Shown here piece after piece: positions 1-64,000 of a stretch of DNA of 64,000 nt. The notes under the pieces are model-generated. The model was not told the origin of the DNA and searched no databases. It saw only the letters and a program-made list of their open reading frames with translations. Both the position numbers and the translations under genes were made by a program. This DNA comes from an uncultured Acidobacteriota bacterium (GTDB lineage Bacteria; Acidobacteriota; Thermoanaerobaculia; Multivoradales; UBA5704): contig CAVYRF010000002.1 of the NCBI GenBank assembly GCA_963770895.1, positions 4,256,001-4,320,000 of the forward strand, read 5' to 3'. How positions within the stretch are numbered: position 1 is the stretch's first letter; every line of letters begins with the position of its first letter.

Positions 1-652
1 CTGGACCGCCAGCGACCATGGCTGGCGGCGATGGTCGCCCGATGCGCTTGCCGCGGCGATAGCACGGATCGAGGGTGTGGTGTGGCCGGGGCGGGGCGAT
101 GCGGCCAGGGCGCCCAGCGAGCCGCCGGCTGGGCCTGGGCCGCAAGGTGGCAGCCTGACGGGCGACTTCCGCCTGTCGAGCAGCTCTGGTCAGGCGGGCG
201 ACCTCCATGCGGCGGCCAGGGGAACGCGGGTGCCGGGGCTTGGGGTGAGGCGGCAGATCGTGGTGGCGGGGACGCCCTTGGGGGAGGTGGGCGGGCGGTT
301 GATTGCGGCGTGGGCGACGATCGCGGGCGCGGCGCTGGTGTTGGATGCCGATCCGGGGCGGCGGCGGGGCACGATGGTGTGGGCGCGGCCGACGGCGCTG
401 TATGCGGACGCGGGGGAGCTTGCCTGGCTGCGGCGGGAGGCGGCCGGCGGCGCTGAGGGGCGCCGGCGGCGGCAGCGGTTTGCGCCGGGGGCGGGCCAGC
501 CGCGGCGGCCCTTTGATCGGCTGCGCACGGTGTTCCAGGCGGGGGCTCCCGATCCGGACGACGTGGCCTTCTGGGAGGAGCGCGGGGCGCGGCTCTTGCA
601 GCTTCCCGGCCTGGACGGTGGCAGCCCGGTCGCGCCGGCCCAGGCATGGTAG
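1..652 (+). CDS. Partial (5'-truncated) hypothetical protein, possibly a degenerate AMP-binding/ANL-like domain
   Basis: Frame is open from base 2 (WTASDHGWRRWS...) to TAG at 650-652. The C-terminus (WARPTALY...RPFDRLRTVFQAG...FWEERGARLLQL) loosely resembles acyl-CoA synthetase segments, and the gene lies upstream of a thiolase. Confidence 0.4.
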   Translation, partial: WTASDHGWRRWSPDALAAAIARIEGVVWPGRGDAARAPSEPPAGPGPQGGSLTGDFRLSSSSGQAGDLHAAARGTRVPGLGVRRQIVVAGTPLGEVGGRLIAAWATIAGAALVLDADPGRRRGTMVWARPTALYADAGELAWLRREAAGGAEGRRRRQRFAPGAGQPRRPFDRLRTVFQAGAPDPDDVAFWEERGARLLQLPGLDGGSPVAPAQAW

Positions 653-686
653 TGGTATAAGAACGGGCGCGAGACAGGAGATGCCT

Positions 687-2192
687 ATGCCCGCTGACAG
701 CACCTCATCCGCGGCGCCGGGTTCCGGCCAGGCGGCGCCCTTGCAAGCTGCCGCGCCGCCGTTGCCGCTGCGGCCGGAAAACCACGCGTCGATTCTCGAA
801 GAGATCGGCGAGCGCGCCGATACGGTGTGGACCCACGCCGCCGCGGGGCGCTCCGGCAACGGATTCCACGAGCCGCTGACGATCACCGGCCGCGACCAGC
901 TCAAGGGCAGCCACGGCCGGATCGCCATCGTGGACGGGTGCCGCACGCCGTTCATCAAGTCCGGCACGCTGTTCCAGGACATGGACGTGGTGGACCTGGC
1001 GGGCGCCGCCACCGCCGAGCTGATCGAGCGCACGGCGGTCGATCCGGCCGAGATCGGGCTTTCGGTGTTCGGCGTGGTGGTGCCGGCGCTGCATGCGCCC
1101 AACCTCGGACGCGAGGTGGTGTTTCGCTCGTCGTTGCCGATGAGCGTGCCGGGGGTCACCGTCAACCTCGCGTGCGCATCTTCGACCCGCGCCATCACCT
1201 TCGTCGCCGAAGCGATGCTAACCGGCGAATGCGAGGTGGCGCTGGCCGGCGGCGCGGAGTCGTTGAGCAACGTGCCGATCCAGTTTTCGCGCCGCGCCTC
1301 GCGTGCCTTCATGGAGCTGAGCAAGGCGCGCACGGTCAGCCAGCGGCTGGCGGTGCTGAGCAAGCTGCGGCCCAAGGACCTGGCGCCGGTGGCGCCGGCG
1401 ATCGCCGAATACACCACCGGCCAGAGCATGGGCGAATCGGCGGAAAAGATGGCGAAGGAAAACGACATCTCCCGCCGGGCCCAGGACGAGATCGCCCTGA
1501 TGTCGCACCAGCGCGCCGCGGCCGCGGCGGCCGACGGGCGCCTGGCCGCCCAGATCGCGCCGGCGTTTCCGCCGCCGCGCTACGACAAGGCGGCGAACCA
1601 CGACAACGGCGTGCGCGCCGATACTTCGTTTGAGGCCCTGGCCAAGCTGAAGCCGGTGTTCGACCGCCGCTACGGCACGCTCACCGCCGGCAACTCGAGC
1701 CCGCTGACCGACGGCGGCTCGGCGGTGCTGATGATGACGGAAGAGCGGGCCAAGGCGCTGGGCTACCAGCCGCTCGGCTACCTGCGCTCCTATGCGTACG
1801 CGGCGGTCAACCCGCGCGAGCAGCTGCTGCAGGGGCCGGCCTACGCCGCGCCGGCAGCCCTGGACGCCGCCGGCCTCAAGCTGCAGGACATCGACCTGGT
1901 GGAAATGCACGAGGCGTTTGCGGCGCAGATCGTCTCCAACATGAAGGCGTTCGCGTCGGCCAAGTTCGCGCGCGAGGAGCTGGGGCGCAGCGCCGCGATG
2001 GGGCAGATCGACCTGGACCGCTTCAACGTCACCGGCGGCTCCATCTCCATCGGCCATCCCTTTGGCGCCACCGGCGCCCGCGTCGTCATGCAGCTCCTCT
2101 ACGAGCTGCGCCGGCGCGGCCAGAACCTGGGCCTGCTGACCGTCTGCGCCGCCGGCGGCGTCGGCCTGGCCATGGTCGTCGAGCGCGACTGA
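687..2192 (+). CDS. fadI: Acetyl-CoA C-acyltransferase (3-ketoacyl-CoA thiolase, FadI type)
   Basis: Thiolase motifs VDGCRTPF, NLACASS (nucleophile Cys), GNSSPLTDG, EMHEAFAAQ, GHPFGATG, CAAGG. RBS CAGGAG precedes ATG 681/687. Confidence 0.9.
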   Translation: MPADSTSSAAPGSGQAAPLQAAAPPLPLRPENHASILEEIGERADTVWTHAAAGRSGNGFHEPLTITGRDQLKGSHGRIAIVDGCRTPFIKSGTLFQDMDVVDLAGAATAELIERTAVDPAEIGLSVFGVVVPALHAPNLGREVVFRSSLPMSVPGVTVNLACASSTRAITFVAEAMLTGECEVALAGGAESLSNVPIQFSRRASRAFMELSKARTVSQRLAVLSKLRPKDLAPVAPAIAEYTTGQSMGESAEKMAKENDISRRAQDEIALMSHQRAAAAAADGRLAAQIAPAFPPPRYDKAANHDNGVRADTSFEALAKLKPVFDRRYGTLTAGNSSPLTDGGSAVLMMTEERAKALGYQPLGYLRSYAYAAVNPREQLLQGPAYAAPAALDAAGLKLQDIDLVEMHEAFAAQIVSNMKAFASAKFAREELGRSAAMGQIDLDRFNVTGGSISIGHPFGATGARVVMQLLYELRRRGQNLGLLTVCAAGGVGLAMVVERD

Positions 2193-2198
2193 CCCCCG

Positions 2199-3185
2199 TC
2201 AGCGCGCGCCGGCGGGGGGTGCGCCGGGTTTGGGCGCCGGGGTGGCGGCGGCGGTCGGGGCTTCGGTGAAGCGGGTGTCGTCGATGGGCGGATTGTTTTC
2301 GATCTGGGTGAAGACGATGTGGTTTTTCTGGTTGCTGCCCTGCATCCACGACGCGATCTTGAATGCGTACTGGACGCCGCCGACGTCGCGATAGTCGCTG
2401 TAGCTCGATTCGAAGACGACCAGCTTGTGATTGATCGTGCGCGCGCCTTCCCAATGGATGGGCAGGAACGTCGTGGCGTCGATGTCGTAATAGAACACGT
2501 CGCCGTTGAGCAGGATGATCTTGACGCGGTAGGCGGTGGCGCCGTCGACCGTCTCCTTGGCGAGCAGGTCGGCGTGGCCCTTGACGTCGGTATCGATCAA
2601 CGCGCCGGCGAAGTCGAAATCGGATTCGTTGTGGATGTTGTGCAGGTCGTCGGCGGTCAACGGCTCCGCATTCTTGGACATGGGCTGCATCTGCCAGCCG
2701 TGCAGACCGTCGTAGGCGCGGATCAGCTTGGACCCCGGCAGGTCGATCTCCATCCGCATGCTGCGCGGCCGTTTGTGCTCGACGATGAACGGCCAGGTGG
2801 TCCCCGCTTCGAGCGAGATGCTGCCGGTTTCGCGCCGCGTCTGCACCGCGTGCAGCTTTTGGATGCCGCCGCGCGCCTGCACCGATTTTGCCAGGATGTC
2901 GCGGATGCTCATGCCGTCGAGCTTGGCCACAGGCCTGACGGCCGGCGCGGGCGCCGCCGCTTGCGGCTGGCCGGCGCCGGGCTGGCCCGCGGCCGGCGGC
3001 GCCGTGGGAGCCTGCGCCGCCGCGGGCGGCGCTGCCGCGCCTTGGATGGCGCCGGCGGGTGCGGCGCAGGCCACAAGGACCGACACGCCCACCGCCGCGG
3101 CGGCCGCACAGCGCAAAGCCGTTGCTTGAACCTGGCGAGTGGCGGCGCGGTAGCGCGGCCACGGATTCCCGTTCGTTCTGGTCAC
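2199..3185 (-). CDS. Exported LolA-like / lipoprotein-sorting-fold protein
   Basis: AGGAG RBS before GTG 3185, signal-like hydrophobic stretch and Ala/Pro linker. Domain runs ILAKSVQARGG...KRPRSMRMEI...YYDIDATTFLP...YSDYRDVGGV...NPPIDDTRF, typical of this family. Confidence 0.65.
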   Translation of the reverse strand: MTRTNGNPWPRYRAATRQVQATALRCAAAAAVGVSVLVACAAPAGAIQGAAAPPAAAQAPTAPPAAGQPGAGQPQAAAPAPAVRPVAKLDGMSIRDILAKSVQARGGIQKLHAVQTRRETGSISLEAGTTWPFIVEHKRPRSMRMEIDLPGSKLIRAYDGLHGWQMQPMSKNAEPLTADDLHNIHNESDFDFAGALIDTDVKGHADLLAKETVDGATAYRVKIILLNGDVFYYDIDATTFLPIHWEGARTINHKLVVFESSYSDYRDVGGVQYAFKIASWMQGSNQKNHIVFTQIENNPPIDDTRFTEAPTAAATPAPKPGAPPAGAR

Positions 3186-3350
3186 AGGGTCTCTCCTAGA
3201 ATCCGACCATATCCAAATTGATCCGACGTTGGGGTTGCCTCACCGATCACCGATCGGAAGTCTAACATCGGAGGTTCGCAAGGTGCGGTGCGGCCGCTGC
3301 CCGCGCGCGGCGAGGCAAGAACCCGCGAAGAAACCTGGTCTAGCGGGGCA

Positions 3351-4400
3351 CTAACGCGCGGCGACGACGATGGCGTCGAAGCCTGATGCGGAAAGATCGC
3401 GGCGCACCGCTTCGGCCTGATCGCGCTCGCCGAAGATGCCGATTTGCACGCGGTTCCAGGTTCCGTCCGAGGTGACCGCCACGGCGGGGTAGCGCGCGGC
3501 AAGGCTCTGCTGGAGAGCGGTAGCGCGTTCGATCTGGCCGAAGGCGCCCACCTGCACGGTGAAGTGCATACCCGCGGTAAATCCGCCAGCGCCCCGCTCG
3601 CCGCCGCTCCGGCTGGCTGCGCCGGCCGCAGCCGCCGCGATCCGGCCAGGAGCCGGGCGATCGACGGGTTCCAGGGTTTCCATGGGGTCGGCGGTCTGGC
3701 CGGCTTGGGTGTCCAGGGGCTCTGCCATGGGCGCCGCGTCGCCGCGTTGCGGCGTTTGCCCGGCCGTCGCGGGCTGGGCAGGGTCGCGCCAGCCGTCGCG
3801 GGCGTCGCCGCCCGCGGCCGGGGAGGTGGCTGGTTGCGCCGTGCTCAGCGCGGCGATGCGCCCGGCCGCGCCTGCCGGTGCCGCGATCGATGCGGTCGCG
3901 GCGGGCGGCGGCGCAGGCTCAGCGGCGGCGACCAGGAAGGGGCCGGGCTGCGGGGGCGGCATGTCGTAGCGGCTGACCAGGGCGAGCTCGACTTCGCCGG
4001 TGCCGGTGCCCACGATGTCCAGCTGGCGGGCGGCGGCGTAGGAGAGGTCGATGATGCGGCGGCGGCCGAACGGGCCGCGATCGTTGATCCGCACCACGAC
4101 CTGGCGGCCGTTGCGCCGGTTGGTGACCTGCACGAGCGTGCCGAAGGGGAGCGTCGGGTGCGCCGCGGTCAGCGCGTGCATGTCGTAGCGCTCGCCGCTG
4201 GCGGTGCGACGGCCGTTGAATTTGGGTCCGTACCAGGAGGCCATGCCGCTGGCGATGACGGGGCCGGCGGCGGTGCTCCCCGGCGTGGCCGGATGGTGGT
4301 TGCCCGAACAGGCTGCCGACACCAGCGCCGCCGAGGCGAGCAGCGCGGCAAGGCCGGCGCGGCTGCGGCAGGGGGCGGCGCGGCGCCACCGCCGGGACAT
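3351..4400 (-). CDS. rlpA: Septal ring lytic transglycosylase RlpA family lipoprotein with C-terminal SPOR domain
   Basis: GMASWYG, TASGERYDMHALTAAHPTLPFGT, VRINDRGPF, IIDLSYAAA; SPOR-like FTVQVGAF...RVQIG; lipobox-like VSAAC. Start uncertain (4400 or 4556). Confidence 0.9.
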   Translation of the reverse strand: MSRRWRRAAPCRSRAGLAALLASAALVSAACSGNHHPATPGSTAAGPVIASGMASWYGPKFNGRRTASGERYDMHALTAAHPTLPFGTLVQVTNRRNGRQVVVRINDRGPFGRRRIIDLSYAAARQLDIVGTGTGEVELALVSRYDMPPPQPGPFLVAAAEPAPPPAATASIAAPAGAAGRIAALSTAQPATSPAAGGDARDGWRDPAQPATAGQTPQRGDAAPMAEPLDTQAGQTADPMETLEPVDRPAPGRIAAAAAGAASRSGGERGAGGFTAGMHFTVQVGAFGQIERATALQQSLAARYPAVAVTSDGTWNRVQIGIFGERDQAEAVRRDLSASGFDAIVVAAR

Positions 4401-4687
4401 CAGCCGCGGATCGGGATCGGCGCTGGCAGCGCGATTGCAGGTGCGATTGTCGTCGTTGGGGTGGTGGAGAGAGCGGTCTGGTGCGCCGGAAGGTGGCGGG
4501 AGCGGGAGCCAGCTTGCGCAGGCTGCGGCAAAGTCGGAAGGGTGGTTTTGCTCCATCGCTTCACACCGGCGTCTGCCCCGGGGTTTGCACCCTCGGCAGG
4601 CTCACGCACTTCGCTTGTTCTTGCGCTGACGCGCCAGAAGACCGCGCCATGGTAGCACGGCCCGGCTTTCAGCTCTACATCAGAACA

Positions 4688-6112
4688 TCAGATGCGCGGT
4701 TCGTATCCGGCGACGATCGCGGCGCCTTCCAGCGCCGGCTCGACTTCGTCGGCCAGAAACTCGTCGACCTGCTGCGCGGCGCGGCCGGTGAAGGCGACCG
4801 GATCCAGGCATCCTTCGGCGTCGGCGAGGTCCAGGTGGAAATCGGGGTCGGCGGCGATGCGGCCGATCAGCGGGTTGTCTTCGCCGCGCGCCACCGCCGC
4901 CTGGGCTTCGAAGCTGTAGACGCGGATGCGCTCGTGCAGCTGCTGGCGGTCGCCGCCGCGCAGCGCCGCCTGCATGAGCAGCGTTTCGGTCGCCATGAAC
5001 GGCAGCTCGCGGGCGACGCGCGCCTGTACCGCGTCCTGCCGCACCACCAGGCCGCCGGCGATGTGCCCGGCCAGGCCCAGCACGGCGTCGGCGGCGAGGA
5101 ACGAATCGGCCAGCACCAGGCGCCGGTTCGCCGAGTCGTCCAGGCTGCGCTCCAGCCACTGCGTGGCGGCGTTGAGCGGCCCGTTCAGGCTGTCGGTGAT
5201 GATGCGCCGCGCCAGCGCGCACATGCGCTCGGACCGCACCGGATTGCGCTTGTAGGCCATGGCGGAGGAGCCGACCTGGTCTTCGTCAAACGGTTCGGCC
5301 AGCTCGCCCATCCCTTGCAACAGCCGCACGTCGGTGCCCAGCTTGTGGCAGCTTTCGGCGATGCCGGCCAGGGCGCTCAGCACCTGGCTGTCCTGCTTGC
5401 GCGGGTAGGTCTGGCCGGTGACCGGGAAGGTCGCGGCGAAGCCCAGCCGCACGGCGAGCCGGCGGTCCAGCTCGCGCACCTTGGCCGAGTCGCCTCCGAA
5501 CAGCGTCAGAAAGCTGGCCTGGGTGCCGGTCGTCCCCTTGACGCCGCGGCAGCGCAGCGTCGCCAGGCGGTGCCGCACTTCGGCCAGGTCGATCATCAGG
5601 TCCTGCAGCCACAGGCAGGCGCGTTTGCCGACCGTCGTCAGCTGTGCCGGTTGCAGGTGCGTGTAGGCCAAGGTCGGCAGGGCGCGCGTGCGGCGGGCGA
5701 AGGCGGCGAGCGCGGCGGCGGCGGCGGCGAGGCGGCCGGCGAGCAGCTGCAACGCTTCGCGGATCAGCAGCACGTCGGCGTTGTCGGTGATGTAGGCGCT
5801 GGTGGCGCCCAGGTGGAGGATGCCGCCGGCCTCGCCGGCCTGTTCCGCGAAGTGGCGCAGGTGGGCCATCACGTCGTGGCGAGTGCGGCGCTCGATTTCG
5901 GCGACGCGCCCGAGGTCGATCACGGGCGCCGCCCGCCGCAAGCTTTCGATCTGCTCGGCGGAGATCGGCAGTCCCAGGTCGCGCTCGGTTTCAGCCAGCG
6001 CGATCCACAGCTGGCGCCACAGGCGAAAACGGTTCTCGGCCGCGAACAGCCGGGCCATCTCGGGTGAGGCGTAGCGCTCGTATAGCGGGTTTTGCGGCGT
6101 GTCGGCGGCCAT
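4688..6112 (-). CDS. purB: Adenylosuccinate lyase
   Basis: NPLYERYAS, TRHDVMAH, HLGATS, YTHLQPAQ, GVKGTTGTQASF, signature GSSAMAYKRNP. Confidence 0.95.
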   Translation of the reverse strand: MAADTPQNPLYERYASPEMARLFAAENRFRLWRQLWIALAETERDLGLPISAEQIESLRRAAPVIDLGRVAEIERRTRHDVMAHLRHFAEQAGEAGGILHLGATSAYITDNADVLLIREALQLLAGRLAAAAAALAAFARRTRALPTLAYTHLQPAQLTTVGKRACLWLQDLMIDLAEVRHRLATLRCRGVKGTTGTQASFLTLFGGDSAKVRELDRRLAVRLGFAATFPVTGQTYPRKQDSQVLSALAGIAESCHKLGTDVRLLQGMGELAEPFDEDQVGSSAMAYKRNPVRSERMCALARRIITDSLNGPLNAATQWLERSLDDSANRRLVLADSFLAADAVLGLAGHIAGGLVVRQDAVQARVARELPFMATETLLMQAALRGGDRQQLHERIRVYSFEAQAAVARGEDNPLIGRIAADPDFHLDLADAEGCLDPVAFTGRAAQQVDEFLADEVEPALEGAAIVAGYEPRI

Positions 6113-6155
6113 GAGTGGAGCTTAGTTTACAACAGCCGGCCGGTGCCTCCGGACG

Positions 6156-7400
6156 TCAGGGCGTGAACACCACGGGGGTGCCGGGCCGCACCAGGCTCGC
6201 CACCGTCAGGGCGTCCCAGTTGGTGAGCCTCACGCAACCGTGGGAAAAGCCGGTGCCGATGGAGGCGGGGTTCGGCGTGCCGTGGATGCCATAATGATCC
6301 TTCGACAGGTCGATCCACACGACGCCGACGGGATTGTTGGGTCCGGCGGCGAGCGTCGCCTTGGAGTCGGCGGGATTGCCATTCCAAAACAGCGCCGGAT
6401 CGTAGTGGAACACCGGGTTGCGCACCACGCTGCGTACCTTCCAGGTGCCCAGCGGCAGCGGGTCGTGCTCGCTGCCCGCCGACACCGGCGCGAAGAACAG
6501 CGGCCGGCCGCCGCTGGTGACGGTCAGCTCCTTCTGCGACTTGGAAACCGTGATCTGCAAGTCGGCGGCTGTCACCTTGGTGGCGCCGCCCCAGGCGACC
6601 AGGCGGATGTTCGGTACGCGGATGGTCTCGCCGGCGGCAAAGCTGGCATTGGGGTTGAGCTGGCGCAGGAGCTTTTCGCCGCAGTGGAACCGTTCGCCCA
6701 GCATCTCCATGAGCGACGCGTAGCCCAGCGCCGGCAGGCTGGCCTGCTCTTCGAGCTTGGGCGGAATCTGGTAGAACGGCCCGGCGGCGTCCGCCGGGGT
6801 GATCGTGTACATCGCGACCGGGCCGCCGCCGCTTGCCGACAGCAGGGTGTCCCAGGTCGCGCGATCGATCTCGCTGGTCACCGGCAGCGCATGAGTCTGC
6901 TGGAACGCCGCCACCGCCTTGCGCGAGTTCTCACCCCAGCTGCCGTCGATCACCCCCGGCGAATAGCCGATCCGATCCAGCAGGATCTGCGGATCGGCCG
7001 GCGGCGGCGGAAACGGCGCCGCGTCGACCACGCCGGGAGCGCCGGCTGACCCTGCGGCCCCGGAGGCCCCGGAGATTGACGGCGCCGCGCCCGGATTGAC
7101 GGCTCCCGAAGGCGCGGGCGGCGCGCCGGCCGGCTGGCCCTGCGCCTGCGGCGCCAGGGGACCGGCGGGCGGCTGCGCCGGCGGCGGTGCGGCCGGTGCG
7201 GGTGCCGGCGCAGCGGGCGGTGCCTGCCGGCCTGCCTGTGCCGCGCGCGCCGCCTGCGCCGGTGGCGCCGCCGGCGAGAAACCAGGGCGCACGGCCGCCT
7301 CGCCGTGGCGAGAGGCCAAGCTGAACAGGATCGGTACGACAGCGATCGCAAGCAGACGGCGGCTGGGCATTCGAGAGTCTCCCTCACGGACCTTCGACAT
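6156..7400 (-). CDS. L,D-transpeptidase with peptidoglycan-binding domain
   Basis: Signal peptide and Pro/Ala linker; PG-binding GYSPGVIDGSWGENSRKAVAAFQ; YkuD motif YGIHGT...SHGCVRL. Confidence 0.9.
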   Translation of the reverse strand: MSKVREGDSRMPSRRLLAIAVVPILFSLASRHGEAAVRPGFSPAAPPAQAARAAQAGRQAPPAAPAPAPAAPPPAQPPAGPLAPQAQGQPAGAPPAPSGAVNPGAAPSISGASGAAGSAGAPGVVDAAPFPPPPADPQILLDRIGYSPGVIDGSWGENSRKAVAAFQQTHALPVTSEIDRATWDTLLSASGGGPVAMYTITPADAAGPFYQIPPKLEEQASLPALGYASLMEMLGERFHCGEKLLRQLNPNASFAAGETIRVPNIRLVAWGGATKVTAADLQITVSKSQKELTVTSGGRPLFFAPVSAGSEHDPLPLGTWKVRSVVRNPVFHYDPALFWNGNPADSKATLAAGPNNPVGVVWIDLSKDHYGIHGTPNPASIGTGFSHGCVRLTNWDALTVASLVRPGTPVVFTP

Positions 7401-7573
7401 AGCGACCTACAAGAAGCGTGCCGTCGCCGGCGGGCCGCCGCTCCGGCAAGCCGCCGCCAGCCGCCAGGCCCTGGGAGTGCCGGGCGGCGCAATGCGCAAT
7501 GCGCGATCTGCTATATTCGCCTCCCGAGACAGGGTGGCGTTTCGGTACTCTCCCACTCCCTGAAAGAAAGACG

Positions 7574-8857
7574 ATGGCTACGCGAGTCGATTCTGAGATC
7601 GGGCGCCTGCGGCGCGTCCTCGTGCACCGGCCGGCGCGCGAGATCGACTGGATGGTGCCGTCGATGATGGAGCGCCTGCTGTTCGACGACATCCTGGACG
7701 GCAACGAGGCGCGCGAAGAGCACGCGATGTTCTGCGAAGTCCTGCGCCAGGCGGGCGCCCAGGTGCTGGACGCCCAGGACCTGCTGGCGCAGGTGCTGGA
7801 AGACCAGGCGGTGGCGGGCGCGCTGATCGACGAGCTGGAACGGGAATACGCCGCGCCCACCGCGGTGGTGCGGCAGCTGGCACAGCTGGCGCCGGCCCAC
7901 CTGGCGGCGACGCTGATCGAAGGCATCCGCCTGCCGCCCAATGCCGCCGACGGCGGGCGGCGCCAGTTCTTTTCGCTCAACCCGGTGCCCAACTATTTCT
8001 TCCAGCGCGATCCGCAGGTGGTGCTGGGCAACCGGCTGGTGGTTTCGTCGATGGCCACCGACGCGCGCGAGCGCGAGCCGCTCTTGGCGCAGACGCTCTT
8101 TGCCCACCACCCCTCGCTGGCCGACCTGGCTGCGACCTTCGAGATCGAGGTGCCGCCGTCGGGCGCGCCGCAGCACGATCCCAGCTTCCCCTATCCGACG
8201 CTCGAAGGCGGCGACGTGCTGGTGGTCAGCCCCGAGATCGTGCTGGTGGGGCTGAGCGAGCGCACCAACCGGCGCGGCGTGGAGACTCTTGCCGAATATC
8301 TGCGGCTGGAAGAGACCTCGTTCCGCCACATGATCGTCGTCGAGCTGCCGCACCGCCGGTCGTATATGCACCTGGACACGGTGTTCACCTTGATCGATCG
8401 CGATCTGTGCCTGGCGCACCTGCCGGTGGTCGAGCCCGGCGGTCCGGACTCGGCGCACGTCTATTCGGTCGATCTGTCCGCGCGCGAGCTGACCTTCACG
8501 CTGCGCTCCGGCCTGCTGCGGACGCTGGGCGACTTCGGCATCAAGCTGGACGTGGTGGCGTGCGGCGGCGCCCACGAAGCGATCGATCAGCAGCGCGAGC
8601 AGTGGACCGACGGCGCCAACGCCTTCGCCATGGCGCCGGGCCTGGTGCTGCTGTACGAGCGCAACCGCAAGACCATCGCCGAGCTGGGACGCCACGGTTT
8701 CCGCATCCTGCGCGGCGAAGACGTGGCCGCCGGCCGCCACGACCTGGCGAGCGGCGGCCGGGCGGTGGTGACGCTGTGGAGCAACGAGCTGTCGCGCGCC
8801 CGCGGCGGCCCGCGCTGCATGACGATGCCGCTCGAACGCGAGCGCGTCGACGCATGA
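7574..8857 (+). CDS. arcA: Arginine deiminase
   Basis: VDSEIGRLRRVLVHRP, LLFDDI, PNYFFQRDP, LEGGDV, MHLDTVFT, EQWTDGAN, ELSRARGGPRCMTMP. Confidence 0.93.
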   Translation: MATRVDSEIGRLRRVLVHRPAREIDWMVPSMMERLLFDDILDGNEAREEHAMFCEVLRQAGAQVLDAQDLLAQVLEDQAVAGALIDELEREYAAPTAVVRQLAQLAPAHLAATLIEGIRLPPNAADGGRRQFFSLNPVPNYFFQRDPQVVLGNRLVVSSMATDAREREPLLAQTLFAHHPSLADLAATFEIEVPPSGAPQHDPSFPYPTLEGGDVLVVSPEIVLVGLSERTNRRGVETLAEYLRLEETSFRHMIVVELPHRRSYMHLDTVFTLIDRDLCLAHLPVVEPGGPDSAHVYSVDLSARELTFTLRSGLLRTLGDFGIKLDVVACGGAHEAIDQQREQWTDGANAFAMAPGLVLLYERNRKTIAELGRHGFRILRGEDVAAGRHDLASGGRAVVTLWSNELSRARGGPRCMTMPLERERVDA

Positions 8858-8966
8858 GGCGCGGCCGCGTCCGGCGCCGGCCCCCTGGGCTGGGCGGCGC
8901 GGCTGAACAAAACCTTTTCTTTGCGTGTGCCGGTGCCTCCTGCGGAGCATCGGCCAAGGAGGCTTG

Positions 8967-9896
8967 ATGGTCCGTCACTTCATCTCGATCCATGAGCTTG
9001 ACGCGGCCGAAGTGGCCGGGCTGTTCCGGCTTGCCGCCGAAGTGAAGGCGGAGCCGCGGCGCTTCGGCGGCGCCCTCGCCGCCAAAAGCCTGGGGATGAT
9101 CTTCGAGAAGTCCTCCACCCGCACGCGGGTCAGCTTCGAAGTGGGCATGGTGCAGCTGGGCGGTCACGCCCTGTTCCTGTCCAGCCGCGACATCCAGCTG
9201 GGCCGCGGCGAGCCGATCGGCGACACGGCGCAGGTGCTGTCGCGCTACGTCGACGGCATCATGGCGCGCACCTTCGCCCACCAGACGGTGCTCGACCTGG
9301 CGCGCTACGGGTCGGTGCCGGTGATCAACGGCCTGACCGACGACCTGCACCCCTGCCAGGCGATGACCGACTACTTCACGCTGGGCGAGGTGTTCGGCGG
9401 CGACCTCAAGGGGCGCAAGATCGCCTACGTCGGCGACGGCAACAACATGGCCCATTCGCTGCTCTTCGGCGCCCCCAAGGTGGGCATGGACATCGCCGTC
9501 GCCTCTCCTGCGGGCTACACCGTCAAGCCGCACTATGTCGAGCTGGCGCGCGCCGACGCCGCGGCCGCCGGCACCCGGATCGAGATCACCGACGACCCGC
9601 GCGCCGCGGTCGCCGGCGCCTCCTGCGTCTACACCGACGTCTGGGCCTCGATGGGGCAGGAGGGCGAAGCGGCGGAGCGCCTGCGCGCCTTCCACGGCTT
9701 CCAGGTCGACGCCGCGCTGATGGCCGCCGCCCGCCCCGACGCGGTGTTCCTGCACTGCCTGCCTGCCCACCGCGGCGAAGAGGTAGCCGCGGAGGTTGCC
9801 GACGGGCCGCAGAGCCGCATCTTCGACGAAGCCGAAAACCGCCTGCACGTGCAAAAAGCCATCCTGCTGTGGCTGATGGCAGGCGTTGCGATCTGA
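8967..9896 (+). CDS. argF: Ornithine carbamoyltransferase (possibly the catabolic ArcB role, given arcA adjacency)
   Basis: SSTRTRVSFE, HPCQ, GDGNN, YTDVWASMG, FLHCLP, EAENRLH. RBS AAGGAGG before ATG 8967. Confidence 0.95.
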   Translation: MVRHFISIHELDAAEVAGLFRLAAEVKAEPRRFGGALAAKSLGMIFEKSSTRTRVSFEVGMVQLGGHALFLSSRDIQLGRGEPIGDTAQVLSRYVDGIMARTFAHQTVLDLARYGSVPVINGLTDDLHPCQAMTDYFTLGEVFGGDLKGRKIAYVGDGNNMAHSLLFGAPKVGMDIAVASPAGYTVKPHYVELARADAAAAGTRIEITDDPRAAVAGASCVYTDVWASMGQEGEAAERLRAFHGFQVDAALMAAARPDAVFLHCLPAHRGEEVAAEVADGPQSRIFDEAENRLHVQKAILLWLMAGVAI

Positions 9897-10185
9897 CGCG
9901 CACCGACGCAATTTGACGGACGCGCACGGTGTGCCCGGCTGTCCGGGCGTGCCGGCCCACGCCTGGAGAAGATTTCTCACTGGCGGTCCGCTGGAGCCGA
10001 AGAACTCGGAAAGGATGTTGCCAAAGCCAAATCCGTATGCAAGCACCCTGATGAGAGGAGCAATCTTCTCTGTGGTCCCGTCGCGCGGAAACGTCGACCA
10101 GAATGCCCCCAGCTCGGACCAGGCGAGGTGCTCGCCGATGTGCTCGCCGTGGGAGTTGACGCCCCAGTGTTCACATAGGCCACTA

Positions 10186-10215
10186 GTTCACAATTTGTGA
10201 ACGCCGATATAGAAT
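10186..10215 (+). promoter_or_regulatory. Sigma70-like promoter (TTCACA-17 bp-TAGAAT) overlapped by the palindrome GTTCACAA-T-TTGTGAAC; putative autoregulatory operator
   Basis: -35 at 10187-10192 and -10 at 10210-10215; perfect 8-bp inverted repeat at 10186-10202; extra half-site GTTCACAT at 10169-10176. ATG at 10224 implies a near-leaderless mRNA. Confidence 0.65.
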
Positions 10216-10223
10216 GAACGGCA

Positions 10224-11282
10224 ATGCAAGGCGAAAAACAAGCACGGGAACAAGAGCTCCTTCGCGCAGTGACGGAGGCGGCTGGGCATCACGGATTACG
10301 CCTGGAACTCCGCGGCCACAGCCCCCGGTTGCCGGAAGGACAAGCCGAGGGCCTGGTGCGCCTACATCATCCTGCGGGGGTGGCCGACCTGGTTACAGAG
10401 GTCAAAACGCAGCTGACCGCCGCCGCCCTGGGACCGGTCTTGGCCAAGATGCGCCGCTACGGCCGGCCGGCGCTCCTGGTCACGGACTACGTCAACCCGA
10501 AGCTGGCCGAGCGGCTCCGCGAGCAGGAGGTGTTCTTCCTGGACGGCGCGGGCAATGCGTTCGTGCGCGATCGCGGCCTCTACGTCTTTGTGACGGGACG
10601 GCGCAACGAGCTGGAGCGGCAGCGGTTTCAACAGCGCGTGCGCGCGTTCCGGCCCAGCGGCTTGAAGCTCATCTTCGCGTTGCTCAGCAGGCCCGAGATG
10701 GTGGGGGCGGACTACCGGACGCTGGCGCAGGCAACGGGGGTGGCTCTCGGGACGGTGCAGTGGGTGATGCGAGACCTTACCGCGGCATCCTTCGTGCGGC
10801 GGGTGGATCGGACCCGCCGCGTGCTGGTGCGCCCGGCGGAACTGCTCGAATCCTGGGCGCAGGGGTATGCGCAGGATCTTCGCCCCCGTCTGCTGTTGGG
10901 CCGGTTCGCCACCGCCGACGTCGGCTGGTGGAAGCAGACCGACCCCCGCAAGTACGGCTGTCTGTGGGGCGGCGAACCCGCGGGCGCCCGGCTGACCGGC
11001 TTCCTGAAACCGGGGACGCTGACCCTGTATGCGGATGCGGTTCCGGCAAAGCTGCTGATCCACCAGCGCTTCAAAAGAGCGGAGGACGGCCAGGTCGAGG
11101 TGCTGAAGAAGTTCTGGCGCTTCGCCGATGCTGGGGAGGAGCGCGGTATGGTGCCGGCCGTCCTCGCCTACGCCGATCTGCTGGCCGTCGGCGACAGCCG
11201 CACCGTGGAGGCCGCGAACCGCCTGTTCGCGGGACAGATCGATGGACCTTTCCGCTCATACCTCGCTCGCGCCGCTGGCTGA
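10224..11282 (+). CDS. Type IV toxin-antitoxin AbiEi-family antitoxin (DUF2186-like)
   Basis: LLVTDYVNPKLAERLREQEVFFLDGAGNAF, wHTH-like YRTLAQATGVALGTV, LWGGEPAG, VPAVLAYADLL. Overlaps a downstream nucleotidyltransferase remnant. Confidence 0.75.
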   Translation: MQGEKQAREQELLRAVTEAAGHHGLRLELRGHSPRLPEGQAEGLVRLHHPAGVADLVTEVKTQLTAAALGPVLAKMRRYGRPALLVTDYVNPKLAERLREQEVFFLDGAGNAFVRDRGLYVFVTGRRNELERQRFQQRVRAFRPSGLKLIFALLSRPEMVGADYRTLAQATGVALGTVQWVMRDLTAASFVRRVDRTRRVLVRPAELLESWAQGYAQDLRPRLLLGRFATADVGWWKQTDPRKYGCLWGGEPAGARLTGFLKPGTLTLYADAVPAKLLIHQRFKRAEDGQVEVLKKFWRFADAGEERGMVPAVLAYADLLAVGDSRTVEAANRLFAGQIDGPFRSYLARAAG

Positions 11283-11514
11283 GGCGGTCGCGGCGGTGCT
11301 GCGACCGGCATCCGCCGCGGGGATCGAGATCTACATCGCCGGCGCGCTGGCGCGCGACCTTTGGTTGGAGTTTGCCTACGGCATCGATACCGGACGCCGG
11401 CCCGGCGAGCATCAGCGGATGAACGCGCTGGGGTTCGCGGAGGCCACGCGCCTGATTCCCTTGTGCGCTGCTGGCTGCTTGCGGCAGCAAGAGGCCGATG
11501 CTAGTCTAGCTTGA
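11242..11514 (+). pseudogene. Truncated AbiEii-like nucleotidyltransferase toxin
   Basis: ATG 11242 overlaps the antitoxin 3' end. MDLS...IYIAGALARDLWLEFAYGIDTGR matches the family N-terminus, but similarity breaks at about 11400, just before the expected T-x-D-x-D catalytic motif. Confidence 0.65.
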
Positions 11515-11556
11515 CGCCATATACGACGTCTCTCAAGTTCAACCCAGGAGCTCATC

Positions 11557-11733
11557 ATGCGCAAGTGCAAGAAACTGGCATTGAACCGCGAAACCCTCCG
11601 CCACCTCGATACCCTGCGGCAAGCGGCCGGAGGGGCCACGGCGGCGACCGCCTGCAACCAGCTCACCTGCGCTTTACACGCTAGTTGCATGGATACGTGC
11701 CCGAAGTTTTGCAAAGGAACCACAGTCTGCTGA
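11557..11733 (+). CDS. Cys-rich lanthipeptide-like RiPP precursor, 58 aa (not in the ORF track)
   Basis: RBS CAGGAG. MRKCKKLALNRETLRHLDTLRQAAGG|ATAATACNQLTCALHASCMDTCPKFCKGTTVC. Leader LxLx[KR]x5L ending in GG; core has 6 Cys and 7 Ser/Thr. Confidence 0.8.
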   Translation: MRKCKKLALNRETLRHLDTLRQAAGGATAATACNQLTCALHASCMDTCPKFCKGTTVC

Positions 11734-11791
11734 CAGTCTTAGGGCCGGGCTGAACGCGCAGGCTCAGGCTCACCGCAGAGCCCAGGCCGTG

Positions 11792-11817
11792 GCCGCCGGC
11801 AGCCCTGTGCCGGCGGC
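11792..11817 (+). terminator. Stem-loop downstream of the precursor gene
   Basis: GCCGCCGGCA-GCCCTG-TGCCGGCGGC, a perfect 10-bp stem with only a weak U tract. Confidence 0.4.
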
Positions 11818-12193
11818 TTGACGCCGCCCTGTTGGTGGCAACTCCAAGTACGACGTGCTAGCCAGATTCTGACGGTGGGGAGGATCGCGGGGGACGAGGG
11901 CGAACAGGGTGATAAATCGATCCGAGATATCCAGGTTTGAAGCGAGCTGGCCCTAGGCCCTGCGGCAAGAGACCCGAGGCGGCAGCTCCGGGGCGGCCGC
12001 CGGGAGGGCTCCCCTTGTCGTCGCGCTGCGGGCTCGCGGGGCGGCAAGCGGCTTGGCGGTGAGCTGTCTTGCCAGCGGCTCGCCGCATTGCCTCGCCCCA
12101 GAGCGCCGCCAAGTGGACCCACCCGTCAGCCGCCCCTCCCCGGACTGCCAGCGATGGCTCCGGCGGCCGCGCAAGATGGGTGCTCAGTCCGGG

Positions 12194-13627
12194 TCAGTCC
12201 CGGTCCAGCGACCGCAGCGGCGCGCGATTCTCCAGCCGGCGAATGAGCTCTTGCGCCTGCGCTACGGTCGCCGTCTCCTGGAGGGCCGCCTCCCAGAACA
12301 GCCGCAGCGCTGCGAGCGCATCGCGCTCGATTCCCTCGGCCGAGAAAATCGATAGCATCGCCGCGGCCAGCGCCTTCACCTCCGCGGTCCGACCGGCCGC
12401 CAGGTCGATCACCGCGAGCTCGAGCGACACGACCGCCGCGTCGAGGGCATCGTGCCTCTCGACTAGGTAGTCCCGCACCTCCGCCAGTGCCGCTCGCGCC
12501 TCCGCATACCGTCCCTGGCCCTCATCCACACGCGCGCTCAGCCAGGTCACCCGCAGGCTGTCCAGATCGTTGCCGAGGCTGCGCGCGAGATCGCGTGCCT
12601 CCTCCACGCGCGCCCGTGCCTCCTCGAACTTCTTCAGGTGACAGAGGTTCACCGCCAGGTTGAAGGCCACGCACAACCGATCCCGGAGATCGCCGTGCTC
12701 TCCCATCAGGAGCACCGCCTCCTGCAGCGCCCGGAGCGCCCCCGGGACGTCGCCGGCCTGCTCCAGAGCGAAAGCAGCCTTGATGAGAAGCCGGCCCGCC
12801 ACCTCTGGCGGCGCACTGCCGCGAGCCCGTTCCAGCAAGGCAAGCGACTCAGCCGTACGCATCTGGTCGCGGCGCAGCGACGCTTCGAGGTCGAACAGCC
12901 GCCATTCCGGCAGGCGCCCCTCTGGATCGCCGTCTTGCCCGGCCTGCCAAAGTCTCCAGGTCTCCCGCCACTCCGCCTCGGCCTCAAGCAGTTGTCCGGA
13001 AAGCCGCAGACTGTTGGCCAGGAACGCATGCGCCCATCCTGCAAGCCGCTCCTTCCACGCCTGGTTCCCTGGGGCGTTCTGTGCAGCGCGCACCGCCAGC
13101 CGCGAAAGCTCGACCGCTGCGGTGGCGTCGCGCGGCGCCGCCCGGATGCTCGCGCCGCACAACCGCTCGGCGAGGGTCGGAAGCCCCCGTCCGTCCGCCG
13201 TCGCCGGGCCGGCGCTCGCGCCTCGGTCAGCGCTGTCCGGGTCCACGAACGCAGCCGCGAGGACACTGAGCGCAGCGCCGGACGCTGTCTTGAGGTCTGC
13301 CAGAAGATCCTGGTCGCGCAGCCCGGTCTCTTTTCCCCAGTCCATGGGTGCCGACGCTCGCACCTGACCGCCGTCCGACTCCATCAAGGTGCGAACGAGG
13401 CGGATGACGGGCGGCAGGATGCTCAGCGCCACGTCGACCGGCAGCCCCACCGCGGCGATCAGGCGCTCGACCGTCGCATCGGCCGGCTTGAGCTTGCCCT
13501 GCTCGAAACGCAGGATGCTCTCCGCCTCGACACCCGCCCTGGCGCCCAGCTTGACCTGGCTCCAGCGGCGAGAGGCCCGGAGCAGCCGAACCAGGAGCTT
13601 CACGTCCTCCGGCTCCATCCTCCCCAT
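12194..13627 (-). CDS. XRE-family HTH + TPR-like repeat protein (paralog 1)
   Basis: N-terminal HTH LVRLLRASRRWSQVKLGARAGVEAESILRFEQGK; helical repeats with AFLANSLRL and LPEWRLFDLEASLRRDQ. Start uncertain (13693, 13645, 13627 or 13618); GGAGGA precedes 13627. Confidence 0.8.
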   Translation of the reverse strand: MGRMEPEDVKLLVRLLRASRRWSQVKLGARAGVEAESILRFEQGKLKPADATVERLIAAVGLPVDVALSILPPVIRLVRTLMESDGGQVRASAPMDWGKETGLRDQDLLADLKTASGAALSVLAAAFVDPDSADRGASAGPATADGRGLPTLAERLCGASIRAAPRDATAAVELSRLAVRAAQNAPGNQAWKERLAGWAHAFLANSLRLSGQLLEAEAEWRETWRLWQAGQDGDPEGRLPEWRLFDLEASLRRDQMRTAESLALLERARGSAPPEVAGRLLIKAAFALEQAGDVPGALRALQEAVLLMGEHGDLRDRLCVAFNLAVNLCHLKKFEEARARVEEARDLARSLGNDLDSLRVTWLSARVDEGQGRYAEARAALAEVRDYLVERHDALDAAVVSLELAVIDLAAGRTAEVKALAAAMLSIFSAEGIERDALAALRLFWEAALQETATVAQAQELIRRLENRAPLRSLDRD

Positions 13628-13755
13628 CGTGCCCGGTTCCTCCATGGTTGGTGCACATTCTCTGACGTATGAGGTAACTTTCTTCACCACCAATGGCGCT
13701 CCAGCGGGCGACCACCTCCGGCCGGCTCCGGGGGCGTCAACGAAAGGAGCTTCGC

Positions 13756-14250
13756 ATGCCTCTGTCTCGCCCCCGCCCTCTCTGCATCCTCCTGCTGGTG
13801 CTCGCCCTTACCGCCTTGCCTCAGGCCCTCCTCGCCGCCCCCCGGTCCGAGGCGCCTGAATCCCAGGTGCCGAGCCTCTCCGCTCTGCTCCCCTCGTTCT
13901 GGAACTGGCTGGGCTTCGCCTCGACCGAAACCCGGTGCGGCGCCGACCCAAACGGAGGTCAACAGTGCAACCCGAGCAGCGGTAGTGACCAGCGTCCAAC
14001 CACCCAGCACGTGCGCGTCCTGTCCAGCCGTCCTACCTCCTCCAACAAGGCCTTATCCGGCAGCAACGTCAGGACGGACACCCGTTGCGGTCTCGACCCC
14101 GACGGCGTTGTGCAGTGCACTGATGGATCAAGGCGTCCCACCTGGTCCGGCGGCACCGTCGGGACGGACACCCGCTGCACCGCAGACCCTGACGGCGGCC
14201 TCAAGTGCGCTGCTGGAAGCAGCATCCAGCCTCCAACGCTGCGCCAGTAG
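13756..14250 (+). CDS. Small secreted protein with three T[ED]TRCxxDP[ND]GxxxC repeats
   Basis: RBS AAAGGAG; signal peptide MPLSRPRPLCILLLVLALTALPQALLA; repeats at 13924-13968, 14074-14118 and 14164-14208. Confidence 0.8.
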   Translation: MPLSRPRPLCILLLVLALTALPQALLAAPRSEAPESQVPSLSALLPSFWNWLGFASTETRCGADPNGGQQCNPSSGSDQRPTTQHVRVLSSRPTSSNKALSGSNVRTDTRCGLDPDGVVQCTDGSRRPTWSGGTVGTDTRCTADPDGGLKCAAGSSIQPPTLRQ

Positions 14251-14316
14251 CCGCCATCTAACAGAGGCCCGCTCCCGCGTTCGGTGCTCCGGCGTGGCTG
14301 GTGCCGACCTCATGTC

Positions 14317-15921
14317 TTAATGAGCTTTGGCCTTGAGGTCCGCCGCCGTCTCGAAGAAGGCCAGAAGCCGGCGGGCCTCCGCCACGGTTACCGCCTCCTG
14401 CCGCGCTGCGTCGTGGAACAAGCGCACGGCGATGAGCGCTTCGGGCGCGACGCGCTCCGCGATGAAGGTCTGCACCATGAACTCCGCGAGCACCTTCACC
14501 TTCTGGGTGCGACCCTCCTCAAGGTACAGCACCGCGAGCTCCAGGGACACCATCGCCATCGCCAGGGGGTTCCTGGCGACCGCGTAGGCTCTACGGACGT
14601 GCTCCAGGACGCGGTACGCCTCCTTTCTCTGTCCCAGCCCCGCCGCAACCCGCCCACTCAGCCATTCCATCTTCAGGACATCCAGCTTATTGCCCAAGCT
14701 CTGTGCAACCTGCCTGAGACCGGGCAGTTGCTCCCAGGCCTTCGCGTACTGACCCAGGTGGCACAGGTTGACCGTCAGATTGAAGCCCAACACGCACTGG
14801 TCGCGCAGGGTTCCGGACCTCTTCACCAGGGGCTCCGCCTCGCGCAACGCGGCCACCGCGCCTTCGAGATCGCCAGACTGTTCCAGCGTGAATCCCTTCT
14901 TGACGAGAATCCTCCCCTCAACCTCAGCCGGCGCCGCCGCCTGAACCCTGTCGAGCAGCTCCAGAGCCTCCGCGAACCGCCCCTGGTCGCGCCGCAGCGA
15001 CGCCTCCAGGTCCCAGAGCCGCCACTCCGGGAGGATGCCGTGCGGATCGTCTCCGGCGCTCCAGACGGACCACGCCGCCGCCATTTCCAGGTCCGCCTCG
15101 CGCAGGCGGCTTTGGACCCGCAGGCCGTTGGCGACAAAGGCCCGGGTGAAGCCGCGGAGGCGGCTGCGGAAGCCATGGCCGACGTCTGCGAGCTCTGCGG
15201 CGCGGCCCGCCAGCGATGCGAGGTCCGTGGCAGCCCCCGCCCCCGTCGCGGCCACCTGTGCGCTTTCTTCGGCGAGCCGCTCCGCCATCGCCCACGTCTG
15301 GAGCTCCTCCAGGCTTTCCACGACCAGCTGCCGCTCCCGGTGATCGAAGCCTTGCAGCTCCTGCCAGAGGCGCGCCGCGTCGCGGCGCGCGGCTTCGATC
15401 CGCCGGCGGTGCAGCAGCGCCAGCACGCGCGGTACCACAAGCGCCGCCATCGCGAGGCCCAGCCGCGCCGCGGTCTCGCGGGCCAGCCGCTCGTCGAGGA
15501 GCGTCGGATCCTCCGAGTGACGCTCCGACGCTGACGGGGTGGCGGCCCTGTCCGCCTTCTTGCGGCGCCTCTGCCCCTGGCCGCGCCTGCGCTCGGGCCG
15601 GCCTGGCACCTCGACACCCGATGCCACCGTGGGAGGAAGCACTGCTTCCGGTCCTTCGCTCTCCCCCCGCCGCGGCGCCTCCGGCCGGACCACCGCCTGG
15701 ACTGCCAGGAGCGCCGCGTCGACATCGGCCCGGTTCAGACCCATGTGGCGCGCAAGATCCACCAGCCGTTCGTGGTCCAGCTCTCGGAAGCCGGTCTCGA
15801 AATGACCCAACTGGACCGGGTGAAACCCTTCGGCCGCCGCCAGCTCCTCGCGTGTCCAGCCGGCGGCTTGCCGAAGCCAGCTCAAGGCCAGACTTCTGGA
15901 TGGTGCGACAGCCTTGGGCAT
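14317..15921 (-). CDS. XRE-family HTH + TPR-like repeat protein (paralog 2)
   Basis: HTH LSWLRQAAGWTREELAAAEGFHPVQLGHFETG; LQTWAMAERL, AFVANGLRV, LPEWRLWDLEASLRRDQ, FNLTVNLCHLG. Confidence 0.8.
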   Translation of the reverse strand: MPKAVAPSRSLALSWLRQAAGWTREELAAAEGFHPVQLGHFETGFRELDHERLVDLARHMGLNRADVDAALLAVQAVVRPEAPRRGESEGPEAVLPPTVASGVEVPGRPERRRGQGQRRRKKADRAATPSASERHSEDPTLLDERLARETAARLGLAMAALVVPRVLALLHRRRIEAARRDAARLWQELQGFDHRERQLVVESLEELQTWAMAERLAEESAQVAATGAGAATDLASLAGRAAELADVGHGFRSRLRGFTRAFVANGLRVQSRLREADLEMAAAWSVWSAGDDPHGILPEWRLWDLEASLRRDQGRFAEALELLDRVQAAAPAEVEGRILVKKGFTLEQSGDLEGAVAALREAEPLVKRSGTLRDQCVLGFNLTVNLCHLGQYAKAWEQLPGLRQVAQSLGNKLDVLKMEWLSGRVAAGLGQRKEAYRVLEHVRRAYAVARNPLAMAMVSLELAVLYLEEGRTQKVKVLAEFMVQTFIAERVAPEALIAVRLFHDAARQEAVTVAEARRLLAFFETAADLKAKAH

Positions 15922-16525
15922 TGCGCTGGTGTCCTCCAGGGTGACGCCGCGGCGACGACAGCGCCGCCTTGGGACCGGATGTTGCCGCCTTCAGGAGATC
16001 TCGTTCTCGCGCCAGAAATTGCCTGCTTCGAATACGGTATTGATTCTACGCGAATGCTCCTTTCATGCAAGCCTTTGGGCGTGTGGGTCCCAACCATGCG
16101 CCCTGTCTGCCGCAACATCTTCGGTTGCAGGGTGGAGGCACTGCCTGGGCCAGCGCGCGGCTGCCTCGTACGCCCCGTCATGTTCTCTGACGTAGCAGAT
16201 ACCTTTCTTGGCAGGTGGCAGTCGCACTGCCCCTGCACTCGCGTGGACAGCGAACGCTGCGGAGCTTCCTGCCAGCGGACCTTACCCCTGACGTTATGTC
16301 GCAAGAAGATCGTTGTGCCTTGCATCAGAAACACGTGCTGTTTCGTCGATTTTGTTGACCCTGCGTAATTGCTTCTTTCGCGCAAACGACAAGGGCGTTA
16401 GGGTTTCGGCCATGCGCACCGACGCCCCCGACATCCACGATGCCGCGCTCGGGGAGGCAATCGAGCGCGGCGCAGGTCACGGGGCGCTTTGACAGGAGGG
16501 GCATTCTTTGGCTAACGCGCACGAC

Positions 16526-17221
16526 ATGCCGGAGCGCAAAGCCCGGCTCGGGGAGGGGGGCGGTCCGGATGGTGAGACGGCCCATCCCGATCCCAGGAGT
16601 GCCGGCGCCAGACACGTCGAGATCGGCCTGATGGCGCGGCTGCTGACCGGCCACGCGCAGGACGAGGAGGTCCATCAGCGCCTGCTGCCCCACATGGTCG
16701 GCCAGTGTCCTGAGTGCCAGCGCTTGCTTGCCGGGCTGGAGGACCTGCGCTGTGAGGCGGCGGCGCCGGACGTCCTGATTGCCGCGACCGAATGGCCGGC
16801 GGCGCCCGGCCTGTGGCAGGGGCTGGCGCCGCTCTCTTTCGACGCGCAGCTGCGGGCCGCCGCGGCGGAGGAAACCCTTCACACCTGGGGACTCTGCCGG
16901 CTGCTCCAGGTCAAGAGCGGCGGCGAGGCGCGCGAGCATCCCGTTGCGGCTGGCCGGCTTGCCCAGCTGGCCCTGGTGATCTCCGAGCATCTGGCTCCCG
17001 GCTACGACTCCGACTGGGTGCGCGACCTGCGGGCGCTGTCGCTGGCCTGCCTGGGCAACGCCCGCCGCCTGATGGCCGAACCGGGCAGCGCGGCGGACGC
17101 GTTTGCGGCGGCGAGGGTCGAGTGCCAGGCGGGCACCGGCGACCCGGCGGTCGAAGCCGAGGTGCTGGTGCTCGAAGCCCTGCTGCTGCGCGACCCATCC
17201 ACGCCCCATCTTGGCTTATGA
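16526..17221 (+). CDS. Short paralog of the TPR family with an N-terminal H-x4-C-x2-C (anti-sigma-like zinc) motif in place of the HTH; possibly truncated
   Basis: LLPHMVGQCPECQRLL; LHTWGLCRLL and SLACLGNARRL align with LQTWAMCLRL and AFLANAHRL of the neighbours. Confidence 0.6.
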   Translation: MPERKARLGEGGGPDGETAHPDPRSAGARHVEIGLMARLLTGHAQDEEVHQRLLPHMVGQCPECQRLLAGLEDLRCEAAAPDVLIAATEWPAAPGLWQGLAPLSFDAQLRAAAAEETLHTWGLCRLLQVKSGGEAREHPVAAGRLAQLALVISEHLAPGYDSDWVRDLRALSLACLGNARRLMAEPGSAADAFAAARVECQAGTGDPAVEAEVLVLEALLLRDPSTPHLGL

Positions 17222-17232
17222 GGACATCGCCC

Positions 17233-18528
17233 ATGGCGCGAAATCGCAGTTACGAGCGCGGCGCAGCCTTCCCTGGCGAGACGCCGCGGTATCCCTTTCT
17301 TGCCGCGGGGCGCGACCCTGGGGGCGCGACCCCGATGGCCGATCTAGTGGCCCGGGCGCAGCAGGCCGCGGAGCTGGTCATGGAGCTGATGGCCATGCAG
17401 CGGACGGACCGCCTGCAGGCCGCACGGCACGAGACGCGGTTCCACCGCGTCGCCCTGCTCACGCTGCTTAACCTGGAGGCCGAAAGTGCGCTGCTGCAGG
17501 CGCGCGGCCGCGACGTGGGCGAACAGCAAGCCGAAGCCGCGACGGTCCTGGCCGCCTGCCTGCCGCGCGATCCGCAGGGCCGCGTCGGACGGGCGGGAGC
17601 GCTGGCGCACTGGCTGCTCGGCAAGGCCCGTCTCCACCGTGGCGACCTGGCGGGCGCGGCGCAATCGTTTGCGGAGATGGTCGCGTTCCTGGACGACCCC
17701 GATCAACCCAGCGAAGAAAAAGCGCTAGCCGCCGCCGGCTGGGCGCAGGTAAAGCAGCAGGTGGGCGCCTGGGACGAGGCCGTGGCGCACTATCAGCAGG
17801 CGGCCTTCGCTTTTGCGGACGCCAGAGCGGCCCTGCCCACCGCGGCCTGCCTGGCGGAAATCGGCTTCATCCTGCGTGCGACCAACGGCGACCTGCTGGT
17901 CGCGCGGCGCAACCTGGAGCGTGCCTGGAAGTTGCTGGACCCCGCGCTCGCCCCGACGGTGGCGGCCCGCGTCGCCCTTGGCTGCGCCGAGATCGAGGCC
18001 CTGCTGGCCGGAGACGCCGAAAGCCTGTGGCTGGAGCGCGCGCATAGCCTTTATCCCCTGCCGGCGCAGCCCTGCGAAGAGCTGGCCCGCGCCTGGAGCG
18101 AAGGCCGCATCGCCACCGCGGCGGGACGCTATGGCGAGGCCGAGCCGCTGCTGCAAGGGGTGCGCTTGCAACTCCTTTCGCTGGGGAGCCTGGCCGAGGC
18201 GGTGACGGTCTCCTGCGACCACCTGACCCTGCGGCTCGAAGCGGCGCAGCCGCCGCACGTCGATGCCCTTGCCGATGCCCTGGACAAGGCGTTTCCCCAC
18301 TCTGACGGCGCGACCTGGGCTGGCGCGCTGCGGGAGCTGGCCGAGACCGCGGCGGCGCGGGGACGCGATGCCTACTACATTGCCGTGCAGCTGCTGGTCG
18401 GGCGCCTGGCAGCTCAGGCACCGGTCTCGGGCCGGCCCGATCTGTTGCCGCCCCTGCGCGCCCTGACCGACCGGCTGCTGCGGAACCGCGGCGAGTTCGA
18501 AGATCCGCTGGGCGCCGTGCCCTCGTGA
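17233..18528 (+). CDS. TPR-like helical repeat protein
   Basis: GAGGA RBS before ATG 17233; AHWLLGKARLHRGDLAGA, AWSEGRIATAAGRYGEAEPLLQGVR; the stop overlaps the next start (GTGA). Confidence 0.65.
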   Translation: MARNRSYERGAAFPGETPRYPFLAAGRDPGGATPMADLVARAQQAAELVMELMAMQRTDRLQAARHETRFHRVALLTLLNLEAESALLQARGRDVGEQQAEAATVLAACLPRDPQGRVGRAGALAHWLLGKARLHRGDLAGAAQSFAEMVAFLDDPDQPSEEKALAAAGWAQVKQQVGAWDEAVAHYQQAAFAFADARAALPTAACLAEIGFILRATNGDLLVARRNLERAWKLLDPALAPTVAARVALGCAEIEALLAGDAESLWLERAHSLYPLPAQPCEELARAWSEGRIATAAGRYGEAEPLLQGVRLQLLSLGSLAEAVTVSCDHLTLRLEAAQPPHVDALADALDKAFPHSDGATWAGALRELAETAAARGRDAYYIAVQLLVGRLAAQAPVSGRPDLLPPLRALTDRLLRNRGEFEDPLGAVPS

Positions 18529-20666
18529 GCGCCCCTGACTCCGCATCTGCCGAAGCCTGTCCTGCGAGCGGTGCTGCGCGCACGCCCGACCAGGACCGAC
18601 CTTTGCGAATGGGCACTGGCATGGGACCTCATCGCAACCGGCCCGGTGCTGCCCCGGCAGCCGAGGTGCAGGGGACATGCACCAAGCGTCCACCGTTGGG
18701 CCTGGCGCTTTCCCTTTTGCGGCTCACCATGGGGTGGTCTCAAACCGATCTTTCCAAGGCCAGCGGCATCGTGATCAGCCAGATATCGCAATACGAAACG
18801 GGCAAAGCACGTTTGACTCAGGCTCGCTTTCATCACTTCGCCGCGGTGATGGGCGCCGCGGAGGGACTGGGCGAGTGCGCAGTAGCGACCTGCGCGCTGT
18901 TGTCTGCCGTATCCAGCCCGGCGGACTCTGTTTCGCCAGGCGGTCTTTCCCGCGACGAGCGGCAGCAGGTCAACGAGTTCACATTAAAAATGTTGCCTGC
19001 GCTGGCGGAACTTGTGCAGGAGCACGCCTCCGCAACGATCCTGATGCGGCGCGCCGAAGTGGCGCAGCTGGAAGCAGATGCACATTGGCGAGTGCTGGTG
19101 ACGCTCAGCCAAAGGGAACGGCGTCAACGATTGGAAACCGCTCTGCCTCTACAAACCTGGGCCATGTGCCTGCGCCTGTGCGACGCGAGCGTCGCCGCCG
19201 GTGCTCACAGTGTCACAGAATCCATGCAGCTTGCTGAGCTGTCCTTGCGTGCGGCCCAACTGGCGCAGGGTGACGCTGGCGGGCTGCTGCGCTTGCAGGG
19301 CTACGCACGCGCATTCCTTGCAAATGCTCATCGGCTATGGGGAGATCTGGCGGCGGCCGATGCCGAGTTCGCTGCGGCAACGGGACAGTGGGGTGAAGGT
19401 AATCAGGCCGCGGAATACACGCTTCCGGAATGGCGGCTCCTCGACTTGGAATCATCGCTCCGCCTTGCCCAAAAGGCTTGGCCTGCCACGGTGCGACTGC
19501 TCGACCGGGCCATTGCTCTTGCTCCCGCAAGCGAAATTGGCCGGCTGCTGGTCAAGAAAGCGACGGCTTTACGGCTCGCCGGCCAGGTCGACGATGCGCT
19601 CGCTTCGCTGGACGCGGCGGCGCCCCTGGTCGCGTCGCTGCCAGAAGTGCAGTGGATGGTGCAGTATCACCAGGTTGCGTGTTTGTGCCAGACAGGGCGC
19701 TATCGAGAGGCCGGCGAGTGCCTGCAGACCGTAGGTGGTGCGCTTGCCGGCGAGTCTACTTTGGAAATCATCAGGCGATTGTGGCTGACGGCACGCGTGA
19801 CCGCGGGCCAGGGCGATCGGCGACAAGCGATCGCCGATTTGGAATGGGTGCGTAGGGAACTCATGCCGTTCGCCGCTCGCTACGAGTCAGTCCTGGTGTC
19901 GATCGAGCTGGCGATTTTCCACCTCGACGATAGAGAGTGGAGCTCGAAGATTCGCGGCTTGGTGCAAGACATCTTGGAAACAGTGAAATCAAGATGGGGC
20001 TCGCGAGGCCTGGCAGCCAGCCTTGGTGAGTTATGTCAGTCGGCTGAGAAGCTATGGCAGCTGCACGAAGACCTGGAGCTTTTGAGGGTGGAGGACTGGG
20101 TCTTCGAACCCTTGACGACGGACGGTAGCGAGCACAGGGCGCACATCCCCCGCTTGGAACAGGCCGATACGGTCTCGATTCGCGACGAATTGAGCGTCCT
20201 GGTGCGCCTTTTGCGCGCAGTCCCTGGGTTTAGCCAGGACGCGATGGGCGCCAGAGCGTCGATCGACCGCACTACGATCAGCCGCTACGAGACCGGCGAC
20301 ATGATCCCCTCGCGGGCGCATCTCGCGCGCCTGGGCGATGCTGCCGGTATTTCACTGCCGTTTTTGGAGGGCGTGTTGCTGCCGGTAGTCCGCCTTATGT
20401 GCGTGAAGAGGGCCTGTTTGCACAGATCCTGGTTGCTGGCACAGCAAGCTGATGAGGTGGCTGCCGCGTTCGATCGGCAAATGGTGGCGACCCTGCGCGC
20501 AGGCATCGCCACGTTTGCAGCGGCGCTCCGGTGTCGGCCTGCTGTTGCTGCTCAACCAGGCCGGACACCGCCAGCCGGGTTGGGTTGCGCTAAGGCTGGC
20601 GAGTGGGCTGGCCCGGCTGGGCCAGCTGGGCCAGGAGGTCGCGCCAGGCGTGGCCGCGGTGGCTGA
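18525..20666 (+). CDS. XRE HTH + TPR + second C-terminal XRE HTH protein (paralog 3)
   Basis: HTH1 LSLLRLTMGWSQTDLSKASGIVISQISQYETG; LPEWRLLDLESSLR; HTH2 LVRLLRAVPGFSQDAMGARASIDRTTISRYETG. Visibly lower GC than flanks; 3' end overlaps rdgB on the other strand. Confidence 0.7.
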   Translation: MSAPDSASAEACPASGAARTPDQDRPLRMGTGMGPHRNRPGAAPAAEVQGTCTKRPPLGLALSLLRLTMGWSQTDLSKASGIVISQISQYETGKARLTQARFHHFAAVMGAAEGLGECAVATCALLSAVSSPADSVSPGGLSRDERQQVNEFTLKMLPALAELVQEHASATILMRRAEVAQLEADAHWRVLVTLSQRERRQRLETALPLQTWAMCLRLCDASVAAGAHSVTESMQLAELSLRAAQLAQGDAGGLLRLQGYARAFLANAHRLWGDLAAADAEFAAATGQWGEGNQAAEYTLPEWRLLDLESSLRLAQKAWPATVRLLDRAIALAPASEIGRLLVKKATALRLAGQVDDALASLDAAAPLVASLPEVQWMVQYHQVACLCQTGRYREAGECLQTVGGALAGESTLEIIRRLWLTARVTAGQGDRRQAIADLEWVRRELMPFAARYESVLVSIELAIFHLDDREWSSKIRGLVQDILETVKSRWGSRGLAASLGELCQSAEKLWQLHEDLELLRVEDWVFEPLTTDGSEHRAHIPRLEQADTVSIRDELSVLVRLLRAVPGFSQDAMGARASIDRTTISRYETGDMIPSRAHLARLGDAAGISLPFLEGVLLPVVRLMCVKRACLHRSWLLAQQADEVAAAFDRQMVATLRAGIATFAAALRCRPAVAAQPGRTPPAGLGCAKAGEWAGPAGPAGPGGRARRGRGG

Positions 20667-21174
20667 GGCGGTCTTTTTCGGCGTCGGTCAGCTCGCCGAA
20701 GGTGCGGTCGTGGCCCTGGGGGGCAAAGACCGGGTCCCAGCCGAAGCCCGCGGCGCCGCGGGGCGGCAGCACCAGGGTGCCGGCGGCGGCGCCTTGCGCG
20801 ATCAGGGTGCGGTCGGGGTCGCGGTAGTAGAGGGCGCAGCGGGCGACGGCGCGCGGGTCGCCGAGCGCCAGACCGACGCGGGCCAGGGTCTGGGCGCCGG
20901 CGGCGTCCAGCATCCATTTGACCAGCGGACCGGGGAAGCCGCCCAGCGCCGCCAGGTCGAAGCCGGCCTCCTCGACGATCAGCGGGCGCTCCAGCCGGCG
21001 CCATGCTTCGTCGCCCTTGTGGCGCAACACTTCCAGCAGGTCCAGCGACTGCATCTCCGGCAGGTCCATGGCGACGGCCGCCAGGCCGGGGCCGGCGATG
21101 CGGCGCGCCTCTGCGAGCTTGCCGCGGTTGCCGGTTACCAGGACGTAGGGAAGAGGCTGCGGCGCCGTGCTCAT
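20590..21174 (-). CDS. rdgB: Non-canonical purine NTP pyrophosphatase (Ham1/RdgB family)
   Basis: LVTGNRGKLAE, LGGFPGPLVKW, GFGWDPVF, TFGEL...EKDRLSHRG. Confidence 0.9.
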   Translation of the reverse strand: MSTAPQPLPYVLVTGNRGKLAEARRIAGPGLAAVAMDLPEMQSLDLLEVLRHKGDEAWRRLERPLIVEEAGFDLAALGGFPGPLVKWMLDAAGAQTLARVGLALGDPRAVARCALYYRDPDRTLIAQGAAAGTLVLPPRGAAGFGWDPVFAPQGHDRTFGELTDAEKDRLSHRGHAWRDLLAQLAQPGQPTRQP

Positions 21175-21256
21175 GGGCGACCGTCTCCAGCCGTGCCTGC
21201 CGCTGCCGCGTTCATGGGCAGCCGTCTCCAGCCGTGCCTGCCAATGCCGCGCTCAT
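21171..21256. repeat. 41-bp tandem duplication between coaE and rdgB encoding two chained 14-aa mini-ORFs on the minus strand
   Basis: Units 21171-21211 and 21212-21252 (TCATGGGCnnCCGTCTCCAGCCGTGCCTGCCnnTGCCGCGn), followed by a further TCAT. Confidence 0.85.
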
Positions 21257-21930
21257 CAGCGACCTTCCGTGTCCATCCGCGCCGGTGCAGGACTGGCCGC
21301 GGCGTGCCGCAGGTCTGCCAGCAGGTCCTGGAATTGGTGGCGCAGGGCGTCCATGTCGCCGCTGTTGTCGATCACGCGATGGGCGCCGCGCAGGCGGGCA
21401 CTGCCGTCGCCTTGGGCTGCAAGGCGGGCGCGCGCTGAAGCTTCGGGCAGGCCGCGGGCGACGGCGCGGTGCAGGCGCACGTCGGGGTCGGCCTCCACGG
21501 TGACGATCACGTCGAAACCCGGCCCGTAGCCCGCTTCGACCAGCAGCGTCGCTTCCAGGACCACGATCAGCGGCCCTGCGGCGGCGGACGGGCGTCCGCC
21601 CGCGTCCGCCGCGGCCTCGACCTGGGCGACGAGATCTTCGAAACGGTGGCGGACGAGGGGGTGGACGGCGGCTTCCAGCCGGCGGCGGGCGTCGTCGTCG
21701 GCGAATACGCGGGCGGCGACGGCGGCGTGATCGACCGCGCCGTCGGGGGTCAGGGCGGCTGGGCCGAACAGCTGACGCACGGCGGCGGCACCGGCGCCGC
21801 CGGGCCGGTAGAGGTCGGCGACCAGGCGGTCGGCGTCGATCACCACGCAACCCGCGTCGCGCATCCATCCGGCGATGGTGGACTTGCCGCTGCCCAGGCC
21901 GCCGGTCAAGCCGACCCGGTAGGCTTTCAC
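21256..21930 (-). CDS. coaE: Dephospho-CoA kinase
   Basis: VGLTGGLGSGKST, VIDAD, LEAAVHPLV, RLAAQ, VIDNSG. Confidence 0.93.
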   Translation of the reverse strand: MKAYRVGLTGGLGSGKSTIAGWMRDAGCVVIDADRLVADLYRPGGAGAAAVRQLFGPAALTPDGAVDHAAVAARVFADDDARRRLEAAVHPLVRHRFEDLVAQVEAAADAGGRPSAAAGPLIVVLEATLLVEAGYGPGFDVIVTVEADPDVRLHRAVARGLPEASARARLAAQGDGSARLRGAHRVIDNSGDMDALRHQFQDLLADLRHAAASPAPARMDTEGR

Positions 21931-22035
21931 CGCCGCACCCCGGCGCTCACCGCCCCACCCCTTGCCGCACGCGGAGACCTGGCGCCGGTGCTGGATTTGA
22001 CACGCGGCAGGGGCGGCACCTGGGCGCCCTGGCGG

Positions 22036-22959
22036 TCACCGCGGCAGGCCCTGGCGCTGGCGGGCGGCGGCCAGGGTGTTGACCAGGAGCATGGCGACGG
22101 TGAGGGGGCCGACGCCGCCGGGCACCGGGGTGATGGCGCCGGCCAGGGGGGCGACGCGGGTGAAGTCGACGTCGCCGACCAGGACCGAGCCCTTGGTCTG
22201 CCACTGCTCCAGGCGTTTGGCGTCGCCGGGAAAGAGGCGCTCCACCGCGTGGCGGTCGGTCAGGCGGTTGATGCCGACGTCGATGACCACGGCTCCCGGC
22301 TTGACGTGCTCGGCGCTGAGGATGGCGGGGCGGCCGATGGCGGCGACCAGGATGTCGGCCTGGCGGGTGACCTCGGCGAGATCGGCGGTGCGCGAATGAC
22401 AGATGGTGACGGTGCAGTTTTCGCGCAGCAGGAGGGCGGCCATCGGCTTGCCGACGGTGGGGCTGCGGCCGACCACCACGGCGCGGCGGCCGGCGAGCGG
22501 CACCTGGCTGCGGCGCAACAGCTCCAGGATGCCGTAGGGGGTGGCGGGCACGAAGCCCGGCTCGTCGAGCCAGAGGCGGCCGGCGTTGAGGGGGTGGAAG
22601 CCGTCGACGTCCTTTTCGGCGGCGACGCGGCTGATGACCCGCCGTTCGTCGATGCCGCGCGGCAGCGGCAGCTGCACCAGGATGCCGTCGATGGCGTCGT
22701 CGGCGTTGAGCTGATCCACCAGCGCCAGCAGGTCGGTTTCGGTCATGGTGGCCGGGTGGCGCAGGGTGCGGCTGACGATGCCGACTTCGGCGGAGGCCTT
22801 CACCTTGCTGCCGACGTAGACCTGCGACGCGGGGTTGTCGCCCACCAGCACGGCCGCCAGGCCCGGTGCGCGGCCGCCGCCCGCGGTCAGCCTGGCGACG
22901 CCTGCGGCAACTTCGGCGCGGATGGTGGCGGCGGCGGCTTTGCCGTCAAGGATGTTCAC
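22036..22959 (-). CDS. folD: Bifunctional methylenetetrahydrofolate dehydrogenase/cyclohydrolase
   Basis: GTG 22959 after AGGAGG; [51 protein letters not shown]. Confidence 0.95.
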
Positions 22960-24011
22960 CCGTCGGTCCTCCTGTGCGAAAGGGGCCGCACCGGCGCGGC
23001 CGCATAGGCGATTGCCGCCGCGCCGGCGCCGCCGGATCGCGACGGCGGCGATTGCAGCGATTGCAGCGATGGCTGCACGGTGGCGGGCGGCGCCAGCTTG
23101 GGGATGGCGCCCGAATACAGGCAGACGATGCCCCCGGAAAGATCTTGCCACGCCAGGTCGTCGAACCCGGCGGCCGCCATGCGGTCCAGGAAGCCCTGCC
23201 GCTGGGGGAAGGCCAGGACGGAGCTCGGCAGGTAGTCGTAGGCCGAGCTGCTGTCGGAGACCAGCCGCCCGAGCAGCGGCAGCAGCCGGCGGAAGTAGAA
23301 CAGGTAGAGCGCCCGCAGCGGCTGCAGGCGCGGCACGGCGAACTCCAGTACCTGCAGCCGCGCGCCGGGGGCGAGGACGATCGCCAGCTGGACCAGCGCC
23401 GCGTCCAGGTCGACCACGTTGCGCAGCCCGAACGCCACCGTCGCGCCGGCAAAGCGCCCCGGCGGGAACGGCAGCGCCAGCGCGTCCGCCGCCAGCGGCG
23501 CCGGCCGCGGCGCGCCCAGCCGCGCCAGCTTGGGCCGCGCCAGGGCGAGCATCGGCAGGCAGAAGTCGGCCGCCGCCACGCGCGCCCCCCGCCGCCGCAG
23601 CGCCACGGCCTGGTCGCCGGTACCGCAGCACAGGTCGAGCAGCAGCGCCTGGCCCCCGGTTCCCGCCGCGGTCGCCGCCGGCAGGCCGGCCGCAGCCGCC
23701 GCCGCGGCCCGGCGCCGCCAGGCCAGGTCGAGGCCGGCTGAAAGCAGGTGATTGAGCAGATCGTAGCGGCGCGCCACCTTGCCGAACATCGCCTGGATCG
23801 CCGTGCTCGACTTGTCGAGCGCGGGACCGGGGGCGCCGGCCGTGGCGCCCGTGCCTATGGCAGTGCCAGGACCGGGCGCACCGGCCGCGGCCGATGTGCC
23901 CATCGCGGTGGCAGGACCTGCCGCGGCGCCGCCGCCAGCTCCAGCCGGCCTTGCCTGAGCCTCCGCGCCGCCGGCTCCTGGCGCGGTGATCGTGGGGGGC
24001 GCTTCGCGCAT
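22956..24011 (-). CDS. ubiE: Ubiquinone/menaquinone biosynthesis C-methyltransferase
   Basis: [56 protein letters not shown]. Low-complexity N-terminal extension makes the start uncertain. Confidence 0.9.
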
Positions 24012-24218
24012 GGCCCCAGTCTACCGAGAAAGCGGCTCGCGCGTGGGCGCAGGGGCAGGCGGTGCGCCGCCGGGTGCGCGCGGCCGGACGTCGGGCGGCG
24101 GCGGCCGCCGGCTGCCTTGCGGCCGCCGCCGGCTTGTCGTGGGGCTGTCGCGACGGTTGTCTACAGTGGGGGAGAGGGGAAGACTCACCTTCCTCGCCAG
24201 CATCCTGGAGAATCCCAC

Positions 24219-24425
24219 ATGGCGCACAAGCACGAGGCGACGGAGCATCACTTGAACGCGGCGGAGCACCACACCAAGGCGGCCGAGCACCACCACCATG
24301 CGGCTCGCCACCACGAGGCGGGCGATCACGCAACGGCGCGGGAGCACGCGGTCAAGGCCCACGAGCACGCCACCCACGCTCACGAGCACTCCGGCGACGC
24401 CCACGAAGCCTCTCACGAGGAGTAG
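24219..24425 (+). CDS. Small histidine-rich putative metal-binding protein (68 aa, 21 His)
   Basis: RBS GGAG; [37 protein letters not shown]... with heptad-like AAEHH repeats. Confidence 0.8.
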
Positions 24426-24609
24426 CAGCAACCCGCCGGCGGCGCCCTCCGGCACCTGCCGCTCCCGCGGCGCGTGCCGGAGAGCCCGCTGGTGACAGCT
24501 TTCTCTCCGAGGTCCGTCTCCCCCTTCGACGTCGGCCGCCCGCTCGCCGGCCCCCAGGTCCAGCATCGTCGGAAACAGGCGGCGGTCGGCGGCAAGCGAC
24601 GGCAGACGC

Positions 24610-24638
24610 TTGACAGCTGCGGTGAGTTCGCCTAACAT
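24610..24638 (+). promoter_or_regulatory. Sigma70 promoter of the rplM-rpsI operon
   Basis: TTGACA (24610-24615), 17-bp spacer, TAACAT (24633-24638). Confidence 0.75.
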
Positions 24639-24752
24639 TCGGGGTCCTTTGCGTCGCAAGGGCGGGTGTCCCTCGCCGTGGCGCTTTGGCTGCCCGAAGC
24701 CCGCGACGGACCTCACGCCCGCTTCCTAGGGAATGGATGGAGAGACCTGGAG

Positions 24753-25199
24753 ATGTTGAAAAGAACGTACAGTCCCAAGCTTGCCGAGATCGAGCATCAC
24801 TGGCACGTGCTCGACGCCGCGGAGGTGCCGCTGGGGCGGCTCTGCTCGCTGGCGGCTCAGCTGCTGATGGGAAAGCACAAGCCGGGCTTTGCGACGCATA
24901 TCGATACCGGCGACTTCGTGATCGTGATCAACGCCGAAAAGGCCAACCTCAGCGGTCGCAAGGAAGACGACAAGATCTATTTCCGCCACACCGGGTATCC
25001 GGGTGGCTTGAAGCAGGAAACGGCAGGCAAGCTGCGCCACCGGCGTCCGACCCAGCTGGTCGAGCGCGCGGTCTGGGGGATGCTTCCCAAGACCCGCCTG
25101 GGGCGGCAGCAGCTGCGCAAGCTGAAGGTGTACGCGGGCGCCGATCACCCGCACCAGGCGCAGCAGCCCAAGCCGCTGGACGTGGCGGCGTCGATTTAG
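24753..25199 (+). CDS. rplM: 50S ribosomal protein L13
   Basis: [54 protein letters not shown]. Confidence 0.97.
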
Positions 25200-25233
25200 C
25201 CTTGCCTTTCAGGACCTTCGAGGAGACGGCAGA

Positions 25234-25626
25234 GTGAGCCAAACGCAGAACTACGGGACCGGCCGGCGCAAGACCGCCGCGGCGCGCATCTATCTGCGCC
25301 CCGGCACGGGATTGGTGCAGGTCAACGGCCGCACCCTGGACGACTATTTCCCCAACGAAGTGCTGAAGATGGTCATCAAGCAGCCGTTGCTGCTCACCGA
25401 GACGGCGGAAAAGTTCGACATCGTCGCCACCGTCGAAGGCGGCGGCAGCGCGGGTCAGGCCGGCGCCATCCGGCATGGCATCTCGCGCGCCCTGATGGAG
25501 TACAACGGCGAGCTGCGTGACCGCCTCAAGTCGGCCGGCCTTGTGACCCGCGATCCGCGTAAGAAGGAGCGCAAGAAGTACGGCCAGAAGGGCGCCCGCG
25601 CGCGGTTCCAGTTCAGCAAGCGTTGA
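25234..25626 (+). CDS. rpsI: 30S ribosomal protein S9
   Basis: [50 protein letters not shown]. Confidence 0.98.
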
Positions 25627-25711
25627 TCGCGCCGCAGCTTTTTTACTCTGCACGACGAGCGCGGCGCAGGCCCTTGCGGCCACGCGCGAGCGCTGACGAA
25701 GGAGACCAGGC

Positions 25712-26497
<786 letters not shown>

Positions 26498-26569
26498 TGA
26501 CGGCGAACCTCTGACACGGTAAGCCCCACATCGGGCGCCGGCCGCCATCCGCGGCATGAGCGCGTTGCG

Positions 26570-26611
26570 AAGAGGTCAGTCGAACGCCGCGTCGAACTGA
26601 CCTTTTCTTTT
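26570..26611 (+). terminator. Intrinsic terminator/attenuator-like hairpin between rpsB and tsf
   Basis: AGGTCAGT...ACTGACCT stem followed by TTTCTTTT. Confidence 0.6.
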
Positions 26612-26751
26612 GTCAGGCCCATGGTTTGGGGTAGGGGCCGCCGGCGCCTTGCCAGGGCCGCGGGCGCTGGGTCCAGGCTGCCGGCGCTTGGGCAGGCCCG
26701 CCGGCGCGCCACGGGTCGGATTGTGCGTAGTACTTAAGGAGAGAGAAGACG

Positions 26752-27395
<644 letters not shown>

Positions 27396-27399
<4 letters not shown>

Positions 27400-28124
27400 G
27401 CGAGGCCGGGGGGCGGTCGATCTACGGCCGCATCCTGCTCAAGCTGTCGGGGGAGGCCCTGATGGGGCCGCAGTCGTTCGGCATCCACGAGCCGGTGGTG
27501 GCGGCGATCGCCGACGAGCTGCGCGACCTCCATACGCTGGACGTCGAGCCCGCGATCGTCGTCGGCGGCGGTAATATCATCCGTGGGTTGGCCGCCAGCC
27601 ACCGCGGGATCGACCGCGTGACCGGCGATTACATGGGGATGCTGGCCACGGTGATCAACGCCTTGGCGCTGCAGGACGCGCTGGAAAAGCGGGGGGTGCC
27701 GACGCGGGTGCAGACGGCGATCGACATCCGCGAGGTGGCCGAGCCGTTCATCCGGCGGCGCGCCATCCGCCACCTGGAAAAGAAGCGGGTGGTGATCTTC
27801 GCCGCCGGCACCGGCAACCCGTTCTTCACCACCGACAGCGCCGCGGCGCTGCGCGCCAACGAGATCCACGCCGAGGTGCTGCTCAAGGCGACCAAGGTGG
27901 ACGGCGTGTACACCGCCGATCCCGAGGTGGACAAGAACGCGGTGCTGTTGCGCGAGCTGACCTATCACGAGGTGCTGGAAAAGGACCTCAAGGTGATGGA
28001 CACGGCGGCGATCAGCCTCTGTCGCGACAACGGCATTCCCATCGCCATCTTCAACCTGATGACCCCCGGCAACATCCGCCGGGTGGTCTGCGGCGAACGG
28101 GTGGGCTCCATCGTACGAGCCTGA
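27396..28124 (+). CDS. pyrH: UMP kinase
   Basis: [48 protein letters not shown]; ATGA overlap with tsf. Confidence 0.97.
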
Positions 28125-28142
28125 CCTGGGGCAGGAGGCACT

Positions 28143-28697
28143 ATGAAAGAGCTCTTTCAAGAAATCGACACGCACATGAAGCACGCGCTGGACCATCTCC
28201 ATCACGAGCTCAAGCACCTGCGCACCGGCCGCGCCTCGCTGGCGCTGCTGGAAGGGGTGTTTGTCGACTACTACGGCAGCAAGGTGCCGCTCAATCAGGT
28301 CGCCAACCTCGCCGTGGCGGACGCGGCGATGATCACCGCGCAGCCGTACGATCCCAGCCAGACGTCCGCCATCGAGCGCGCGATCATGAAGGCCGAGCTG
28401 GGGCTGAACCCGTCGAGCGACGGCAAGATCATCCGCATCCCGGTGCCGCAGCTGACCGAAGACCGGCGCAAGGAGATCGCCAAGAAGGCGCACGACCAGG
28501 CCGAGCACGCCCGCAACAGCGTGCGCCAGGCGCGGCGGGACGGCAACGACAAGCTCAAGAAGATGGAGAAGGACAAGCAGGTCAGCCAGGACGACGAGCA
28601 CCGCGGCCTGGACGAGATCCAGAAGCTGCACGACCGTTACATCCACGAGATCGGCGCCGCTCTGGAGAAGAAAGAGCAGCAGATCATGGAGCGCTGA
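28143..28697 (+). CDS. frr: Ribosome recycling factor
   Basis: LRTGRAS, VDYYGSKVPLNQVA, LGLNPSSDG, PQLTEDRRKE. Confidence 0.97.
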   Translation: MKELFQEIDTHMKHALDHLHHELKHLRTGRASLALLEGVFVDYYGSKVPLNQVANLAVADAAMITAQPYDPSQTSAIERAIMKAELGLNPSSDGKIIRIPVPQLTEDRRKEIAKKAHDQAEHARNSVRQARRDGNDKLKKMEKDKQVSQDDEHRGLDEIQKLHDRYIHEIGAALEKKEQQIMER

Positions 28698-28703
28698 GCG
28701 GCC

Positions 28704-29561
28704 ATGCGGGACGGCCGGCGCCCGGCCATGGTCCTGTACGGCTATCACCCCGTCCGCGAGGCGCTGCGCCACCGGCCGCAGCAGGTGGCGCGCGTCCTGG
28801 TCAGCGCCTCGCGCCTGGGGCGCCGGCGCGCCGAAATCGAAGACCTCTGCGGGCGCCACCGCATCCCCCTGGAAGTCGTTGCCGACCGGGCGCTGGCCGC
28901 CCTGGCCGGCCCCGCTCACAACGGCATGGCCGCCGAGCTGCGGCGCGGCGACGCTGTGGCGGGATCCGCCGCGACGGCGACGGCGGCGGCGGCAGGCGGG
29001 AGCGACGCGCCGGCCGGTGCCGGGCCACAGGAGGATTCCAGGGAGAGCGTTGGCGCTGCCGCAGGGGCCGATTCGACGCTGGTGGTGCTGCTCGAGGACG
29101 TGCAGGACCCGCGCAACCTGGGCGCCGTGTTGCGGGTCTGCGAGGGGGCGGGTGTGGGGCAGGTGCTGATCCGTGATCGCGGCTCGGCGCCGATCACCGC
29201 CGCCGTCGCCAAGACCGCCGCCGGCGCCAGCGAATGGCTGGCGATCGAGCGCATCACCAACTCCGCCGCCACCCTGGAAGCGATGAAGCAGGACGGCTTC
29301 TGGGTCTACGGCACCGACCCCGCCGGGGCGCCGCCGTGGCAGATCGACCTGACCGGCAAGGTGGTGCTCTGCTTCGGCGGCGAGGAGCGCGGCCTGCGCG
29401 CCCGCACCCGCTCGCTGTGCGACGCCACCGTGGGCCTGCCGATGCGCGGCCGGCTGGGCTCGCTCAACATCGCCACCGCCGCCGCCGCCGTCCTGTACGA
29501 CGCCGTGCGCCAGCGCCTGGACGCCGCGGCGGCCGCCGCCGCCGGCCGCGGCCGCCGCTGA
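28704..29561 (+). CDS. rlmB: 23S rRNA 2'-O-methyltransferase RlmB (SpoU family)
   Basis: LYGYHPVREAL, EDVQDPRNLGAVLR, KTAAGA, GGEERGL, LPMRGRLGSLNIATA. Confidence 0.9.
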   Translation: MRDGRRPAMVLYGYHPVREALRHRPQQVARVLVSASRLGRRRAEIEDLCGRHRIPLEVVADRALAALAGPAHNGMAAELRRGDAVAGSAATATAAAAGGSDAPAGAGPQEDSRESVGAAAGADSTLVVLLEDVQDPRNLGAVLRVCEGAGVGQVLIRDRGSAPITAAVAKTAAGASEWLAIERITNSAATLEAMKQDGFWVYGTDPAGAPPWQIDLTGKVVLCFGGEERGLRARTRSLCDATVGLPMRGRLGSLNIATAAAAVLYDAVRQRLDAAAAAAAGRGRR

Positions 29562-29733
29562 CGCGCGGGCGCCGCGCCGCCGCCCCCGCGTGGGACGGGC
29601 CGGCACGCTCTGTTCGTCGCTCGGCATGCCGCTCTGCATCCCGCGCTGCATCCGATATCATGAGCCGCTGGCGGAGCGGTCGCTGCGCGCGCCGGCCGGC
29701 ACGGCGCGACGCGCTGCGGGAGCGGGCTGACGC

Positions 29734-30099
29734 ATGAGCATGCAAGCGAGCGATCGCGCATCCAGGATGCGCCTGGCAAGCAAGGTGATCCTGATCGTCG
29801 GTATCGCCGCCGGGGTGGCGATCTTTCTGCGCGCCAGCCTGGCGACCGCGGACCCCGCCGGGCTTCAGCTCGACGACACCAAGCAGTACATGCGCCAGAT
29901 GGAGCTGTACGGTGGCAAGGCCAACGTCATGGCCAGCGACCTGCGCGAATGGCTCGGCAGCCTGTGGCACGGCAAGCGCCTGGGCGCGACCGTCGCCGTG
30001 CTCTCCGCCCTGGCCGCCGGCGCCGTACGCTTCGCCGCCATCCCGCTGCCGCCCCTCGACGGCGGCGACTCCGCCGAATCCACCGAGTCCGCAGACTAA
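29734..30099 (+). CDS. Small membrane protein with two predicted TM helices
   Basis: VILIVGIAAGVAIFL and LGATVAVLSALAAGAV flank DDTKQYMRQMELYGGKANV. Confidence 0.65.
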   Translation: MSMQASDRASRMRLASKVILIVGIAAGVAIFLRASLATADPAGLQLDDTKQYMRQMELYGGKANVMASDLREWLGSLWHGKRLGATVAVLSALAAGAVRFAAIPLPPLDGGDSAESTESAD

Positions 30100-30134
30100 C
30101 CAAGCTAACCAAGCGAACCAAGCTGAGGTGACGC

Positions 30135-31982
30135 ATGAGCGCGCAAGGAGACGTCCCGCGTAGGCTGCACCGGCTGGTTGGGCTGACCGTGGCGGCGGTG
30201 CTGTGCATCTTCGGCGTCGCCGGATCGGCGCCCGGCGGCGCGCTGGCCCAGCCGGCTGGCAGCGGCGCCGGTGCCGCGGGCGCCACGTCTGGCCCGCCGG
30301 CGGCCCAGCTGGCGACGGTCGCGGCCGACTACTGGCGCCACCAGCTGGAGGAGGACCTGGGGACGCGGGTGCGCGAAGGGTTGCCGATCGAGCACCTGCC
30401 CGACCTGTCGCCGGAGTACGCGGAACGCGACGCGGCGTGGGGGCGCGAGCTGCGCGACCGCCTGGCGCGGATCGACGAAGCGGCGCTGGGGCACCAGGAC
30501 TGGCTCACCCTGGAGCTGCTGCGCGAGCAGGCCGAAGAGTCGATCCTGGCGCCGCGGGCGTACTGGCACATCTTCCTGGCGACGCCCTACGACGCGCCGT
30601 TCGGCGGTGTGCACACCGCTCTGGCATCCTGCGCCCTGGCGTCGGCGGACGATCGGGCGCGCTACCTGCGGCTGCTGCACGCCTACGCGGCGATGGTTGC
30701 GCAGCTGCGCCGGCACCTGGAAGGCCAGCGCACGCGCGGCATCCTGCTGCCGAAGGCCGAGGTGGACGCGGTGGTCGCCATGCTCAGGGCGTACGCGCAG
30801 CCCGGCGCGGCCAGCCCGGTGGCGGTCGCTGCCGACCGGCTGAGGGGGGTGGATGCCCAGGCGGCCGCGGCATTGCAGGCGGCGGTCGAGCACACCGTCG
30901 CGGGCGAGATCGATCCGGCGTTGACCGCCCTGGCGGACCAGCTGGCGGGCGACTATCGCCAGCAGGCGCCCGACCGCATCGGCATCGGCCAGTATCCGGG
31001 CGGCGCCGCCGCGTATCGCGCGATGATCTGGGTGCGCACGGGCTTCGACCTGCCGCCCGAGGAGATCCACCGCCGCGGTGTCGCCGAGGTCGATCGGCTG
31101 TCGCAGCGCATGGCGGAGGTGCGCCAGAAGCTGGGGTTTTCCGGTACGGCGCGCGAGTTCAACCAGCGCCTGCGCAGCGATCCGCGGTTTCTGGCGCGCA
31201 CCCCCGAAGAGGTCGCCGAACGGCTGATGGCGCCGGTGCGGCGCATCGAGCCGAAGATCCCCAACTGGTTCCTGACCACGCCCAAGGCCGCCTACGGCGT
31301 CGCGCCGCTGCCGGCCGCGATGAAGGGCATGACGTTCGGCTACTACCAGACGCCGACGCCGGCGCAGACGCGCGGCCTGTACCTGTTCAATGCCAGCCAG
31401 CTGGACCAGCGGCCGCTGGTGTGGGCGGCGCCGCTGATCTATCACGAGCTGGTGCCGGGGCATCATTTCCAGCTGGCGTTGCAGGCCGAAAACCAGGACC
31501 TGCCGATGTTCCGGCGCTACCTGTTTCACACCTCCTTCGTCGAGGGCTGGGGTGAATACGCTTCCAACCTGGGCGAAGAGATGGGGCTGTACGACGATCC
31601 GTACACGCTCTACGGCCGCCTTTCCATGGACATCTTTCTGTCCAGCCGCCTGGTGGTGGACACCGGGTTGAATGCCATGGGGTGGACGCGCGAGCAGGCC
31701 GTCGCCTACATGCGGGAGCGCCTGTTGCAGTCCGACGCCGAGATCGATTCCGAAGTGCTGCGCTACGCCATCGCCATGCCCGCGCAGGCGCTGGCCTACA
31801 AGCTGGGAGCCAGCAACATCGAAGAGCTGCGCCGCCACGCGGAGACGGCGCTCGGCCCGCGCTTCGACGTGCGCCGCTTCCACGATGCGGTGCTGGGCAG
31901 CGGTTCGCTGCCGCCGCAAATCCTGGCCCGGCACGTCGACTGGTGGATCGCCCAGGTCAAGGCGCAGGGAGCGGCACACTAG
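30135..31982 (+). CDS. DUF885 family exported protein
   Basis: Signal peptide; EEIHRRGVAEV, YHELVPGHHFQ, FVEGWGEYA, RLVVDTGL, PAQALAYKLG, FDVRRFHD. Confidence 0.9.
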   Translation: MSAQGDVPRRLHRLVGLTVAAVLCIFGVAGSAPGGALAQPAGSGAGAAGATSGPPAAQLATVAADYWRHQLEEDLGTRVREGLPIEHLPDLSPEYAERDAAWGRELRDRLARIDEAALGHQDWLTLELLREQAEESILAPRAYWHIFLATPYDAPFGGVHTALASCALASADDRARYLRLLHAYAAMVAQLRRHLEGQRTRGILLPKAEVDAVVAMLRAYAQPGAASPVAVAADRLRGVDAQAAAALQAAVEHTVAGEIDPALTALADQLAGDYRQQAPDRIGIGQYPGGAAAYRAMIWVRTGFDLPPEEIHRRGVAEVDRLSQRMAEVRQKLGFSGTAREFNQRLRSDPRFLARTPEEVAERLMAPVRRIEPKIPNWFLTTPKAAYGVAPLPAAMKGMTFGYYQTPTPAQTRGLYLFNASQLDQRPLVWAAPLIYHELVPGHHFQLALQAENQDLPMFRRYLFHTSFVEGWGEYASNLGEEMGLYDDPYTLYGRLSMDIFLSSRLVVDTGLNAMGWTREQAVAYMRERLLQSDAEIDSEVLRYAIAMPAQALAYKLGASNIEELRRHAETALGPRFDVRRFHDAVLGSGSLPPQILARHVDWWIAQVKAQGAAH

Positions 31983-32011
31983 CCCCCGGCCGTCCGGGGC
32001 ACGATCGCGAT

Positions 32012-32686
32012 GTGAAGCTGCTCCTGATCGAAGATTCGGCGCGCCTGCGCACCGCCCTCCAGCACGGCCTGCGCCGCGCCGGCCACACGGTGGAGGCGGC
32101 CAAGGACGGCCCCGAGGGGCTGGCGCTGGCGATGGCCGGCGACCAGGACGTCATCGTGCTCGACCTCATGCTGCCCGGCATGGACGGGCTGACGGTGTTG
32201 CGCCGCCTGCGCGCGCAGGGCAAGACCACCCACGTCCTGATCCTGTCGGCCCGGGACCTGGTCGAGGACCGGGTGCAGGGCCTCCGCCTGGGCGCCGACG
32301 ACTACCTGGTCAAGCCGTTTTCCTTCGACGAATTGCAGGCTCGCCTGGAAGCGCTGGCGCGGCGCACCTATCACGCGAAAAATCCGCTGCTGCGCAAGGG
32401 TGCCTTGGCGATCGACACCGCCGCCCGCCAGGCCGCCTGCGATGGGCGCGCGGTCAACCTGACGCCGCGCGAATACAGCCTGCTGGAGCTGCTGGTCGTG
32501 CGCTGCGGCGAGGTGCTGAGCCGCAAGGAGCTGGGCGAGCGGCTGTACGCGGTCGATCGCCAGGTCACCAGCAACGTCGTCGACGTGCTGATCCATTCGC
32601 TGCGCCGCAAGCTCAACCCCGAGCATCCGCAACGTTTCATCCAGACCCGCCGCGGCCTGGGCTACATGATCGAGGACGTGCCGTGA
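32012..32686 (+). CDS. OmpR-family response regulator
   Basis: LLLIEDS, IVLDLMLPGMDG, GADDYLVKPF, LTPREY, NVVDVLIHSLRRK, IQTRRGLGY. Confidence 0.93.
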   Translation: MKLLLIEDSARLRTALQHGLRRAGHTVEAAKDGPEGLALAMAGDQDVIVLDLMLPGMDGLTVLRRLRAQGKTTHVLILSARDLVEDRVQGLRLGADDYLVKPFSFDELQARLEALARRTYHAKNPLLRKGALAIDTAARQAACDGRAVNLTPREYSLLELLVVRCGEVLSRKELGERLYAVDRQVTSNVVDVLIHSLRRKLNPEHPQRFIQTRRGLGYMIEDVP

Positions 32687-34116
32687 GGTCGCTGCGCGGC
32701 CGCCTGAGCGTCTGGCTGCTGGCGGGCACCGGCCTGCTGCTGGCCGGCGGCGGTCTGTTCCTGGATTGGACGATCCGTTCCCAGGTGCGGCAGGACTTCG
32801 ACGGCGGCCTGCTGGCCGAGGCGCGCTCGATGATGGCGGTGACCGAGCAGGAGGGGCACGCGATCTCGGTCGAGCTGAGCCCGGGGCTGATGCCGGAGTT
32901 CGACGCCGGCCGCCAGCGCCCCGACTACTACCAGGTCTGGGTCGACGGCGGGCGCGTGCTGGCGCGCTCGGCGTCGCTCCGCGGCGCCACGTTGCCGCGG
33001 TCGCCCGCGGTTTCGGGCAATCCCCGGTTCGCCGACCTGGTGCTGCCCGACGGCCGGCCGGGCCGCTCGGTGCAGGTCACCTTCCAGCCGCAGATCGAGC
33101 CGGACGACGAGCGCGAAACGGCGCGCCTGGGCGGGCACCCCGTGCGCCTGGCCGCGACGCTGGTGGTCGCCCGCGGCAGCGAGGCCCGCGATGCGTTCCT
33201 GGCTTCCTTCCACTGGACCCTGGTGCTGTTCGGCGCCGGCCTGCTGCTGGGCAGCGCCCTCCTGGTGTGGGCGGTGACGCAGTTGGCGCTGCGGCCGCTG
33301 GACGACCTGGCCCGCCGGCTGCGCGCCATGGACGCCGGCTCGTTGGGGGAGCCGCTGGCGATCGCCGGCGCGCCGAGCGAGCTGCTGCCCACGATCGCCC
33401 ACCTGGACGACCTGCTGGCGCGGCTTGCCGCATCGTTCGAGCGCGAACGGACGTTTTCCGCCAACGTCGCGCACGAGCTGCGGACGCCGCTCGCGGAGCT
33501 GCGCACCGTCAGCGAGGTGGCGCTGCGCTGGCAGGGTGACGCCGCCGCCTTGCGTGCCGCGCTCGCCGAGGTGCACGGCGTCGGGCTGCAGATGGAAAGG
33601 GTGGTCGTCAACCTGCTGGCGCTGGCCCGTTGCGACAGCGGCCAGCATCGCGTGCACACGTCGCGGGTGGAGCTGCGCGATACGGTCGAACGCTCCTGGC
33701 GTTGCGCCGCCGCCGAAGCGACCCCCGGCGGCGCCAGGGCGGCGCTGGAGGTCCCGGCAGGGCTCGCCATCGTCACCGACCCGGAAAAGCTGGAGCTGAT
33801 CCTTGCCAACCTTTTCGCCAACGCCATCGCCTACGGCGTCGCCGGCGAACCGATCACCTGCGCCGCGGGCGCGGCGGACGGCAGGTTTCACCTGAGCGTT
33901 TCCAACCGCACGGCGGAGCTGGCGCCGCAGGACCTGCCGCACCTGTTCGACCGCTTCTGGCGCAAGGACCAGGCGCGCTCCGACGGCGGACACGCCGGCC
34001 TGGGGCTCAGCCTGGTCGCCGCCCTCTGCGAGCTGCTTGGCTTTGCACGCGCGGCGCGCCTGGAGGGCGACGTCTTCCAGGTCGTCGTCAGCGGTCCCTT
34101 GCATGGCAAGTATTAA
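32683..34116 (+). CDS. Sensor histidine kinase (2 TM, HAMP, HisKA, HATPase)
   Basis: FSANVAHELRTPL, NLFANAIAY, LFDRFWR, HAGLGLSLV; GTGA overlap with the regulator. Confidence 0.92.
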   Translation: MRSLRGRLSVWLLAGTGLLLAGGGLFLDWTIRSQVRQDFDGGLLAEARSMMAVTEQEGHAISVELSPGLMPEFDAGRQRPDYYQVWVDGGRVLARSASLRGATLPRSPAVSGNPRFADLVLPDGRPGRSVQVTFQPQIEPDDERETARLGGHPVRLAATLVVARGSEARDAFLASFHWTLVLFGAGLLLGSALLVWAVTQLALRPLDDLARRLRAMDAGSLGEPLAIAGAPSELLPTIAHLDDLLARLAASFERERTFSANVAHELRTPLAELRTVSEVALRWQGDAAALRAALAEVHGVGLQMERVVVNLLALARCDSGQHRVHTSRVELRDTVERSWRCAAAEATPGGARAALEVPAGLAIVTDPEKLELILANLFANAIAYGVAGEPITCAAGAADGRFHLSVSNRTAELAPQDLPHLFDRFWRKDQARSDGGHAGLGLSLVAALCELLGFARAARLEGDVFQVVVSGPLHGKY

Positions 34117-34144
34117 GGGATGATGAAGACGCAGCGCTTTTTTC

Positions 34145-35407
34145 TTGACCGCGGCAGCCGCCGGCACCAGAGTGGCATGCGTGCGCGCTCGACTTCTCCG
34201 CGTTCTCCTTGGCGCCAACGTGTGGTTGGCAATGGCATCCTTCGGCTGGGCGCAGGAGCCGGCGCGCACACCCATGACCCTGGACCAGGCGCTGTCCGCG
34301 GCGCTTGCCGCCAGCCCCGCGCTGGCCGCGGCGCGCCTGGGCCGCGCGGAGGCGGCGGCGCGCAAGGACGTCGCGCGCCAGCGTCCCAATCCGGAGCTGT
34401 CGCTTGAGGAGGCGCGGGATACTCCGCGCGACGTAGCAACCCTGTCGCTGCCGCTGGAACGCGGCGGCAAGCGGCAGCGCCGGATGGCGCTGGCGGCGGC
34501 GCAGGCGCAGAGCGGCGAAGCGGAGATCGCCCGCCTGACCGTGGACGTCCGCAATCAGACGCGCCGGGCCTATTTCGCGCTGGCCGCCGCGGAGCAGCGC
34601 GCCGCCGAAACGGCGGCGCTGCAACAGTTCGCCGCCCGCGCCAGCGCCGCCGCCCGCGCCCGCTTCGAAGCCGGCGACGTCCCGCGGCTGGACGTGCTCC
34701 AGGCCGAGCTGGCGGCGGAGCAGGCGGCGGGCGAAAGCGACAAGAGCCGCGGCCTCCTGGCGCGCGCGCGCGCCGACCTGGCGACGCTCCTGGGCCGGCC
34801 GCCCGAGGTACCGCTGGACGCGAGCGACGGGCTCGACTCCGGCCGCGTGCCGCCGGTCGGCGAGGCCGTCGACCTGAGCGTGCGATCGAGCGCCGAGCTG
34901 GCGGTGCTCGACCTGGGGATCGTCCAGCAGCAGGCGCAGGTGGCGCTGGCGCGCGCCGAAGCGGTGCCGGACGTGACCGCGGCCGCCGGGGTCACCCACC
35001 ACGACCCGCCCAACTTCGATTGGGGCTGGCGCGGCGGCCTCACCTTTACGCTGCCGATCTTCACCCAGCACCGCGCCCTGGCGCAGCTGGAAGAGGCGAC
35101 GCTGGCGCGGCTGCAGGCGGAGCGCGAGGCCGCCGCGACGCGGCTGCGCGGCGAAGTCTTCGCCGCCGCCACCAGCGCCCTGGTGCAGCGCCAGGCCTAC
35201 CTGCGCTATCGCGACGTGATCCTGCCCCACGTCGCGGAGGTGGAAGGGATGGCCGAAGACTCCTACCGCTCCGGCCAGACCGGCCTGGCGCCGCTGCTGC
35301 AAAGCCTGCAGACGGCGCGCGACCTGCGCCTGCAGGCGGTCCAGGCGGGGCTGGACTATCAAATCGCGCTCGCCGACCTGGAGCGGGCGATGGGAGCGCC
35401 GCTGTGA
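34145..35407 (+). CDS. TolC-family outer membrane efflux protein (CzcC-like)
   Basis: MTLDQALSAAL...SP, RPNPELSL, LPLERGGKR, ARFEAGDV, SYRSGQ. Exact start uncertain. Confidence 0.85.
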   Translation: MTAAAAGTRVACVRARLLRVLLGANVWLAMASFGWAQEPARTPMTLDQALSAALAASPALAAARLGRAEAAARKDVARQRPNPELSLEEARDTPRDVATLSLPLERGGKRQRRMALAAAQAQSGEAEIARLTVDVRNQTRRAYFALAAAEQRAAETAALQQFAARASAAARARFEAGDVPRLDVLQAELAAEQAAGESDKSRGLLARARADLATLLGRPPEVPLDASDGLDSGRVPPVGEAVDLSVRSSAELAVLDLGIVQQQAQVALARAEAVPDVTAAAGVTHHDPPNFDWGWRGGLTFTLPIFTQHRALAQLEEATLARLQAEREAAATRLRGEVFAAATSALVQRQAYLRYRDVILPHVAEVEGMAEDSYRSGQTGLAPLLQSLQTARDLRLQAVQAGLDYQIALADLERAMGAPL

Positions 35408-36522
35408 AGAGCCCGAAGGTCCCTGCCGCGGCCGCCCTGCAGGTGGGGCTGCTGCTGCTCGCCGCCTGCCACCACCCCGCCACCGAAGCCATCGACACCC
35501 AGGAGTCCGTGCCCGTCGCGGTCGCCACGGCGCACGCCGGCCGCATCCGCGCCGTGGTGCCCGCCACCGGCCAGGTCAAGCCCGCCGCCGGCGCGGATTT
35601 CCAGGTGGTGCCGCCGCAGCAGGCGCGCATCGCGGAGATGCCCAGGCTGGTGGGGGACCGCGTGCGCCGCGGCGACCTGCTGGTCCGCTTCGACATCCCC
35701 AGCCTGGCCGCGGACGCCGCCGCGCGGCAGTCGGACCTGCAGCGCGGGCAGGCCCAGCTGGAGACGGCGCGCCAGAACCTCACCCGCCTGTCCGGGCTCA
35801 ACGACCGCGGCATCGCCTCCCGCAAGGAGGTCGAGGACGCCCGCCGCGACGTCGCCCAGGCCGAGGCGACGGTGGCCGAGGCGCGCACCGCCGTCGCCAT
35901 GGCCGACCGGCTGGGCGAGCGCGCCGTGGTGCGCTCGCCCTTCGCCGGCGTCGTCATCGCCCGCGCGCAGCACCAGGCGGGGGACCTGGTCGACGCCGGC
36001 GCCGCCGAGCCGCTGCTGCGCGTCATCGATCCCTCCCGGCTGCAGGTCGACGCCGCGGTGCCCGCCGGCGACCTGGGGCGCATCGCCGCCGGCAGCCCGG
36101 CGCGGGTGCGCGGCGGCGCCTTTGCCGACGAGACGGCGCGCGTCCTCGCCGCGCCCGCGGCCGTCGACCCGGCCACCGGCACCGCCCCGGTGCGGCTGGC
36201 CTTCGACGCCCCCACCCGGCGGCCCGCCGGCCTGCCGGTGGAAGTCGAGATCTACGGCAAGGACCAGGATGCCGCGGTCCTGGTGCCCGCCGAAGCGCTG
36301 GTGCAGGAGGGGCAGCACAGCGTGGTCTTCACCGTGGACGGCCAGAAGAAAGCCCACCGGCGCCAGGTGACGGTCGGCGTCGTCGCCGGCGGCCAGGCCG
36401 AGATCACCGCCGGCGTCAAGGCCGGCGAAGCCGTCGTGGTGCGCGGCCAGACCTCGCTGCCGGACGGCGCCGCCGTCGAAGTCGCGGCGGAGACCCCGCC
36501 GCCCGCGGAGCCGGCTCCGTGA
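35404..36522 (+). CDS. RND efflux periplasmic adaptor (MFP), lipoprotein
   Basis: Lipobox LAAC; GDRVRRGDLL, VRSPFAGVV, VLVPAEAL, GVKAGEAVVVRG. Confidence 0.88.
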   Translation: MKSPKVPAAAALQVGLLLLAACHHPATEAIDTQESVPVAVATAHAGRIRAVVPATGQVKPAAGADFQVVPPQQARIAEMPRLVGDRVRRGDLLVRFDIPSLAADAAARQSDLQRGQAQLETARQNLTRLSGLNDRGIASRKEVEDARRDVAQAEATVAEARTAVAMADRLGERAVVRSPFAGVVIARAQHQAGDLVDAGAAEPLLRVIDPSRLQVDAAVPAGDLGRIAAGSPARVRGGAFADETARVLAAPAAVDPATGTAPVRLAFDAPTRRPAGLPVEVEIYGKDQDAAVLVPAEALVQEGQHSVVFTVDGQKKAHRRQVTVGVVAGGQAEITAGVKAGEAVVVRGQTSLPDGAAVEVAAETPPPAEPAP

Positions 36523-39500
36523 GCCTGGCCGCCGTCTCCCTGCGCCAGGGGCGGGCGATCGTCCTGATCACGTTGCTGGTCGCCGCGGCCGGCGCCCTGG
36601 TGCTGCCCGGCCTGCCGAGCGACATCTATCCGCCGCTGCAGTTCCCGCGCCTGGTGGTGATCGCGCACTCGGGGTCGCTGCCGGCGCGCACGATGATGGT
36701 GGGGGTGACGCGGCCGATCGAGCAGGTGGCCATGGAGATCCCCGGCATCCGCCGGGTGCGGTCGCGCACCTTTCGCGGCTCGAGCGAGATCTCGGCCCAG
36801 TTCGCGCCCGGCACCGAGATGGCGGGCGCCCTCCAGCAGCTGCAGAACCGCGTCGCCGAAGTGCGCGGCGACCTGCCGGCGGACACCGAGCTGACCGTCG
36901 AGCGGCTGACCGTTTCCGCCTTCCCGATGCTGAGCCTGAATTTGACCGGCGGCCTGCCGATCCCCGACCTGTACGACGACGCCTTCTACTACATCCGCCC
37001 GGCGCTGGCGCGCGTGCCGGGAGTGGGGCGGGTCGAGGTCGCGGCGAGCGACACGCGCGAGATCGAGGTGGTTGCCGACCCCGGCCGCCTGCTCGCCGCG
37101 AGTCTCACCGTGGACGACGTGGCCGCCGCGTTGCGCGCCTCCAACCGCCTGGCGCCGGTGGGGCGCTACGCCGCCGGCGGCCTGGAGCACCTGGTGCTCG
37201 CCTCCGCGCTCTGGGACTCGGCCGGCGAGATCGCCCGCACGCCGGTCGCCAGCCGCGCCGGCACGACGATCCGGGTTGCCGACGTGGCGCAGGTCTTCCC
37301 CGGTTCGCCGGACCGCACCGCCCTGGTCACCGGCAACGGCCAGGACGCGGCGGTGGTCAGCGTGTCGCAGCAGCCGGGGGCGAGCATCCTGGACGTCAAG
37401 GCGGGCATCGAGCAGACCCTTGGCGACGTCTCGCGCACCCTCCCCTCGGGCTTGCGGCTGTCCAAAGTCTACGATCTGGCGGAGTTCGTCGCCACCGCGA
37501 TCGCCAACGTGCGCGACGCCATCCTCATCGGCGGCGCGCTGGCCGTCCTGGTGCTGCTGCTCTTCCTGCGCGACTGGCGGGTGACCCTGATCGCGGCGGC
37601 GACGCTGCCGTTGACCGTGCTGGCCACGTTCCTGTTCATGAAACTGTTCGGCGAATCGATCAATCTCATGTCGATGGGCGGCCTGGCGGTCGCCATCGGG
37701 TTGGTGATCGACGACGCCGTGGTGATGGTCGAAAACATCCACCGGCGGCTGCGCGGCGGCCAGGGGGAGGGGGCGATCGCGGCGGCGACGGAGGAGCTGA
37801 TCGCGCCGGTGGTGGGCTCGACGCTGACCACGGTGGTGGTGCTGGCGCCGCTCGGTTTTCTGTCCGGCGTCGTGGGGCAGTTCTTTCGCGCCCTGTCGCT
37901 GACCCTGTCGGTGTCGGTGCTGGTGTCGCTCGCCCTGTCGCTGACCCTGATTCCGCTGCTGTCTCACCTGGCCTTCCGCGGCGGCGACCACGCCCGGCAG
38001 GAGCGACCGGCGTGGTGGGAACGCGGCTACGCGCGGGCGCTCGCCACCTCGGTGCGCCGCCCGTGGCTGGGCGTCGCCGCCGCGTGCGGGCTGGCGGTCG
38101 CGGGCTGGGCGCTGTACCGCGGCATGCCGAGCGGCTTTCTGCCTCCCATGGACGAGGGGGGCTTCGTCATCGACTGCCTGACGCCTCCCGGCACCTCGCT
38201 GGCCGAGACCGACGGGCTGGTGCGCAGGATCGAGGCCGAGCTGGGCAAGACGCCCGAGGTCGCCGCCTTTTCGCGCCGCACCGGGGCCGAGCTGGGCCTC
38301 TACGCCACGCAGCCCAACAAGGGCGACATCCTGGTGCGGCTCAAGCCCCGCGCGCAGCGCCGCCGCAGCGCGCAGCAGGTGATCGCGGACCTGCGGCCGC
38401 GGCTCGCCGACGCCGCGCCCGGCGTCGACCTTGAGTTCGCCCAGCTGCTGCAGGACATGCTCGGCGACCTGGAGGGGGCCTCGGACCCGCTGGAAGTGAA
38501 GATCTTCGGCGACGACTCGGCCACCCTGGCGGCGCTCGCCGGCCAGGCGCAGGAGCAGATGGCATCCGTCAAGGGCGTGGTCGACCTGGTGGGACCGCAG
38601 CGCGGCGCGCCCGAAACCACCTGGCAGATCGACCCCCAGGCCGCCGGCCGCGCCGGGCTGACGGTCGAGCAGATCCAGGCGCGGCTCGCCAGCGCCTGGC
38701 TGGGCGACGTCGCCAGCAGCCTGCAGGTGGGCGACCGCAGCATCCCGGTACGGGTGCGCTACCCCGACCCCGACCGCTTCGACCCTGCCCGCCTGGCCGC
38801 GACGACGCTGCGCGGCGCCGACGGGCAGCTGGTGCCGCTGGCGTCGCTGGCGCGGCCGGTCCAGGCCACCGGCTACGGCGAGCTGACGCGCGAAAACCTG
38901 CGCCAGGTGGCGCTGGTGACGGCGCGTCTGGAAGGGCGCGACCTGGGCAGCGCCGCGGCCGAAGTGCAGCAGCGTCTGGGCCGGCTGAAGCTGCCGGTGG
39001 GCTATGCGGTCGAGGTGGGGGGCCAGTCCGAATCCCAGCGCCAGGCCTTCCGCGAGCTGCTGCTGGTCTTCGGCACCGCTGCGGCCCTGGTGCTGCTGGT
39101 CCTGGTCGTCCAGTTCAGGGCGGTGCTGCCGGCGGCCATCCTGCTGGTCGCCTCGCCGCTGTCGTTCGGCGGCGCCTTCGTGCTGCTCCGCCTGGCCGGT
39201 TCGGAGCTCGACGTCTCGTCGGCGATGGGCCTGATCCTGCTGGTGGGGCTGGCGGTCAAGAACGGCATCGTCATGCTCGACTACGCCCACCGCCTGGCCG
39301 CCCAGGGGGAGCCGTTCGCCGACGCCGTGGCGCACGCGGCGCGCGTGCGCCTGCGGCCGATCCTGATGACCACCCTGTGTACCCTCTTCGGTCTGCTGCC
39401 GCTCGCCTTGGGGCTGGGCGCCGGCGCCGAGCTGCAGAAGCCGCTCGCCCTGGCGGTGATCGGCGGTCTGGGCCTGTCCACCCTCGTCACCCTGTTCGCA

Positions 39501-39563
39501 GTGCCTTCGGCCTACGTCGCCTTGCGGCGCCGCGGCCCTTCCATCCAGCGGAGGAATCCATGA
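36519..39563 (+). CDS. RND efflux permease (AcrB/CusA family)
   Basis: 1014 aa; SINLMSMGGLAVAIGLVIDDAVVMVENI, GLAVKNGIVML, RLRPILMTT, KPLALAVIGG. Confidence 0.93.
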   Translation: MSLAAVSLRQGRAIVLITLLVAAAGALVLPGLPSDIYPPLQFPRLVVIAHSGSLPARTMMVGVTRPIEQVAMEIPGIRRVRSRTFRGSSEISAQFAPGTEMAGALQQLQNRVAEVRGDLPADTELTVERLTVSAFPMLSLNLTGGLPIPDLYDDAFYYIRPALARVPGVGRVEVAASDTREIEVVADPGRLLAASLTVDDVAAALRASNRLAPVGRYAAGGLEHLVLASALWDSAGEIARTPVASRAGTTIRVADVAQVFPGSPDRTALVTGNGQDAAVVSVSQQPGASILDVKAGIEQTLGDVSRTLPSGLRLSKVYDLAEFVATAIANVRDAILIGGALAVLVLLLFLRDWRVTLIAAATLPLTVLATFLFMKLFGESINLMSMGGLAVAIGLVIDDAVVMVENIHRRLRGGQGEGAIAAATEELIAPVVGSTLTTVVVLAPLGFLSGVVGQFFRALSLTLSVSVLVSLALSLTLIPLLSHLAFRGGDHARQERPAWWERGYARALATSVRRPWLGVAAACGLAVAGWALYRGMPSGFLPPMDEGGFVIDCLTPPGTSLAETDGLVRRIEAELGKTPEVAAFSRRTGAELGLYATQPNKGDILVRLKPRAQRRRSAQQVIADLRPRLADAAPGVDLEFAQLLQDMLGDLEGASDPLEVKIFGDDSATLAALAGQAQEQMASVKGVVDLVGPQRGAPETTWQIDPQAAGRAGLTVEQIQARLASAWLGDVASSLQVGDRSIPVRVRYPDPDRFDPARLAATTLRGADGQLVPLASLARPVQATGYGELTRENLRQVALVTARLEGRDLGSAAAEVQQRLGRLKLPVGYAVEVGGQSESQRQAFRELLLVFGTAAALVLLVLVVQFRAVLPAAILLVASPLSFGGAFVLLRLAGSELDVSSAMGLILLVGLAVKNGIVMLDYAHRLAAQGEPFADAVAHAARVRLRPILMTTLCTLFGLLPLALGLGAGAELQKPLALAVIGGLGLSTLVTLFAVPSAYVALRRRGPSIQRRNP

Positions 39564-40657
39564 ATCGATTTGTGACCTTGACCGCCGTCGTCGTCGCCGG
39601 CGGCACGCTCAGCCTGGCTCCCGTCCACGCCGCCGCGCCCCCCAAGGCGGCGGGCGACCCTGCCGCCGAAGCCGCCGCATCCAAGTCGGGCTATCACGTC
39701 GCCAAGGAGATCACGCTGGGCGGCGAAGGCGGCTGGGACTACCTGACCGTCGACGCCGCGGGCCGCCGGCTCTACGTTTCGCACACCAACAAGGTGGAAG
39801 TGGTGGACGTCGACAGCGGCAAGAAGGTGGGCGAGGTGCTCAACCTGTCCGGCGTCCATGGCATCGCCATCGCCGCCGACCTGGGCCGCGGCTTCATCAG
39901 CAACGGCCGCACCTCCACCGTGACGATCTTCGATCTCAAGACGCTCGCCTCCCTGGGGGAGGTCAAGTCGACCGGCGACAACCCGGACGCCATCCTGTAC
40001 GACGCCGCGTCGGCGCAGGTGTTCGCCTTCAACGGCCGCTCCAACAACGCCACCGTGATCGCGGCGAAGACCGGCAAGGTGGTCGGCACGATCCCGCTCG
40101 CCGGCAAGCCCGAGTTTGCCGCCACCGACCTGCAGGGAAGGGTCTACGTCAACCTGGAGGACCGCGGCGAGATCGCCGCCATCGACGCCAAAAGCCTGCA
40201 AGTCAAGGCCCAATGGCCGCTCAAGCCCTGCGAGGAGCCCAGCGGCCTGGCCATCGATCGCAAGCATCGCCGCCTGCTCGCCGGCTGCGGCAACAAGCTC
40301 GCCGCCTTCGTGGACATCGATTCGGGCAAGGTGGTCGCCACCGTTCCCATCGGCGCAGGGATCGACGCCGCGGGCTTCGACCCCGGCACCGATCTCGGCT
40401 TCACTTCGAACGGCAGGGACGCCACCCTGACGGTCATCCGCGAGCAGGACCCCGACCACTTCACCGTGCTCGACAACGTTCCCACCCGGCCGGGCGCCCG
40501 CACCATGGCCCTGGACGAAACCTCGCACACCGTCTACCTGGTGACCGCCCAGTTCGGTCCGCCGCCCGCAGCGACCGCCACCACCCCGCACCCGCGCCCG
40601 GCCGTCCTGCCCAACACCTTCACCATCCTGGTGGTGACCAGGGACGCGACTCCGTAG
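39560..40657 (+). CDS. YncE-family (YVTN-like) beta-propeller exported protein
   Basis: GGAGG RBS, signal peptide, GGEGGWDYLTVD, VHGIAI, NPDAILYD, GARTMALD. Confidence 0.85.
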   Translation: MNRFVTLTAVVVAGGTLSLAPVHAAAPPKAAGDPAAEAAASKSGYHVAKEITLGGEGGWDYLTVDAAGRRLYVSHTNKVEVVDVDSGKKVGEVLNLSGVHGIAIAADLGRGFISNGRTSTVTIFDLKTLASLGEVKSTGDNPDAILYDAASAQVFAFNGRSNNATVIAAKTGKVVGTIPLAGKPEFAATDLQGRVYVNLEDRGEIAAIDAKSLQVKAQWPLKPCEEPSGLAIDRKHRRLLAGCGNKLAAFVDIDSGKVVATVPIGAGIDAAGFDPGTDLGFTSNGRDATLTVIREQDPDHFTVLDNVPTRPGARTMALDETSHTVYLVTAQFGPPPAATATTPHPRPAVLPNTFTILVVTRDATP

Positions 40658-40677
40658 GGCGGGCGGCCGCCAGGCCG

Positions 40678-43600
40678 TCAGGTCCAGGCGCCGAGCAGGT
40701 AGAAGGCGCCCCAGTCGCGGGGGTGTGGGTAGCGGCGGCGGATTTCGAGCTGGGCCTGGCGGAAGGCGTCGCGGCGGGTGGCTTGCTGGGCCAGGGCCTG
40801 GTAGAGCTCGACGAAGAAGGCGCAGGCCACGTCGCTGGCGGTTTCCCAGAGGGTGCCGACCAGGGTTTCGGCGCCGGCCAGGAGGAGGGCGGCGGGGAGG
40901 CCGCGCGGGTTGTCGGCGCGGTCGAAGCGGCCCAGGGCGGTTTCGCAGGCGCTCAGGGTGACCAGCTGCAGGCCGCGCAGGTCCTGGCGCAGCAGCTCGT
41001 GGGCGTGGAGCAGGCCGTCGGAGCCGGGCGCCGGCGTGACCACCAGGTATTGAAAGGCGGGGGCGTCGAGGTTGAGGGCGCCGTGGGTGGCGAGGTGGAC
41101 GCAGCGGGCCTGGCGCAGTCCGTCGAGCACCGCGGACTCGGTCACGGCGTCGTCCAGGATCGGCTGGCTGGCAAAGGCCTGGGCGACCAGCGTGGCCTCC
41201 GTGGCAACGTCGGGCAGCGGGTCCAGCTGGTAGGGATTGGAGCGCTGAAAGGTCAGGCCGTAGGCGGCGATCCCCTGGCGGGGCGCGGGGCCGGCCGCGG
41301 CTGGGCTGGCCGCGCCGGGGGGTTGCAGGAGCTCGATGGACGGCACCACGGTGACCGTCCATTCGTCGCCCAGCAGGCGGTTGTCGTCGAGGCCGAGCAG
41401 GTGGAGCGGTGCGTAGTGGAACGGTCCGTGGGGGACGACGATGAGGTGGTCGCAGCCTTGGCGGCGCAGCTGGTCCAGGGCGGTGCGCACGCTGCCGTGG
41501 AGAAAGAGGCTGCCGGCGATGGTCTGCTCGCGGCGCAAGGCGGCCGGGTCCAGAGTGTCGTCGAGGATGGCCTGGCGCAGGCGGAAGACGTCCGCGACGA
41601 AGGTGGAGGCGCGTTCGATGCGGTCTCCCTCCTTGAGATCGCACAGCAGGTCCAGGTCGCCCGGCACGGCGGACAGCCATTCTCCGGCGCGGGCGGCGAG
41701 CAGGGCGTAGATCGCTCGCTTGCCCTGCCATTCGCCCAGGTAGAGCTGCAACACGGCGGTGCGTGGGTCGAGGCCGCCGCGTAGCTCCTCCAGCGAAGAT
41801 GGCCGGGCCTCGGTCTGGCCGGCTCCTGCCAGCTGCCTTTCCAGCCGATCGTCGCAGCTGTGCTGGAGGTTGGTAAGGCGCTCCAGCGGTGTCCGTCCAG
41901 GCGCCGGACTGTCGGCGCGGGTGAAGGAGAGCAGGCGGATCTGGCTGTCGATGCGGCTTCCCGGCCCGGTTCCTTCGCCGGCGAGCGGCACGCTTTCGCG
42001 CAGCGCGGCGATCTGCAAGAGCAGGCCTTCGTCAGGCGTGGCCGCGGTCTGGCGGCGCGCGGGGTCCAGGCGGAGCACGGCACTGAAGCGTCGCGCCTTG
42101 GCGGCTTGCCAGGTGAGGTGGAGCAGGTTGGTGTCGACGGCGCCGGACATCTGGCGCTCGGTCAGCGCGTTGAGCAGGAGCTGGAGCAGCTCCACCGCAC
42201 GCGCTCCCAGCGCCTGGTCGAGCTGCAGGTCCAGGTCGAAGACGACGCCAAGGAAGGGAAGGAGCAGCGCGGCGTCGGCGCGCAGGCCGAGGCCGGCGAC
42301 GTAGCGCAGGTGCTCGTAGAGAAAATCGTCCAGGCCAAGCGCCAGTGCGCCGCGGAGCGCCTGGTGGTAGGCGTGGAGCGCCTGGCCGATGCGGCCGGCG
42401 CGAGCGGCGTCCACGCCGGCGCCGGACCAGAGCGACAGGCGCCAGAAGCGGATCGCCTCGGGCACCTGCGCCAGGAGTGCGGGCAGGGTCTGCTCGACGA
42501 TGTCGAGGAGCTTCAGACCCGCCGCTTCCTCGTCGCGCGCGGGGCAGTCGCGCACCAGCGCCAGCAGGGCGCCGGCGCAGCGTTCCGGGCTCCATCCCGC
42601 GGCCTGCGCCTGCTGGTTGAGGAGGCTCGCGGCGGCGAGGGTGCCCGGCGAATTGTCGACCGGCCCGTCGTAGAGCGTCGGCAGCCAGGCGGTGATCAGC
42701 GCGTTGTTGTAGCGGGCGAAGAGATTTGCATCGGCGGCGGTGGCAACCGCCGGGGCGGCGCGCTGGACCGTGGCGAGCGACAGCCGGGGGTCGATCGGGC
42801 GCAGCGCGTGCGACAGGTTGAGCAGGCTTTGCGCGGCGTCGCCCGCGCCGATGCGAGCGACGAGCGCTGCCAGCGGCACGCGCGCGGCGCGCTCCAGGAG
42901 CGCGCGATCCAGCGCCTGGCCCTGGCGCTGGGCGAGCGCCAAGAGGTAGGTGACGTCCGCGATGTCGGAGTCGGAGTCGGCGTCTGGATCCAGCAGCGGC
43001 AGCGCTTCGCGGATCGCCGCGGCGAGCTGGGCCGGCGGCGGCGTGCCCGCGGCGCGGGCGCCGCGTTCCAGGGCGTTGACCTGGCCGACCAGGGCGCGGC
43101 CGCGCTGGCGCCCCGCCGACAGCGCCGCCGCCCGGGCGAAGTGCTCGCCGGCGCAGCGCAGGGACTCTGCCGGTGGTGGATAGGGCGGCACTTCCGCCGC
43201 CGCCTGCCGGCCGCGCCGGTACCAGGCGTCGAGCACCGCCAGCCAGGCCGCGTCGTCGCCGCTGACCGGCGCCAGCAGCGGCTGGAGGTGAAGCCTTGCC
43301 AGCGCCAGGTGGGCACGTGCGGCGCGTGCGGTGTCGTGGGCCGCGAGCGCCCTGGCGAGCAGGCGGTCGCCGGCGGCGCGCGCCAGCTGGTAGCGGCGCC
43401 AGTCGGGCAGCGCGGGCAGCGCGGCGGTGACCTTGCGCATCCAGGCGGCGTCGGCCAGGTCCTGCGCCTGGCCGGTGGCGGCGGTGGCGGGCATGGCGGC
43501 GGCCGCCGTCACCAGCAGCTCGCCGAGGTCGAGTGCCGCGGTGGGGGCCGCGAGCTGATCGAGATGCGCCGCGGCGTGCGTCACGGCGGCGATATCGAGA

Positions 43601-43701
43601 GTGCCGGCGATCGGCTGCTGGGCGGCCAGCTCGCGCGCCACCGCCATGCTCAGCTCGCCGGAGGCCACGCGGGAGGCGAGCTCTGCGAGGGCAAACCTCA
43701 C
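40678..43701 (-). CDS. Large helical-repeat (TPR-like) protein with C-terminal CHAT (caspase HetF-associated) protease domain
   Basis: LIVVPHGPFHYAPLHLL, VHLATHG (His), VTLSACETALG (Cys), LLAGAETLVGTLW, HPRDWGAF. Confidence 0.88.
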   Translation of the reverse strand: MRFALAELASRVASGELSMAVARELAAQQPIAGTLDIAAVTHAAAHLDQLAAPTAALDLGELLVTAAAAMPATAATGQAQDLADAAWMRKVTAALPALPDWRRYQLARAAGDRLLARALAAHDTARAARAHLALARLHLQPLLAPVSGDDAAWLAVLDAWYRRGRQAAAEVPPYPPPAESLRCAGEHFARAAALSAGRQRGRALVGQVNALERGARAAGTPPPAQLAAAIREALPLLDPDADSDSDIADVTYLLALAQRQGQALDRALLERAARVPLAALVARIGAGDAAQSLLNLSHALRPIDPRLSLATVQRAAPAVATAADANLFARYNNALITAWLPTLYDGPVDNSPGTLAAASLLNQQAQAAGWSPERCAGALLALVRDCPARDEEAAGLKLLDIVEQTLPALLAQVPEAIRFWRLSLWSGAGVDAARAGRIGQALHAYHQALRGALALGLDDFLYEHLRYVAGLGLRADAALLLPFLGVVFDLDLQLDQALGARAVELLQLLLNALTERQMSGAVDTNLLHLTWQAAKARRFSAVLRLDPARRQTAATPDEGLLLQIAALRESVPLAGEGTGPGSRIDSQIRLLSFTRADSPAPGRTPLERLTNLQHSCDDRLERQLAGAGQTEARPSSLEELRGGLDPRTAVLQLYLGEWQGKRAIYALLAARAGEWLSAVPGDLDLLCDLKEGDRIERASTFVADVFRLRQAILDDTLDPAALRREQTIAGSLFLHGSVRTALDQLRRQGCDHLIVVPHGPFHYAPLHLLGLDDNRLLGDEWTVTVVPSIELLQPPGAASPAAAGPAPRQGIAAYGLTFQRSNPYQLDPLPDVATEATLVAQAFASQPILDDAVTESAVLDGLRQARCVHLATHGALNLDAPAFQYLVVTPAPGSDGLLHAHELLRQDLRGLQLVTLSACETALGRFDRADNPRGLPAALLLAGAETLVGTLWETASDVACAFFVELYQALAQQATRRDAFRQAQLEIRRRYPHPRDWGAFYLLGAWT

Positions 43702-45899
43702 GGCCGGGTGGCGGCCGATGTGCCGGCGGCCGGTGCGGTGTCAGCCGGTGCGGCGGCGGGGGGCGGCGCGAGCCGCGCGGTGACGTCGCCGAAGTAGAGG
43801 TAGGAGTAGAACGTCGGCGAGACGTCGCCGTACTTGTCGCGGATGGCGGACAGGACGGCCCCCACCGGCTCGCGGCGCGTCAGGATCCCGGCCATCAGGT
43901 CGCTGCTGACCGTGGCCGCGTCCTGGTCGTCGACCGCCCACAGCGGCGCGATGAAGCCGCCGAACTGGCGGCCCAGAAAGGCGTCCGCCCAGCCGCCCAC
44001 CGTGCCCAGGGCGCTGCCGGTCGCTCCCACTTCGCAGGCGTTGAAGAACACCAGCGTCCGGCAGGCCTTGCCGAGGCGGACCTCGGTGCGCGCCACCTCG
44101 CTGACGGCGAGCACGCCGTCTTCGAGGTCGATCGTCGAATTGTCGGCGGTCGACGCGGCGAAGGAGCCGTGGCCGGCAAAGTGGAGGACCGCCACGGGCT
44201 GGCCCGGAGAGCTGTTTTCCAGCAGGGCTCTGACCGCGGCCGTGGTGCCGGCGACGCGGGTGGCGCCGAATTGGGTCACCAGGCCGGCCGACTCCGCTTC
44301 GGCGCGCTGCAAGCCGCGGGCGGCGCTGGGGTAGTGCGGCGCGATGGTGAACAGGCCGCCGCCTGGCAGCTGATTGGGCATCCAGCCGTCGTAGCGCAGC
44401 AGCCACCTGGCCACCGAGTGCATGCGCGCGAGCGGCGGGTGGGTTTCGCTTTCGTCGCCGCGCGTCGGGCGCACCAGCTCCCACGGCAGGTGCGGCTCCG
44501 CGGTGAGGAACTGGATGGTGAGAGGCCGCCGGTAGTGGTCCCAGATCGCCCAATAGGCATCCCGGAACACGGCGGGCGTACGGTTCCAGAGCTGGCCGCC
44601 AAAGCCGTTGATCCTGTCCATGTGCTTGCCGCGTTCGAGGGCGGCGAACTGGGCGAACAGGGCGGCCGCTTCCGCGGCGGTGTCGCGGCCGAGGTCGGCG
44701 TAGCCGTCCAGCCGCGGCGGCAGGCCGTCAAAGCGCGTGGTGCGGAGCTGCCACCGCAGCTGGCCTGGGCTGGACGGGTCCTGGAGCGAGATGTAGACGG
44801 TGAGATCCGGTTCCTGGGCCGCGTATTCGACGGCGACCATGCCCACCGTTCCCACCGTTCCCACCGTCGCCAGCGTTCCCGGCCCGGCGGCCGCGGGGCC
44901 TTGCGGCGTCTCCTGCCGGTTTCCGGGAGGTGGCGTGGCAGGCGGCGAGGGCGCGGTCTGGGCGGGCGGCGCAGGGACCACCGTGAGCTGGCGCAGCGCG
45001 TCGCCGCAGAAGCGGTTGCCGGCGTAAAAGATCGCCTTGACGTCGAGCAGCGCGCCCGGCAGCAGTGCGCCGCGGACGCGGCCGGTGATGCGTGCCGGCA
45101 GCGACGCTCGGTTGCGGCGGATCGTCACCGTGCCGGCGCCGCCGTCGTCGAAATCGATGCCGGAGCAGATCAGGTTGACGGCAAGCGGCAGCGCGGTCCA
45201 ATCGGCCGGCAGCGCCGCGAGGCGCAGCGCGCCGCTGGCCGTCGCGGCGTCGGGGTGTTGCAGCAGGTCGACGGTGAGGGCGATCGGGCGCCCGGGTGCC
45301 GGGGGCGCGTCGGGTTCGATCGCCGGATAGCGGACCGGCGTGCTCCCTTCGTCCGCCGGGAGGCTGGGCTCTGACTCCGCGGGAGACTCCGCCAGCGCAG
45401 GCTGTGCCACGCCTCGCGGCAGCGGGCCGAAAGGCCGCAGCCACTGGTACTCCTGCGGCAGCTTGGAGCTTCTGTGGGTGGCCTGGCGCGGTTCCACGCC
45501 GGCGCCGCCAACCGCGGTGGGCAAGCCCCCCGGCTGGCTGCGCAGGACGTAGCGCCATACGCTGGGGAGGTCCTGGGAGCGGTCCGGACGCCACGAGACG
45601 TCGATCGCCGGCGGTGCCAGGCGATCCGCCAGGACCGTGCTCTGATGATGTTCGTGCAGGTCGAGCACCGCTGCCAGGTCGTTGGCATCGAGATCGGTCC
45701 GCGGCGCCAGGCGGCCGAGCCTGGCGCGCACCTCATCCGGTGTGAAGGCGTACAGATAGGGCGTGCCCCGACGCCGGATCACCACCCAGTGCGCCGTCGA
45801 GCTGAGGATCTTCTTGAGGGCGGTTGCCGCCGGCTGCTCGCCGTCGATGTAAAGGAGATCGCTGCTCCATTCGACGCTGGCCGGCGTTTGCAAGGTCAA
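43698..45899 (-). CDS. Multidomain CHAT protease (unknown N-terminal domain, beta-rich middle domain, CHAT)
   Basis: LPWELV, VLHFAGHG (His), VFFNACE (Cys), GGWADAFL, FIAPLWAVDD, YLYFGD. Confidence 0.85.
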   Translation of the reverse strand: MTLQTPASVEWSSDLLYIDGEQPAATALKKILSSTAHWVVIRRRGTPYLYAFTPDEVRARLGRLAPRTDLDANDLAAVLDLHEHHQSTVLADRLAPPAIDVSWRPDRSQDLPSVWRYVLRSQPGGLPTAVGGAGVEPRQATHRSSKLPQEYQWLRPFGPLPRGVAQPALAESPAESEPSLPADEGSTPVRYPAIEPDAPPAPGRPIALTVDLLQHPDAATASGALRLAALPADWTALPLAVNLICSGIDFDDGGAGTVTIRRNRASLPARITGRVRGALLPGALLDVKAIFYAGNRFCGDALRQLTVVPAPPAQTAPSPPATPPPGNRQETPQGPAAAGPGTLATVGTVGTVGMVAVEYAAQEPDLTVYISLQDPSSPGQLRWQLRTTRFDGLPPRLDGYADLGRDTAAEAAALFAQFAALERGKHMDRINGFGGQLWNRTPAVFRDAYWAIWDHYRRPLTIQFLTAEPHLPWELVRPTRGDESETHPPLARMHSVARWLLRYDGWMPNQLPGGGLFTIAPHYPSAARGLQRAEAESAGLVTQFGATRVAGTTAAVRALLENSSPGQPVAVLHFAGHGSFAASTADNSTIDLEDGVLAVSEVARTEVRLGKACRTLVFFNACEVGATGSALGTVGGWADAFLGRQFGGFIAPLWAVDDQDAATVSSDLMAGILTRREPVGAVLSAIRDKYGDVSPTFYSYLYFGDVTARLAPPPAAAPADTAPAAGTSAATRP

Positions 45900-45906
45900 G
45901 GCTCCG

Positions 45907-47277
45907 TCACGCGGCCCCGACCACCGCCAGGTCGGTGACCGGTGCCGCGCCTTGTGCGCTGACCTGCACGCGCCACACCCCGGCGGGCAGGTCGAACTCC
46001 CCCCGCTGCCAGCCGGTTTCGGCCTCGCGCCGCAGCTTTTCGACGAAGCTCTGGCCGGTGCCCGCGTGCGTCAGGGTGGCCACGATCTGCGGCGCGCCCC
46101 GGTCGGGCCTGGCACGCACCACGAGGGGATCGCCCGGCAGCGCGACGTCGTCCAGGTCGAGGGAGAGCGCCGCCGGCGGCGCCTCGCGGTACAGGGCGAA
46201 GTCGATCGTGTCGCGGGTGAGCAACCCCCGCAGATTGGCCAGGCAGCCATCGGAATTCTGCAGCGAGCCGTGGCATTCGGCGGCATAGATTTCGCGGAGG
46301 GCGTCGCTCAGCTCAAGCGGGGTGGCGGAGGCGCGCGGCACCGTGCCGTCGCCGCCCAGGTCCGCGCCGCCAAAGGCGCGCAGCAGCTCGACGGCGGAAC
46401 CCTGGGTGCGCGCCGTCTGATAGGTCGGCTGCTCGATGCCGACGATGGGGACCAGGGTGTAGCCGTGGTCGCGATAGTCACCCTTCTGTGCGTTGGCCGC
46501 CTGGTGTTGCTCGATCTCGGTATGGAAGGCGCGGGCCGCGTCGGCGCGTTGGCCGTCGACGTATGGCAGCTGGCCGGCCGCGGCCGCGACGCGGGCCAGC
46601 TGGGCGCCGCCGGTGTCGATGCAAGGGTAGGTGGGCAGCAGCTGGTAGACCGACGGCAGCGAGCGGAGCAGCGGGGTCAGGTCGAGGCCCCAGGGACCGA
46701 TCCCCTTCTTCATGCCGTGGACCAGAAAATCCAGCGCGTTGAGCGAGCCGCGATGCGGGGTGCCCAGGGTGATCAGCGTGCGTGTGACACGCCAGCCTTC
46801 CAGGCATTCCAGGAAGTGGCGGCAGATCAGCCCACCCATCGAGTGCGCGATCAGAACCAGCCTGGCATCGCTGTTGCCGGTGGCGTCGCGCCACCGGCGG
46901 AGATGATCCATCGCTTCCCTCTGCAGCCGTGCCGCGTGCACGCGATTGTCGAGCCGCCAGTCGTAGGGAAACGGAAAGAAATTCTGCCCGGGCGTGAGGC
47001 CGAGGTGCGCGATGAGCTCCTGCTGGATGCGCGTATAGCCGTCGATCTTGATCAAGCCCGGCACCAGCGTGACGTCCGGCATCAGGCGCGGCGCCGTGAT
47101 GCCATCGTCCTTGCCATCAGCGGGCAGCGCCAGCTGGTGAACGGAATCGCCGCCGCTGCTGGCCAGCCGCCAGATCGCTCCGGCGGACGTGCTCCACACC
47201 TCCTTGCCGTCGGCGCGCGCCAGGACGCTGCCGATGATGCCGGGCAGCAGAATGACGACGTCGCGAAAGGCTGCCAT
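45907..47277 (-). CDS. LCAT/PGAP1-like alpha/beta-hydrolase (lipase/acyltransferase) with C-terminal beta-rich extension
   Basis: LPGIIGSVL, FPYDWR, IAHSMGG (Ser), TLGTPHRGS, SVYQLLP, GDGTVP (Asp), HGSL (His). Confidence 0.85.
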   Translation of the reverse strand: MAAFRDVVILLPGIIGSVLARADGKEVWSTSAGAIWRLASSGGDSVHQLALPADGKDDGITAPRLMPDVTLVPGLIKIDGYTRIQQELIAHLGLTPGQNFFPFPYDWRLDNRVHAARLQREAMDHLRRWRDATGNSDARLVLIAHSMGGLICRHFLECLEGWRVTRTLITLGTPHRGSLNALDFLVHGMKKGIGPWGLDLTPLLRSLPSVYQLLPTYPCIDTGGAQLARVAAAAGQLPYVDGQRADAARAFHTEIEQHQAANAQKGDYRDHGYTLVPIVGIEQPTYQTARTQGSAVELLRAFGGADLGGDGTVPRASATPLELSDALREIYAAECHGSLQNSDGCLANLRGLLTRDTIDFALYREAPPAALSLDLDDVALPGDPLVVRARPDRGAPQIVATLTHAGTGQSFVEKLRREAETGWQRGEFDLPAGVWRVQVSAQGAAPVTDLAVVGAA

Positions 47278-47435
47278 AGGTCACTCTCAAGAAGATGAGA
47301 AGCTACTCTATGTCACCCGCCAAGAGGTGCGCAACGTGCCGGCGGCTCCGCCAACGGGGCCGGGTTGTGTCCTACGACTCTGTTGCGGTGAGGGGGACGG
47401 GGCGGCCGTGGCCCCGCCCGGGCAAAAGCGTGGGA

Positions 47436-47846
47436 TTAAGCCAGGGGACGCCAACCGATTGTTTCGCAGGGCACTCCGGAGGTTGAGTAGCCTTCGTTTT
47501 CGTTCTCCCTGATCTCCTCCCAACGCTGCCGTTCATTGTTCCACCAGCCTCTGCCCTCGGAATCGTTTGGGAACCGAGCTGCGTAACCACCCGATTGCTC
47601 CGGTCGATAGCTGGTCTGTACCCAGCCGGAGAGAACATCCGTAAGGCCTGGTCTGCCTAGACCATCAGGGCCGATGGTCTTCAGGTGACGGCGGGGTCCT
47701 ATGCACTGGAACACCTCTCTGGTGATCCGCATCAAGTCTCCTCCGCACGGCTCGGTAAGGCCGAGCGCCTCTCCCGGCAGTATCCTCTCTTCCCCTGGGC
47801 AGGCGCGTCCTTCGAAGCTCCTGTACTCGTCGTCGTACGATGGCAT
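47436..47846 (-). CDS. Hypothetical protein (136 aa)
   Basis: AAGGA RBS 8 nt before ATG 47846; protein-like composition unlike shadow ORFs; lower-GC patch. Confidence 0.45.
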   Translation of the reverse strand: MPSYDDEYRSFEGRACPGEERILPGEALGLTEPCGGDLMRITREVFQCIGPRRHLKTIGPDGLGRPGLTDVLSGWVQTSYRPEQSGGYAARFPNDSEGRGWWNNERQRWEEIRENENEGYSTSGVPCETIGWRPLA

Positions 47847-48001
47847 TTGTCATTTCCTTCCTATCGTGAGTACTGGTACAAGGCTCACGTTGTAGAACCA
47901 GGGGGGACGCCCTTAACCAGCGCCGCGCCGCCCGGCAGGGCTGCTACCATAGCCGCCTCTGGCCGCGATGGCACAGAGCGTGTTGAGGAAAAGGAGGGGG
48001 C

Positions 48002-48220
48002 ATGAAGCGCAACAAGGGACACAAACTGGCCTTGCATCGCGAGACGCTGCACCTGTTGGAGCCGGCCGATCTCCGTGCCGCGGCGGGAAACATCACCACT
48101 CCGATCACGCCGCAGTGCACCGCCAGCTGCAACACCTGCGCCGGCAGCTGTGCGTTCAGCAACTGCTCGTGCGTCATCTCCGTCTGCCTCTGCAGCGTGC
48201 CCGTCGTGACCTGCGCCTGA
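48002..48220 (+). CDS. Cys-rich lanthipeptide-like RiPP precursor, 72 aa
   Basis: RBS AAGGAGG; MKRNKGHKLALHRETLHLLEPADLRAAAG|NITTPITPQCTASCNTCAGSCAFSNCSCVISVCLCSVPVVTCA; 9 Cys in the core. Confidence 0.82.
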   Translation: MKRNKGHKLALHRETLHLLEPADLRAAAGNITTPITPQCTASCNTCAGSCAFSNCSCVISVCLCSVPVVTCA

Positions 48221-48248
48221 AGCCGCGATCCCAGCCTAAATTCACATC

Positions 48249-48281
48249 CCGCGCCGCTCGCTCCGCCGGCGAGCGGCGCGG
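48249..48281 (+). terminator. 13-bp stem-loop after the precursor gene
   Basis: CCGCGCCGCTCGC-TCCGCCG-GCGAGCGGCGCGG perfect inverted repeat. Confidence 0.55.
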
Positions 48282-48342
48282 TGCCGGGATCGCCCCCCGG
48301 AGCTGATCGATGAAGCGCGCGATCGGCGCTAGAATCCGCGGC

Positions 48343-49060
48343 ATGTCTCCCCTGGGGCGTGTCCTCTACTGCTTGCTGCTGCTCTGTCCGGCGCTGGCCT
48401 GTCGCGCCGCCACCGGCTCGGGGACGGATAGTGCGATCGGTCCGCTGCGCCCCGGCGATCATCGCATCGACCTGGACCACGGTGGACGGTCACGAACCTA
48501 CCTGGTGCATCTGCCGCCGGCTGCCGCGGCGGGAAAACCGCTGCCGCTGGTCCTCAACCTGCATGGCGCCGGCAGCAACGGGCAAGGCCAGCAGCGTTTT
48601 TCCGCCATGGACGAGCTTGCCGACCGGGCGGGATTCGTCGTCGTGTATCCCGACGGCACCGGCCGCTTCCGGCGGTTTCTCACTTGGAACGCCGGCACCT
48701 GCTGCGGCAGCGCGGCCCTGCAGCAGGTCGACGACGTGGGCTTCCTGGTTGCCGTCCTGGACGACTGCTTCCGCCGCACGCCGATCGATCGCCGGCGTGT
48801 CTACGCCACCGGCATGTCGAACGGCGCGATGATGGCTCACCGCCTGGCAGTGCAGGTGCCGGAGCGCTTCGCCGCCATCGCCCCGGTCGCCGGCGGCATG
48901 GTGTACCAGCGTTTCGGCGCCGGGCTGGCGGTGCCTGTCCTGCACATCCACAGCGTCGACGATCCCCTGGCGCTGTATGCCGCGCCTGCTCGGCGCCGAC
49001 ACCCTGGTGATCGACGCCAACCAGGTCATCTGGGATTTCGTCTCGCGCTTCCACCGCTGA
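48343..49060 (+). pseudogene. LpqC/PHB-depolymerase-like esterase with internal deletion and frameshift
   Basis: LVLNLHGAG, VVYPDG, WNAGTCCG, DDVGFL, GMSNGAMM, HIHSVDD. At about 48981 the frame switches; the family-type C-terminus (VIDANQVIWDFVSRFHR*) lies in another frame ending TGA 49058-49060. The catalytic His region is missing. Confidence 0.75.
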
Positions 49061-49134
49061 GCGCACCACAACGACACTTTGATGACGGTAGAAGTATTGG
49101 CCGGCTACACTTGCCGCCGGCAAGGAGATCACGG

Positions 49135-49587
49135 ATGCCCAAGCTGCCGGAAGAGGATCGATTGGCCGGGGCGCTGAGCCGCCGCGAGGCGATGCAGACG
49201 ATGGCGGCACTGGGCACCCTGCTGGGCATCGGTCGCCTGGAATCGACGCCGCTGCAGGCAAGGAGAACGATCATGGACGTGACGACCACCAAGGACGCGG
49301 CCACGGCGACGCCAAAGGTTGCCAAACGGCGGCTTGCAAACGACCGCGTGCGGGTCCTGGAGCACATCAGCAATCCTGGCGACAAGGAAGAGTGGCACGC
49401 CCATCCGGCCATGGCCGTCTACGTGGTGAGCGGCGGCACCCTGCGCATCACCACGGCCGACGGCCAGACCAAGGACGTCGAATTCGTCACTGACGACGTC
49501 CTCTTCCGCGAGCCCACCACCCACACCACCGAAAATATCGGCAAAACACAGCTGCACGCCATCCTGGTCGAGCTGCTGAAACCGTAG
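49135..49587 (+). CDS. Cupin-domain protein with twin-arginine-like leader
   Basis: AAGGAG before ATG 49135; LSRREAMQ; cupin NDRVRVLE...WHAHP...HTTENIG...ILVEL; second AAGGAG/ATG at 49273. Confidence 0.75.
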   Translation: MPKLPEEDRLAGALSRREAMQTMAALGTLLGIGRLESTPLQARRTIMDVTTTKDAATATPKVAKRRLANDRVRVLEHISNPGDKEEWHAHPAMAVYVVSGGTLRITTADGQTKDVEFVTDDVLFREPTTHTTENIGKTQLHAILVELLKP

Positions 49588-49627
49588 CGCTGCCTCCGCG
49601 GCGGCCGGGCGACAGCCGGCGGCCGGC

Positions 49628-51325
49628 TCAGCCGCGCAGTGCCAGCGAGGGGTCTGGTGTGGGCTGGGCGGTGTGGGCGGCGGTTTGCTGGTCGGATTCG
49701 ATTCTGCCGTAGTCGAGCTTGAGGATGCGGTCGGCGACGTGGAAGTAGTGGTCGTCGTGGCTGATGACGAAGACGGTCTTGCCGCGTTGCTTGAGCTCGG
49801 GGAGGATCTCCAGGTAGAAGATGGCCTTGAAGACGGGGTCCTGGTCGGCGGCCCATTCGTCGAACAGGTAGATGGGACGGTCTTCCAGGTAGGCGGTGAG
49901 CAGGGCGAGGCGTTTGCGCTGACCTTGGGAGAGGTCGATGGTGGAGAGGGTGCCGTGGGTGATCTGGACCTTGCGGTCCAGCTTCAGGCGCTGCAGGTAG
50001 CGGTGGGCCTGCTGGTCCAGCTCGCCGCCGGCGGCGGCCAGGCCGAAGAGCTGATCGAAGAGGAAGAAATCGGCGAAGACGACGGACCAGAGCTCGCGGT
50101 AGTCCTCCAGGTCCTGGGCGCGCACGGGGCGCCCGTCCAGGCGGATCTCGCCGGCTTCGGGGACGTAGAGACCGACCAGGAGCTTTGCCAGGGTGGTCTT
50201 GCCGCTGCCGTTGCCGCCGACCAGGAAGATGGTTTCGCCGCGCTCGAAAACGGCGTCGATCGAGCCGAGCTGGAAGGTCTCTGCCTCGTTTTCCTTGTAG
50301 TAGGTGTGGCGGATGCCGGACAGCTCCAGCTGCCGCCAGGGGCGCGGGGGCGCGGATTGCGGCGCGACGCCTTCGCTTTGCAGGGAGAACCCCAGGTCTT
50401 CGACGGTCTTGGTGGCGATGCTGGCGCGCGAAAAGAAGGGCAGGGTGGTGAGGACGACTTCCAGGGTGGCCAGGATCTGGAACAGCACGATCGTGTAGCT
50501 GAGCAGGATCTTGCGATCGACGTGCTGGATCTGCGGCAGGAGCAGGACCAGGAAGCCCAGGACGATGAAGAACAGCACCTGGCCCATGCTGGCGCCGGCG
50601 GCGAGCAGCACGGAGCCCTTGCGGTATTCGGTCTGGTACAGGTCGGTGCTGGCGTGCACGGCCTCCAGGAAGGAGGCGCGCCGCGCGCGGTGCATCTTGA
50701 GTTCCTTGGTGCCTTCGGTGATGGCGCGGACCTGGCCGGTGATTTCGTCGAGCCGCAGCCGGGACAGCTGGTAATACCGCAGCGCCTTGATCAGCGGCAG
50801 CTGGTAGGCCAGGATGCCGATGACGATGAACACCAGCACTTCGAGCAGCATGGTGATCGACAGCCAGCCGAGGTAGCCGAGGCAGCTTGCCAGGACCGCA
50901 AGGTTCATGCAGAGCAAAGGCACCGAGCCGATCGAGTCGATGATCAGGGTGATGTCGTTGGTGAGCGTGGTCAGGAGGCGGGGAGCGCCCAGGGTTTCCA
51001 GCTGCTTGAGCGGCGCGGCCAGGACCTGCCCGGAGAGGCGTACGCGCAGCGACAGCAGCGCCTTTTGCGACAGGTGGAGCAGGAATACCTGCGACACGAA
51101 GCGGCAGATGGGCAGCGCCACGCACAGGCCCACGAAGGTGGCGACCAGGAGCGGGGGAGTGTTGCCGGTGCGGTTGAGGATGCTGGCGGTCAGGGCGATC
51201 AGGCCGGTGCTGGCCACGCCGCCGGCGATGCCCGCAAGGGTGATGAAGGTGAGCGCCCACTGCGCGTGCGGGATGCCCTTGCAGAGCCTTATCAGGAACG
51301 AGACTAAACGGAGGAGTTCGCGCAT
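49628..51325 (-). CDS. Cyclic-peptide export ABC transporter (SyrD/PvdE/YojI family)
   Basis: EGTKELKMH, GGNGSGKTT, VFADFFLFD, LSQGQRKRLAL, FDEWAADQDP, VISHDDHYF. Confidence 0.93.
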   Translation of the reverse strand: MRELLRLVSFLIRLCKGIPHAQWALTFITLAGIAGGVASTGLIALTASILNRTGNTPPLLVATFVGLCVALPICRFVSQVFLLHLSQKALLSLRVRLSGQVLAAPLKQLETLGAPRLLTTLTNDITLIIDSIGSVPLLCMNLAVLASCLGYLGWLSITMLLEVLVFIVIGILAYQLPLIKALRYYQLSRLRLDEITGQVRAITEGTKELKMHRARRASFLEAVHASTDLYQTEYRKGSVLLAAGASMGQVLFFIVLGFLVLLLPQIQHVDRKILLSYTIVLFQILATLEVVLTTLPFFSRASIATKTVEDLGFSLQSEGVAPQSAPPRPWRQLELSGIRHTYYKENEAETFQLGSIDAVFERGETIFLVGGNGSGKTTLAKLLVGLYVPEAGEIRLDGRPVRAQDLEDYRELWSVVFADFFLFDQLFGLAAAGGELDQQAHRYLQRLKLDRKVQITHGTLSTIDLSQGQRKRLALLTAYLEDRPIYLFDEWAADQDPVFKAIFYLEILPELKQRGKTVFVISHDDHYFHVADRILKLDYGRIESDQQTAAHTAQPTPDPSLALRG

Positions 51326-51398
51326 GGTTGAGTCGCTGGGTCGGGGACCGTCGATAGGTCTTGTGCGGTGAAGGCCCCGCGACGTGACCAAGGCGCGG

Positions 51399-51431
51399 CA
51401 TGCCGGCGCGGGCTGCTGCCGCGCCGGCATG
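51399..51431 (-). terminator. 13-bp stem-loop between lanA and the exporter (mRNA-stabilising or partial terminator)
   Basis: CATGCCGGCGCGG-GCTGCTG-CCGCGCCGGCATG. Confidence 0.6.
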
Positions 51432-51446
51432 GACCAGCGATTTCGC

Positions 51447-51653
51447 TTAGTAGCAGTTGTAGGGCGGACAGGGCGAGCAGATCGCCGAGCCGCCGTTGGT
51501 GTACTTGATGACACCCGCGGCGACGCGCTCCAGGCCGGCGTCGACGGTGATGAGGGCCGCCGGATTGGCCGGCAGGCTGGCGCGCTCGGCGGCGGAAAGG
51601 CTCAGGTAGTAGTCTTCGTCTCTCCAGGCGCGGGCGATGTCGAGTTTCTTCAT
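51447..51653 (-). CDS. lanA: Class II lanthipeptide precursor (mersacidin/lichenicidin-type leader), 68 aa
   Basis: GAGGAG RBS; MKKLDIARAWRDEDYYLSLSAAERASLPANPAALITVDAGLERVAAG|VIKYTNGGSAICSPCPPYNCY; immediately downstream of lanM. Confidence 0.9.
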   Translation of the reverse strand: MKKLDIARAWRDEDYYLSLSAAERASLPANPAALITVDAGLERVAAGVIKYTNGGSAICSPCPPYNCY

Positions 51654-51701
51654 GGAATTCTCCTCACAAACCGGCGCGGGACCATCCCGCGCCAAAACCT
51701 T

Positions 51702-54700
51702 TCAAGACTCTGGCGGCGGTGCCAGGCGCACCACCGCGGGCACTCGGTGCGGCGCGGCGACTCGCAGCAGGCCGTGGCCGATGCCCGCCAGGCCGATCAT
51801 CAAGCCCGGCGCTTCGGCGGCGACGGCGATGCCCAGGCGCCAGCCGTGGCGGCGGATGTCGGCCAGGATGCCGCCGGCCAGGCGCCCGGCGCGCGCGGCG
51901 AGGTCCGGGTCGTCCAGCACGGTTGCCGCAAGGGTGAGCGCCTCCAGGTTGCCCAGATCGCCGTGGCAGAGGCTGTGGCCTTTGCCGAAGCCGCCGGCGA
52001 GGGTGGTGCGGAGGGCGGCCTGGGCCTCCGTACGGGCGAGCGCCAGGTCGTCGCCGGACAGGCGGCGCAAGCTGTCGAGGCGGCCCAGGGCGATGCCGGG
52101 GGCGCCGTGGCACCAGGCGCACATGAAATGCGGCTGGCCGGGCACGACCTCGGCGCCGGCGCGCAGGTCCGGCCAGTTGCCCAGCTCGGCTGCATAGAGC
52201 GACCGCTCGTAGTCCAGGGCTGCCAGGGCGGCGTCGCGGTAGCGCGCGGCACCGGTGGCTTCGGCGAGCTGCAGCAGCGCCCACGAGATGCCCGCCGCGC
52301 CGTGCGCGAAGCCGGCGAGCGGCCGCGGACCGGCCAGCGGAATGATCCACCCCAGGCCGCGCTCCATCGGCTGGGCGAGCTCCAGGAGCCGGTCGCCGCA
52401 CTGCACGGCGAGCTGCAGCAGCCAATGGGCGCCGCGCGTGCGCCACAGCCCCAGCAGGCAGACCAGGCAGCCCGCGGCGCCCGCCACCACGTCCCCATGC
52501 GGGTCGCGGGCGATTTCGGGCGCCAGGCGCAGGGCGCAGGCTTCGGCCTGGTCGAGCAGAGCCGCGTCGTCCCAGAGGGCGGCCAGGTGGGTCAGGGTGT
52601 AGAGCACGCCGCCCCAGCCGGCAAAGGCCCCGATCGAGCTGAGGAGCGTCGACGTCGGGGCCGCCTGCTCGAGCATCGTCACGGTGGCGGCGCGGGCCAG
52701 GTCGGCGGCCCAGGCTTCGCCGGTGACAGCACCCAGGTAGCCCAGGAACAGCGCGATTCCTGGGGAGCCGAGATACAGGTCGGGGCCCGCCGGGGCGAGC
52801 ATCGATTTGAGGGCGTTGGCCTGCGGTTCGGGGCCGAACCACACCGCGCCGCGGCCGCGGCGGAACGCCAGCGCCTCCAGGCGGCGCCCCACGGCCAGCG
52901 CCGCGACGAGCAGCTGGTCCGCCGCCGGGGAGCTGGCCGCCGCGACCAGCTGGTAGTCCGACGGCGGCGCCGGGACCGCCGCGGCGCCGGCGAGCGAGTT
53001 GCGGACGATCCAGACCTGCCGCGCGACGTCGGCGTCGTCGAGCCGCCGCAGGCGGTCGCCGACGGCGTCGAGGCCGCTGCGGTCGAGCACGTCCGTCAGT
53101 ATTTCGCCGTCGCTGGTCTGCACGTCGCGGCTGTCGGGCCACGTGGTGAACATGGGGATGTCGCCGTGCTGCAGGTCGCGGTGCTCGGCCGGGACCAGCC
53201 GTTCGAGCTCCGGGTAGTCGCCGGCGATCGTCCACAGCCGGTCGAGCAGGCGGTCCCGCTCCAGGCCGTCGCCCAGGACGAATGGGTGGTGGCTGTCGGC
53301 GAGCAGGGTGCCGTACGCCATGGTGAGGCGCACCAGGACGCGGACCGGGTGGTGGGCAAAGGCGGCGAGCGGTCCGTCCGGGGCGAGCAGCTGGTCGCGG
53401 TGCCGCGCGAGCAGGCGCAGCATGCGCTCGCAGCCTTGCGCCACCGCATCGACGTACGGCGCGAGCGGCACGTCGGCGCCGCCGAGCGTCGGTCGGTGCT
53501 CGCCGCCGACGGGCGCCTCCAGGTGCTGGTGCAGGAATCGCATCCGGTCGGTTCCCGCGTCCGTCACCCGCAGGATCGGCTGCGGTATGACCTGTCCCGC
53601 GGTCGCCGCCAGGCCGCTCAGGTCGATGCCGTCCTGGTCGCCCTTGCCGCCCCAGGACGCATCGGGCAGCAGGCCCACGCGCAGCACCGTGTCGGGCAGC
53701 GGCGTCTGCGGCGGGGTGGCGTGGCCCCAGGTTTGATCCAAGGGGTGGAACAGCGCTTCGAGGTCCACCAGGAACGGATGCTCGCCGGCCGCGATCAGGT
53801 TTTCGTGGTGCATGTCGGTCGCGGACAGCAGGTAGAGCAGCGCCAGGTACCCTCCCTGGCGCTGGTAGAAGCGCTCGACCTGCGCGGCGTCGGCGCAGGG
53901 GTGCGCCGTCACCACCGCCGCCCAGCCGTGGTCGCCGGCGTCGAGCACCGGCAGGAGCTGCCAGCCGGGGGCGAAGCCGTGCCGTTCGGTCCAGGCAAGC
54001 AGCTGCTGAAAGGTCGCTTCGACCGCCATCGAGCGCGGCTTGTAGATGAGCTCGACGCCTGAGTCGAAGCGCAACCGCGTCACCGACCGGCCGCCGCGGT
54101 GCAGGTCGCCCAGCCCGGTGCGCACCTCGACCAGCGTGCCCAGGTCCTGCCGGCCGGCGACCAGGACGCCCAGGCGCGGCGCGTCGGCGACCAGGTGCGC
54201 GCAGAGCTCGGCGCCGGCGTCCACCCATCGCCCGATGCATTCGACCGCCTGGCGCGCCGCCACCGGATATTGGCGCAGCAGCGCCAGCGCCACGCCGGGT
54301 TCGCGCAACCAGGCGACGAAGCTGGCGTAGCGATCTTCGGCAGTGTCGCCGGTCAGCCGGTTGTCCTGGGCGGCCAGGTGGAGCTCCACGGCGAGCGTCC
54401 GCTTGAGCAGGAAGAGCAGGCGGGGCCCGATGGCGCCGGCAAGCGAGGCAGCCGCCTGGCCGGGCTCGAACAGGCGCGTGCCCGAGGCGGCGGCGAGCGC
54501 CCGCAGCTGCTCCGTCAGGCGCGAAAAACCGCGGTCCAGCAGGGGCCGCACCAGCTCCAGCAGGGTCCCCTGGTGATCCGGCGTCAGCGCGGCGGCGGGG
54601 AACGGCGCGGTGGGCGCCGTGGTAAAGGCCGCCGCCAGCTCCTGCAGCCAGGCCGGAGGGCGTGCGGCGCCGGCGCGCGACGCCAGGGAGTCCGGGGTTT

Positions 54701-54953
54701 CGCCAAGCAGCGCCAGCAGATCGGCGAGATCCATACCCTCGCGCGCCAGGCGCCGCCGGAACACGCCGTCGCGCGGACTCTGCGCCTGCCAGCGGGCGAG
54801 GATGCGTGCCGCCCGATCTGCATCCGGAGGGGCCGCGGGCGGCACGCCGGCCGCCCGTCCGGCCGCCGCGCGCTCGCTCAGCGTCAGGGCTTTGTACCAA
54901 TCGGCGGCGGCCAGGATGTCGCCAGGGTCCATCAGCTCCGCCGTCGATTCCAT
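51702..54953 (-). CDS. lanM: Class II lanthipeptide synthetase
   Basis: Dehydratase GDLHRGG, LIYKPRS, TDMHHENLIA, VDLEALF; cyclase DLYLGSPG, GFAHGAAG, WCHGAPG, SLCHGDLG, GLMIGLAG. Start 54953 or 54992. Confidence 0.95.
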   Translation of the reverse strand: MESTAELMDPGDILAAADWYKALTLSERAAAGRAAGVPPAAPPDADRAARILARWQAQSPRDGVFRRRLAREGMDLADLLALLGETPDSLASRAGAARPPAWLQELAAAFTTAPTAPFPAAALTPDHQGTLLELVRPLLDRGFSRLTEQLRALAAASGTRLFEPGQAAASLAGAIGPRLLFLLKRTLAVELHLAAQDNRLTGDTAEDRYASFVAWLREPGVALALLRQYPVAARQAVECIGRWVDAGAELCAHLVADAPRLGVLVAGRQDLGTLVEVRTGLGDLHRGGRSVTRLRFDSGVELIYKPRSMAVEATFQQLLAWTERHGFAPGWQLLPVLDAGDHGWAAVVTAHPCADAAQVERFYQRQGGYLALLYLLSATDMHHENLIAAGEHPFLVDLEALFHPLDQTWGHATPPQTPLPDTVLRVGLLPDASWGGKGDQDGIDLSGLAATAGQVIPQPILRVTDAGTDRMRFLHQHLEAPVGGEHRPTLGGADVPLAPYVDAVAQGCERMLRLLARHRDQLLAPDGPLAAFAHHPVRVLVRLTMAYGTLLADSHHPFVLGDGLERDRLLDRLWTIAGDYPELERLVPAEHRDLQHGDIPMFTTWPDSRDVQTSDGEILTDVLDRSGLDAVGDRLRRLDDADVARQVWIVRNSLAGAAAVPAPPSDYQLVAAASSPAADQLLVAALAVGRRLEALAFRRGRGAVWFGPEPQANALKSMLAPAGPDLYLGSPGIALFLGYLGAVTGEAWAADLARAATVTMLEQAAPTSTLLSSIGAFAGWGGVLYTLTHLAALWDDAALLDQAEACALRLAPEIARDPHGDVVAGAAGCLVCLLGLWRTRGAHWLLQLAVQCGDRLLELAQPMERGLGWIIPLAGPRPLAGFAHGAAGISWALLQLAEATGAARYRDAALAALDYERSLYAAELGNWPDLRAGAEVVPGQPHFMCAWCHGAPGIALGRLDSLRRLSGDDLALARTEAQAALRTTLAGGFGKGHSLCHGDLGNLEALTLAATVLDDPDLAARAGRLAGGILADIRRHGWRLGIAVAAEAPGLMIGLAGIGHGLLRVAAPHRVPAVVRLAPPPES

Positions 54954-55066
54954 CGCGAAACTTCTTATATTCTTTTCATTTCCATTCGACAATACGATGT
55001 AGTCCTATCTGTTTTCGCGGCGAGCTCTTGTCCCGCATCCTGGCCCAGGCGTCACCCATACACTAG

Positions 55067-56701
55067 GTGGAACGCTTGGCGAATTTGAGCACGCCGCAGG
55101 TCGGCGATCCCGCGCCGCGGGGACAGGGCGGGACCTTGGCGGCAGCCCGTTCGGGACCGGACCTGGTGCGCTGGCTGGCGCGCGATGCGGCGGTGCGCCA
55201 GGGCGTGATCACCGACGGACGGCACAGCGTTTCGTACGCCGAGACCGCGCTGCTGCTCGAGGAGCTGGACGGGCACTTCGCGCGCGGCGGCGTGACCAGG
55301 CGCCAGCCTCTGGCGCTCGAATGCTCGCAGACGGTGGCCGGGGCGCTGGCGATCCTGTATGTGCTGAGCAGGGAATACGACGTGGTGCTGCTGCCGGAGC
55401 TGGAGGAGACGGCGAAGGAGGCAGGGACTCCCCGTTTCATACCCAGCTTCTGCAAGCATGTCGTCACCGCCCGGTCGGCCGTGGCGCAGACGGTCGACTC
55501 TCCGCTTGCCTGCATCGCCGTCGCGGTCAACCAGGCGTTCGCCGCGGAGCCGGTGGTGACGGCCTTCGCCGGCCCGGATCTGTATCTGCGGACCTCGGGC
55601 AGCACCGGCATTCCCAAGCTGGCCAGGATGTCGCACCAGAAGTGGCTCGACAACGCGATGGCGTGCGTGGAGCGGTGGCAGCTCAGCGCCGCCGATCGCC
55701 TGGCGGTGCCGGTGCCGATCTTCCACAGCTACGGTTTCGGCGCCGCGTTCCTGCCCGGTCTGCTGGCCGGGGCGGCGATGGACCTGGGGTCGGGCGGCAA
55801 CATCCTGCGCTACCTGCAGCGCGAGGAGCGCTTTGCGCCGACCGTGGGGTTCCTGACGCCGGCCCTATGCGACATGTTCCTGACGGTGCGCAAGTCGCCG
55901 CGCCGGTACCGGCTTTCGGTCACCGCGGGCGACAAGATCAAGCGCGAGACGACGGCGCGATTCGAGCCGCTGTTCGGGCCGCTGCTCAATCTTTACGGCA
56001 GTGCCGAAATGGGAGCGGTTTCGGCGCCGGCGGCGGCCGATCCGCCGGCGGCGCGGCTGGGCACGGCGGGCTACCCGCTGGGCTCGATCGAGCTGCGCCT
56101 GACCGACGCGGGAGAGGCGGCCGGCGCGGGGGAGGAGCCCGGCGGCGCCGATGCGCCGGGCGGAGATCGCGTCGGGTTGCTGCAGTGCCGCCAGCGGTAC
56201 GGCTTTGCCGGCTACCTGGCCTGGCAGGACGGCTGGCGCTTCGAGCCTCACGGCGACGACCAGTGGTTCACCACCGGGGACCTGGCGAAGATTCGCGCCG
56301 ACGGCTACCTGGAGATCCTCGGCCGCTCCGGGTTGAGCGTCAAGCGGGACGGCCTGCTGGTGCTGTTCGCCGACGTCGAGACGGCGATGGAGAAGGTGCC
56401 CGGCGTCGAGCGGGCGGTGCTGGTGGCCGTGGGCGAGAGCCGCCGCGGCAGCCGGCTGGTCGGGGTCTGCCTGGCGCGCCCGCCGGCCCAGGCGCCGCAG
56501 CCGGAAGCCGTGCGCCGCAAGTGTGTCGAGCTGCTGCCGCGCTACGCGGTGCCCGACGCGGTGATCGTCGTTGCGTCGCTGCCGCAGCTGCCGAGCGGCA
56601 AGATCGATCGCCGTGCGATCCGCGAGCAGGTCGTCCAGGCGCAGGCGAGCGCGTCGCCGGCGCCGGCTGGCGATCGAAAGAAAGATGGATCGACGTCTTG
56701 A
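55067..56701 (+). CDS. Adenylate-forming (ANL superfamily) acyl ligase
   Basis: RTSGSTGIPK, PIFHSYG, YGSAE, FTTGDL, ILGR, LPSGKIDR. Confidence 0.88.
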   Translation: MERLANLSTPQVGDPAPRGQGGTLAAARSGPDLVRWLARDAAVRQGVITDGRHSVSYAETALLLEELDGHFARGGVTRRQPLALECSQTVAGALAILYVLSREYDVVLLPELEETAKEAGTPRFIPSFCKHVVTARSAVAQTVDSPLACIAVAVNQAFAAEPVVTAFAGPDLYLRTSGSTGIPKLARMSHQKWLDNAMACVERWQLSAADRLAVPVPIFHSYGFGAAFLPGLLAGAAMDLGSGGNILRYLQREERFAPTVGFLTPALCDMFLTVRKSPRRYRLSVTAGDKIKRETTARFEPLFGPLLNLYGSAEMGAVSAPAAADPPAARLGTAGYPLGSIELRLTDAGEAAGAGEEPGGADAPGGDRVGLLQCRQRYGFAGYLAWQDGWRFEPHGDDQWFTTGDLAKIRADGYLEILGRSGLSVKRDGLLVLFADVETAMEKVPGVERAVLVAVGESRRGSRLVGVCLARPPAQAPQPEAVRRKCVELLPRYAVPDAVIVVASLPQLPSGKIDRRAIREQVVQAQASASPAPAGDRKKDGSTS

Positions 56702-56728
56702 GCGACCTCAAGGCGCGCCGGAGGCATC

Positions 56729-58108
56729 ATGGGATTGATTGAATCGGCAACACCCACCCGCCGCGGCGGCGCGGCGGGTCACCAAGGCGCTGGCCTTGCA
56801 ATCAAGGGCGGCGTGCCGGTGGTGGCGCCGGGACAGATCGACGAGCAGTGGCCGGTGGTCAGCGAGGAAGACATCGCGGCGGTCACCGCCACCCTGCGCT
56901 CGGGCAAGCTCACCTGGGTCAACAACGAAACGGTGGCGGCGCTGGAGCGGGAGTGGGCGGCCTACGTCGGATCCCGCCACTGCATCGCCTTCAACAGCGG
57001 CACGTCCGCCCTGCACGGCGCGGTGGCGGCGGCCGGCGTCGAGCCGGGGGACGAGGTGGTGGTGCCGGCGTTCACCTTCATGGCTTCGGCCGCCGCGGTG
57101 GTCCATCACCAGGGGCTGCCGGTGTTCGTCGACGTCGACCCCCGCACGTTCACCCTGGATCCGGCGCTGCTCGCCGAGAAGATCACCGATCGGACGCGGG
57201 CGATCATGGCCGTCCACCTGAGCGGCCTGCCCGCCGCCATGGACGAGATCCTGGCCATCGCGCGGCCGCGCGGCATCAAGGTGATCGAAGATCTGTCGCA
57301 GGCTGCCGGAGCGATTTACAAGGGGCGAAAAGTCGGGTCGATCGGCGACGTCGGCGCCTGCAGCATCATGGCGGGAAAGAACCTGCCGACCGCCGGCGAG
57401 GGCGGCCTGCTGACCACCGACGATGCCGATCTGCGCAATCGCGCCGATCAGCTGAAGATGTTCGGCGAACGGGTCACCGACTCCGGCCGGCGCGAGTTCA
57501 ACGTCGCCACCTACTCGTGGAACTACCGCTTCAGCTCGATCCTGGCGGCCTTCACGTCGAGCCAGCTGCGGCGCCTGGACGACAACACCTTGCGGGTGCA
57601 GGAGGGGGCGCGCTACCTGGCCGACGGGATGTCCGAGATCCCCGGCCTGCTGCCGCCCCTGGTGCCCGCGGGGAGCACGCACGCGTATCACCACTTCCGC
57701 TTCCGGGTCGATCCGCAGGCCGCCGGCATCGACCTGCCGGCCGGCCGGTTCCGCAAGGCGCTGCAGGATTTGGTCAGCGCGGAAGGGGTGCCGCTCAAGC
57801 AGTATCAGAACCGGCCGGTGCCCGGCCAGTGGATGTTCCAGGAGACGCGCGGCTGTCCCTTCGACTGCGATCACGCCAGCCACAAGGTGCGCTACGACAT
57901 CCACGACTATCCGCGCACCCTGGACGCCATCCGCAGCTCGCTGGTGATCGGCAATCGCCTGTGCATGGCGACTTTCTTCGAACGCCGCAACCTGGACCTG
58001 TACCTGGACGCCTTGCACAAGGTTTTCAGCCATCGCGACGAGCTGGTCGCCTACGGCCGTGCGCTCGAGTACCAGGAACCGTGGGAGGAGGACCTCCGGG
58101 TCGCCTGA
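56729..58108 (+). CDS. DegT/DnrJ/EryC1/StrS-family PLP aminotransferase
   Basis: FNSGTSALH, GDEVVVPAFTFMAS, PVFVDVDP, VIEDLSQA, GKNLPTAGEGG (PLP Lys), NYRFS. Confidence 0.92.
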   Translation: MGLIESATPTRRGGAAGHQGAGLAIKGGVPVVAPGQIDEQWPVVSEEDIAAVTATLRSGKLTWVNNETVAALEREWAAYVGSRHCIAFNSGTSALHGAVAAAGVEPGDEVVVPAFTFMASAAAVVHHQGLPVFVDVDPRTFTLDPALLAEKITDRTRAIMAVHLSGLPAAMDEILAIARPRGIKVIEDLSQAAGAIYKGRKVGSIGDVGACSIMAGKNLPTAGEGGLLTTDDADLRNRADQLKMFGERVTDSGRREFNVATYSWNYRFSSILAAFTSSQLRRLDDNTLRVQEGARYLADGMSEIPGLLPPLVPAGSTHAYHHFRFRVDPQAAGIDLPAGRFRKALQDLVSAEGVPLKQYQNRPVPGQWMFQETRGCPFDCDHASHKVRYDIHDYPRTLDAIRSSLVIGNRLCMATFFERRNLDLYLDALHKVFSHRDELVAYGRALEYQEPWEEDLRVA

Positions 58109-58137
58109 CCGTGCCGGACCCGAGAGGACACGACGAC

Positions 58138-59061
58138 ATGGGAGATACCGCCGCCATCGCCACCGCCACCGCCACCGCCACCGCCGCGGGCCAGGACGCC
58201 GCTGCCGGCGAACGCCTGGCGGACCTCGCCGCCCTCGCCGCCCTCAAATCCGCCGCCGACACCCTGCGCCGCCACATCGTCAACATGGCGGCGGATTCCG
58301 GCGCCCACGTCGGCGGTTCCATGTCGGTGGTCGAGATCCTTGCGGTGCTGTATTTCGACGGCGTGCTGCGGGTCGATCCGGCGCAGCCCCAGGCCGGCGG
58401 ACGCGACTACCTGATCTTCAGTAAAGGACATGCCAGCTCGGCGCTGTACGCCGCGCTGGCCGAGCGCGGCTTCTTCCCGGCGTCCGAGCTCGCCTCCTAC
58501 AAACAGATGGGGAGCCACCTGGCCGGCCATCCGTCCAAGAGCATCCCCGGCGTCGAGCTGGCGACCGGTTCGCTGGGTCATGGCCTGGCGGTGGGCAACG
58601 GCATCGCGCTGGCAGGCAAGCACGACGGCGGCGCCCATCGCGTCTTCGTGGTGATGGGCGACGGCGAATGCCAGGAGGGCGTGGTCTGGGAGGCGGCGAT
58701 GGCCGCGGCGCACTACCGGCTGGACAACCTGGTCGCGATCGTCGACCGCAACGGCGTGCAGGAGGACGGCCCGACGGAAACGATCATGTCCCTGGAGCCG
58801 TTCGCCGAGAAGTGGCGCGCCTTCGGTTGGGAAGTGCGGGAGGTGGACGGTCACGACGTGGCCGCGCTGTCCCGCGAGCTGCACGCGGTGCCGTTCGCGG
58901 CGGGCAAGCCGTCGCTGCTGCTCGCCCGCACGGTCAAGGGCAAGGGGCTGTCGTTCGCCGAGAACACCCATACCTGGCACTACGGCAAGCTGAGCTCGGC
59001 GCAGCGGGACCAGGCGCTCGCCGAGATCGCGGCCAGCCGCGCCGGCGAAGGCGGGGCATGA
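58138..59061 (+). CDS. Transketolase, N-terminal (ThDP-binding) subunit
   Basis: HVGGSMS, RDYLIFSKGH, LAGHP, TGSLGHG, GDGECQEG...WEAAM...DRN, TVKGKG, WH. Confidence 0.92.
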   Translation: MGDTAAIATATATATAAGQDAAAGERLADLAALAALKSAADTLRRHIVNMAADSGAHVGGSMSVVEILAVLYFDGVLRVDPAQPQAGGRDYLIFSKGHASSALYAALAERGFFPASELASYKQMGSHLAGHPSKSIPGVELATGSLGHGLAVGNGIALAGKHDGGAHRVFVVMGDGECQEGVVWEAAMAAAHYRLDNLVAIVDRNGVQEDGPTETIMSLEPFAEKWRAFGWEVREVDGHDVAALSRELHAVPFAAGKPSLLLARTVKGKGLSFAENTHTWHYGKLSSAQRDQALAEIAASRAGEGGA

Positions 59062-60077
59062 CGGCAGTCAGCTTGGGATGGACGGCGCCCGCCGGCCTCA
59101 CGGCGGTGGCGGCCAGCCGCCTGGCGCAGTGCGAGCTGGCGCGCGAGGACGGCCGATTTTTCTCGCTCGAGGCCAGGCCCGGCGATGCCGCCGGCTGGCC
59201 GTTCCGCGCCGAGTTCCCCGAGCGCTACGTCGCCTGGCCCGGCGCCGAGGCCAGCCTGATCGGCGCCGCCGGCGGCCTGGCGCTGGCCGGCAAGATCCCG
59301 CTCGTCAACCTGTTTTCGTCCTTCGCCCTGATCCGCGCCTGCGAGCAGGTGCGGCTCGATCTCTGCTATCACCAGGCTGACGCCAAGCTGTTCGGCGGCA
59401 TCGGCAGCGCGGGGGCCGCGGACCAGGGCTTTCCGGAGCCCGCCCGGCTGGCGCTCGAAGACCTCGCCGTGGCGCGCAGCATGCCCAACATGACGGTGAT
59501 CGCGCCCGCCGATGCCACCGCCGCCTACCATGCGACCCTTGCCGCCGGCCGCCATGCCGGTCCGGTCTACCTCCGGCTGGCCCGCGACGCCGCGCCGCGG
59601 GTCTATGGCGACGCCGGCCGCGACGGCGCCGGCGGCGGGTTCGAGATCGGCAAGGGCATCGTGCTGCGCCAGGGGTCCGACCTGACGCTGGTCGCCGCCG
59701 GCGCCGGCGTGGTGGCGGAGAGCCTGACCGCCGCGGCGCTCCTGGAGCGCGACGGCATCGCCGCCCGCGTCATCGATCTGCACACCGTCAAGCCGGTCGA
59801 CCGCGCGCTGCTGGCGCAGGCGGCCGCGGAGACCGGGCTGATCGTCACCGTCGAAGAGCACCCGGTGCAGGGAGGCCTGGGCGGCGCCGTGGCCGAGGCG
59901 CTGGGCGATGAATACCCGGTGGCGATGCGCATCCTGGGCATCCGCGACGGCTGCCGCGAGCGCACGGGAACGCGAGAGGAGCGTCTGCGCCGCTACGGCC
60001 TGGACGCCGCGGCGATCGCCGCCAGCGCCGCCAGCGCCCGCCAGGCGCTCGGCGGGCGGGAGCGCCGGGGAAGGTGA
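59058..60077 (+). CDS. Transketolase C-terminal subunit, copy 1 (divergent)
   Basis: FPERY, GAEASL, RACEQVR, PNMTVIAPAD, GPVYLRL, TVKPVD, TVEEH...GGLG; lacks the GPxH motif. Confidence 0.85.
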   Translation: MTAVSLGWTAPAGLTAVAASRLAQCELAREDGRFFSLEARPGDAAGWPFRAEFPERYVAWPGAEASLIGAAGGLALAGKIPLVNLFSSFALIRACEQVRLDLCYHQADAKLFGGIGSAGAADQGFPEPARLALEDLAVARSMPNMTVIAPADATAAYHATLAAGRHAGPVYLRLARDAAPRVYGDAGRDGAGGGFEIGKGIVLRQGSDLTLVAAGAGVVAESLTAAALLERDGIAARVIDLHTVKPVDRALLAQAAAETGLIVTVEEHPVQGGLGGAVAEALGDEYPVAMRILGIRDGCRERTGTREERLRRYGLDAAAIAASAASARQALGGRERRGR

Positions 60078-61117
60078 ATCCGATGGGGCTCAGCATGTCC
60101 GACACCGCCGCCGGCCCGGCCCTGGGCTCGCCGGAATGGATCGCCGCCTACAGCCTTTCGAGCCGCACCGCCTGCCGCAAGGCGCAGCTCGACCTGGCGC
60201 GCGTCGAACCGCGCCTGTTTTCGCTCGAAGGCGACCTGGGCCAGTACATGGTCCCCTTCCATCGCGAGTTTCCCGACCGCTTCGTGCAGATCGGCATCGC
60301 CGAGGGCGACCTGGTGGGCACGGCGGTGGGCATGGCGCTCGGCGGCAAGATCCCGTTCGTCAACACCTTCGCTTCCTTCCTGTCGATGCGCGCCTGCGAG
60401 CAGGTGCGCTTTGCCGTTGCATCGCAAGGCGCCAACGTCAAGCTGGTGGGCTATGTCGCGGGTCTGTCGGCGTGCTTCGCCGGTCCCTCCCACCACTGCG
60501 TCGAAGACATGGCCATCCTGCGCTCGCTGCCCAACCTGGTGATCCTGTCGCCGGCCGACGCGGTCGAGACCTACAAGGCGACCTGGGCGGCGGCGGCGTG
60601 GGACGGCCCGGTCTACCTGCGGCTGGGCAGGGCCGACACGCCGCAGGTCTACTTCGGCGACTACGAGCTGACGATCGGCAAGGCCGTGCAGCTGGCCGCG
60701 GGAGACGACCTGGCGCTCCTCGCCACCGGCAACCAGATGGTCGCCGAGGCGGTCGCCGCGGGCAAGCGCCTGGCGGCTTTGGGCATCGCGGCGCGGGTGC
60801 TCAACGTGCACACCGTCAAGCCGCTGGACCGCGAAGCGGTGCTTGCCGCCGCCGCCACCGGTGCGGTGGTGACGGTCGAGGACCACAACGTCCTGGGCGG
60901 CCTCGGCGGCGCAGTGGCCGAGCTGCTGGCGCAGGAGGCGCCGGTGCCGCTCGAGCGCGTGGGAGTGCGAGACTGTTTCTGCAGCACCGTCGGACCCTAC
61001 GAGGAGATGTTGGCGCATTACGGCATGGACGCGGCGGCGATCGCGGCCGCGGCGCTGCGCGTCCTGGAGCGCAAGCGGCTGGGCCGCCGGCGGGACCTCC
61101 TGCCGGCAGAAAATTGA
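60074..61117 (+). CDS. Transketolase C-terminal subunit, copy 2 (canonical)
   Basis: FPDRFVQIGIAE, TFASF...RACEQVR, GPSHH, GPVYLRLGR, TVKPLD, VEDH...GGLG. Confidence 0.9.
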   Translation: MNPMGLSMSDTAAGPALGSPEWIAAYSLSSRTACRKAQLDLARVEPRLFSLEGDLGQYMVPFHREFPDRFVQIGIAEGDLVGTAVGMALGGKIPFVNTFASFLSMRACEQVRFAVASQGANVKLVGYVAGLSACFAGPSHHCVEDMAILRSLPNLVILSPADAVETYKATWAAAAWDGPVYLRLGRADTPQVYFGDYELTIGKAVQLAAGDDLALLATGNQMVAEAVAAGKRLAALGIAARVLNVHTVKPLDREAVLAAAATGAVVTVEDHNVLGGLGGAVAELLAQEAPVPLERVGVRDCFCSTVGPYEEMLAHYGMDAAAIAAAALRVLERKRLGRRRDLLPAEN

Positions 61118-61147
61118 ACGCAATCGTGCGAAGGAGCTCAGGCCAGC

Positions 61148-61891
61148 ATGATATTCACCCCGGACTTCGTCTTCATCCACTTTACAAAGACGGGCGGGAC
61201 GTACGTGACGAAGATGCTCGCCCGTCTCTACGGCGACCGCTTCGTCGACGTCGACCAGCACGCGACGTGCAGCGACGTGCCGCAGGAACACCGCGGCAAA
61301 CCGCTGCTTTCGACAGTACGCAATCCTTACGATCGCTACGTGTCGCAATACCGCTACGGGTGGTGGAAGATCTCGCCGCACGAGTATTGCGGCGAGGCGG
61401 CGATGCGCGAAATGTATCCTCACTACCCCGACATCACCTTCGCCGAGTTCCTGGAGCTGGCCAATACCAGGTTCGTGAGCTGCCACCGCGGCTCCCCCAA
61501 CGGCTTCGTCAACGACAACTTCCCGCCCGAACGCCGGCTGGGCTGGCACACCGAAAGCTTCATCCGTTTCTATTTCCACGATCCGCGCCAGGTCTACGCG
61601 CGGCTCGACGAGCAAGCCATCGCCAGCGGCAGCTACCGCGGCGACATGTACGACGTCCGCTTCCTGCGCACCGACAACCTGCGGCGCGAGCTGCACGACT
61701 ACCTGCTCGGCGTGGGGCACAGCCCGGAGGATCTGGCGTTCATCCTCGCCTCCGAGAAGGTGCTGCCGGACGACGGCCTGGTGAGACCGCAGCACGACCC
61801 GTGGCAGAGCCATTACACCCCAACGCTCCAAGAGTTCGTGCGAACTCGCGAGCGGCTCATCTTTGATCGATTTCATGATTTCGATCAGTGA
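61148..61891 (+). CDS. Sulfotransferase family-2-like protein
   Basis: 5'-PSB-like FVFIHFTKTGGT; 3'-PB-like STVRNPYDRYVS; TFAEFL; WQSHYT near the C-terminus. Confidence 0.75.
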   Translation: MIFTPDFVFIHFTKTGGTYVTKMLARLYGDRFVDVDQHATCSDVPQEHRGKPLLSTVRNPYDRYVSQYRYGWWKISPHEYCGEAAMREMYPHYPDITFAEFLELANTRFVSCHRGSPNGFVNDNFPPERRLGWHTESFIRFYFHDPRQVYARLDEQAIASGSYRGDMYDVRFLRTDNLRRELHDYLLGVGHSPEDLAFILASEKVLPDDGLVRPQHDPWQSHYTPTLQEFVRTRERLIFDRFHDFDQ

Positions 61892-61970
61892 TGGACGGCA
61901 TCGCTTGTGACGATCGCGGCGGGCTCGCATCCTTGTCCCGCTTCGCTACGGCAGTGATACCTAAGTCTAT

Positions 61971-62014
61971 GGGTAGCAAGTGGGTTCCAAGTCGGTAACA
62001 AGTCGGTAGCAACC
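61971..62014. repeat. Four imperfect 11-bp direct repeats upstream of the permease
   Basis: GGGTAGCAAGT / GGGTTCCAAGT / CGGTAACAAGT / CGGTAGCAACC. Confidence 0.7.
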
Positions 62015-62086
62015 GATTGCGCCGATCGATGCCGGTCGATGCCGATCTGATGACCAGGGCATGAACAGGATGGAGGATTGACCCCG

Positions 62087-64000
62087 ATGGGGAGCGTCTG
62101 GCGGGATGTGCGCTACGGACTGCGGCAGCTGGTCGCGGACAAGGTGTTTTCGGTTGCCGCGATCCTCACCCTGGCCTTGGGACTCGGTGCCGCGATCACC
62201 ATCTTCACCGTCGTCAACGCAGTGCTGTTGCAAAGGGTTCCCTATCGCTCCCCGGAGCGGCTGGTGATCTTACAGGGCAGCGACAGCGACAACGGCACGA
62301 TTCAGCAGGTGTCGATCTCGCAGACCGACGTGGCGGACTGGCGCGAGCGGAGCACGGTCTTTTCCGGCCTGTCGGTGTGGGGCAGCCTGGCCTTCAACCT
62401 GGAGCAGGGCGAACGGTCGCAGCGCCTGTCGGCCGAGCTGGTCAATCAGAACTACTTCGCGCTGCTCGGGGTGAAGCCCGCGCTGGGCCGCTTCTTCGAT
62501 CCCGAGGAAGACTTGAAGCCCCTGGAGCGGTATGTCGTCGTGCTCGGCTACGACCTCTGGCGGAGCTCCTTTGGCGCCGATCCGGCGATCCTTGGCCGCA
62601 AGCTGCAGTTCAACGGCATGTCCTACCAGGTCGTCGGCGTGGGGCCGCGGGACTTCCACGGCCTGTCGGACAAGGCCGATCTGTGGGTGCCGTCGATGCT
62701 GCCGCCGATCCGCTCGTTCGTGACCTCGCGCGGCTTTCGCTGGGCGTCGGGCGTCGGGCAGCTCAAGCCGGGCGTCAGCCTGAGCCAGGCGCAGCAGCAG
62801 ATGCACGGTGTCACGGACGCTCTCGACAAGGAGATGCCCGACACCAATCACGGGTTCGGCGTCACTCTCACCCCGATCAAGGAATACCTGCTGGGCGAGA
62901 TGCGCGGCGGCCTGCTGGTGCTGACCGTCGGCGCGGCGCTGCTGCTGCTGATGGCCTGCATCAACGTCGGCAACCTCCTGCTGACGCGGGCCGCTGCCCG
63001 CCAACGCGCCTGGAGCATCCAGGTGGCGCTGGGGGCCAGCCGCCGCCGCTTGATCCGCCAGCTGTTGACCGAGAGCCTCCTGCTGTCGCTGTGCGGCGCC
63101 GTCGCCGGGTTTCTCCTGGCGCAGTGGGCCACCCGCGCCTTGATCGCCGTCAGCGGCATCAAGTTCCCGAGCTTCGTCCACATCGGCGTGTCGCCGGAGG
63201 TGATCGCGGTGACTCTGGGCCTGGCGGTCGTCTGCGGCGTGGCGTTCGGGCTGGCGCCGATCCGGGTGAGCTTTCGCTCCGACCTCACCGCGAGCCTGGG
63301 CCGCAACGACAAGCTGCCGCCGAGCCGCGGCTGGAACCGCTTCCAGAACGTCCTGGTCGTGGTCCAGGTGGCGTTGGCCCTGACGCTGTCGGTCGATTCC
63401 GTCCTCATGGCCAAGAGCTTTCGCAAGATGATCGGCGAAGACCTGGGGTTCCGCCCGGCGAACATCCTGAGCTACCGCGTCGACATGCGCGGGTCGCGCT
63501 ACGACAGCGAGGCCTTTGTCACCAAGCTGCTGGGTCAGGAATACCTGCCCCGCGTCGCGGCCGTGCCGGGCGTGCAGCAGGTGGCGATGGCGGACCCGAC
63601 GGTGCCGACGGACCAGCTGGTCGAACGGTTCATCACCATCGAGGACCACGACAGCAACGCGGCCAACGGCGCCTACCCGGCCCTGGTGCACGCGGTCAGT
63701 CCGCAGTATTTCGACATCTTCCGCATACCGATCTTGAGCGGCCGCAGCTTCAACGAGCACGACACCGGCACCTTCGCCGTGATCGTCAGCAAGGCCATGG
63801 CGGACCAGCAGTGGCCGGGCAAGAGCCCGATCGGCAGGCGTCTCAAGCTGGGCGCGCGCGTCGGCGGGCCGGCGATCAACTGGCTCACCGTCGTGGGGGT
63901 CGCCGGCGAAGTCAAGTATCAAGGCTTTGGGGCCGGGGCGCCGCCGGCGCCCGACATCTACGTGTCGCTGCTGCAGTTCATCTTTCGCCCGCCGCTGACC
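62087..64000 (+). CDS. ADOP-type duplicated (MacB/FtsX) ABC transporter permease, 3'-truncated by the window edge (not in the ORF track)
   Basis: GGAGG RBS; MGSVWRDVRYGLRQL...AILTLALGLGAAITIFTVVNAVLL...PERLV, LLMACINVGNLLL, ALGASRRRLIRQLLTESLLL, LVVVQVALAL, DLGFRP. Confidence 0.92.
   Translation, partial: MGSVWRDVRYGLRQLVADKVFSVAAILTLALGLGAAITIFTVVNAVLLQRVPYRSPERLVILQGSDSDNGTIQQVSISQTDVADWRERSTVFSGLSVWGSLAFNLEQGERSQRLSAELVNQNYFALLGVKPALGRFFDPEEDLKPLERYVVVLGYDLWRSSFGADPAILGRKLQFNGMSYQVVGVGPRDFHGLSDKADLWVPSMLPPIRSFVTSRGFRWASGVGQLKPGVSLSQAQQQMHGVTDALDKEMPDTNHGFGVTLTPIKEYLLGEMRGGLLVLTVGAALLLLMACINVGNLLLTRAAARQRAWSIQVALGASRRRLIRQLLTESLLLSLCGAVAGFLLAQWATRALIAVSGIKFPSFVHIGVSPEVIAVTLGLAVVCGVAFGLAPIRVSFRSDLTASLGRNDKLPPSRGWNRFQNVLVVVQVALALTLSVDSVLMAKSFRKMIGEDLGFRPANILSYRVDMRGSRYDSEAFVTKLLGQEYLPRVAAVPGVQQVAMADPTVPTDQLVERFITIEDHDSNAANGAYPALVHAVSPQYFDIFRIPILSGRSFNEHDTGTFAVIVSKAMADQQWPGKSPIGRRLKLGARVGGPAINWLTVVGVAGEVKYQGFGAGAPPAPDIYVSLLQFIFRPPLT

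Follow-up and report, generated by a model that had tools for sequence, protein, structure and literature searches.

Here, we describe three adjacent genes, XT1, pep and XT2, in a 64,000-nt stretch of DNA from an uncultured Acidobacteriota bacterium (the window, to which all positions refer). An initial annotation had proposed that a secreted pro-peptide is flanked at this site by two XRE-TPR regulators. All three genes are present where it had placed them, and they are real genes; their arrangement, combined with the loop motif of pep, is far above chance expectation. The XT1 ORF occupies 12194-13693 on the minus strand (499 aa), its upstream limit being a TTG at 13693, and a 100% identical public gene call (P0014) begins at the ATG at 13645. 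A third regulator gene, XT3, lies on the other side of XT2. The features are as follows.

12194..13645, minus strand: XT1, 483 aa from the ATG at 13645; A-type XRE-HTH + TPR regulator, divergent from pep
12224..13174, minus strand: TPR sensor domain of XT1, about eight TPR-like helix pairs (AF2 helices 158-474; Pfam TPR_12; structural matches)
13391..13615, minus strand: HTH domain of XT1, A type (hmmscan envelope, residues 27-101 of the 499-aa ORF; Pfam HTH_31)
13646..13755, no strand: divergent intergenic region, presumed to hold promoters and operators; SD AAGGAG at 13744-13749
13756..14250, plus strand: pep, 164-aa pro-protein, predicted to be exported (identical to public gene call P0004)
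13756..13836, plus strand: putative signal peptide of pep, residues 1-27 (sequence reading; AF2 helix 7-26)
13876..13929, plus strand: Trp-rich amphipathic helix of pep, residues 41-58, with LLPSFWNWLGF (AF2 helix 41-58)
13936..13968, plus strand: core loop 1 of pep, CGADPNGGQQC (motif search)
14086..14118, plus strand: core loop 2 of pep, CGLDPDGVVQC (motif search)
14176..14208, plus strand: core loop 3 of pep, CTADPDGGLKC (motif search)
14317..15921, minus strand: XT2, 534 aa; B-type XRE-HTH + TPR regulator, convergent with pep
15691-15906, minus strand: HTH domain of XT2, B type, residues 6-77 (domain typing)
18525..20666, plus strand: XT3, one chain with B-HTH (residues 55-117), TPR and A-HTH (residues 553-626)

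The genes pep and XT1 diverge from an intergenic region of 110 bp, or 128 bp if the later ATG of the initial annotation is used, in line with the roughly 130 bp given there; pep also converges on the second regulator gene as described, with a gap of 66 bp to XT2. The SD sequence ends 6 nt upstream of the pep ATG. Within 13646-13755, no sigma-70-like site was found, and the RNA fold is not significant for this copy (z -0.16).

The pep protein and its flanking regulators

Members of the pep family share a common plan, consisting of a Sec signal peptide, a Trp-rich helix and one to six tandem cores of the form G-C-x-hydrophobic-D-P-x-G-x(0-3)-C. Read by eye, the N-terminus of pep has a basic n-region, a hydrophobic core and the sequence ALLA|AP, with cleavage likely after ALLA; this is likely a Sec signal peptide, and 150/157 family members pass a crude test for one. 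A motif similar to the Trp-rich helix is found in 127/157 members, and in the AF2 model of pep this helix is the best-predicted part apart from the signal peptide. Beyond these two elements, the protein is predicted to be disordered (pLDDT below 50). The three loops, each of 11 residues (C-x2-DP[ND]G-x3-C), are exact copies of the CxxDP[ND]GxxxC motif noted initially; across the family, however, it is the hydrophobic-DPxG core that is conserved, and the flanking Cys pair (501/508 and 495/508 cores) is common but not universal. The cores are segments of 9-11 residues, lie mostly between two Cys, and would then form disulfide loops. Three or four cores are present in 135 of the 157 members; a median of 5 residues separates the last core from the C-terminus, and in minimal members the only core lacks Cys and sits at the very C-terminus. 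Taken together, the predicted disorder, the repetition of the cores, and their position near or at the C-terminus make pep look like a pro-peptide rather than a folded protein. Searches of Pfam and NCBIfam with pep gave no family model. Representatives in metagenomes number 1,876 at 50% identity.

Both flanking genes encode XRE-TPR regulators, as had been proposed, but the two are not equivalent. XT1 matches HTH_31 (E 1.6e-7) and TPR_12 (E 7.7e-13) in Pfam, and its HTH types as A (78.0 vs 38.8 bits); XT2 matches HTH_31 (3.8e-7) and HTH_3 (1.3e-5), with TPR matches under the Pfam cut-offs, and types as B (68.9 vs 33.9 bits). The AF2 model of XT1 (pLDDT 85) has HTH helices at 12-91, a low-confidence linker at 93-151 and a 16-helix TPR superhelix at 158-474. 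An N-terminal XRE-type HTH is thus joined to a C-terminal TPR domain, which matches the architecture of RRNPP receptors, and a reading of the receptor sequence revealed neither a signal peptide nor a long hydrophobic stretch. XT3 contains two HTH_31 stretches, typed B and then A. Copies of XT3, 75-80% identical, adjoin two other cassettes, and the gene is a pep-less relative forming part of an extended island in the source genome. This fusion, the A and B types, and the homogenisation and covariation described below are new relative to the initial annotation.

Distribution of the cassette and divergence of its parts

The initial annotation had held that a lack of DPxG ORFs beside XRE-TPR homologs would speak against its proposal. 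That outcome is decisively contradicted, as the linkage is near-obligate in both directions: XT genes lie within 1.5 kb in 11/11 fetched pep loci from other genomes, and a strict pep ORF is present in 57 of the 68 loci fetched by XT motifs. All 57 are arranged XT> <pep <>XT, with a full-length convergent XT in each, and loci L016, L019 and L021 add looser or single-core pep genes. Within the 8.16-Mb source genome, six-frame translation yields six occurrences of the loop motif, three in pep, two in two paralogous pep genes and one in an unrelated long ORF; ORFs with at least two copies of 'C..DP.G' number 6 among 91,021, and 6/6 lie between XT genes. Nine pep-like genes accompany pep in this genome (10 matches, compared with 16 and 22 in two relatives), which appears to hold about ten paralogous cassettes. 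Each cassette has its own core variant, and such multiplicity is, judging by sequence, the pattern of orthogonal channels. Homologs of pep occur in 19/24 genomes of the same family and in 0/16 from other families of the order. The 68 loci all come from Thermoanaerobaculia, Acidobacteriota or Holophagales MAGs, none from Bacillota, and named XT homologs belong to Thermoanaerobaculia. The flanks of these loci share no further conserved gene family (the next cluster reaches only 8-9/68), nor is any transporter or protease tied to the cassettes there, which suggests that the regulators and the peptide constitute the whole unit, as in RRNPP cassettes.

The two domains of the regulators have different histories. 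On the HTH tree, types A and B separate with 4-5 label changes, as compared to about 29 in shuffled data (0/500 shuffles as low), pointing to an ancient distinction between the head of the divergent gene (A) and that of the convergent gene (B). On the TPR tree, the labels are unclustered (16 changes vs 17.1 in shuffles), and the A and B domains of the same cassette are sisters in 12/19 cases. Identity between A and B within a cassette is 31% for the HTH and 65% for the TPR domain (n=12), whereas between loci the values are 37% and 47%. At the DNA level, A-B identity is 74-92% and sets in abruptly at the TPR-coding part. These data argue that, inside each cassette, the TPR domains have been homogenised up to sharp boundaries in the DNA. 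This could result from neutral gene conversion acting on neighbouring direct repeats, or reflect dimerisation of the A and B TPR domains.

Variable core positions of pep appear to track divergence of the TPR domain and not that of the HTH. Among 45 cassettes, which are related and non-independent, the partial Mantel correlation of core with TPR is 0.295 given HTH (p about 0.0005) and 0.377 given the rest of pep (p about 0.0005), whereas that of core with HTH given TPR is 0.042 (p 0.31), the HTH distances being derived from 75 columns and hence noisier than the TPR distances. Linkage alone could explain part of the core-TPR signal, because pep adjoins the TPR-coding end of XT-B. The correlation nevertheless fits a role for the cores as cassette-specific TPR ligands, as do the cassette-specific cores themselves, the homogenised TPRs and the predicted disorder of pep.

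Receptor fold and comparison with known systems

Several peptide receptors are among the top structural matches to XT1, including peptide-bound Rap (8rte, Z 20.2), RapI (19.6), NprR-NprX (18.1), PlcR-PapR (16.4) and AimR (15.3). Rap structures span Z 17-20 overall and also appear in the Foldseek list, and the PlcR match begins at the HTH (model residues 12-413). Such matches do not single out RRNPP, however, since the best matches are the eukaryotic proteins LGN (Z 22.8) and Pins (21.6), and APC and designed TPR proteins rank level with Rap. APPBP2 with an RxxGP degron (Z 21.0) and domain III of MalT (Z 17.3) are also matched, and PF17874 (TPR_MalT) is among the precomputed annotations of some XT homologs. 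LGN/Pins, APPBP2 and MalT all lack a fused XRE HTH and a partner gene for a secreted peptide, and these matches show only that the fold is a scaffold for binding ligands or peptides. In a search of the PDB with a profile of 69 XT sequences, the best 60 of 143 matches are generic HTH or TPR chains, and no NCBIfam model matches XT at cut-off. The modelled receptor fold thus resembles generic TPR proteins as much as it does Rap, NprR and PlcR, and homology to RRNPP is unproven.

The likeness to RRNPP/RRNPPA systems, especially NprR-NprX (HTH plus nine TPRs), AimR-AimP and PlcR-PapR, is one of organisation. In each, a cytoplasmic N-terminal XRE-type HTH is fused to a TPR superhelix; the receptor gene lies beside that of a small Sec-exported pro-peptide (export being predicted here), whose active part is at or near the C-terminus; and genomes carry many paralogous cassettes, none with a dedicated transporter or protease. 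The differences are also substantial. The host is a diderm member of the Acidobacteriota instead of the Bacillota; XT lacks detectable sequence homology within the PDB and NCBIfam searches above; each peptide gene has two receptors with a common sensor domain and differing HTH types; and pep carries one to six tandem cores, usually disulfide-closed by prediction, along with a conserved Trp-rich helix. Characterised RRNPP pheromones are described as linear and unmodified in the available portions of PMC12998947 and 10.1101/2025.10.09.681396, unlike the putative disulfide loops of pep. Surveys and reviews, as far as the accessible text of PMC10075063 and PMC12700828 goes, treat these systems as a Bacillota trait. 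The initial annotation knew of no characterised example of the present arrangement, and the literature searched gives none either.

The closest parallel for the pairing of receptors may be Rgg2/Rgg3-SHP2/SHP3 of Streptococcus pyogenes, in which one class of short peptides is sensed by two paralogous receptors that act differently on DNA, and each receptor gene is divergent from a peptide gene. Rgg receptors are 5-TPR Bacillota proteins with an shp gene each; here, by contrast, a single pep gene lies between two receptors whose sensors are kept alike by segmental conversion, as the sequences suggest. Tandemly duplicated Phr pro-peptides, according to the part of PMC11343458 available, hold several pheromone copies per exported precursor, which are freed by extracellular proteolysis. 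The pep protein would likewise be a multi-copy exported precursor; Phr peptides, however, are linear penta- or hexapeptides of Bacillota, whereas pep contains DPxG turns, mostly between two Cys and usually in three or four copies.

A peptide-signalling reading and its rivals

We consider an RRNPP-like peptide-signalling cassette to be the best reading of the locus, and place it at about an even chance of being right. Of the proposal of an analogous system in a diderm Acidobacterium, the architecture and linkage stand, while the ligand is better called a DPxG core and receptor homology to RRNPP is not established. According to this reading, pep would be synthesised as a pre-pro-protein and exported by Sec, and its repeat region would be cleaved into short DPxG peptides, usually disulfide-closed loops of 9-11 residues. 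The peptides would build up outside the cell and then re-enter. As the host is diderm, a peptide of ~1 kDa must cross the outer membrane by some route; it would perhaps pass the inner membrane via an Opp-type permease. The genome encodes two binding proteins of the SBP_bac_5 family (Opp/Dpp-type), which allows for import and no more. Inside, the peptides would dock on the concave TPR surface of each of the two regulators. Because both regulators have a common cassette-specific sensor but different DNA-binding heads, a single signal could be read at two types of operator, or through an A/B pair bound to one composite operator, the pep promoter included. Gene structure, family membership, synteny, the domain mosaic and the core-TPR covariation are what the sequences show; the functional steps from export through processing, uptake and binding to regulatory output are inferred.

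Gene-encoded peptide signalling via cytoplasmic TPR receptors is regarded as a hallmark of Gram-positive Bacillota, and Gram-negative quorum sensing is framed in small-molecule terms in what is accessible of PMC10075063. If the reading is correct, the mechanism extends to diderms through a large uncharacterised family of cassettes in abundant soil Acidobacteriota, the question of how a ~1 kDa peptide passes the outer membrane is raised, and a natural set of orthogonal peptide-receptor pairs is at hand. Should the XT proteins prove remotely homologous to RRNPP receptors, they would root the family as the outgroup from remote structural homologs that PMC12700828, in its available text, describes as still wanted. 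In its fullest form, which we advance tentatively and with rather less assurance, the reading is one of native diderm peptide quorum sensing: multi-copy, disulfide-stapled DPxG pheromones would each serve two cytoplasmic receptors, recurrent domain-limited gene conversion would keep sensor specificity identical while heads A and B stay distinct, and a soil bacterium would run 10-20 orthogonal channels.

Alternatively, pep may be the output. XT-A and XT-B would sense some other cue, or each other via their TPRs, and control a secreted effector whose disulfide-stapled loops act outside the cytoplasm, for example as a multi-headed protease inhibitor-like protein, an antimicrobial or interference factor, a metal/Ca-binding protein or a matrix component. 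Nine-residue disulfide loops with a central Pro resemble canonical inhibitor loops, the linkage is just as expected between a regulator and its target, and pep diverges from XT-A across a short control region in common. The 68 loci have no linked import machinery, TPR homogenisation could mirror A-B heterodimerisation, and XT3 joins A and B heads as if they cooperate, with no pep gene between. We nonetheless think this rather unlikely. It is hard to see why an effector would call for up to ~20 paralogs in one genome, each under its own control, and none of the 68 loci has genes for immunity, export or a target beside the cassette. Disorder is predicted for the repeats, and single-core, Cys-less members ending in the core would make poor inhibitors or structural proteins. 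Nor does an output role predict that core variation tracks the TPR domain better than either the HTH or the remaining part of pep.

It has also to be considered that the TPRs hold unexported, cytoplasmic pre-pep by its Trp-rich helix or cores, such that regulator activity reports the rate of pep export. TPR chaperones of type III secretion hold their substrates in a comparable way, and TPR grooves accept helices as well as extended peptides. No re-import is needed, so the outer-membrane problem disappears; conservation and prediction quality in pep are highest, the signal peptide aside, in the Trp-rich helix; and the core-TPR covariation agrees. Nevertheless, we judge such export-coupled feedback improbable: a protein with the ordinary Sec signal peptide of pep should normally leave the cytoplasm fast, and both the repetition of the cores and the conservation of their Cys (501/508 and 495/508 cores), which pair only after export, are left unexplained. 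We know of no precedent with XRE-TPR proteins. Less probable still, and barely credible in our estimation, is that enzymes from elsewhere in the genome cross-link or otherwise modify the Cys-x-x-Asp cores of pep, which would then be a multi-core RiPP precursor, with XT as pathway regulators: tandem identical cores are typical of such precursors, pep has tandem cores and the genome is rich in GG-leader Cys-rich peptides, but a Sec signal peptide stands where a leader is expected, no maturase, protease or exporter is conserved beside any of the 68 loci, and Cys-less single-core members exist.

Whatever the function, it is evolutionarily unusual for two sensors on either side of their presumed ligand gene to be homogenised in that domain only, and the pattern can be tested directly. 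Bench tests of peptide signalling would require only short, synthesisable parts, namely the peptides, the TPR domains of the two regulators and the control region of 110 bp.

A conserved gene trio and its peptide family

The locus contains two genes for regulators with an XRE-type HTH and a TPR domain, XT1 and XT2, with pep, a gene for a small, probably exported protein, between them. XT3, a third regulator gene, lies further along.

12194-13693, minus strand: XT1, an ORF of 499 aa from TTG
13693-14250, plus strand: an ORF whose inner ATG at 13756 gives pep, 164 aa
14317-15921, minus strand: XT2, an ORF of 534 aa
18525-20666, plus strand: XT3, an ORF of 713 aa

Identical public gene calls exist for XT1 (483 aa, start ATG 13645; P0014) and pep (164 aa; P0004). 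Pfam matches HTH_31 and TPR_12 in XT1, HTH_31 and HTH_3 in XT2 (with sub-threshold TPR matches), and two HTH stretches in XT3. There is no Pfam match for pep, and none of the four proteins passes an NCBIfam cut-off. A Shine-Dalgarno sequence, AAGGAG, lies 6 nt 5′ of the pep ATG, and we read the N-terminus as a probable, typical Sec signal peptide. The protein carries three loops, CGADPNGGQQC, CGLDPDGVVQC and CTADPDGGLKC, each with a hydrophobic-DPxG core between cysteines. The ORFs, Pfam matches, gene calls, Shine-Dalgarno sequence and loops thus bear out the initial annotation, which had described a gene trio with a triple-loop pro-peptide. The idea that the XT proteins are membrane-anchored sensors was rejected, as no convincing transmembrane segment is seen in XT1 or XT2 and the linker in the AlphaFold2 model is merely of low confidence. 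A scan of 12000-16400 for sites resembling sigma-70 promoters gave 0; for terminator-like sites it gave 2, as many as expected (2.0), and both lie away from gene ends. An Rfam search of 11000-21000 matched no family. In one public soil metatranscriptome run, two 151-nt contigs are identical to 14251-14401 and 14479-14629 (the pep-XT2 spacer and the XT2 3′ end), with pep uncovered in that run. Since these contigs carry no strand information and the library may contain DNA, we do not count them as evidence of expression.

The pep protein is a member of a real, sizeable and unnamed family. When the 8.16-Mb genome is translated in six frames, the loop motif proposed initially occurs six times (three in pep, two in two paralogs, one elsewhere), and a profile search adds further copies, for ten pep-like genes in all. 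They include copies with several cores at C2:3839137, C2:5556236, C2:1901571, C1:2039163 and C2:495038; single-core copies also occur, two of them with a Cys-less core at the very C-terminus (…GSAADPYGG and …GISMDPNGGG). Two relatives of the same family, G013 and G018, have 22 and 16 profile matches versus 10 in the present genome, a large lineage-specific expansion of cassettes. Metagenomes yield 1,876 representatives (clustered at 50% identity) with E ≤1e-3, and the stricter limit of E ≤1e-10 leaves 536; among the 150 matches listed, nearly all are 95-170 aa long. Family statistics were drawn from 157 members, namely 13 plus the top metagenome matches, with proteins >300 aa dropped. In this set the repeat unit is [D/K/E]-[N/E/A]-G-C-x-[I/L/A/V]-D-P-[N/D/S]-G-x-C, and 135 members have 3 or 4 cores. 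Of 508 cores, 501 have cysteine at -3 and 495 have one 0-5 residues after the Gly; from the end of the last core to the C-terminus, the median distance is 5 residues. A crude signal-peptide test is passed by 150 of the 157, and 127 have a Trp-rich helix motif.

In an AlphaFold2 model of pep (13-row alignment), just two helices are predicted, that of the signal peptide (7-26) and the Trp-rich one (41-58), and the repeat region has pLDDT <50. We also considered a thrombospondin-type or DxDxDG calcium loop, but the motif spacing, as we read it, appears unfit for either. The linker between cores 1 and 2 (13970-14093) is a site of variation: related-strain soil-metagenome contigs match the pep flanks at ~90% or better and diverge or differ in length there, with reported joints at 13969/14145 and 14052/14151. 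Spacers between the cores seem to evolve fast.

Linkage of pep with two regulator types

The XT-pep-XT arrangement, here called a cassette, is real, strongly non-random and conserved. Of 24 further genomes belonging to the same family, 19 contain a match to the pep profile; across eleven other families of the order, 0 of 16 genomes do. At class level, a broader profile matches 11 of 151 genomes; some of these are from three further families, where the matches are weaker, and two are relatives with 16 and 22 matches. In all 11 pep loci fetched from other genomes (L004-L014), XT homologs lie within 1.5 kb of pep. For the converse direction, 68 loci (L015-L082) were collected from a species-representative genome collection with the XT motifs WR[LV][LFW]DLEAS and FNLxVNLCH; every record title names a Thermoanaerobaculia, Acidobacteriota or Holophagales MAG. 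In 57 of them there is an ORF with at least two 'C..DP.G' motifs, and the arrangement is always XT(+) > < pep(-) < > XT(+). Such ORFs make up 63 of 6,741 in the 68 loci versus 6 of 91,021 genome-wide. Among the remaining 11, L016, L019 and L021 have a single-core or looser pep, and several others are short contigs. The motifs derive from relatives of pep-linked XT proteins, so these loci sample that subfamily and not all XRE-TPR proteins; in the present genome, 48 ORFs match the XT C-domain at E ≤1e-5, most of the weaker ones away from any pep. When ORFs of at least 120 aa were clustered across the 68 loci, XT was found in 68, its antisense shadow in 66 and any other cluster in at most 9; the unit therefore consists of regulators and peptide. 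Where pep starts were listed for related loci, all but one are ATG, and a Shine-Dalgarno sequence precedes nearly all. Tandem arrays, XT-pep-XT-pep(-XT), occur in L027, L044, L051, L071, L077 and L082. The regulator in the middle of such an array converges on one pep and is transcribed away from the next; in L044 and L077, its HTH is of the type otherwise found in divergent regulators.

In 57 of 57 loci, the regulator convergent with pep (B; here XT2) is an HTH-TPR protein of full length. The divergent one (A; here XT1) is invariably encoded by an XRE-HTH gene and takes two forms, full-length at ~24 and short at ~18 of 59 pep genes examined, counts that reflect rough ORF picking. Short-form proteins measure 220-330 aa and, of the C-domain profile, retain just positions 1 to ~125. 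In an HTH tree (FastTree, 75 columns), A and B are almost cleanly split, with 4-5 label changes versus ~29 in shuffled labels and 0 of 500 shuffles as low. The XT1 HTH is A-type (78.0 vs 38.8 bits) and that of XT2 B-type (68.9 vs 33.9 bits). In the TPR tree, the labels are unclustered (16 changes versus 17.1 shuffled; 148 of 500 shuffles as low), and the sister of an A domain is its own cassette's B domain in 12 of 19 cases. Median identity within a cassette is 31% for the HTH and 65% for the TPR domain (n=12), versus 37% and 47% between random loci; XT1 and XT2 share 33% and 48%, respectively. At the DNA level, A/B similarity sets in abruptly at the TPR-coding part, with none detectable over the HTH and linker, and reaches 91.9% over 1,061 nt in L043, 83.9% in L061, 74% in L033 and 73% in L036. 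An IQ-TREE analysis of this genome's copies groups XT1 with XT2 (93/87) and C2:493491 with C2:495521 (98/94), and places the B domains of four other cassettes in one clade (100/99).

XT3 looks like a fusion of both regulator types without a pep gene. In a single chain, residues 55-117 form a B-type HTH and residues 553-626 an A-type one, with a TPR domain in between. Copies 75-80% identical stand beside two other cassettes, and its TPR domain groups with three other copies of this genome (100/100). By Rosetta-stone-type reasoning, this fusion suggests that the A and B heads may act together.

The variable residues of the core follow the sensor domain. We compared distance matrices across 45 cassettes in which a strict pep is accompanied by a B-type HTH and a B TPR domain, using per-protein profiles of four core positions (-2, -1, +2 and +4 relative to DP). 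The correlation of core with TPR is 0.395 and with HTH 0.278. The partial correlation of core with TPR given HTH is 0.295 (permutation p ~0.0005), that of core with HTH given TPR is 0.042 (p 0.31), and that of core with TPR given the N-terminal part of pep is 0.377 (p ~0.0005), values to be read with the relatedness of the cassettes, the liberality of Mantel tests, the position of pep against the TPR-coding end of the B gene, and the noise of short HTH and signal-peptide alignments in mind. Core and the rest of its own pep are weakly correlated (r 0.137). This covariation is what ligand-receptor co-evolution would predict, and falls short of proof.

Proposed peptide signalling and competing explanations

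RRNPP proteins (Rap, Rgg, NprR, PlcR, AimR) are peptide quorum-sensing receptors of Bacillota. An AlphaFold2 model of XT1 (69-row alignment; mean pLDDT 85, pTM 0.81) comprises an HTH (helices within 12-91) and a run of 16 helices at 158-474, or about eight TPR pairs, joined by a linker of low confidence (93-151). Foldseek against the PDB returns OGT, designed CTPR, LGN/Pins and APC subunits, together with Rap proteins (3ulq at rank 4, then 4gyo, 4i1a, 6t3h, 6t46, 3q15 and 4i9c; E ~1e-4). A Foldseek-independent search gave the Z scores below; helical repeats can reach Z ~13 by arrangement alone, and the XT1 matches are higher.

Structural matches of the XT1 model, with Z scores
Non-RRNPP: LGN 22.8; Pins 21.6; APPBP2 with RxxGP degron 21.0; MalT domain III 17.3
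Rap: phage phi105 Rap with peptide 20.2; RapI 19.6; RapH 17.7; pLS20 Rap 17.2
Other RRNPP: NprR-NprX 18.1; PlcR-PapR 16.4 (model residues 12-413, HTH included); AimR 15.3

RRNPP receptors do not score above unrelated TPR proteins, and among the best 60 of 143 matches for the XT sequence profile against the PDB there are generic HTH and TPR chains only. Together, these structural and sequence matches indicate that the predicted fold is a peptide- or ligand-binding TPR scaffold with an NprR/AimR-like layout, an HTH followed by a long TPR domain. A co-fold of the XT1 TPR domain (150-483) with mature pep (28-164), run without controls, gave a score of 0.01 and a mark of 0.32, which speaks neither for nor against binding. 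An atlas search returned unnamed Acidobacteriota clusters only, at scores of 0.82-0.84, below the level that counts.

Judged from sequence, the most likely function is that of an RRNPP-like peptide signalling cassette, a new variant in a phylum from which no characterised example is known. That each cassette forms its own signalling channel is our best reading, and we give it an even chance. The pep protein would be exported and then cut into DPxG peptides, mostly disulfide loops; these would be taken back into the cell as ligands for the cassette-specific TPR domains of the two regulators, which would act through their different A and B heads. Two Opp/Dpp-type binding proteins are encoded in the genome, making peptide uptake across the inner membrane possible. 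Against the signalling reading stands the diderm envelope, whose outer-membrane step has no candidate.

It is also possible, though rather unlikely, that the regulators control pep as their product, a secreted effector, with homogenisation of the TPR domains due to A-B pairing or to neutral conversion. Four observations argue against this role: pep has many paralogs under separate regulation, the cassettes lack an accessory gene, the repeat region is predicted to be disordered, and single-core members end in the core. Export-coupled feedback, in which the TPR domains would bind pre-pep before export, is improbable, and a RiPP precursor matured by unlinked enzymes more improbable still.

The preferred reading, an RRNPP-like channel, finds its layout in RRNPP cassettes, which XT-pep-XT matches; the host differs, being an acidobacterium and not a member of Bacillota. 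Rgg2/Rgg3-SHP is a case of paired receptors for one peptide class, as XT1/XT2 would be. Tandemly duplicated Phr pro-peptides (PMC11343458) are multi-copy precursors, which the multi-core pep recalls. The RRNPP_detector paper (PMC10075063) assigns peptide systems to Bacillota and small-molecule signals to Pseudomonadota and Actinomycetota, and a structural-phylogeny paper (PMC12700828) states that the family still needs an outgroup drawn from remote structural homologs. Within the literature searched, which excluded bioRxiv supplements and subscription journals, no paper joins RRNPP with Acidobacteria, and on quorum sensing in Thermoanaerobaculia nothing relevant turned up beyond passing mentions.

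The pep 5′ region and neighbouring genes

In many related cassettes (among L015-L082), the ~60 nt 5′ of the pep start codon contain an extended, GC-rich hairpin whose 3′ arm covers the Shine-Dalgarno sequence:

L071:7191-7263, minus strand: hairpin
L044:5872-5944, minus strand: hairpin
13690-13758: counterpart in the window

Across 61 aligned pep 5′ regions, 73.8% of cells pair, where slid partners give 40-57%, and covariation scores 0.240 versus 0.09-0.13, in a test that leans towards the structure, taken as it is from one member. G-U pairs exceed A-C mismatches (179 vs 108), which favours RNA in the pep sense. The fold is strong in L071 (z -5.3), weak in L002, a paralogous cassette of this genome, and not significant in the window's own copy (z -0.16). 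RNAalifold on a MAFFT alignment of the 61 regions gave no consensus structure, and in three related loci Rfam had only sub-threshold miRNA-type hairpin matches elsewhere; the hairpin falls in no Rfam family. Control of translation is one possible role for it, and service as a palindromic operator another. As for a shared operator upstream of pep, the best candidate, GGTG-N-CACC, is present in 7 of 65 regions only, and no inverted 4-mer stands out strongly among them.

Two ORFs lie between XT2 and XT3. That at 16508-17221 (+) has no family match and contains an H-x4-C-x2-C motif. The other, at ~17341-18528 (+), is weakly TPR-like, with TPR_7 and YbgF matches below cut-off, and is unconserved across the 68 related loci; it has copies beside the paralogous L001 cassette (65% identical) and near C2:495041 (48-56%), and thus belongs to this genome's extended island. 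On the other side of the cassette, 11557-11733 (+) encodes 58 aa with a leader-like N-terminus, KKLALNRETLRHL...GG, and a Cys-rich C-terminal half, resembling a double-glycine-leader peptide precursor. It has no Pfam or NCBIfam family, and a genome tblastn finds dozens of weak paralogs, 17 at E ≤1e-3 besides itself. Close upstream of the cassette, a 352-aa ORF at 10224-11282 (+) carries an AbiEi_2 domain (E 5.5e-34), which is that of a type IV toxin-antitoxin antitoxin or regulator.

Follow-up and report, generated by a model that had tools for sequence, protein, structure and literature searches.

Protease-gated effectors form a growing class of bacterial immunity. An alpha/beta-hydrolase of Lysobacter (LcHydrolase), once cleaved at R-G sites by the associated caspase (LcCaspase), kills E. 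coli; the protein is about 33 kDa and its two R-G cuts lie in the N-terminal half (Evans et al., 10.1101/2025.11.14.688446). A caspase-associated alpha/beta-hydrolase was also predicted in VMAP systems (Kaur et al., 2020, PMC7159879). The Canu caspase-nuclease defence joins an MBL nuclease as effector to a MALT1-like C14 caspase as protease (PMC12799240). A two-protease cascade, running from SAVED-CHAT to PCaspase, is already known in bacteria from type III-B CRISPR (10.1101/2023.06.23.546230).

We analyzed three genes, encoding a hydrolase and two CHAT proteases (chatA and chatB), in a 64,000-nucleotide stretch of DNA from an uncultured Acidobacteriota bacterium (hereinafter referred to as the window; Table 1). 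An earlier note on this DNA had described three coupled minus-strand genes with a 7-bp gap and a GTGA overlap, all of which was borne out in the sequence, and the start of chatB overlaps the stop codon of chatA. The start of chatA is more probably the second TTG at 45893, which has GGAG 8 nt upstream and gives a length matching database protein P0004 (731 aa); the gap between the hydrolase gene and chatA is then 13 bp, not 7 bp. The motifs read earlier were also confirmed, namely HFAGHG/FNACE in chatA and HLATHG/LSACE in chatB, and AHSMG, GDGTV, and CHGSL are present in the hydrolase.

Table 1. Features of the three-gene locus in the window.
Feature	Position	Strand	Basis
Gene 1, predicted phospholipase effector (serine hydrolase of LPLA2/LCAT fold, 456 aa)	45907..47277	-	Pfam LCAT, AF2, Foldseek
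Gene 1, catalytic triad codons S146 (46840-46842), D310 (46348-46350), H336 (46270-46272)	46270..46842	-	conservation
Gene 1, low-confidence linker joining catalytic core and Ig-like domain, candidate site of cleavage at R364	46174..46209	-	pLDDT<50 at 358-365
Gene 1, C-terminal Ig-like beta-sandwich, residues about 369-456	45910..46173	-	AF2 model, weak fold matches
Gene 2 (chatA), 731-733 aa, protease cognate to hydrolase, architecture TCAD7 - linker - Ig-like - CHAT	43698..45899	-	
chatA, N-terminal TCAD7 domain, candidate sensor or pro-domain	45504..45878	-	Pfam TCAD7
chatA, disordered linker, candidate site of activating cut at R142 (T-H-R-S, 45474-45476)	45354..45503	-	pLDDT<50
chatA, CHAT protease region, H577 (44169-44171), C622 (44034-44036)	43755..44837	-	homologue alignment
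Gene 3 (chatB), helical (TPR-like) N-terminus + CHAT, 1007 aa, accessory	40678..43701	-	Pfam CHAT
chatB, CHAT domain, residues 743-1004, dyad H873 (41083-41085) + C919 (40945-40947)		-	Pfam

Gene 1 is predicted to encode a phospholipase effector of LPLA2/LCAT fold. It matched Pfam LCAT (E 4e-14, 53 bits against a cut-off of 21), and the top Foldseek matches of its AF2 model (pLDDT 84.5) were lysosomal phospholipase A2 and LCAT (E 1e-14 to 1e-11, TM about 0.5), which share its Ser-Asp-His motifs; it differs from them in an identity of about 17%, an additional Ig-like domain, and no visible signal peptide. The complete triad claimed previously was found, and S146, D310, and H336 were kept in 150, 149, and 148, respectively, of the best 150 representatives of the hydrolase family (1236 clusters at E<=1e-30; these 150 all above 450 bits). 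The C-terminal appendage reported before proved in the AF2 model to be an Ig-like beta-sandwich of seven strands (pLDDT about 90), with weak beta-sandwich matches over about 100 columns in Foldseek. The 19-residue hydropathy maximum was 1.8, located at the first beta-strand of the hydrolase.

chatA matched Pfam CHAT (E 5e-12, 46 bits against a cut-off of 24) and, at residues 13-89, TCAD7 (E 3e-8). The CHAT assignment agreed with the predicted fold, and catalytic H577 and C622 were each kept in 38 of 39 homologues. In comparison with Csx29/Craspase and separase of the CHAT clan, Cas7-11 is missing and the N-terminal part consists of TCAD7 and Ig instead of TPR. TCAD7 is possibly a divergent CBS-like module: its topology in the predicted model of the whole protein is compatible with the CBS beta-alpha-beta-beta-alpha unit, hhalign placed 49 gap-free columns against CBS (score 22.3 vs. 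a maximum of 13.2 in 60 shuffles, probability 26%), and the Atlas similarity of TCAD7 to CBS (0.88) is a lead only. Neither the chatA nor the TCAD7 profile had a significant match among PDB sequences, and a metagenome scan with chatA gave no match. The structure searches with chatA used the whole-protein model and barely probed residues 1-186.

The conserved unit is the pair of hydrolase and protease, not the trio. A same-strand protease-type neighbour was present at 35 of 40 evaluable hydrolase-family loci vs. 3 of 38 distant LCAT-like control loci taken from the same scans, a comparison in which the transglutaminase-like and C14 profiles, being derived from partner genes of the hydrolase family, are more sensitive in that family than in the control. 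Over all loci, adjacency was 44/59 in the hydrolase family and 5/80 in the distant LCAT-like group. Among the five evaluable loci at which the profiles detected no adjacent protease, one had a trypsin-like gene and another a CHAT two genes off. The link is thus far above chance. Moreover, the best 150 representatives included 14 long proteins, 11 of them hydrolase-CHAT fusions, each containing a single CHAT; judged by eye, at least six fusions had an Ig entry motif of the chatA type and four a TCAD7-like stretch. The protease partner is exchangeable: the 59 loci included TCAD7 types (12), other CHATs (13), C14 caspases (5), and a transglutaminase-like Cys-His domain (14), the last assigned from one motif and weak Pfam matches (E 2e-4 and 8e-3). 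These proteases were often fused to STAND/NACHT, TPR, WD40, or VMAP domains. The window hydrolase belonged to a 7-row clade (100/100) from Acidobacteriota, beta- and gammaproteobacteria, and Gemmatimonadota, every member of which had a chatA-type partner.

The window genome (8.2 Mb) contains 34 CHAT matches, which could favour a chance neighbourhood. In this genome, a random 3.5-kb stretch has a CHAT match within 3.5 kb 4% of the time, and six pairs of CHAT matches are no more than 8 kb apart, two of these pairs falling in single ORFs; two neighbouring CHATs alone are therefore unremarkable. For genes 1 and 2, a chance neighbourhood was rejected on adjacency, fusions, and co-inheritance across phyla; chatB also recurs in place in another genome (L003), and chance is a scarcely credible account of the locus as a whole.

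Compared with LcHydrolase and LcCaspase, the window pair is alike in that a hydrolase gene accompanies the gene of a caspase-clan protease, whose sensor fusions vary, and in that Arg-small-residue motifs are candidate cut sites. LcHydrolase is set apart from the window hydrolase, which has 456 aa, the LPLA2/LCAT fold, an Ig-like tail, and no conserved R-G in its N-terminal half; further, the partnering protease is of CHAT (separase-like) or transglutaminase-like type. Among VMAP loci of Streptomycetaceae, a hydrolase was present at 6 of 40, with a C14-VMAP partner confirmed for 2 of these 6. Identity with this VMAP-caspase hydrolase was rejected; none of the six scored with the window family profile, and the alignment covered only 52 columns, at the nucleophile elbow. 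Canu resembles the window pair in having a protease with an Ig-like domain next to a gated enzyme and an effector family swapped among protease classes, but it combines an MBL nuclease with a MALT1-like C14 caspase, not a hydrolase with a CHAT. In our literature search, the hydrolase-protease module was not described; supplementary data of related studies may list the family.

Motifs of arginine followed by a small residue suggest cleavage sites in the linkers of both proteins. A hydrophobic-R-[GSA] motif was found in 68 of 148 hydrolase linkers vs. 19.3 in shuffles (maximum 33), and R-[GSA] occurred 5-18 residues past TCAD7 in 33 of 39 chatA homologues vs. 14.8 in shuffles (maximum 25); Asp- or Lys-small motifs were not enriched in the chatA linker. 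Within the best 150 hydrolases, RG was found 119 times at position 176, which lies within the core motif that follows the nucleophile, 39 times at 364, and at most 20 times at any position in the first 100 residues. The window hydrolase has Y-R-E at R364, with an atypical P1' residue, and the linker of its closest clade reads F-Q-R-A/D instead of the family R-G (RG in 0 of 6). Arg-rich linkers can also arise without cleavage in GC-rich genes, and the homologues are not independent.

We consider it somewhat better than even (roughly 0.55) that hydrolase and chatA form a cleavage-gated defence module with a membrane-attacking phospholipase, to which chatB is an add-on. A signal would act on TCAD7, or a cut after R142, by self-processing or by another protease, would remove this domain. 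The CHAT of chatA would then cut the hydrolase after an arginine, most probably R364 in the linker before the Ig-like domain, and the freed phospholipase may damage the membranes of its own cell, so that the infected cell is arrested or killed.

The earlier note had proposed a fixed order, from a sensor TPR-CHAT (chatB) through the second CHAT to the lipase. Its protease-coupled lipase module for defence or conflict is well supported by adjacency, fusions, defence islands, and published precedent; its three-step cascade as a conserved system is not. chatB matched Pfam CHAT strongly (E 6e-50, 171 bits against a cut-off of 24). Its N-terminal region had no Pfam TPR match at E<=0.1, the Atlas neighbours of chatB were TPR-like clusters (0.91-0.92), and the region matched itself and two others among 7999 scored candidates. 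The trio recurred in the same gene order in one other genome, that of the gammaproteobacterium L003, from a different phylum (54%, 38%, and 38% identity for the three products; chatB 38% over 916 aa). Where downstream DNA was visible, chatB followed chatA in two of the five closest loci and was absent from three; the trio is therefore largely not conserved together. It was also missing from three rhizobial loci, it was not downstream of chatA in L165, L166, L167, L172, L173, and L177, and no orthologue was found in four of five genomes tested, those of two close hydrolases among them, these genomes being incomplete. chatB is thus probably an accessory add-on, dispensable in most relatives, and as a helical sensor-protease it would probably feed further input into the pair.

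A strict cascade in the window, in which chatB senses the invader and cuts chatA after R142 before chatA activates the lipase, is the special case of the cleavage-gated module with chatB required. It gains from the L003 trio, the chatB-chatA overlap, the conserved linker arginine, a second caspase-clan gene near 5 of 15 other TCAD7/chatA-type cassettes (vs. the 4% background of the window genome), and the SAVED-CHAT precedent (10.1101/2023.06.23.546230), but the loci without chatB count against it, the linker arginine is retained in cassettes without a second protease, the fusions hold one CHAT, and chatA carries its own candidate sensor domain. With the second protease gene optional, such a cascade may operate but is no conserved rule, and we regard it as doubtful for this locus. 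The trio is like SAVED-CHAT/PCaspase in having two caspase-clan proteases at a single locus and a CHAT with a small, potentially nucleotide-binding domain at its N-terminus; it differs in that both proteases are CHATs, the second is optional, the putative end effector is a lipase, and the operon has neither cas genes nor a SAVED domain (none on the trio proteins by Pfam or PADLOC).

The hydrolase family was patchy: none of 9 congeners and none of 400 genomes in a phylum sample had it, whereas it occurred in 8 of the order's 299 other genomes. Viral contigs gave 12 distant LCAT-like matches, none in the family. On plasmids, one copy lay between Gabija and IetAS (L177), one adjoined IetAS and a Tn7-like element (L173), and one was near AbiE and a caspase (L172). 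The relatives at L018, L019, and L178 lie in VMAP-MoxR-vWA operons, unlike the window locus, where the trio and the two genes on its flanks include no MoxR, vWA, or VMAP gene. The trio itself is flanked by an RND/beta-propeller operon and a lanthipeptide cluster, with no defence neighbours. PADLOC returned nothing there and has no model for the cassette, none of the three genes matched a PADLOC-DB 2.0 family at E<=1, and Csx29, far under the cut-off, was the sole NCBIfam match. Nine congeners and one further member of the family gave no DNA match to the trio, and its flanks are not neighbours there, so no insertion site could be delimited.

The fold, that of LPLA2/LCAT acyltransferases, also fits a regulatory pair, in which the hydrolase generates or clears a signal of lipid or acyl type, or is an LCAT-like transacylase, and the protease binds or trims the hydrolase to control stress responses or development. 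Signalling genes of CHASE2-CHAT and FecR-like type adjoin L003, L006, and L008, many loci are surrounded by housekeeping genes, and the host has its many CHAT matches; against this stand the patchy distribution, the plasmid defence islands, and the fusion of partners to STAND/NACHT/VMAP conflict domains, and we consider this reading unlikely.

A further-reaching version of the cleavage-gated module, which we offer as speculative and quite improbable, would make TCAD7 a CBS-like adenine-nucleotide sensor and the cassette a nucleotide-gated protease relay freeing an LPLA2-like phospholipase as cell-death effector; one phospholipase zymogen would have come under the control of three protease chemistries unrelated to each other (CHAT, C14 caspase, and transglutaminase-like) that read the same hydrophobic-Arg-small linker, with an initiator CHAT added in window-like loci.

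LcHydrolase, the single assayed hydrolase of the protease-gated kind, has no known substrate. The present family is large, with a clear phospholipase fold, named candidate cut sites, and single-gene fusions that are easily assayed. If the cleavage-gated module is correct, CHAT proteases would gain a membrane-lipid effector, TCAD7 would receive its first function, and a transglutaminase-like peptidase would substitute for a caspase.

Reading frames, lengths, junctions and motifs of the three minus-strand genes matched their description in the earlier note, and the second gene (chatA) probably starts two codons further in, giving a 731-aa protein. Pfam assigned the first gene to LCAT, chatA to TCAD7 and CHAT, and the third (chatB) to CHAT, while no match for the trio genes was obtained with PADLOC. 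Genome-wide, there were 34 CHAT matches and one TCAD7 match. The host probably belongs to the acidobacterial class Thermoanaerobaculia, judging from locus L006, which was found in a genome of the same family. A beta-propeller gene convergent with the trio lay on one side of it, and a lanthipeptide cluster lay upstream. In this cluster, a Cys/Ser/Thr-rich lanthipeptide-like precursor of 72 aa lay approximately 3.5 kb from a class II synthetase and near an ABC exporter; AMP-binding, aminotransferase-like and transketolase-like genes, called by eye, were close to it. A 136-aa ORF without family matches, just upstream of the hydrolase gene and in DNA of lower GC (0.61 vs 0.70-0.74), may be a remnant or no gene. 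An ORF combining a PHB-depolymerase-like esterase with a cupin may represent two genes merged by a frameshift.

The predicted hydrolase model (pLDDT 84.5) had lysosomal phospholipase A2 and LCAT as top structural matches (E 1e-14), and its C-terminus formed a seven-stranded Ig-like domain preceded by a low-confidence linker. The hydrolase profile retrieved 1236 clusters (E<=1e-30, 1.84 billion representatives), a count that takes in more distant relatives. Triad residues S146, D310 and H336 were kept in 150, 149 and 148 of the best 150 representatives. The family was patchily distributed: nine congeners had no full-length copy, 8 of 299 further genomes from the order carried the family, and none of 400 genomes sampled from the phylum did.

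Loci (L-numbers) came from searches of genomes, metagenomes, viral sequences, the order and plasmids. Before counting, 14 loci that were duplicates or nearly identical were removed, as were the window, two chatA-found loci and the own-genome CBS loci. Family loci were those with a hydrolase profile score of at least 200, and a locus counted as paired when a protease-type gene lay on the same strand no more than 300 bp away. Pairing was found in 44 of 59 family loci (35 of the 40 with 1 kb or more on each side), against 5/80 (3/38) among distant LCAT-like loci of the same scans. These counts carry caveats: the loci are related to one another, 17 of them went into the hydrolase profile, and partner genes were the source of the C14 and transglutaminase profiles. 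Partners were transglutaminase-like (14), other CHAT (13), TCAD7-type (12, four cut by contig ends ahead of any CHAT domain) and C14 caspase (5). Among the best 150 representatives, 14 exceeded 550 aa, including 11 CHAT fusions. The window's hydrolase fell in a seven-row clade (100/100) spanning three phyla, in which every row had a chatA-type partner, that of L001 and the C-terminal part of that of L002 being inferred from different contigs of the same assemblies; its sister comprised three rhizobial plasmid loci. That the trio genes are chance neighbours is highly improbable. Frameshifts splitting hydrolase and CHAT genes in L012, L013 and L020 are possibly assembly errors.

The earlier note proposed the trio as a defence cascade; its protease-lipase theme held, but the trio was overstated. 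chatB came after chatA in the window, as did its counterpart in L003 (38% over 916 aa), and was absent after chatA in L165, L166, L167, L172, L173 and L177. Among 7999 scored candidates, its N-terminal 700 residues matched only two proteins besides itself. Of 15 other TCAD7/chatA cassettes, five (L003, L008, L009, L012, L167) had another caspase-clan gene of some type nearby, with flanks that differed in length; at random places in this genome the rate was 4%. The conserved unit is thus the pair, with extra proteases as frequent yet varied additions. It is doubtful that chatB is a required initiator in this locus, a special case of the chatA-hydrolase scheme. CHAT-CHASE2 genes repeatedly lay beside the hydrolase, two of them with a FecR-like neighbour.

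Variant partners were also observed. A transglutaminase-like Cys-His domain of approximately 230 aa always came right behind the hydrolase, in fusion with NACHT/STAND, VMAP, GUN4 or TCAD2. It had no Pfam family above cut-off apart from one weak DUF553 match, and looks like an undescribed protease module. Rhizobial chatA-like proteins carried another N-terminal domain instead of TCAD7, presumably BON-like as judged by eye, followed by the same Arg motif. Distant hydrolase-CHAT fusions contained LCAT or DUF7379, macro-like M17_N and TPR-S domains; lipase-CHAT coupling arose or spread outside the window's hydrolase family.

Positions of the trio and of features observed in the window and in other loci
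Feature	Locus	Position
Hydrolase	window	45907-47277 (-)
chatA	window	43698-45899 (-)
chatB	window	40678-43701 (-)
136-aa ORF	window	47436-47846 (-)
Lanthipeptide-like precursor	window	48002-48220 (+)
Esterase-cupin ORF	window	48310-49587 (+)
ABC exporter	window	49628-51514
LanM-type synthetase (DUF4135 + LANC_like)	window	51702-54992
Distant LCAT-like hydrolase, divergent, adjoining DUF4062-CHAT gene	L147 (own genome)	C2:3342000-3345500
CHAT-CHASE2 gene	L003	6165-9979
CHAT-CHASE2 gene	L006	6376-9974
CHAT-CHASE2 gene	L008	7291-9792
Rhizobial chatA-like protein	L172	10381-12297
Rhizobial chatA-like protein	L173	10392-12260
Rhizobial chatA-like protein	L177	10365-12245
Distant hydrolase-CHAT fusion	L114	254-3826
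Distant hydrolase-CHAT fusion	L123	6465-11852
Distant hydrolase-CHAT fusion	L169	8193-11513
Transglutaminase-like domain	L016, L018, L019, L051, L055, L066, L067, L072, L140, L144, L146, L174, L175, L176, L178, L179	

On mutually related plasmids, the pair sat between Gabija and IetAS (L177), adjoined IetAS and Tn7-like genes (L173), or lay near AbiE and an annotated caspase (L172). Other relatives occurred in VMAP-MoxR-vWA operons (L018, L019, L178), and partners of others were fused to NACHT/STAND, TPR, WD40 or GUN4. In contrast, the window's locus and several close loci lay among ordinary genes. That the pair signals without killing seems unlikely.

Published work describes a hydrolase that is invariably next to caspase-VMAP genes, along with rare transglutaminase-like VMAP peptidases (Kaur et al., 2020; PMC7159879), and a 33-kDa hydrolase that is cleaved at R73 and R117 into toxic fragments (Evans et al., 2025; 10.1101/2025.11.14.688446). 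It also covers a CHAT-to-PCaspase cascade (10.1101/2023.06.23.546230), the Canu system (PMC12799240) and TCAD9 linked to VMAP systems (PMC10910872); the name TCAD7 may have a similar origin. Of the 77 VMAP-C places located across 81 Streptomycetaceae genomes, we retrieved 40; six held a hydrolase with two R-G motifs ahead of a late nucleophile, two of them with a confirmed C14-VMAP partner. Membership of the window's hydrolase in this family was rejected: none of the six scored with the window family's profile and only 52 columns were alignable, so the cassette's hydrolase represents a separate family. The cassette is predicted to work like the published caspase-activated module, but differs from it in both hydrolase family and protease class. 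No description of it was found in the literature searched; Burroughs and Aravind (2020), outside that scope, may list it.

The gene pairing and fusions, the folds and catalytic residues, the enriched motifs and the relatives' defence neighbours form the established part, and the cassette is a real protease-lipase module of predicted function. We infer, with a probability of roughly 0.55, that chatA would be switched on via TCAD7 or by a cut at R142, and that the hydrolase would then be cut after Arg, leading to membrane damage and abortive defence.
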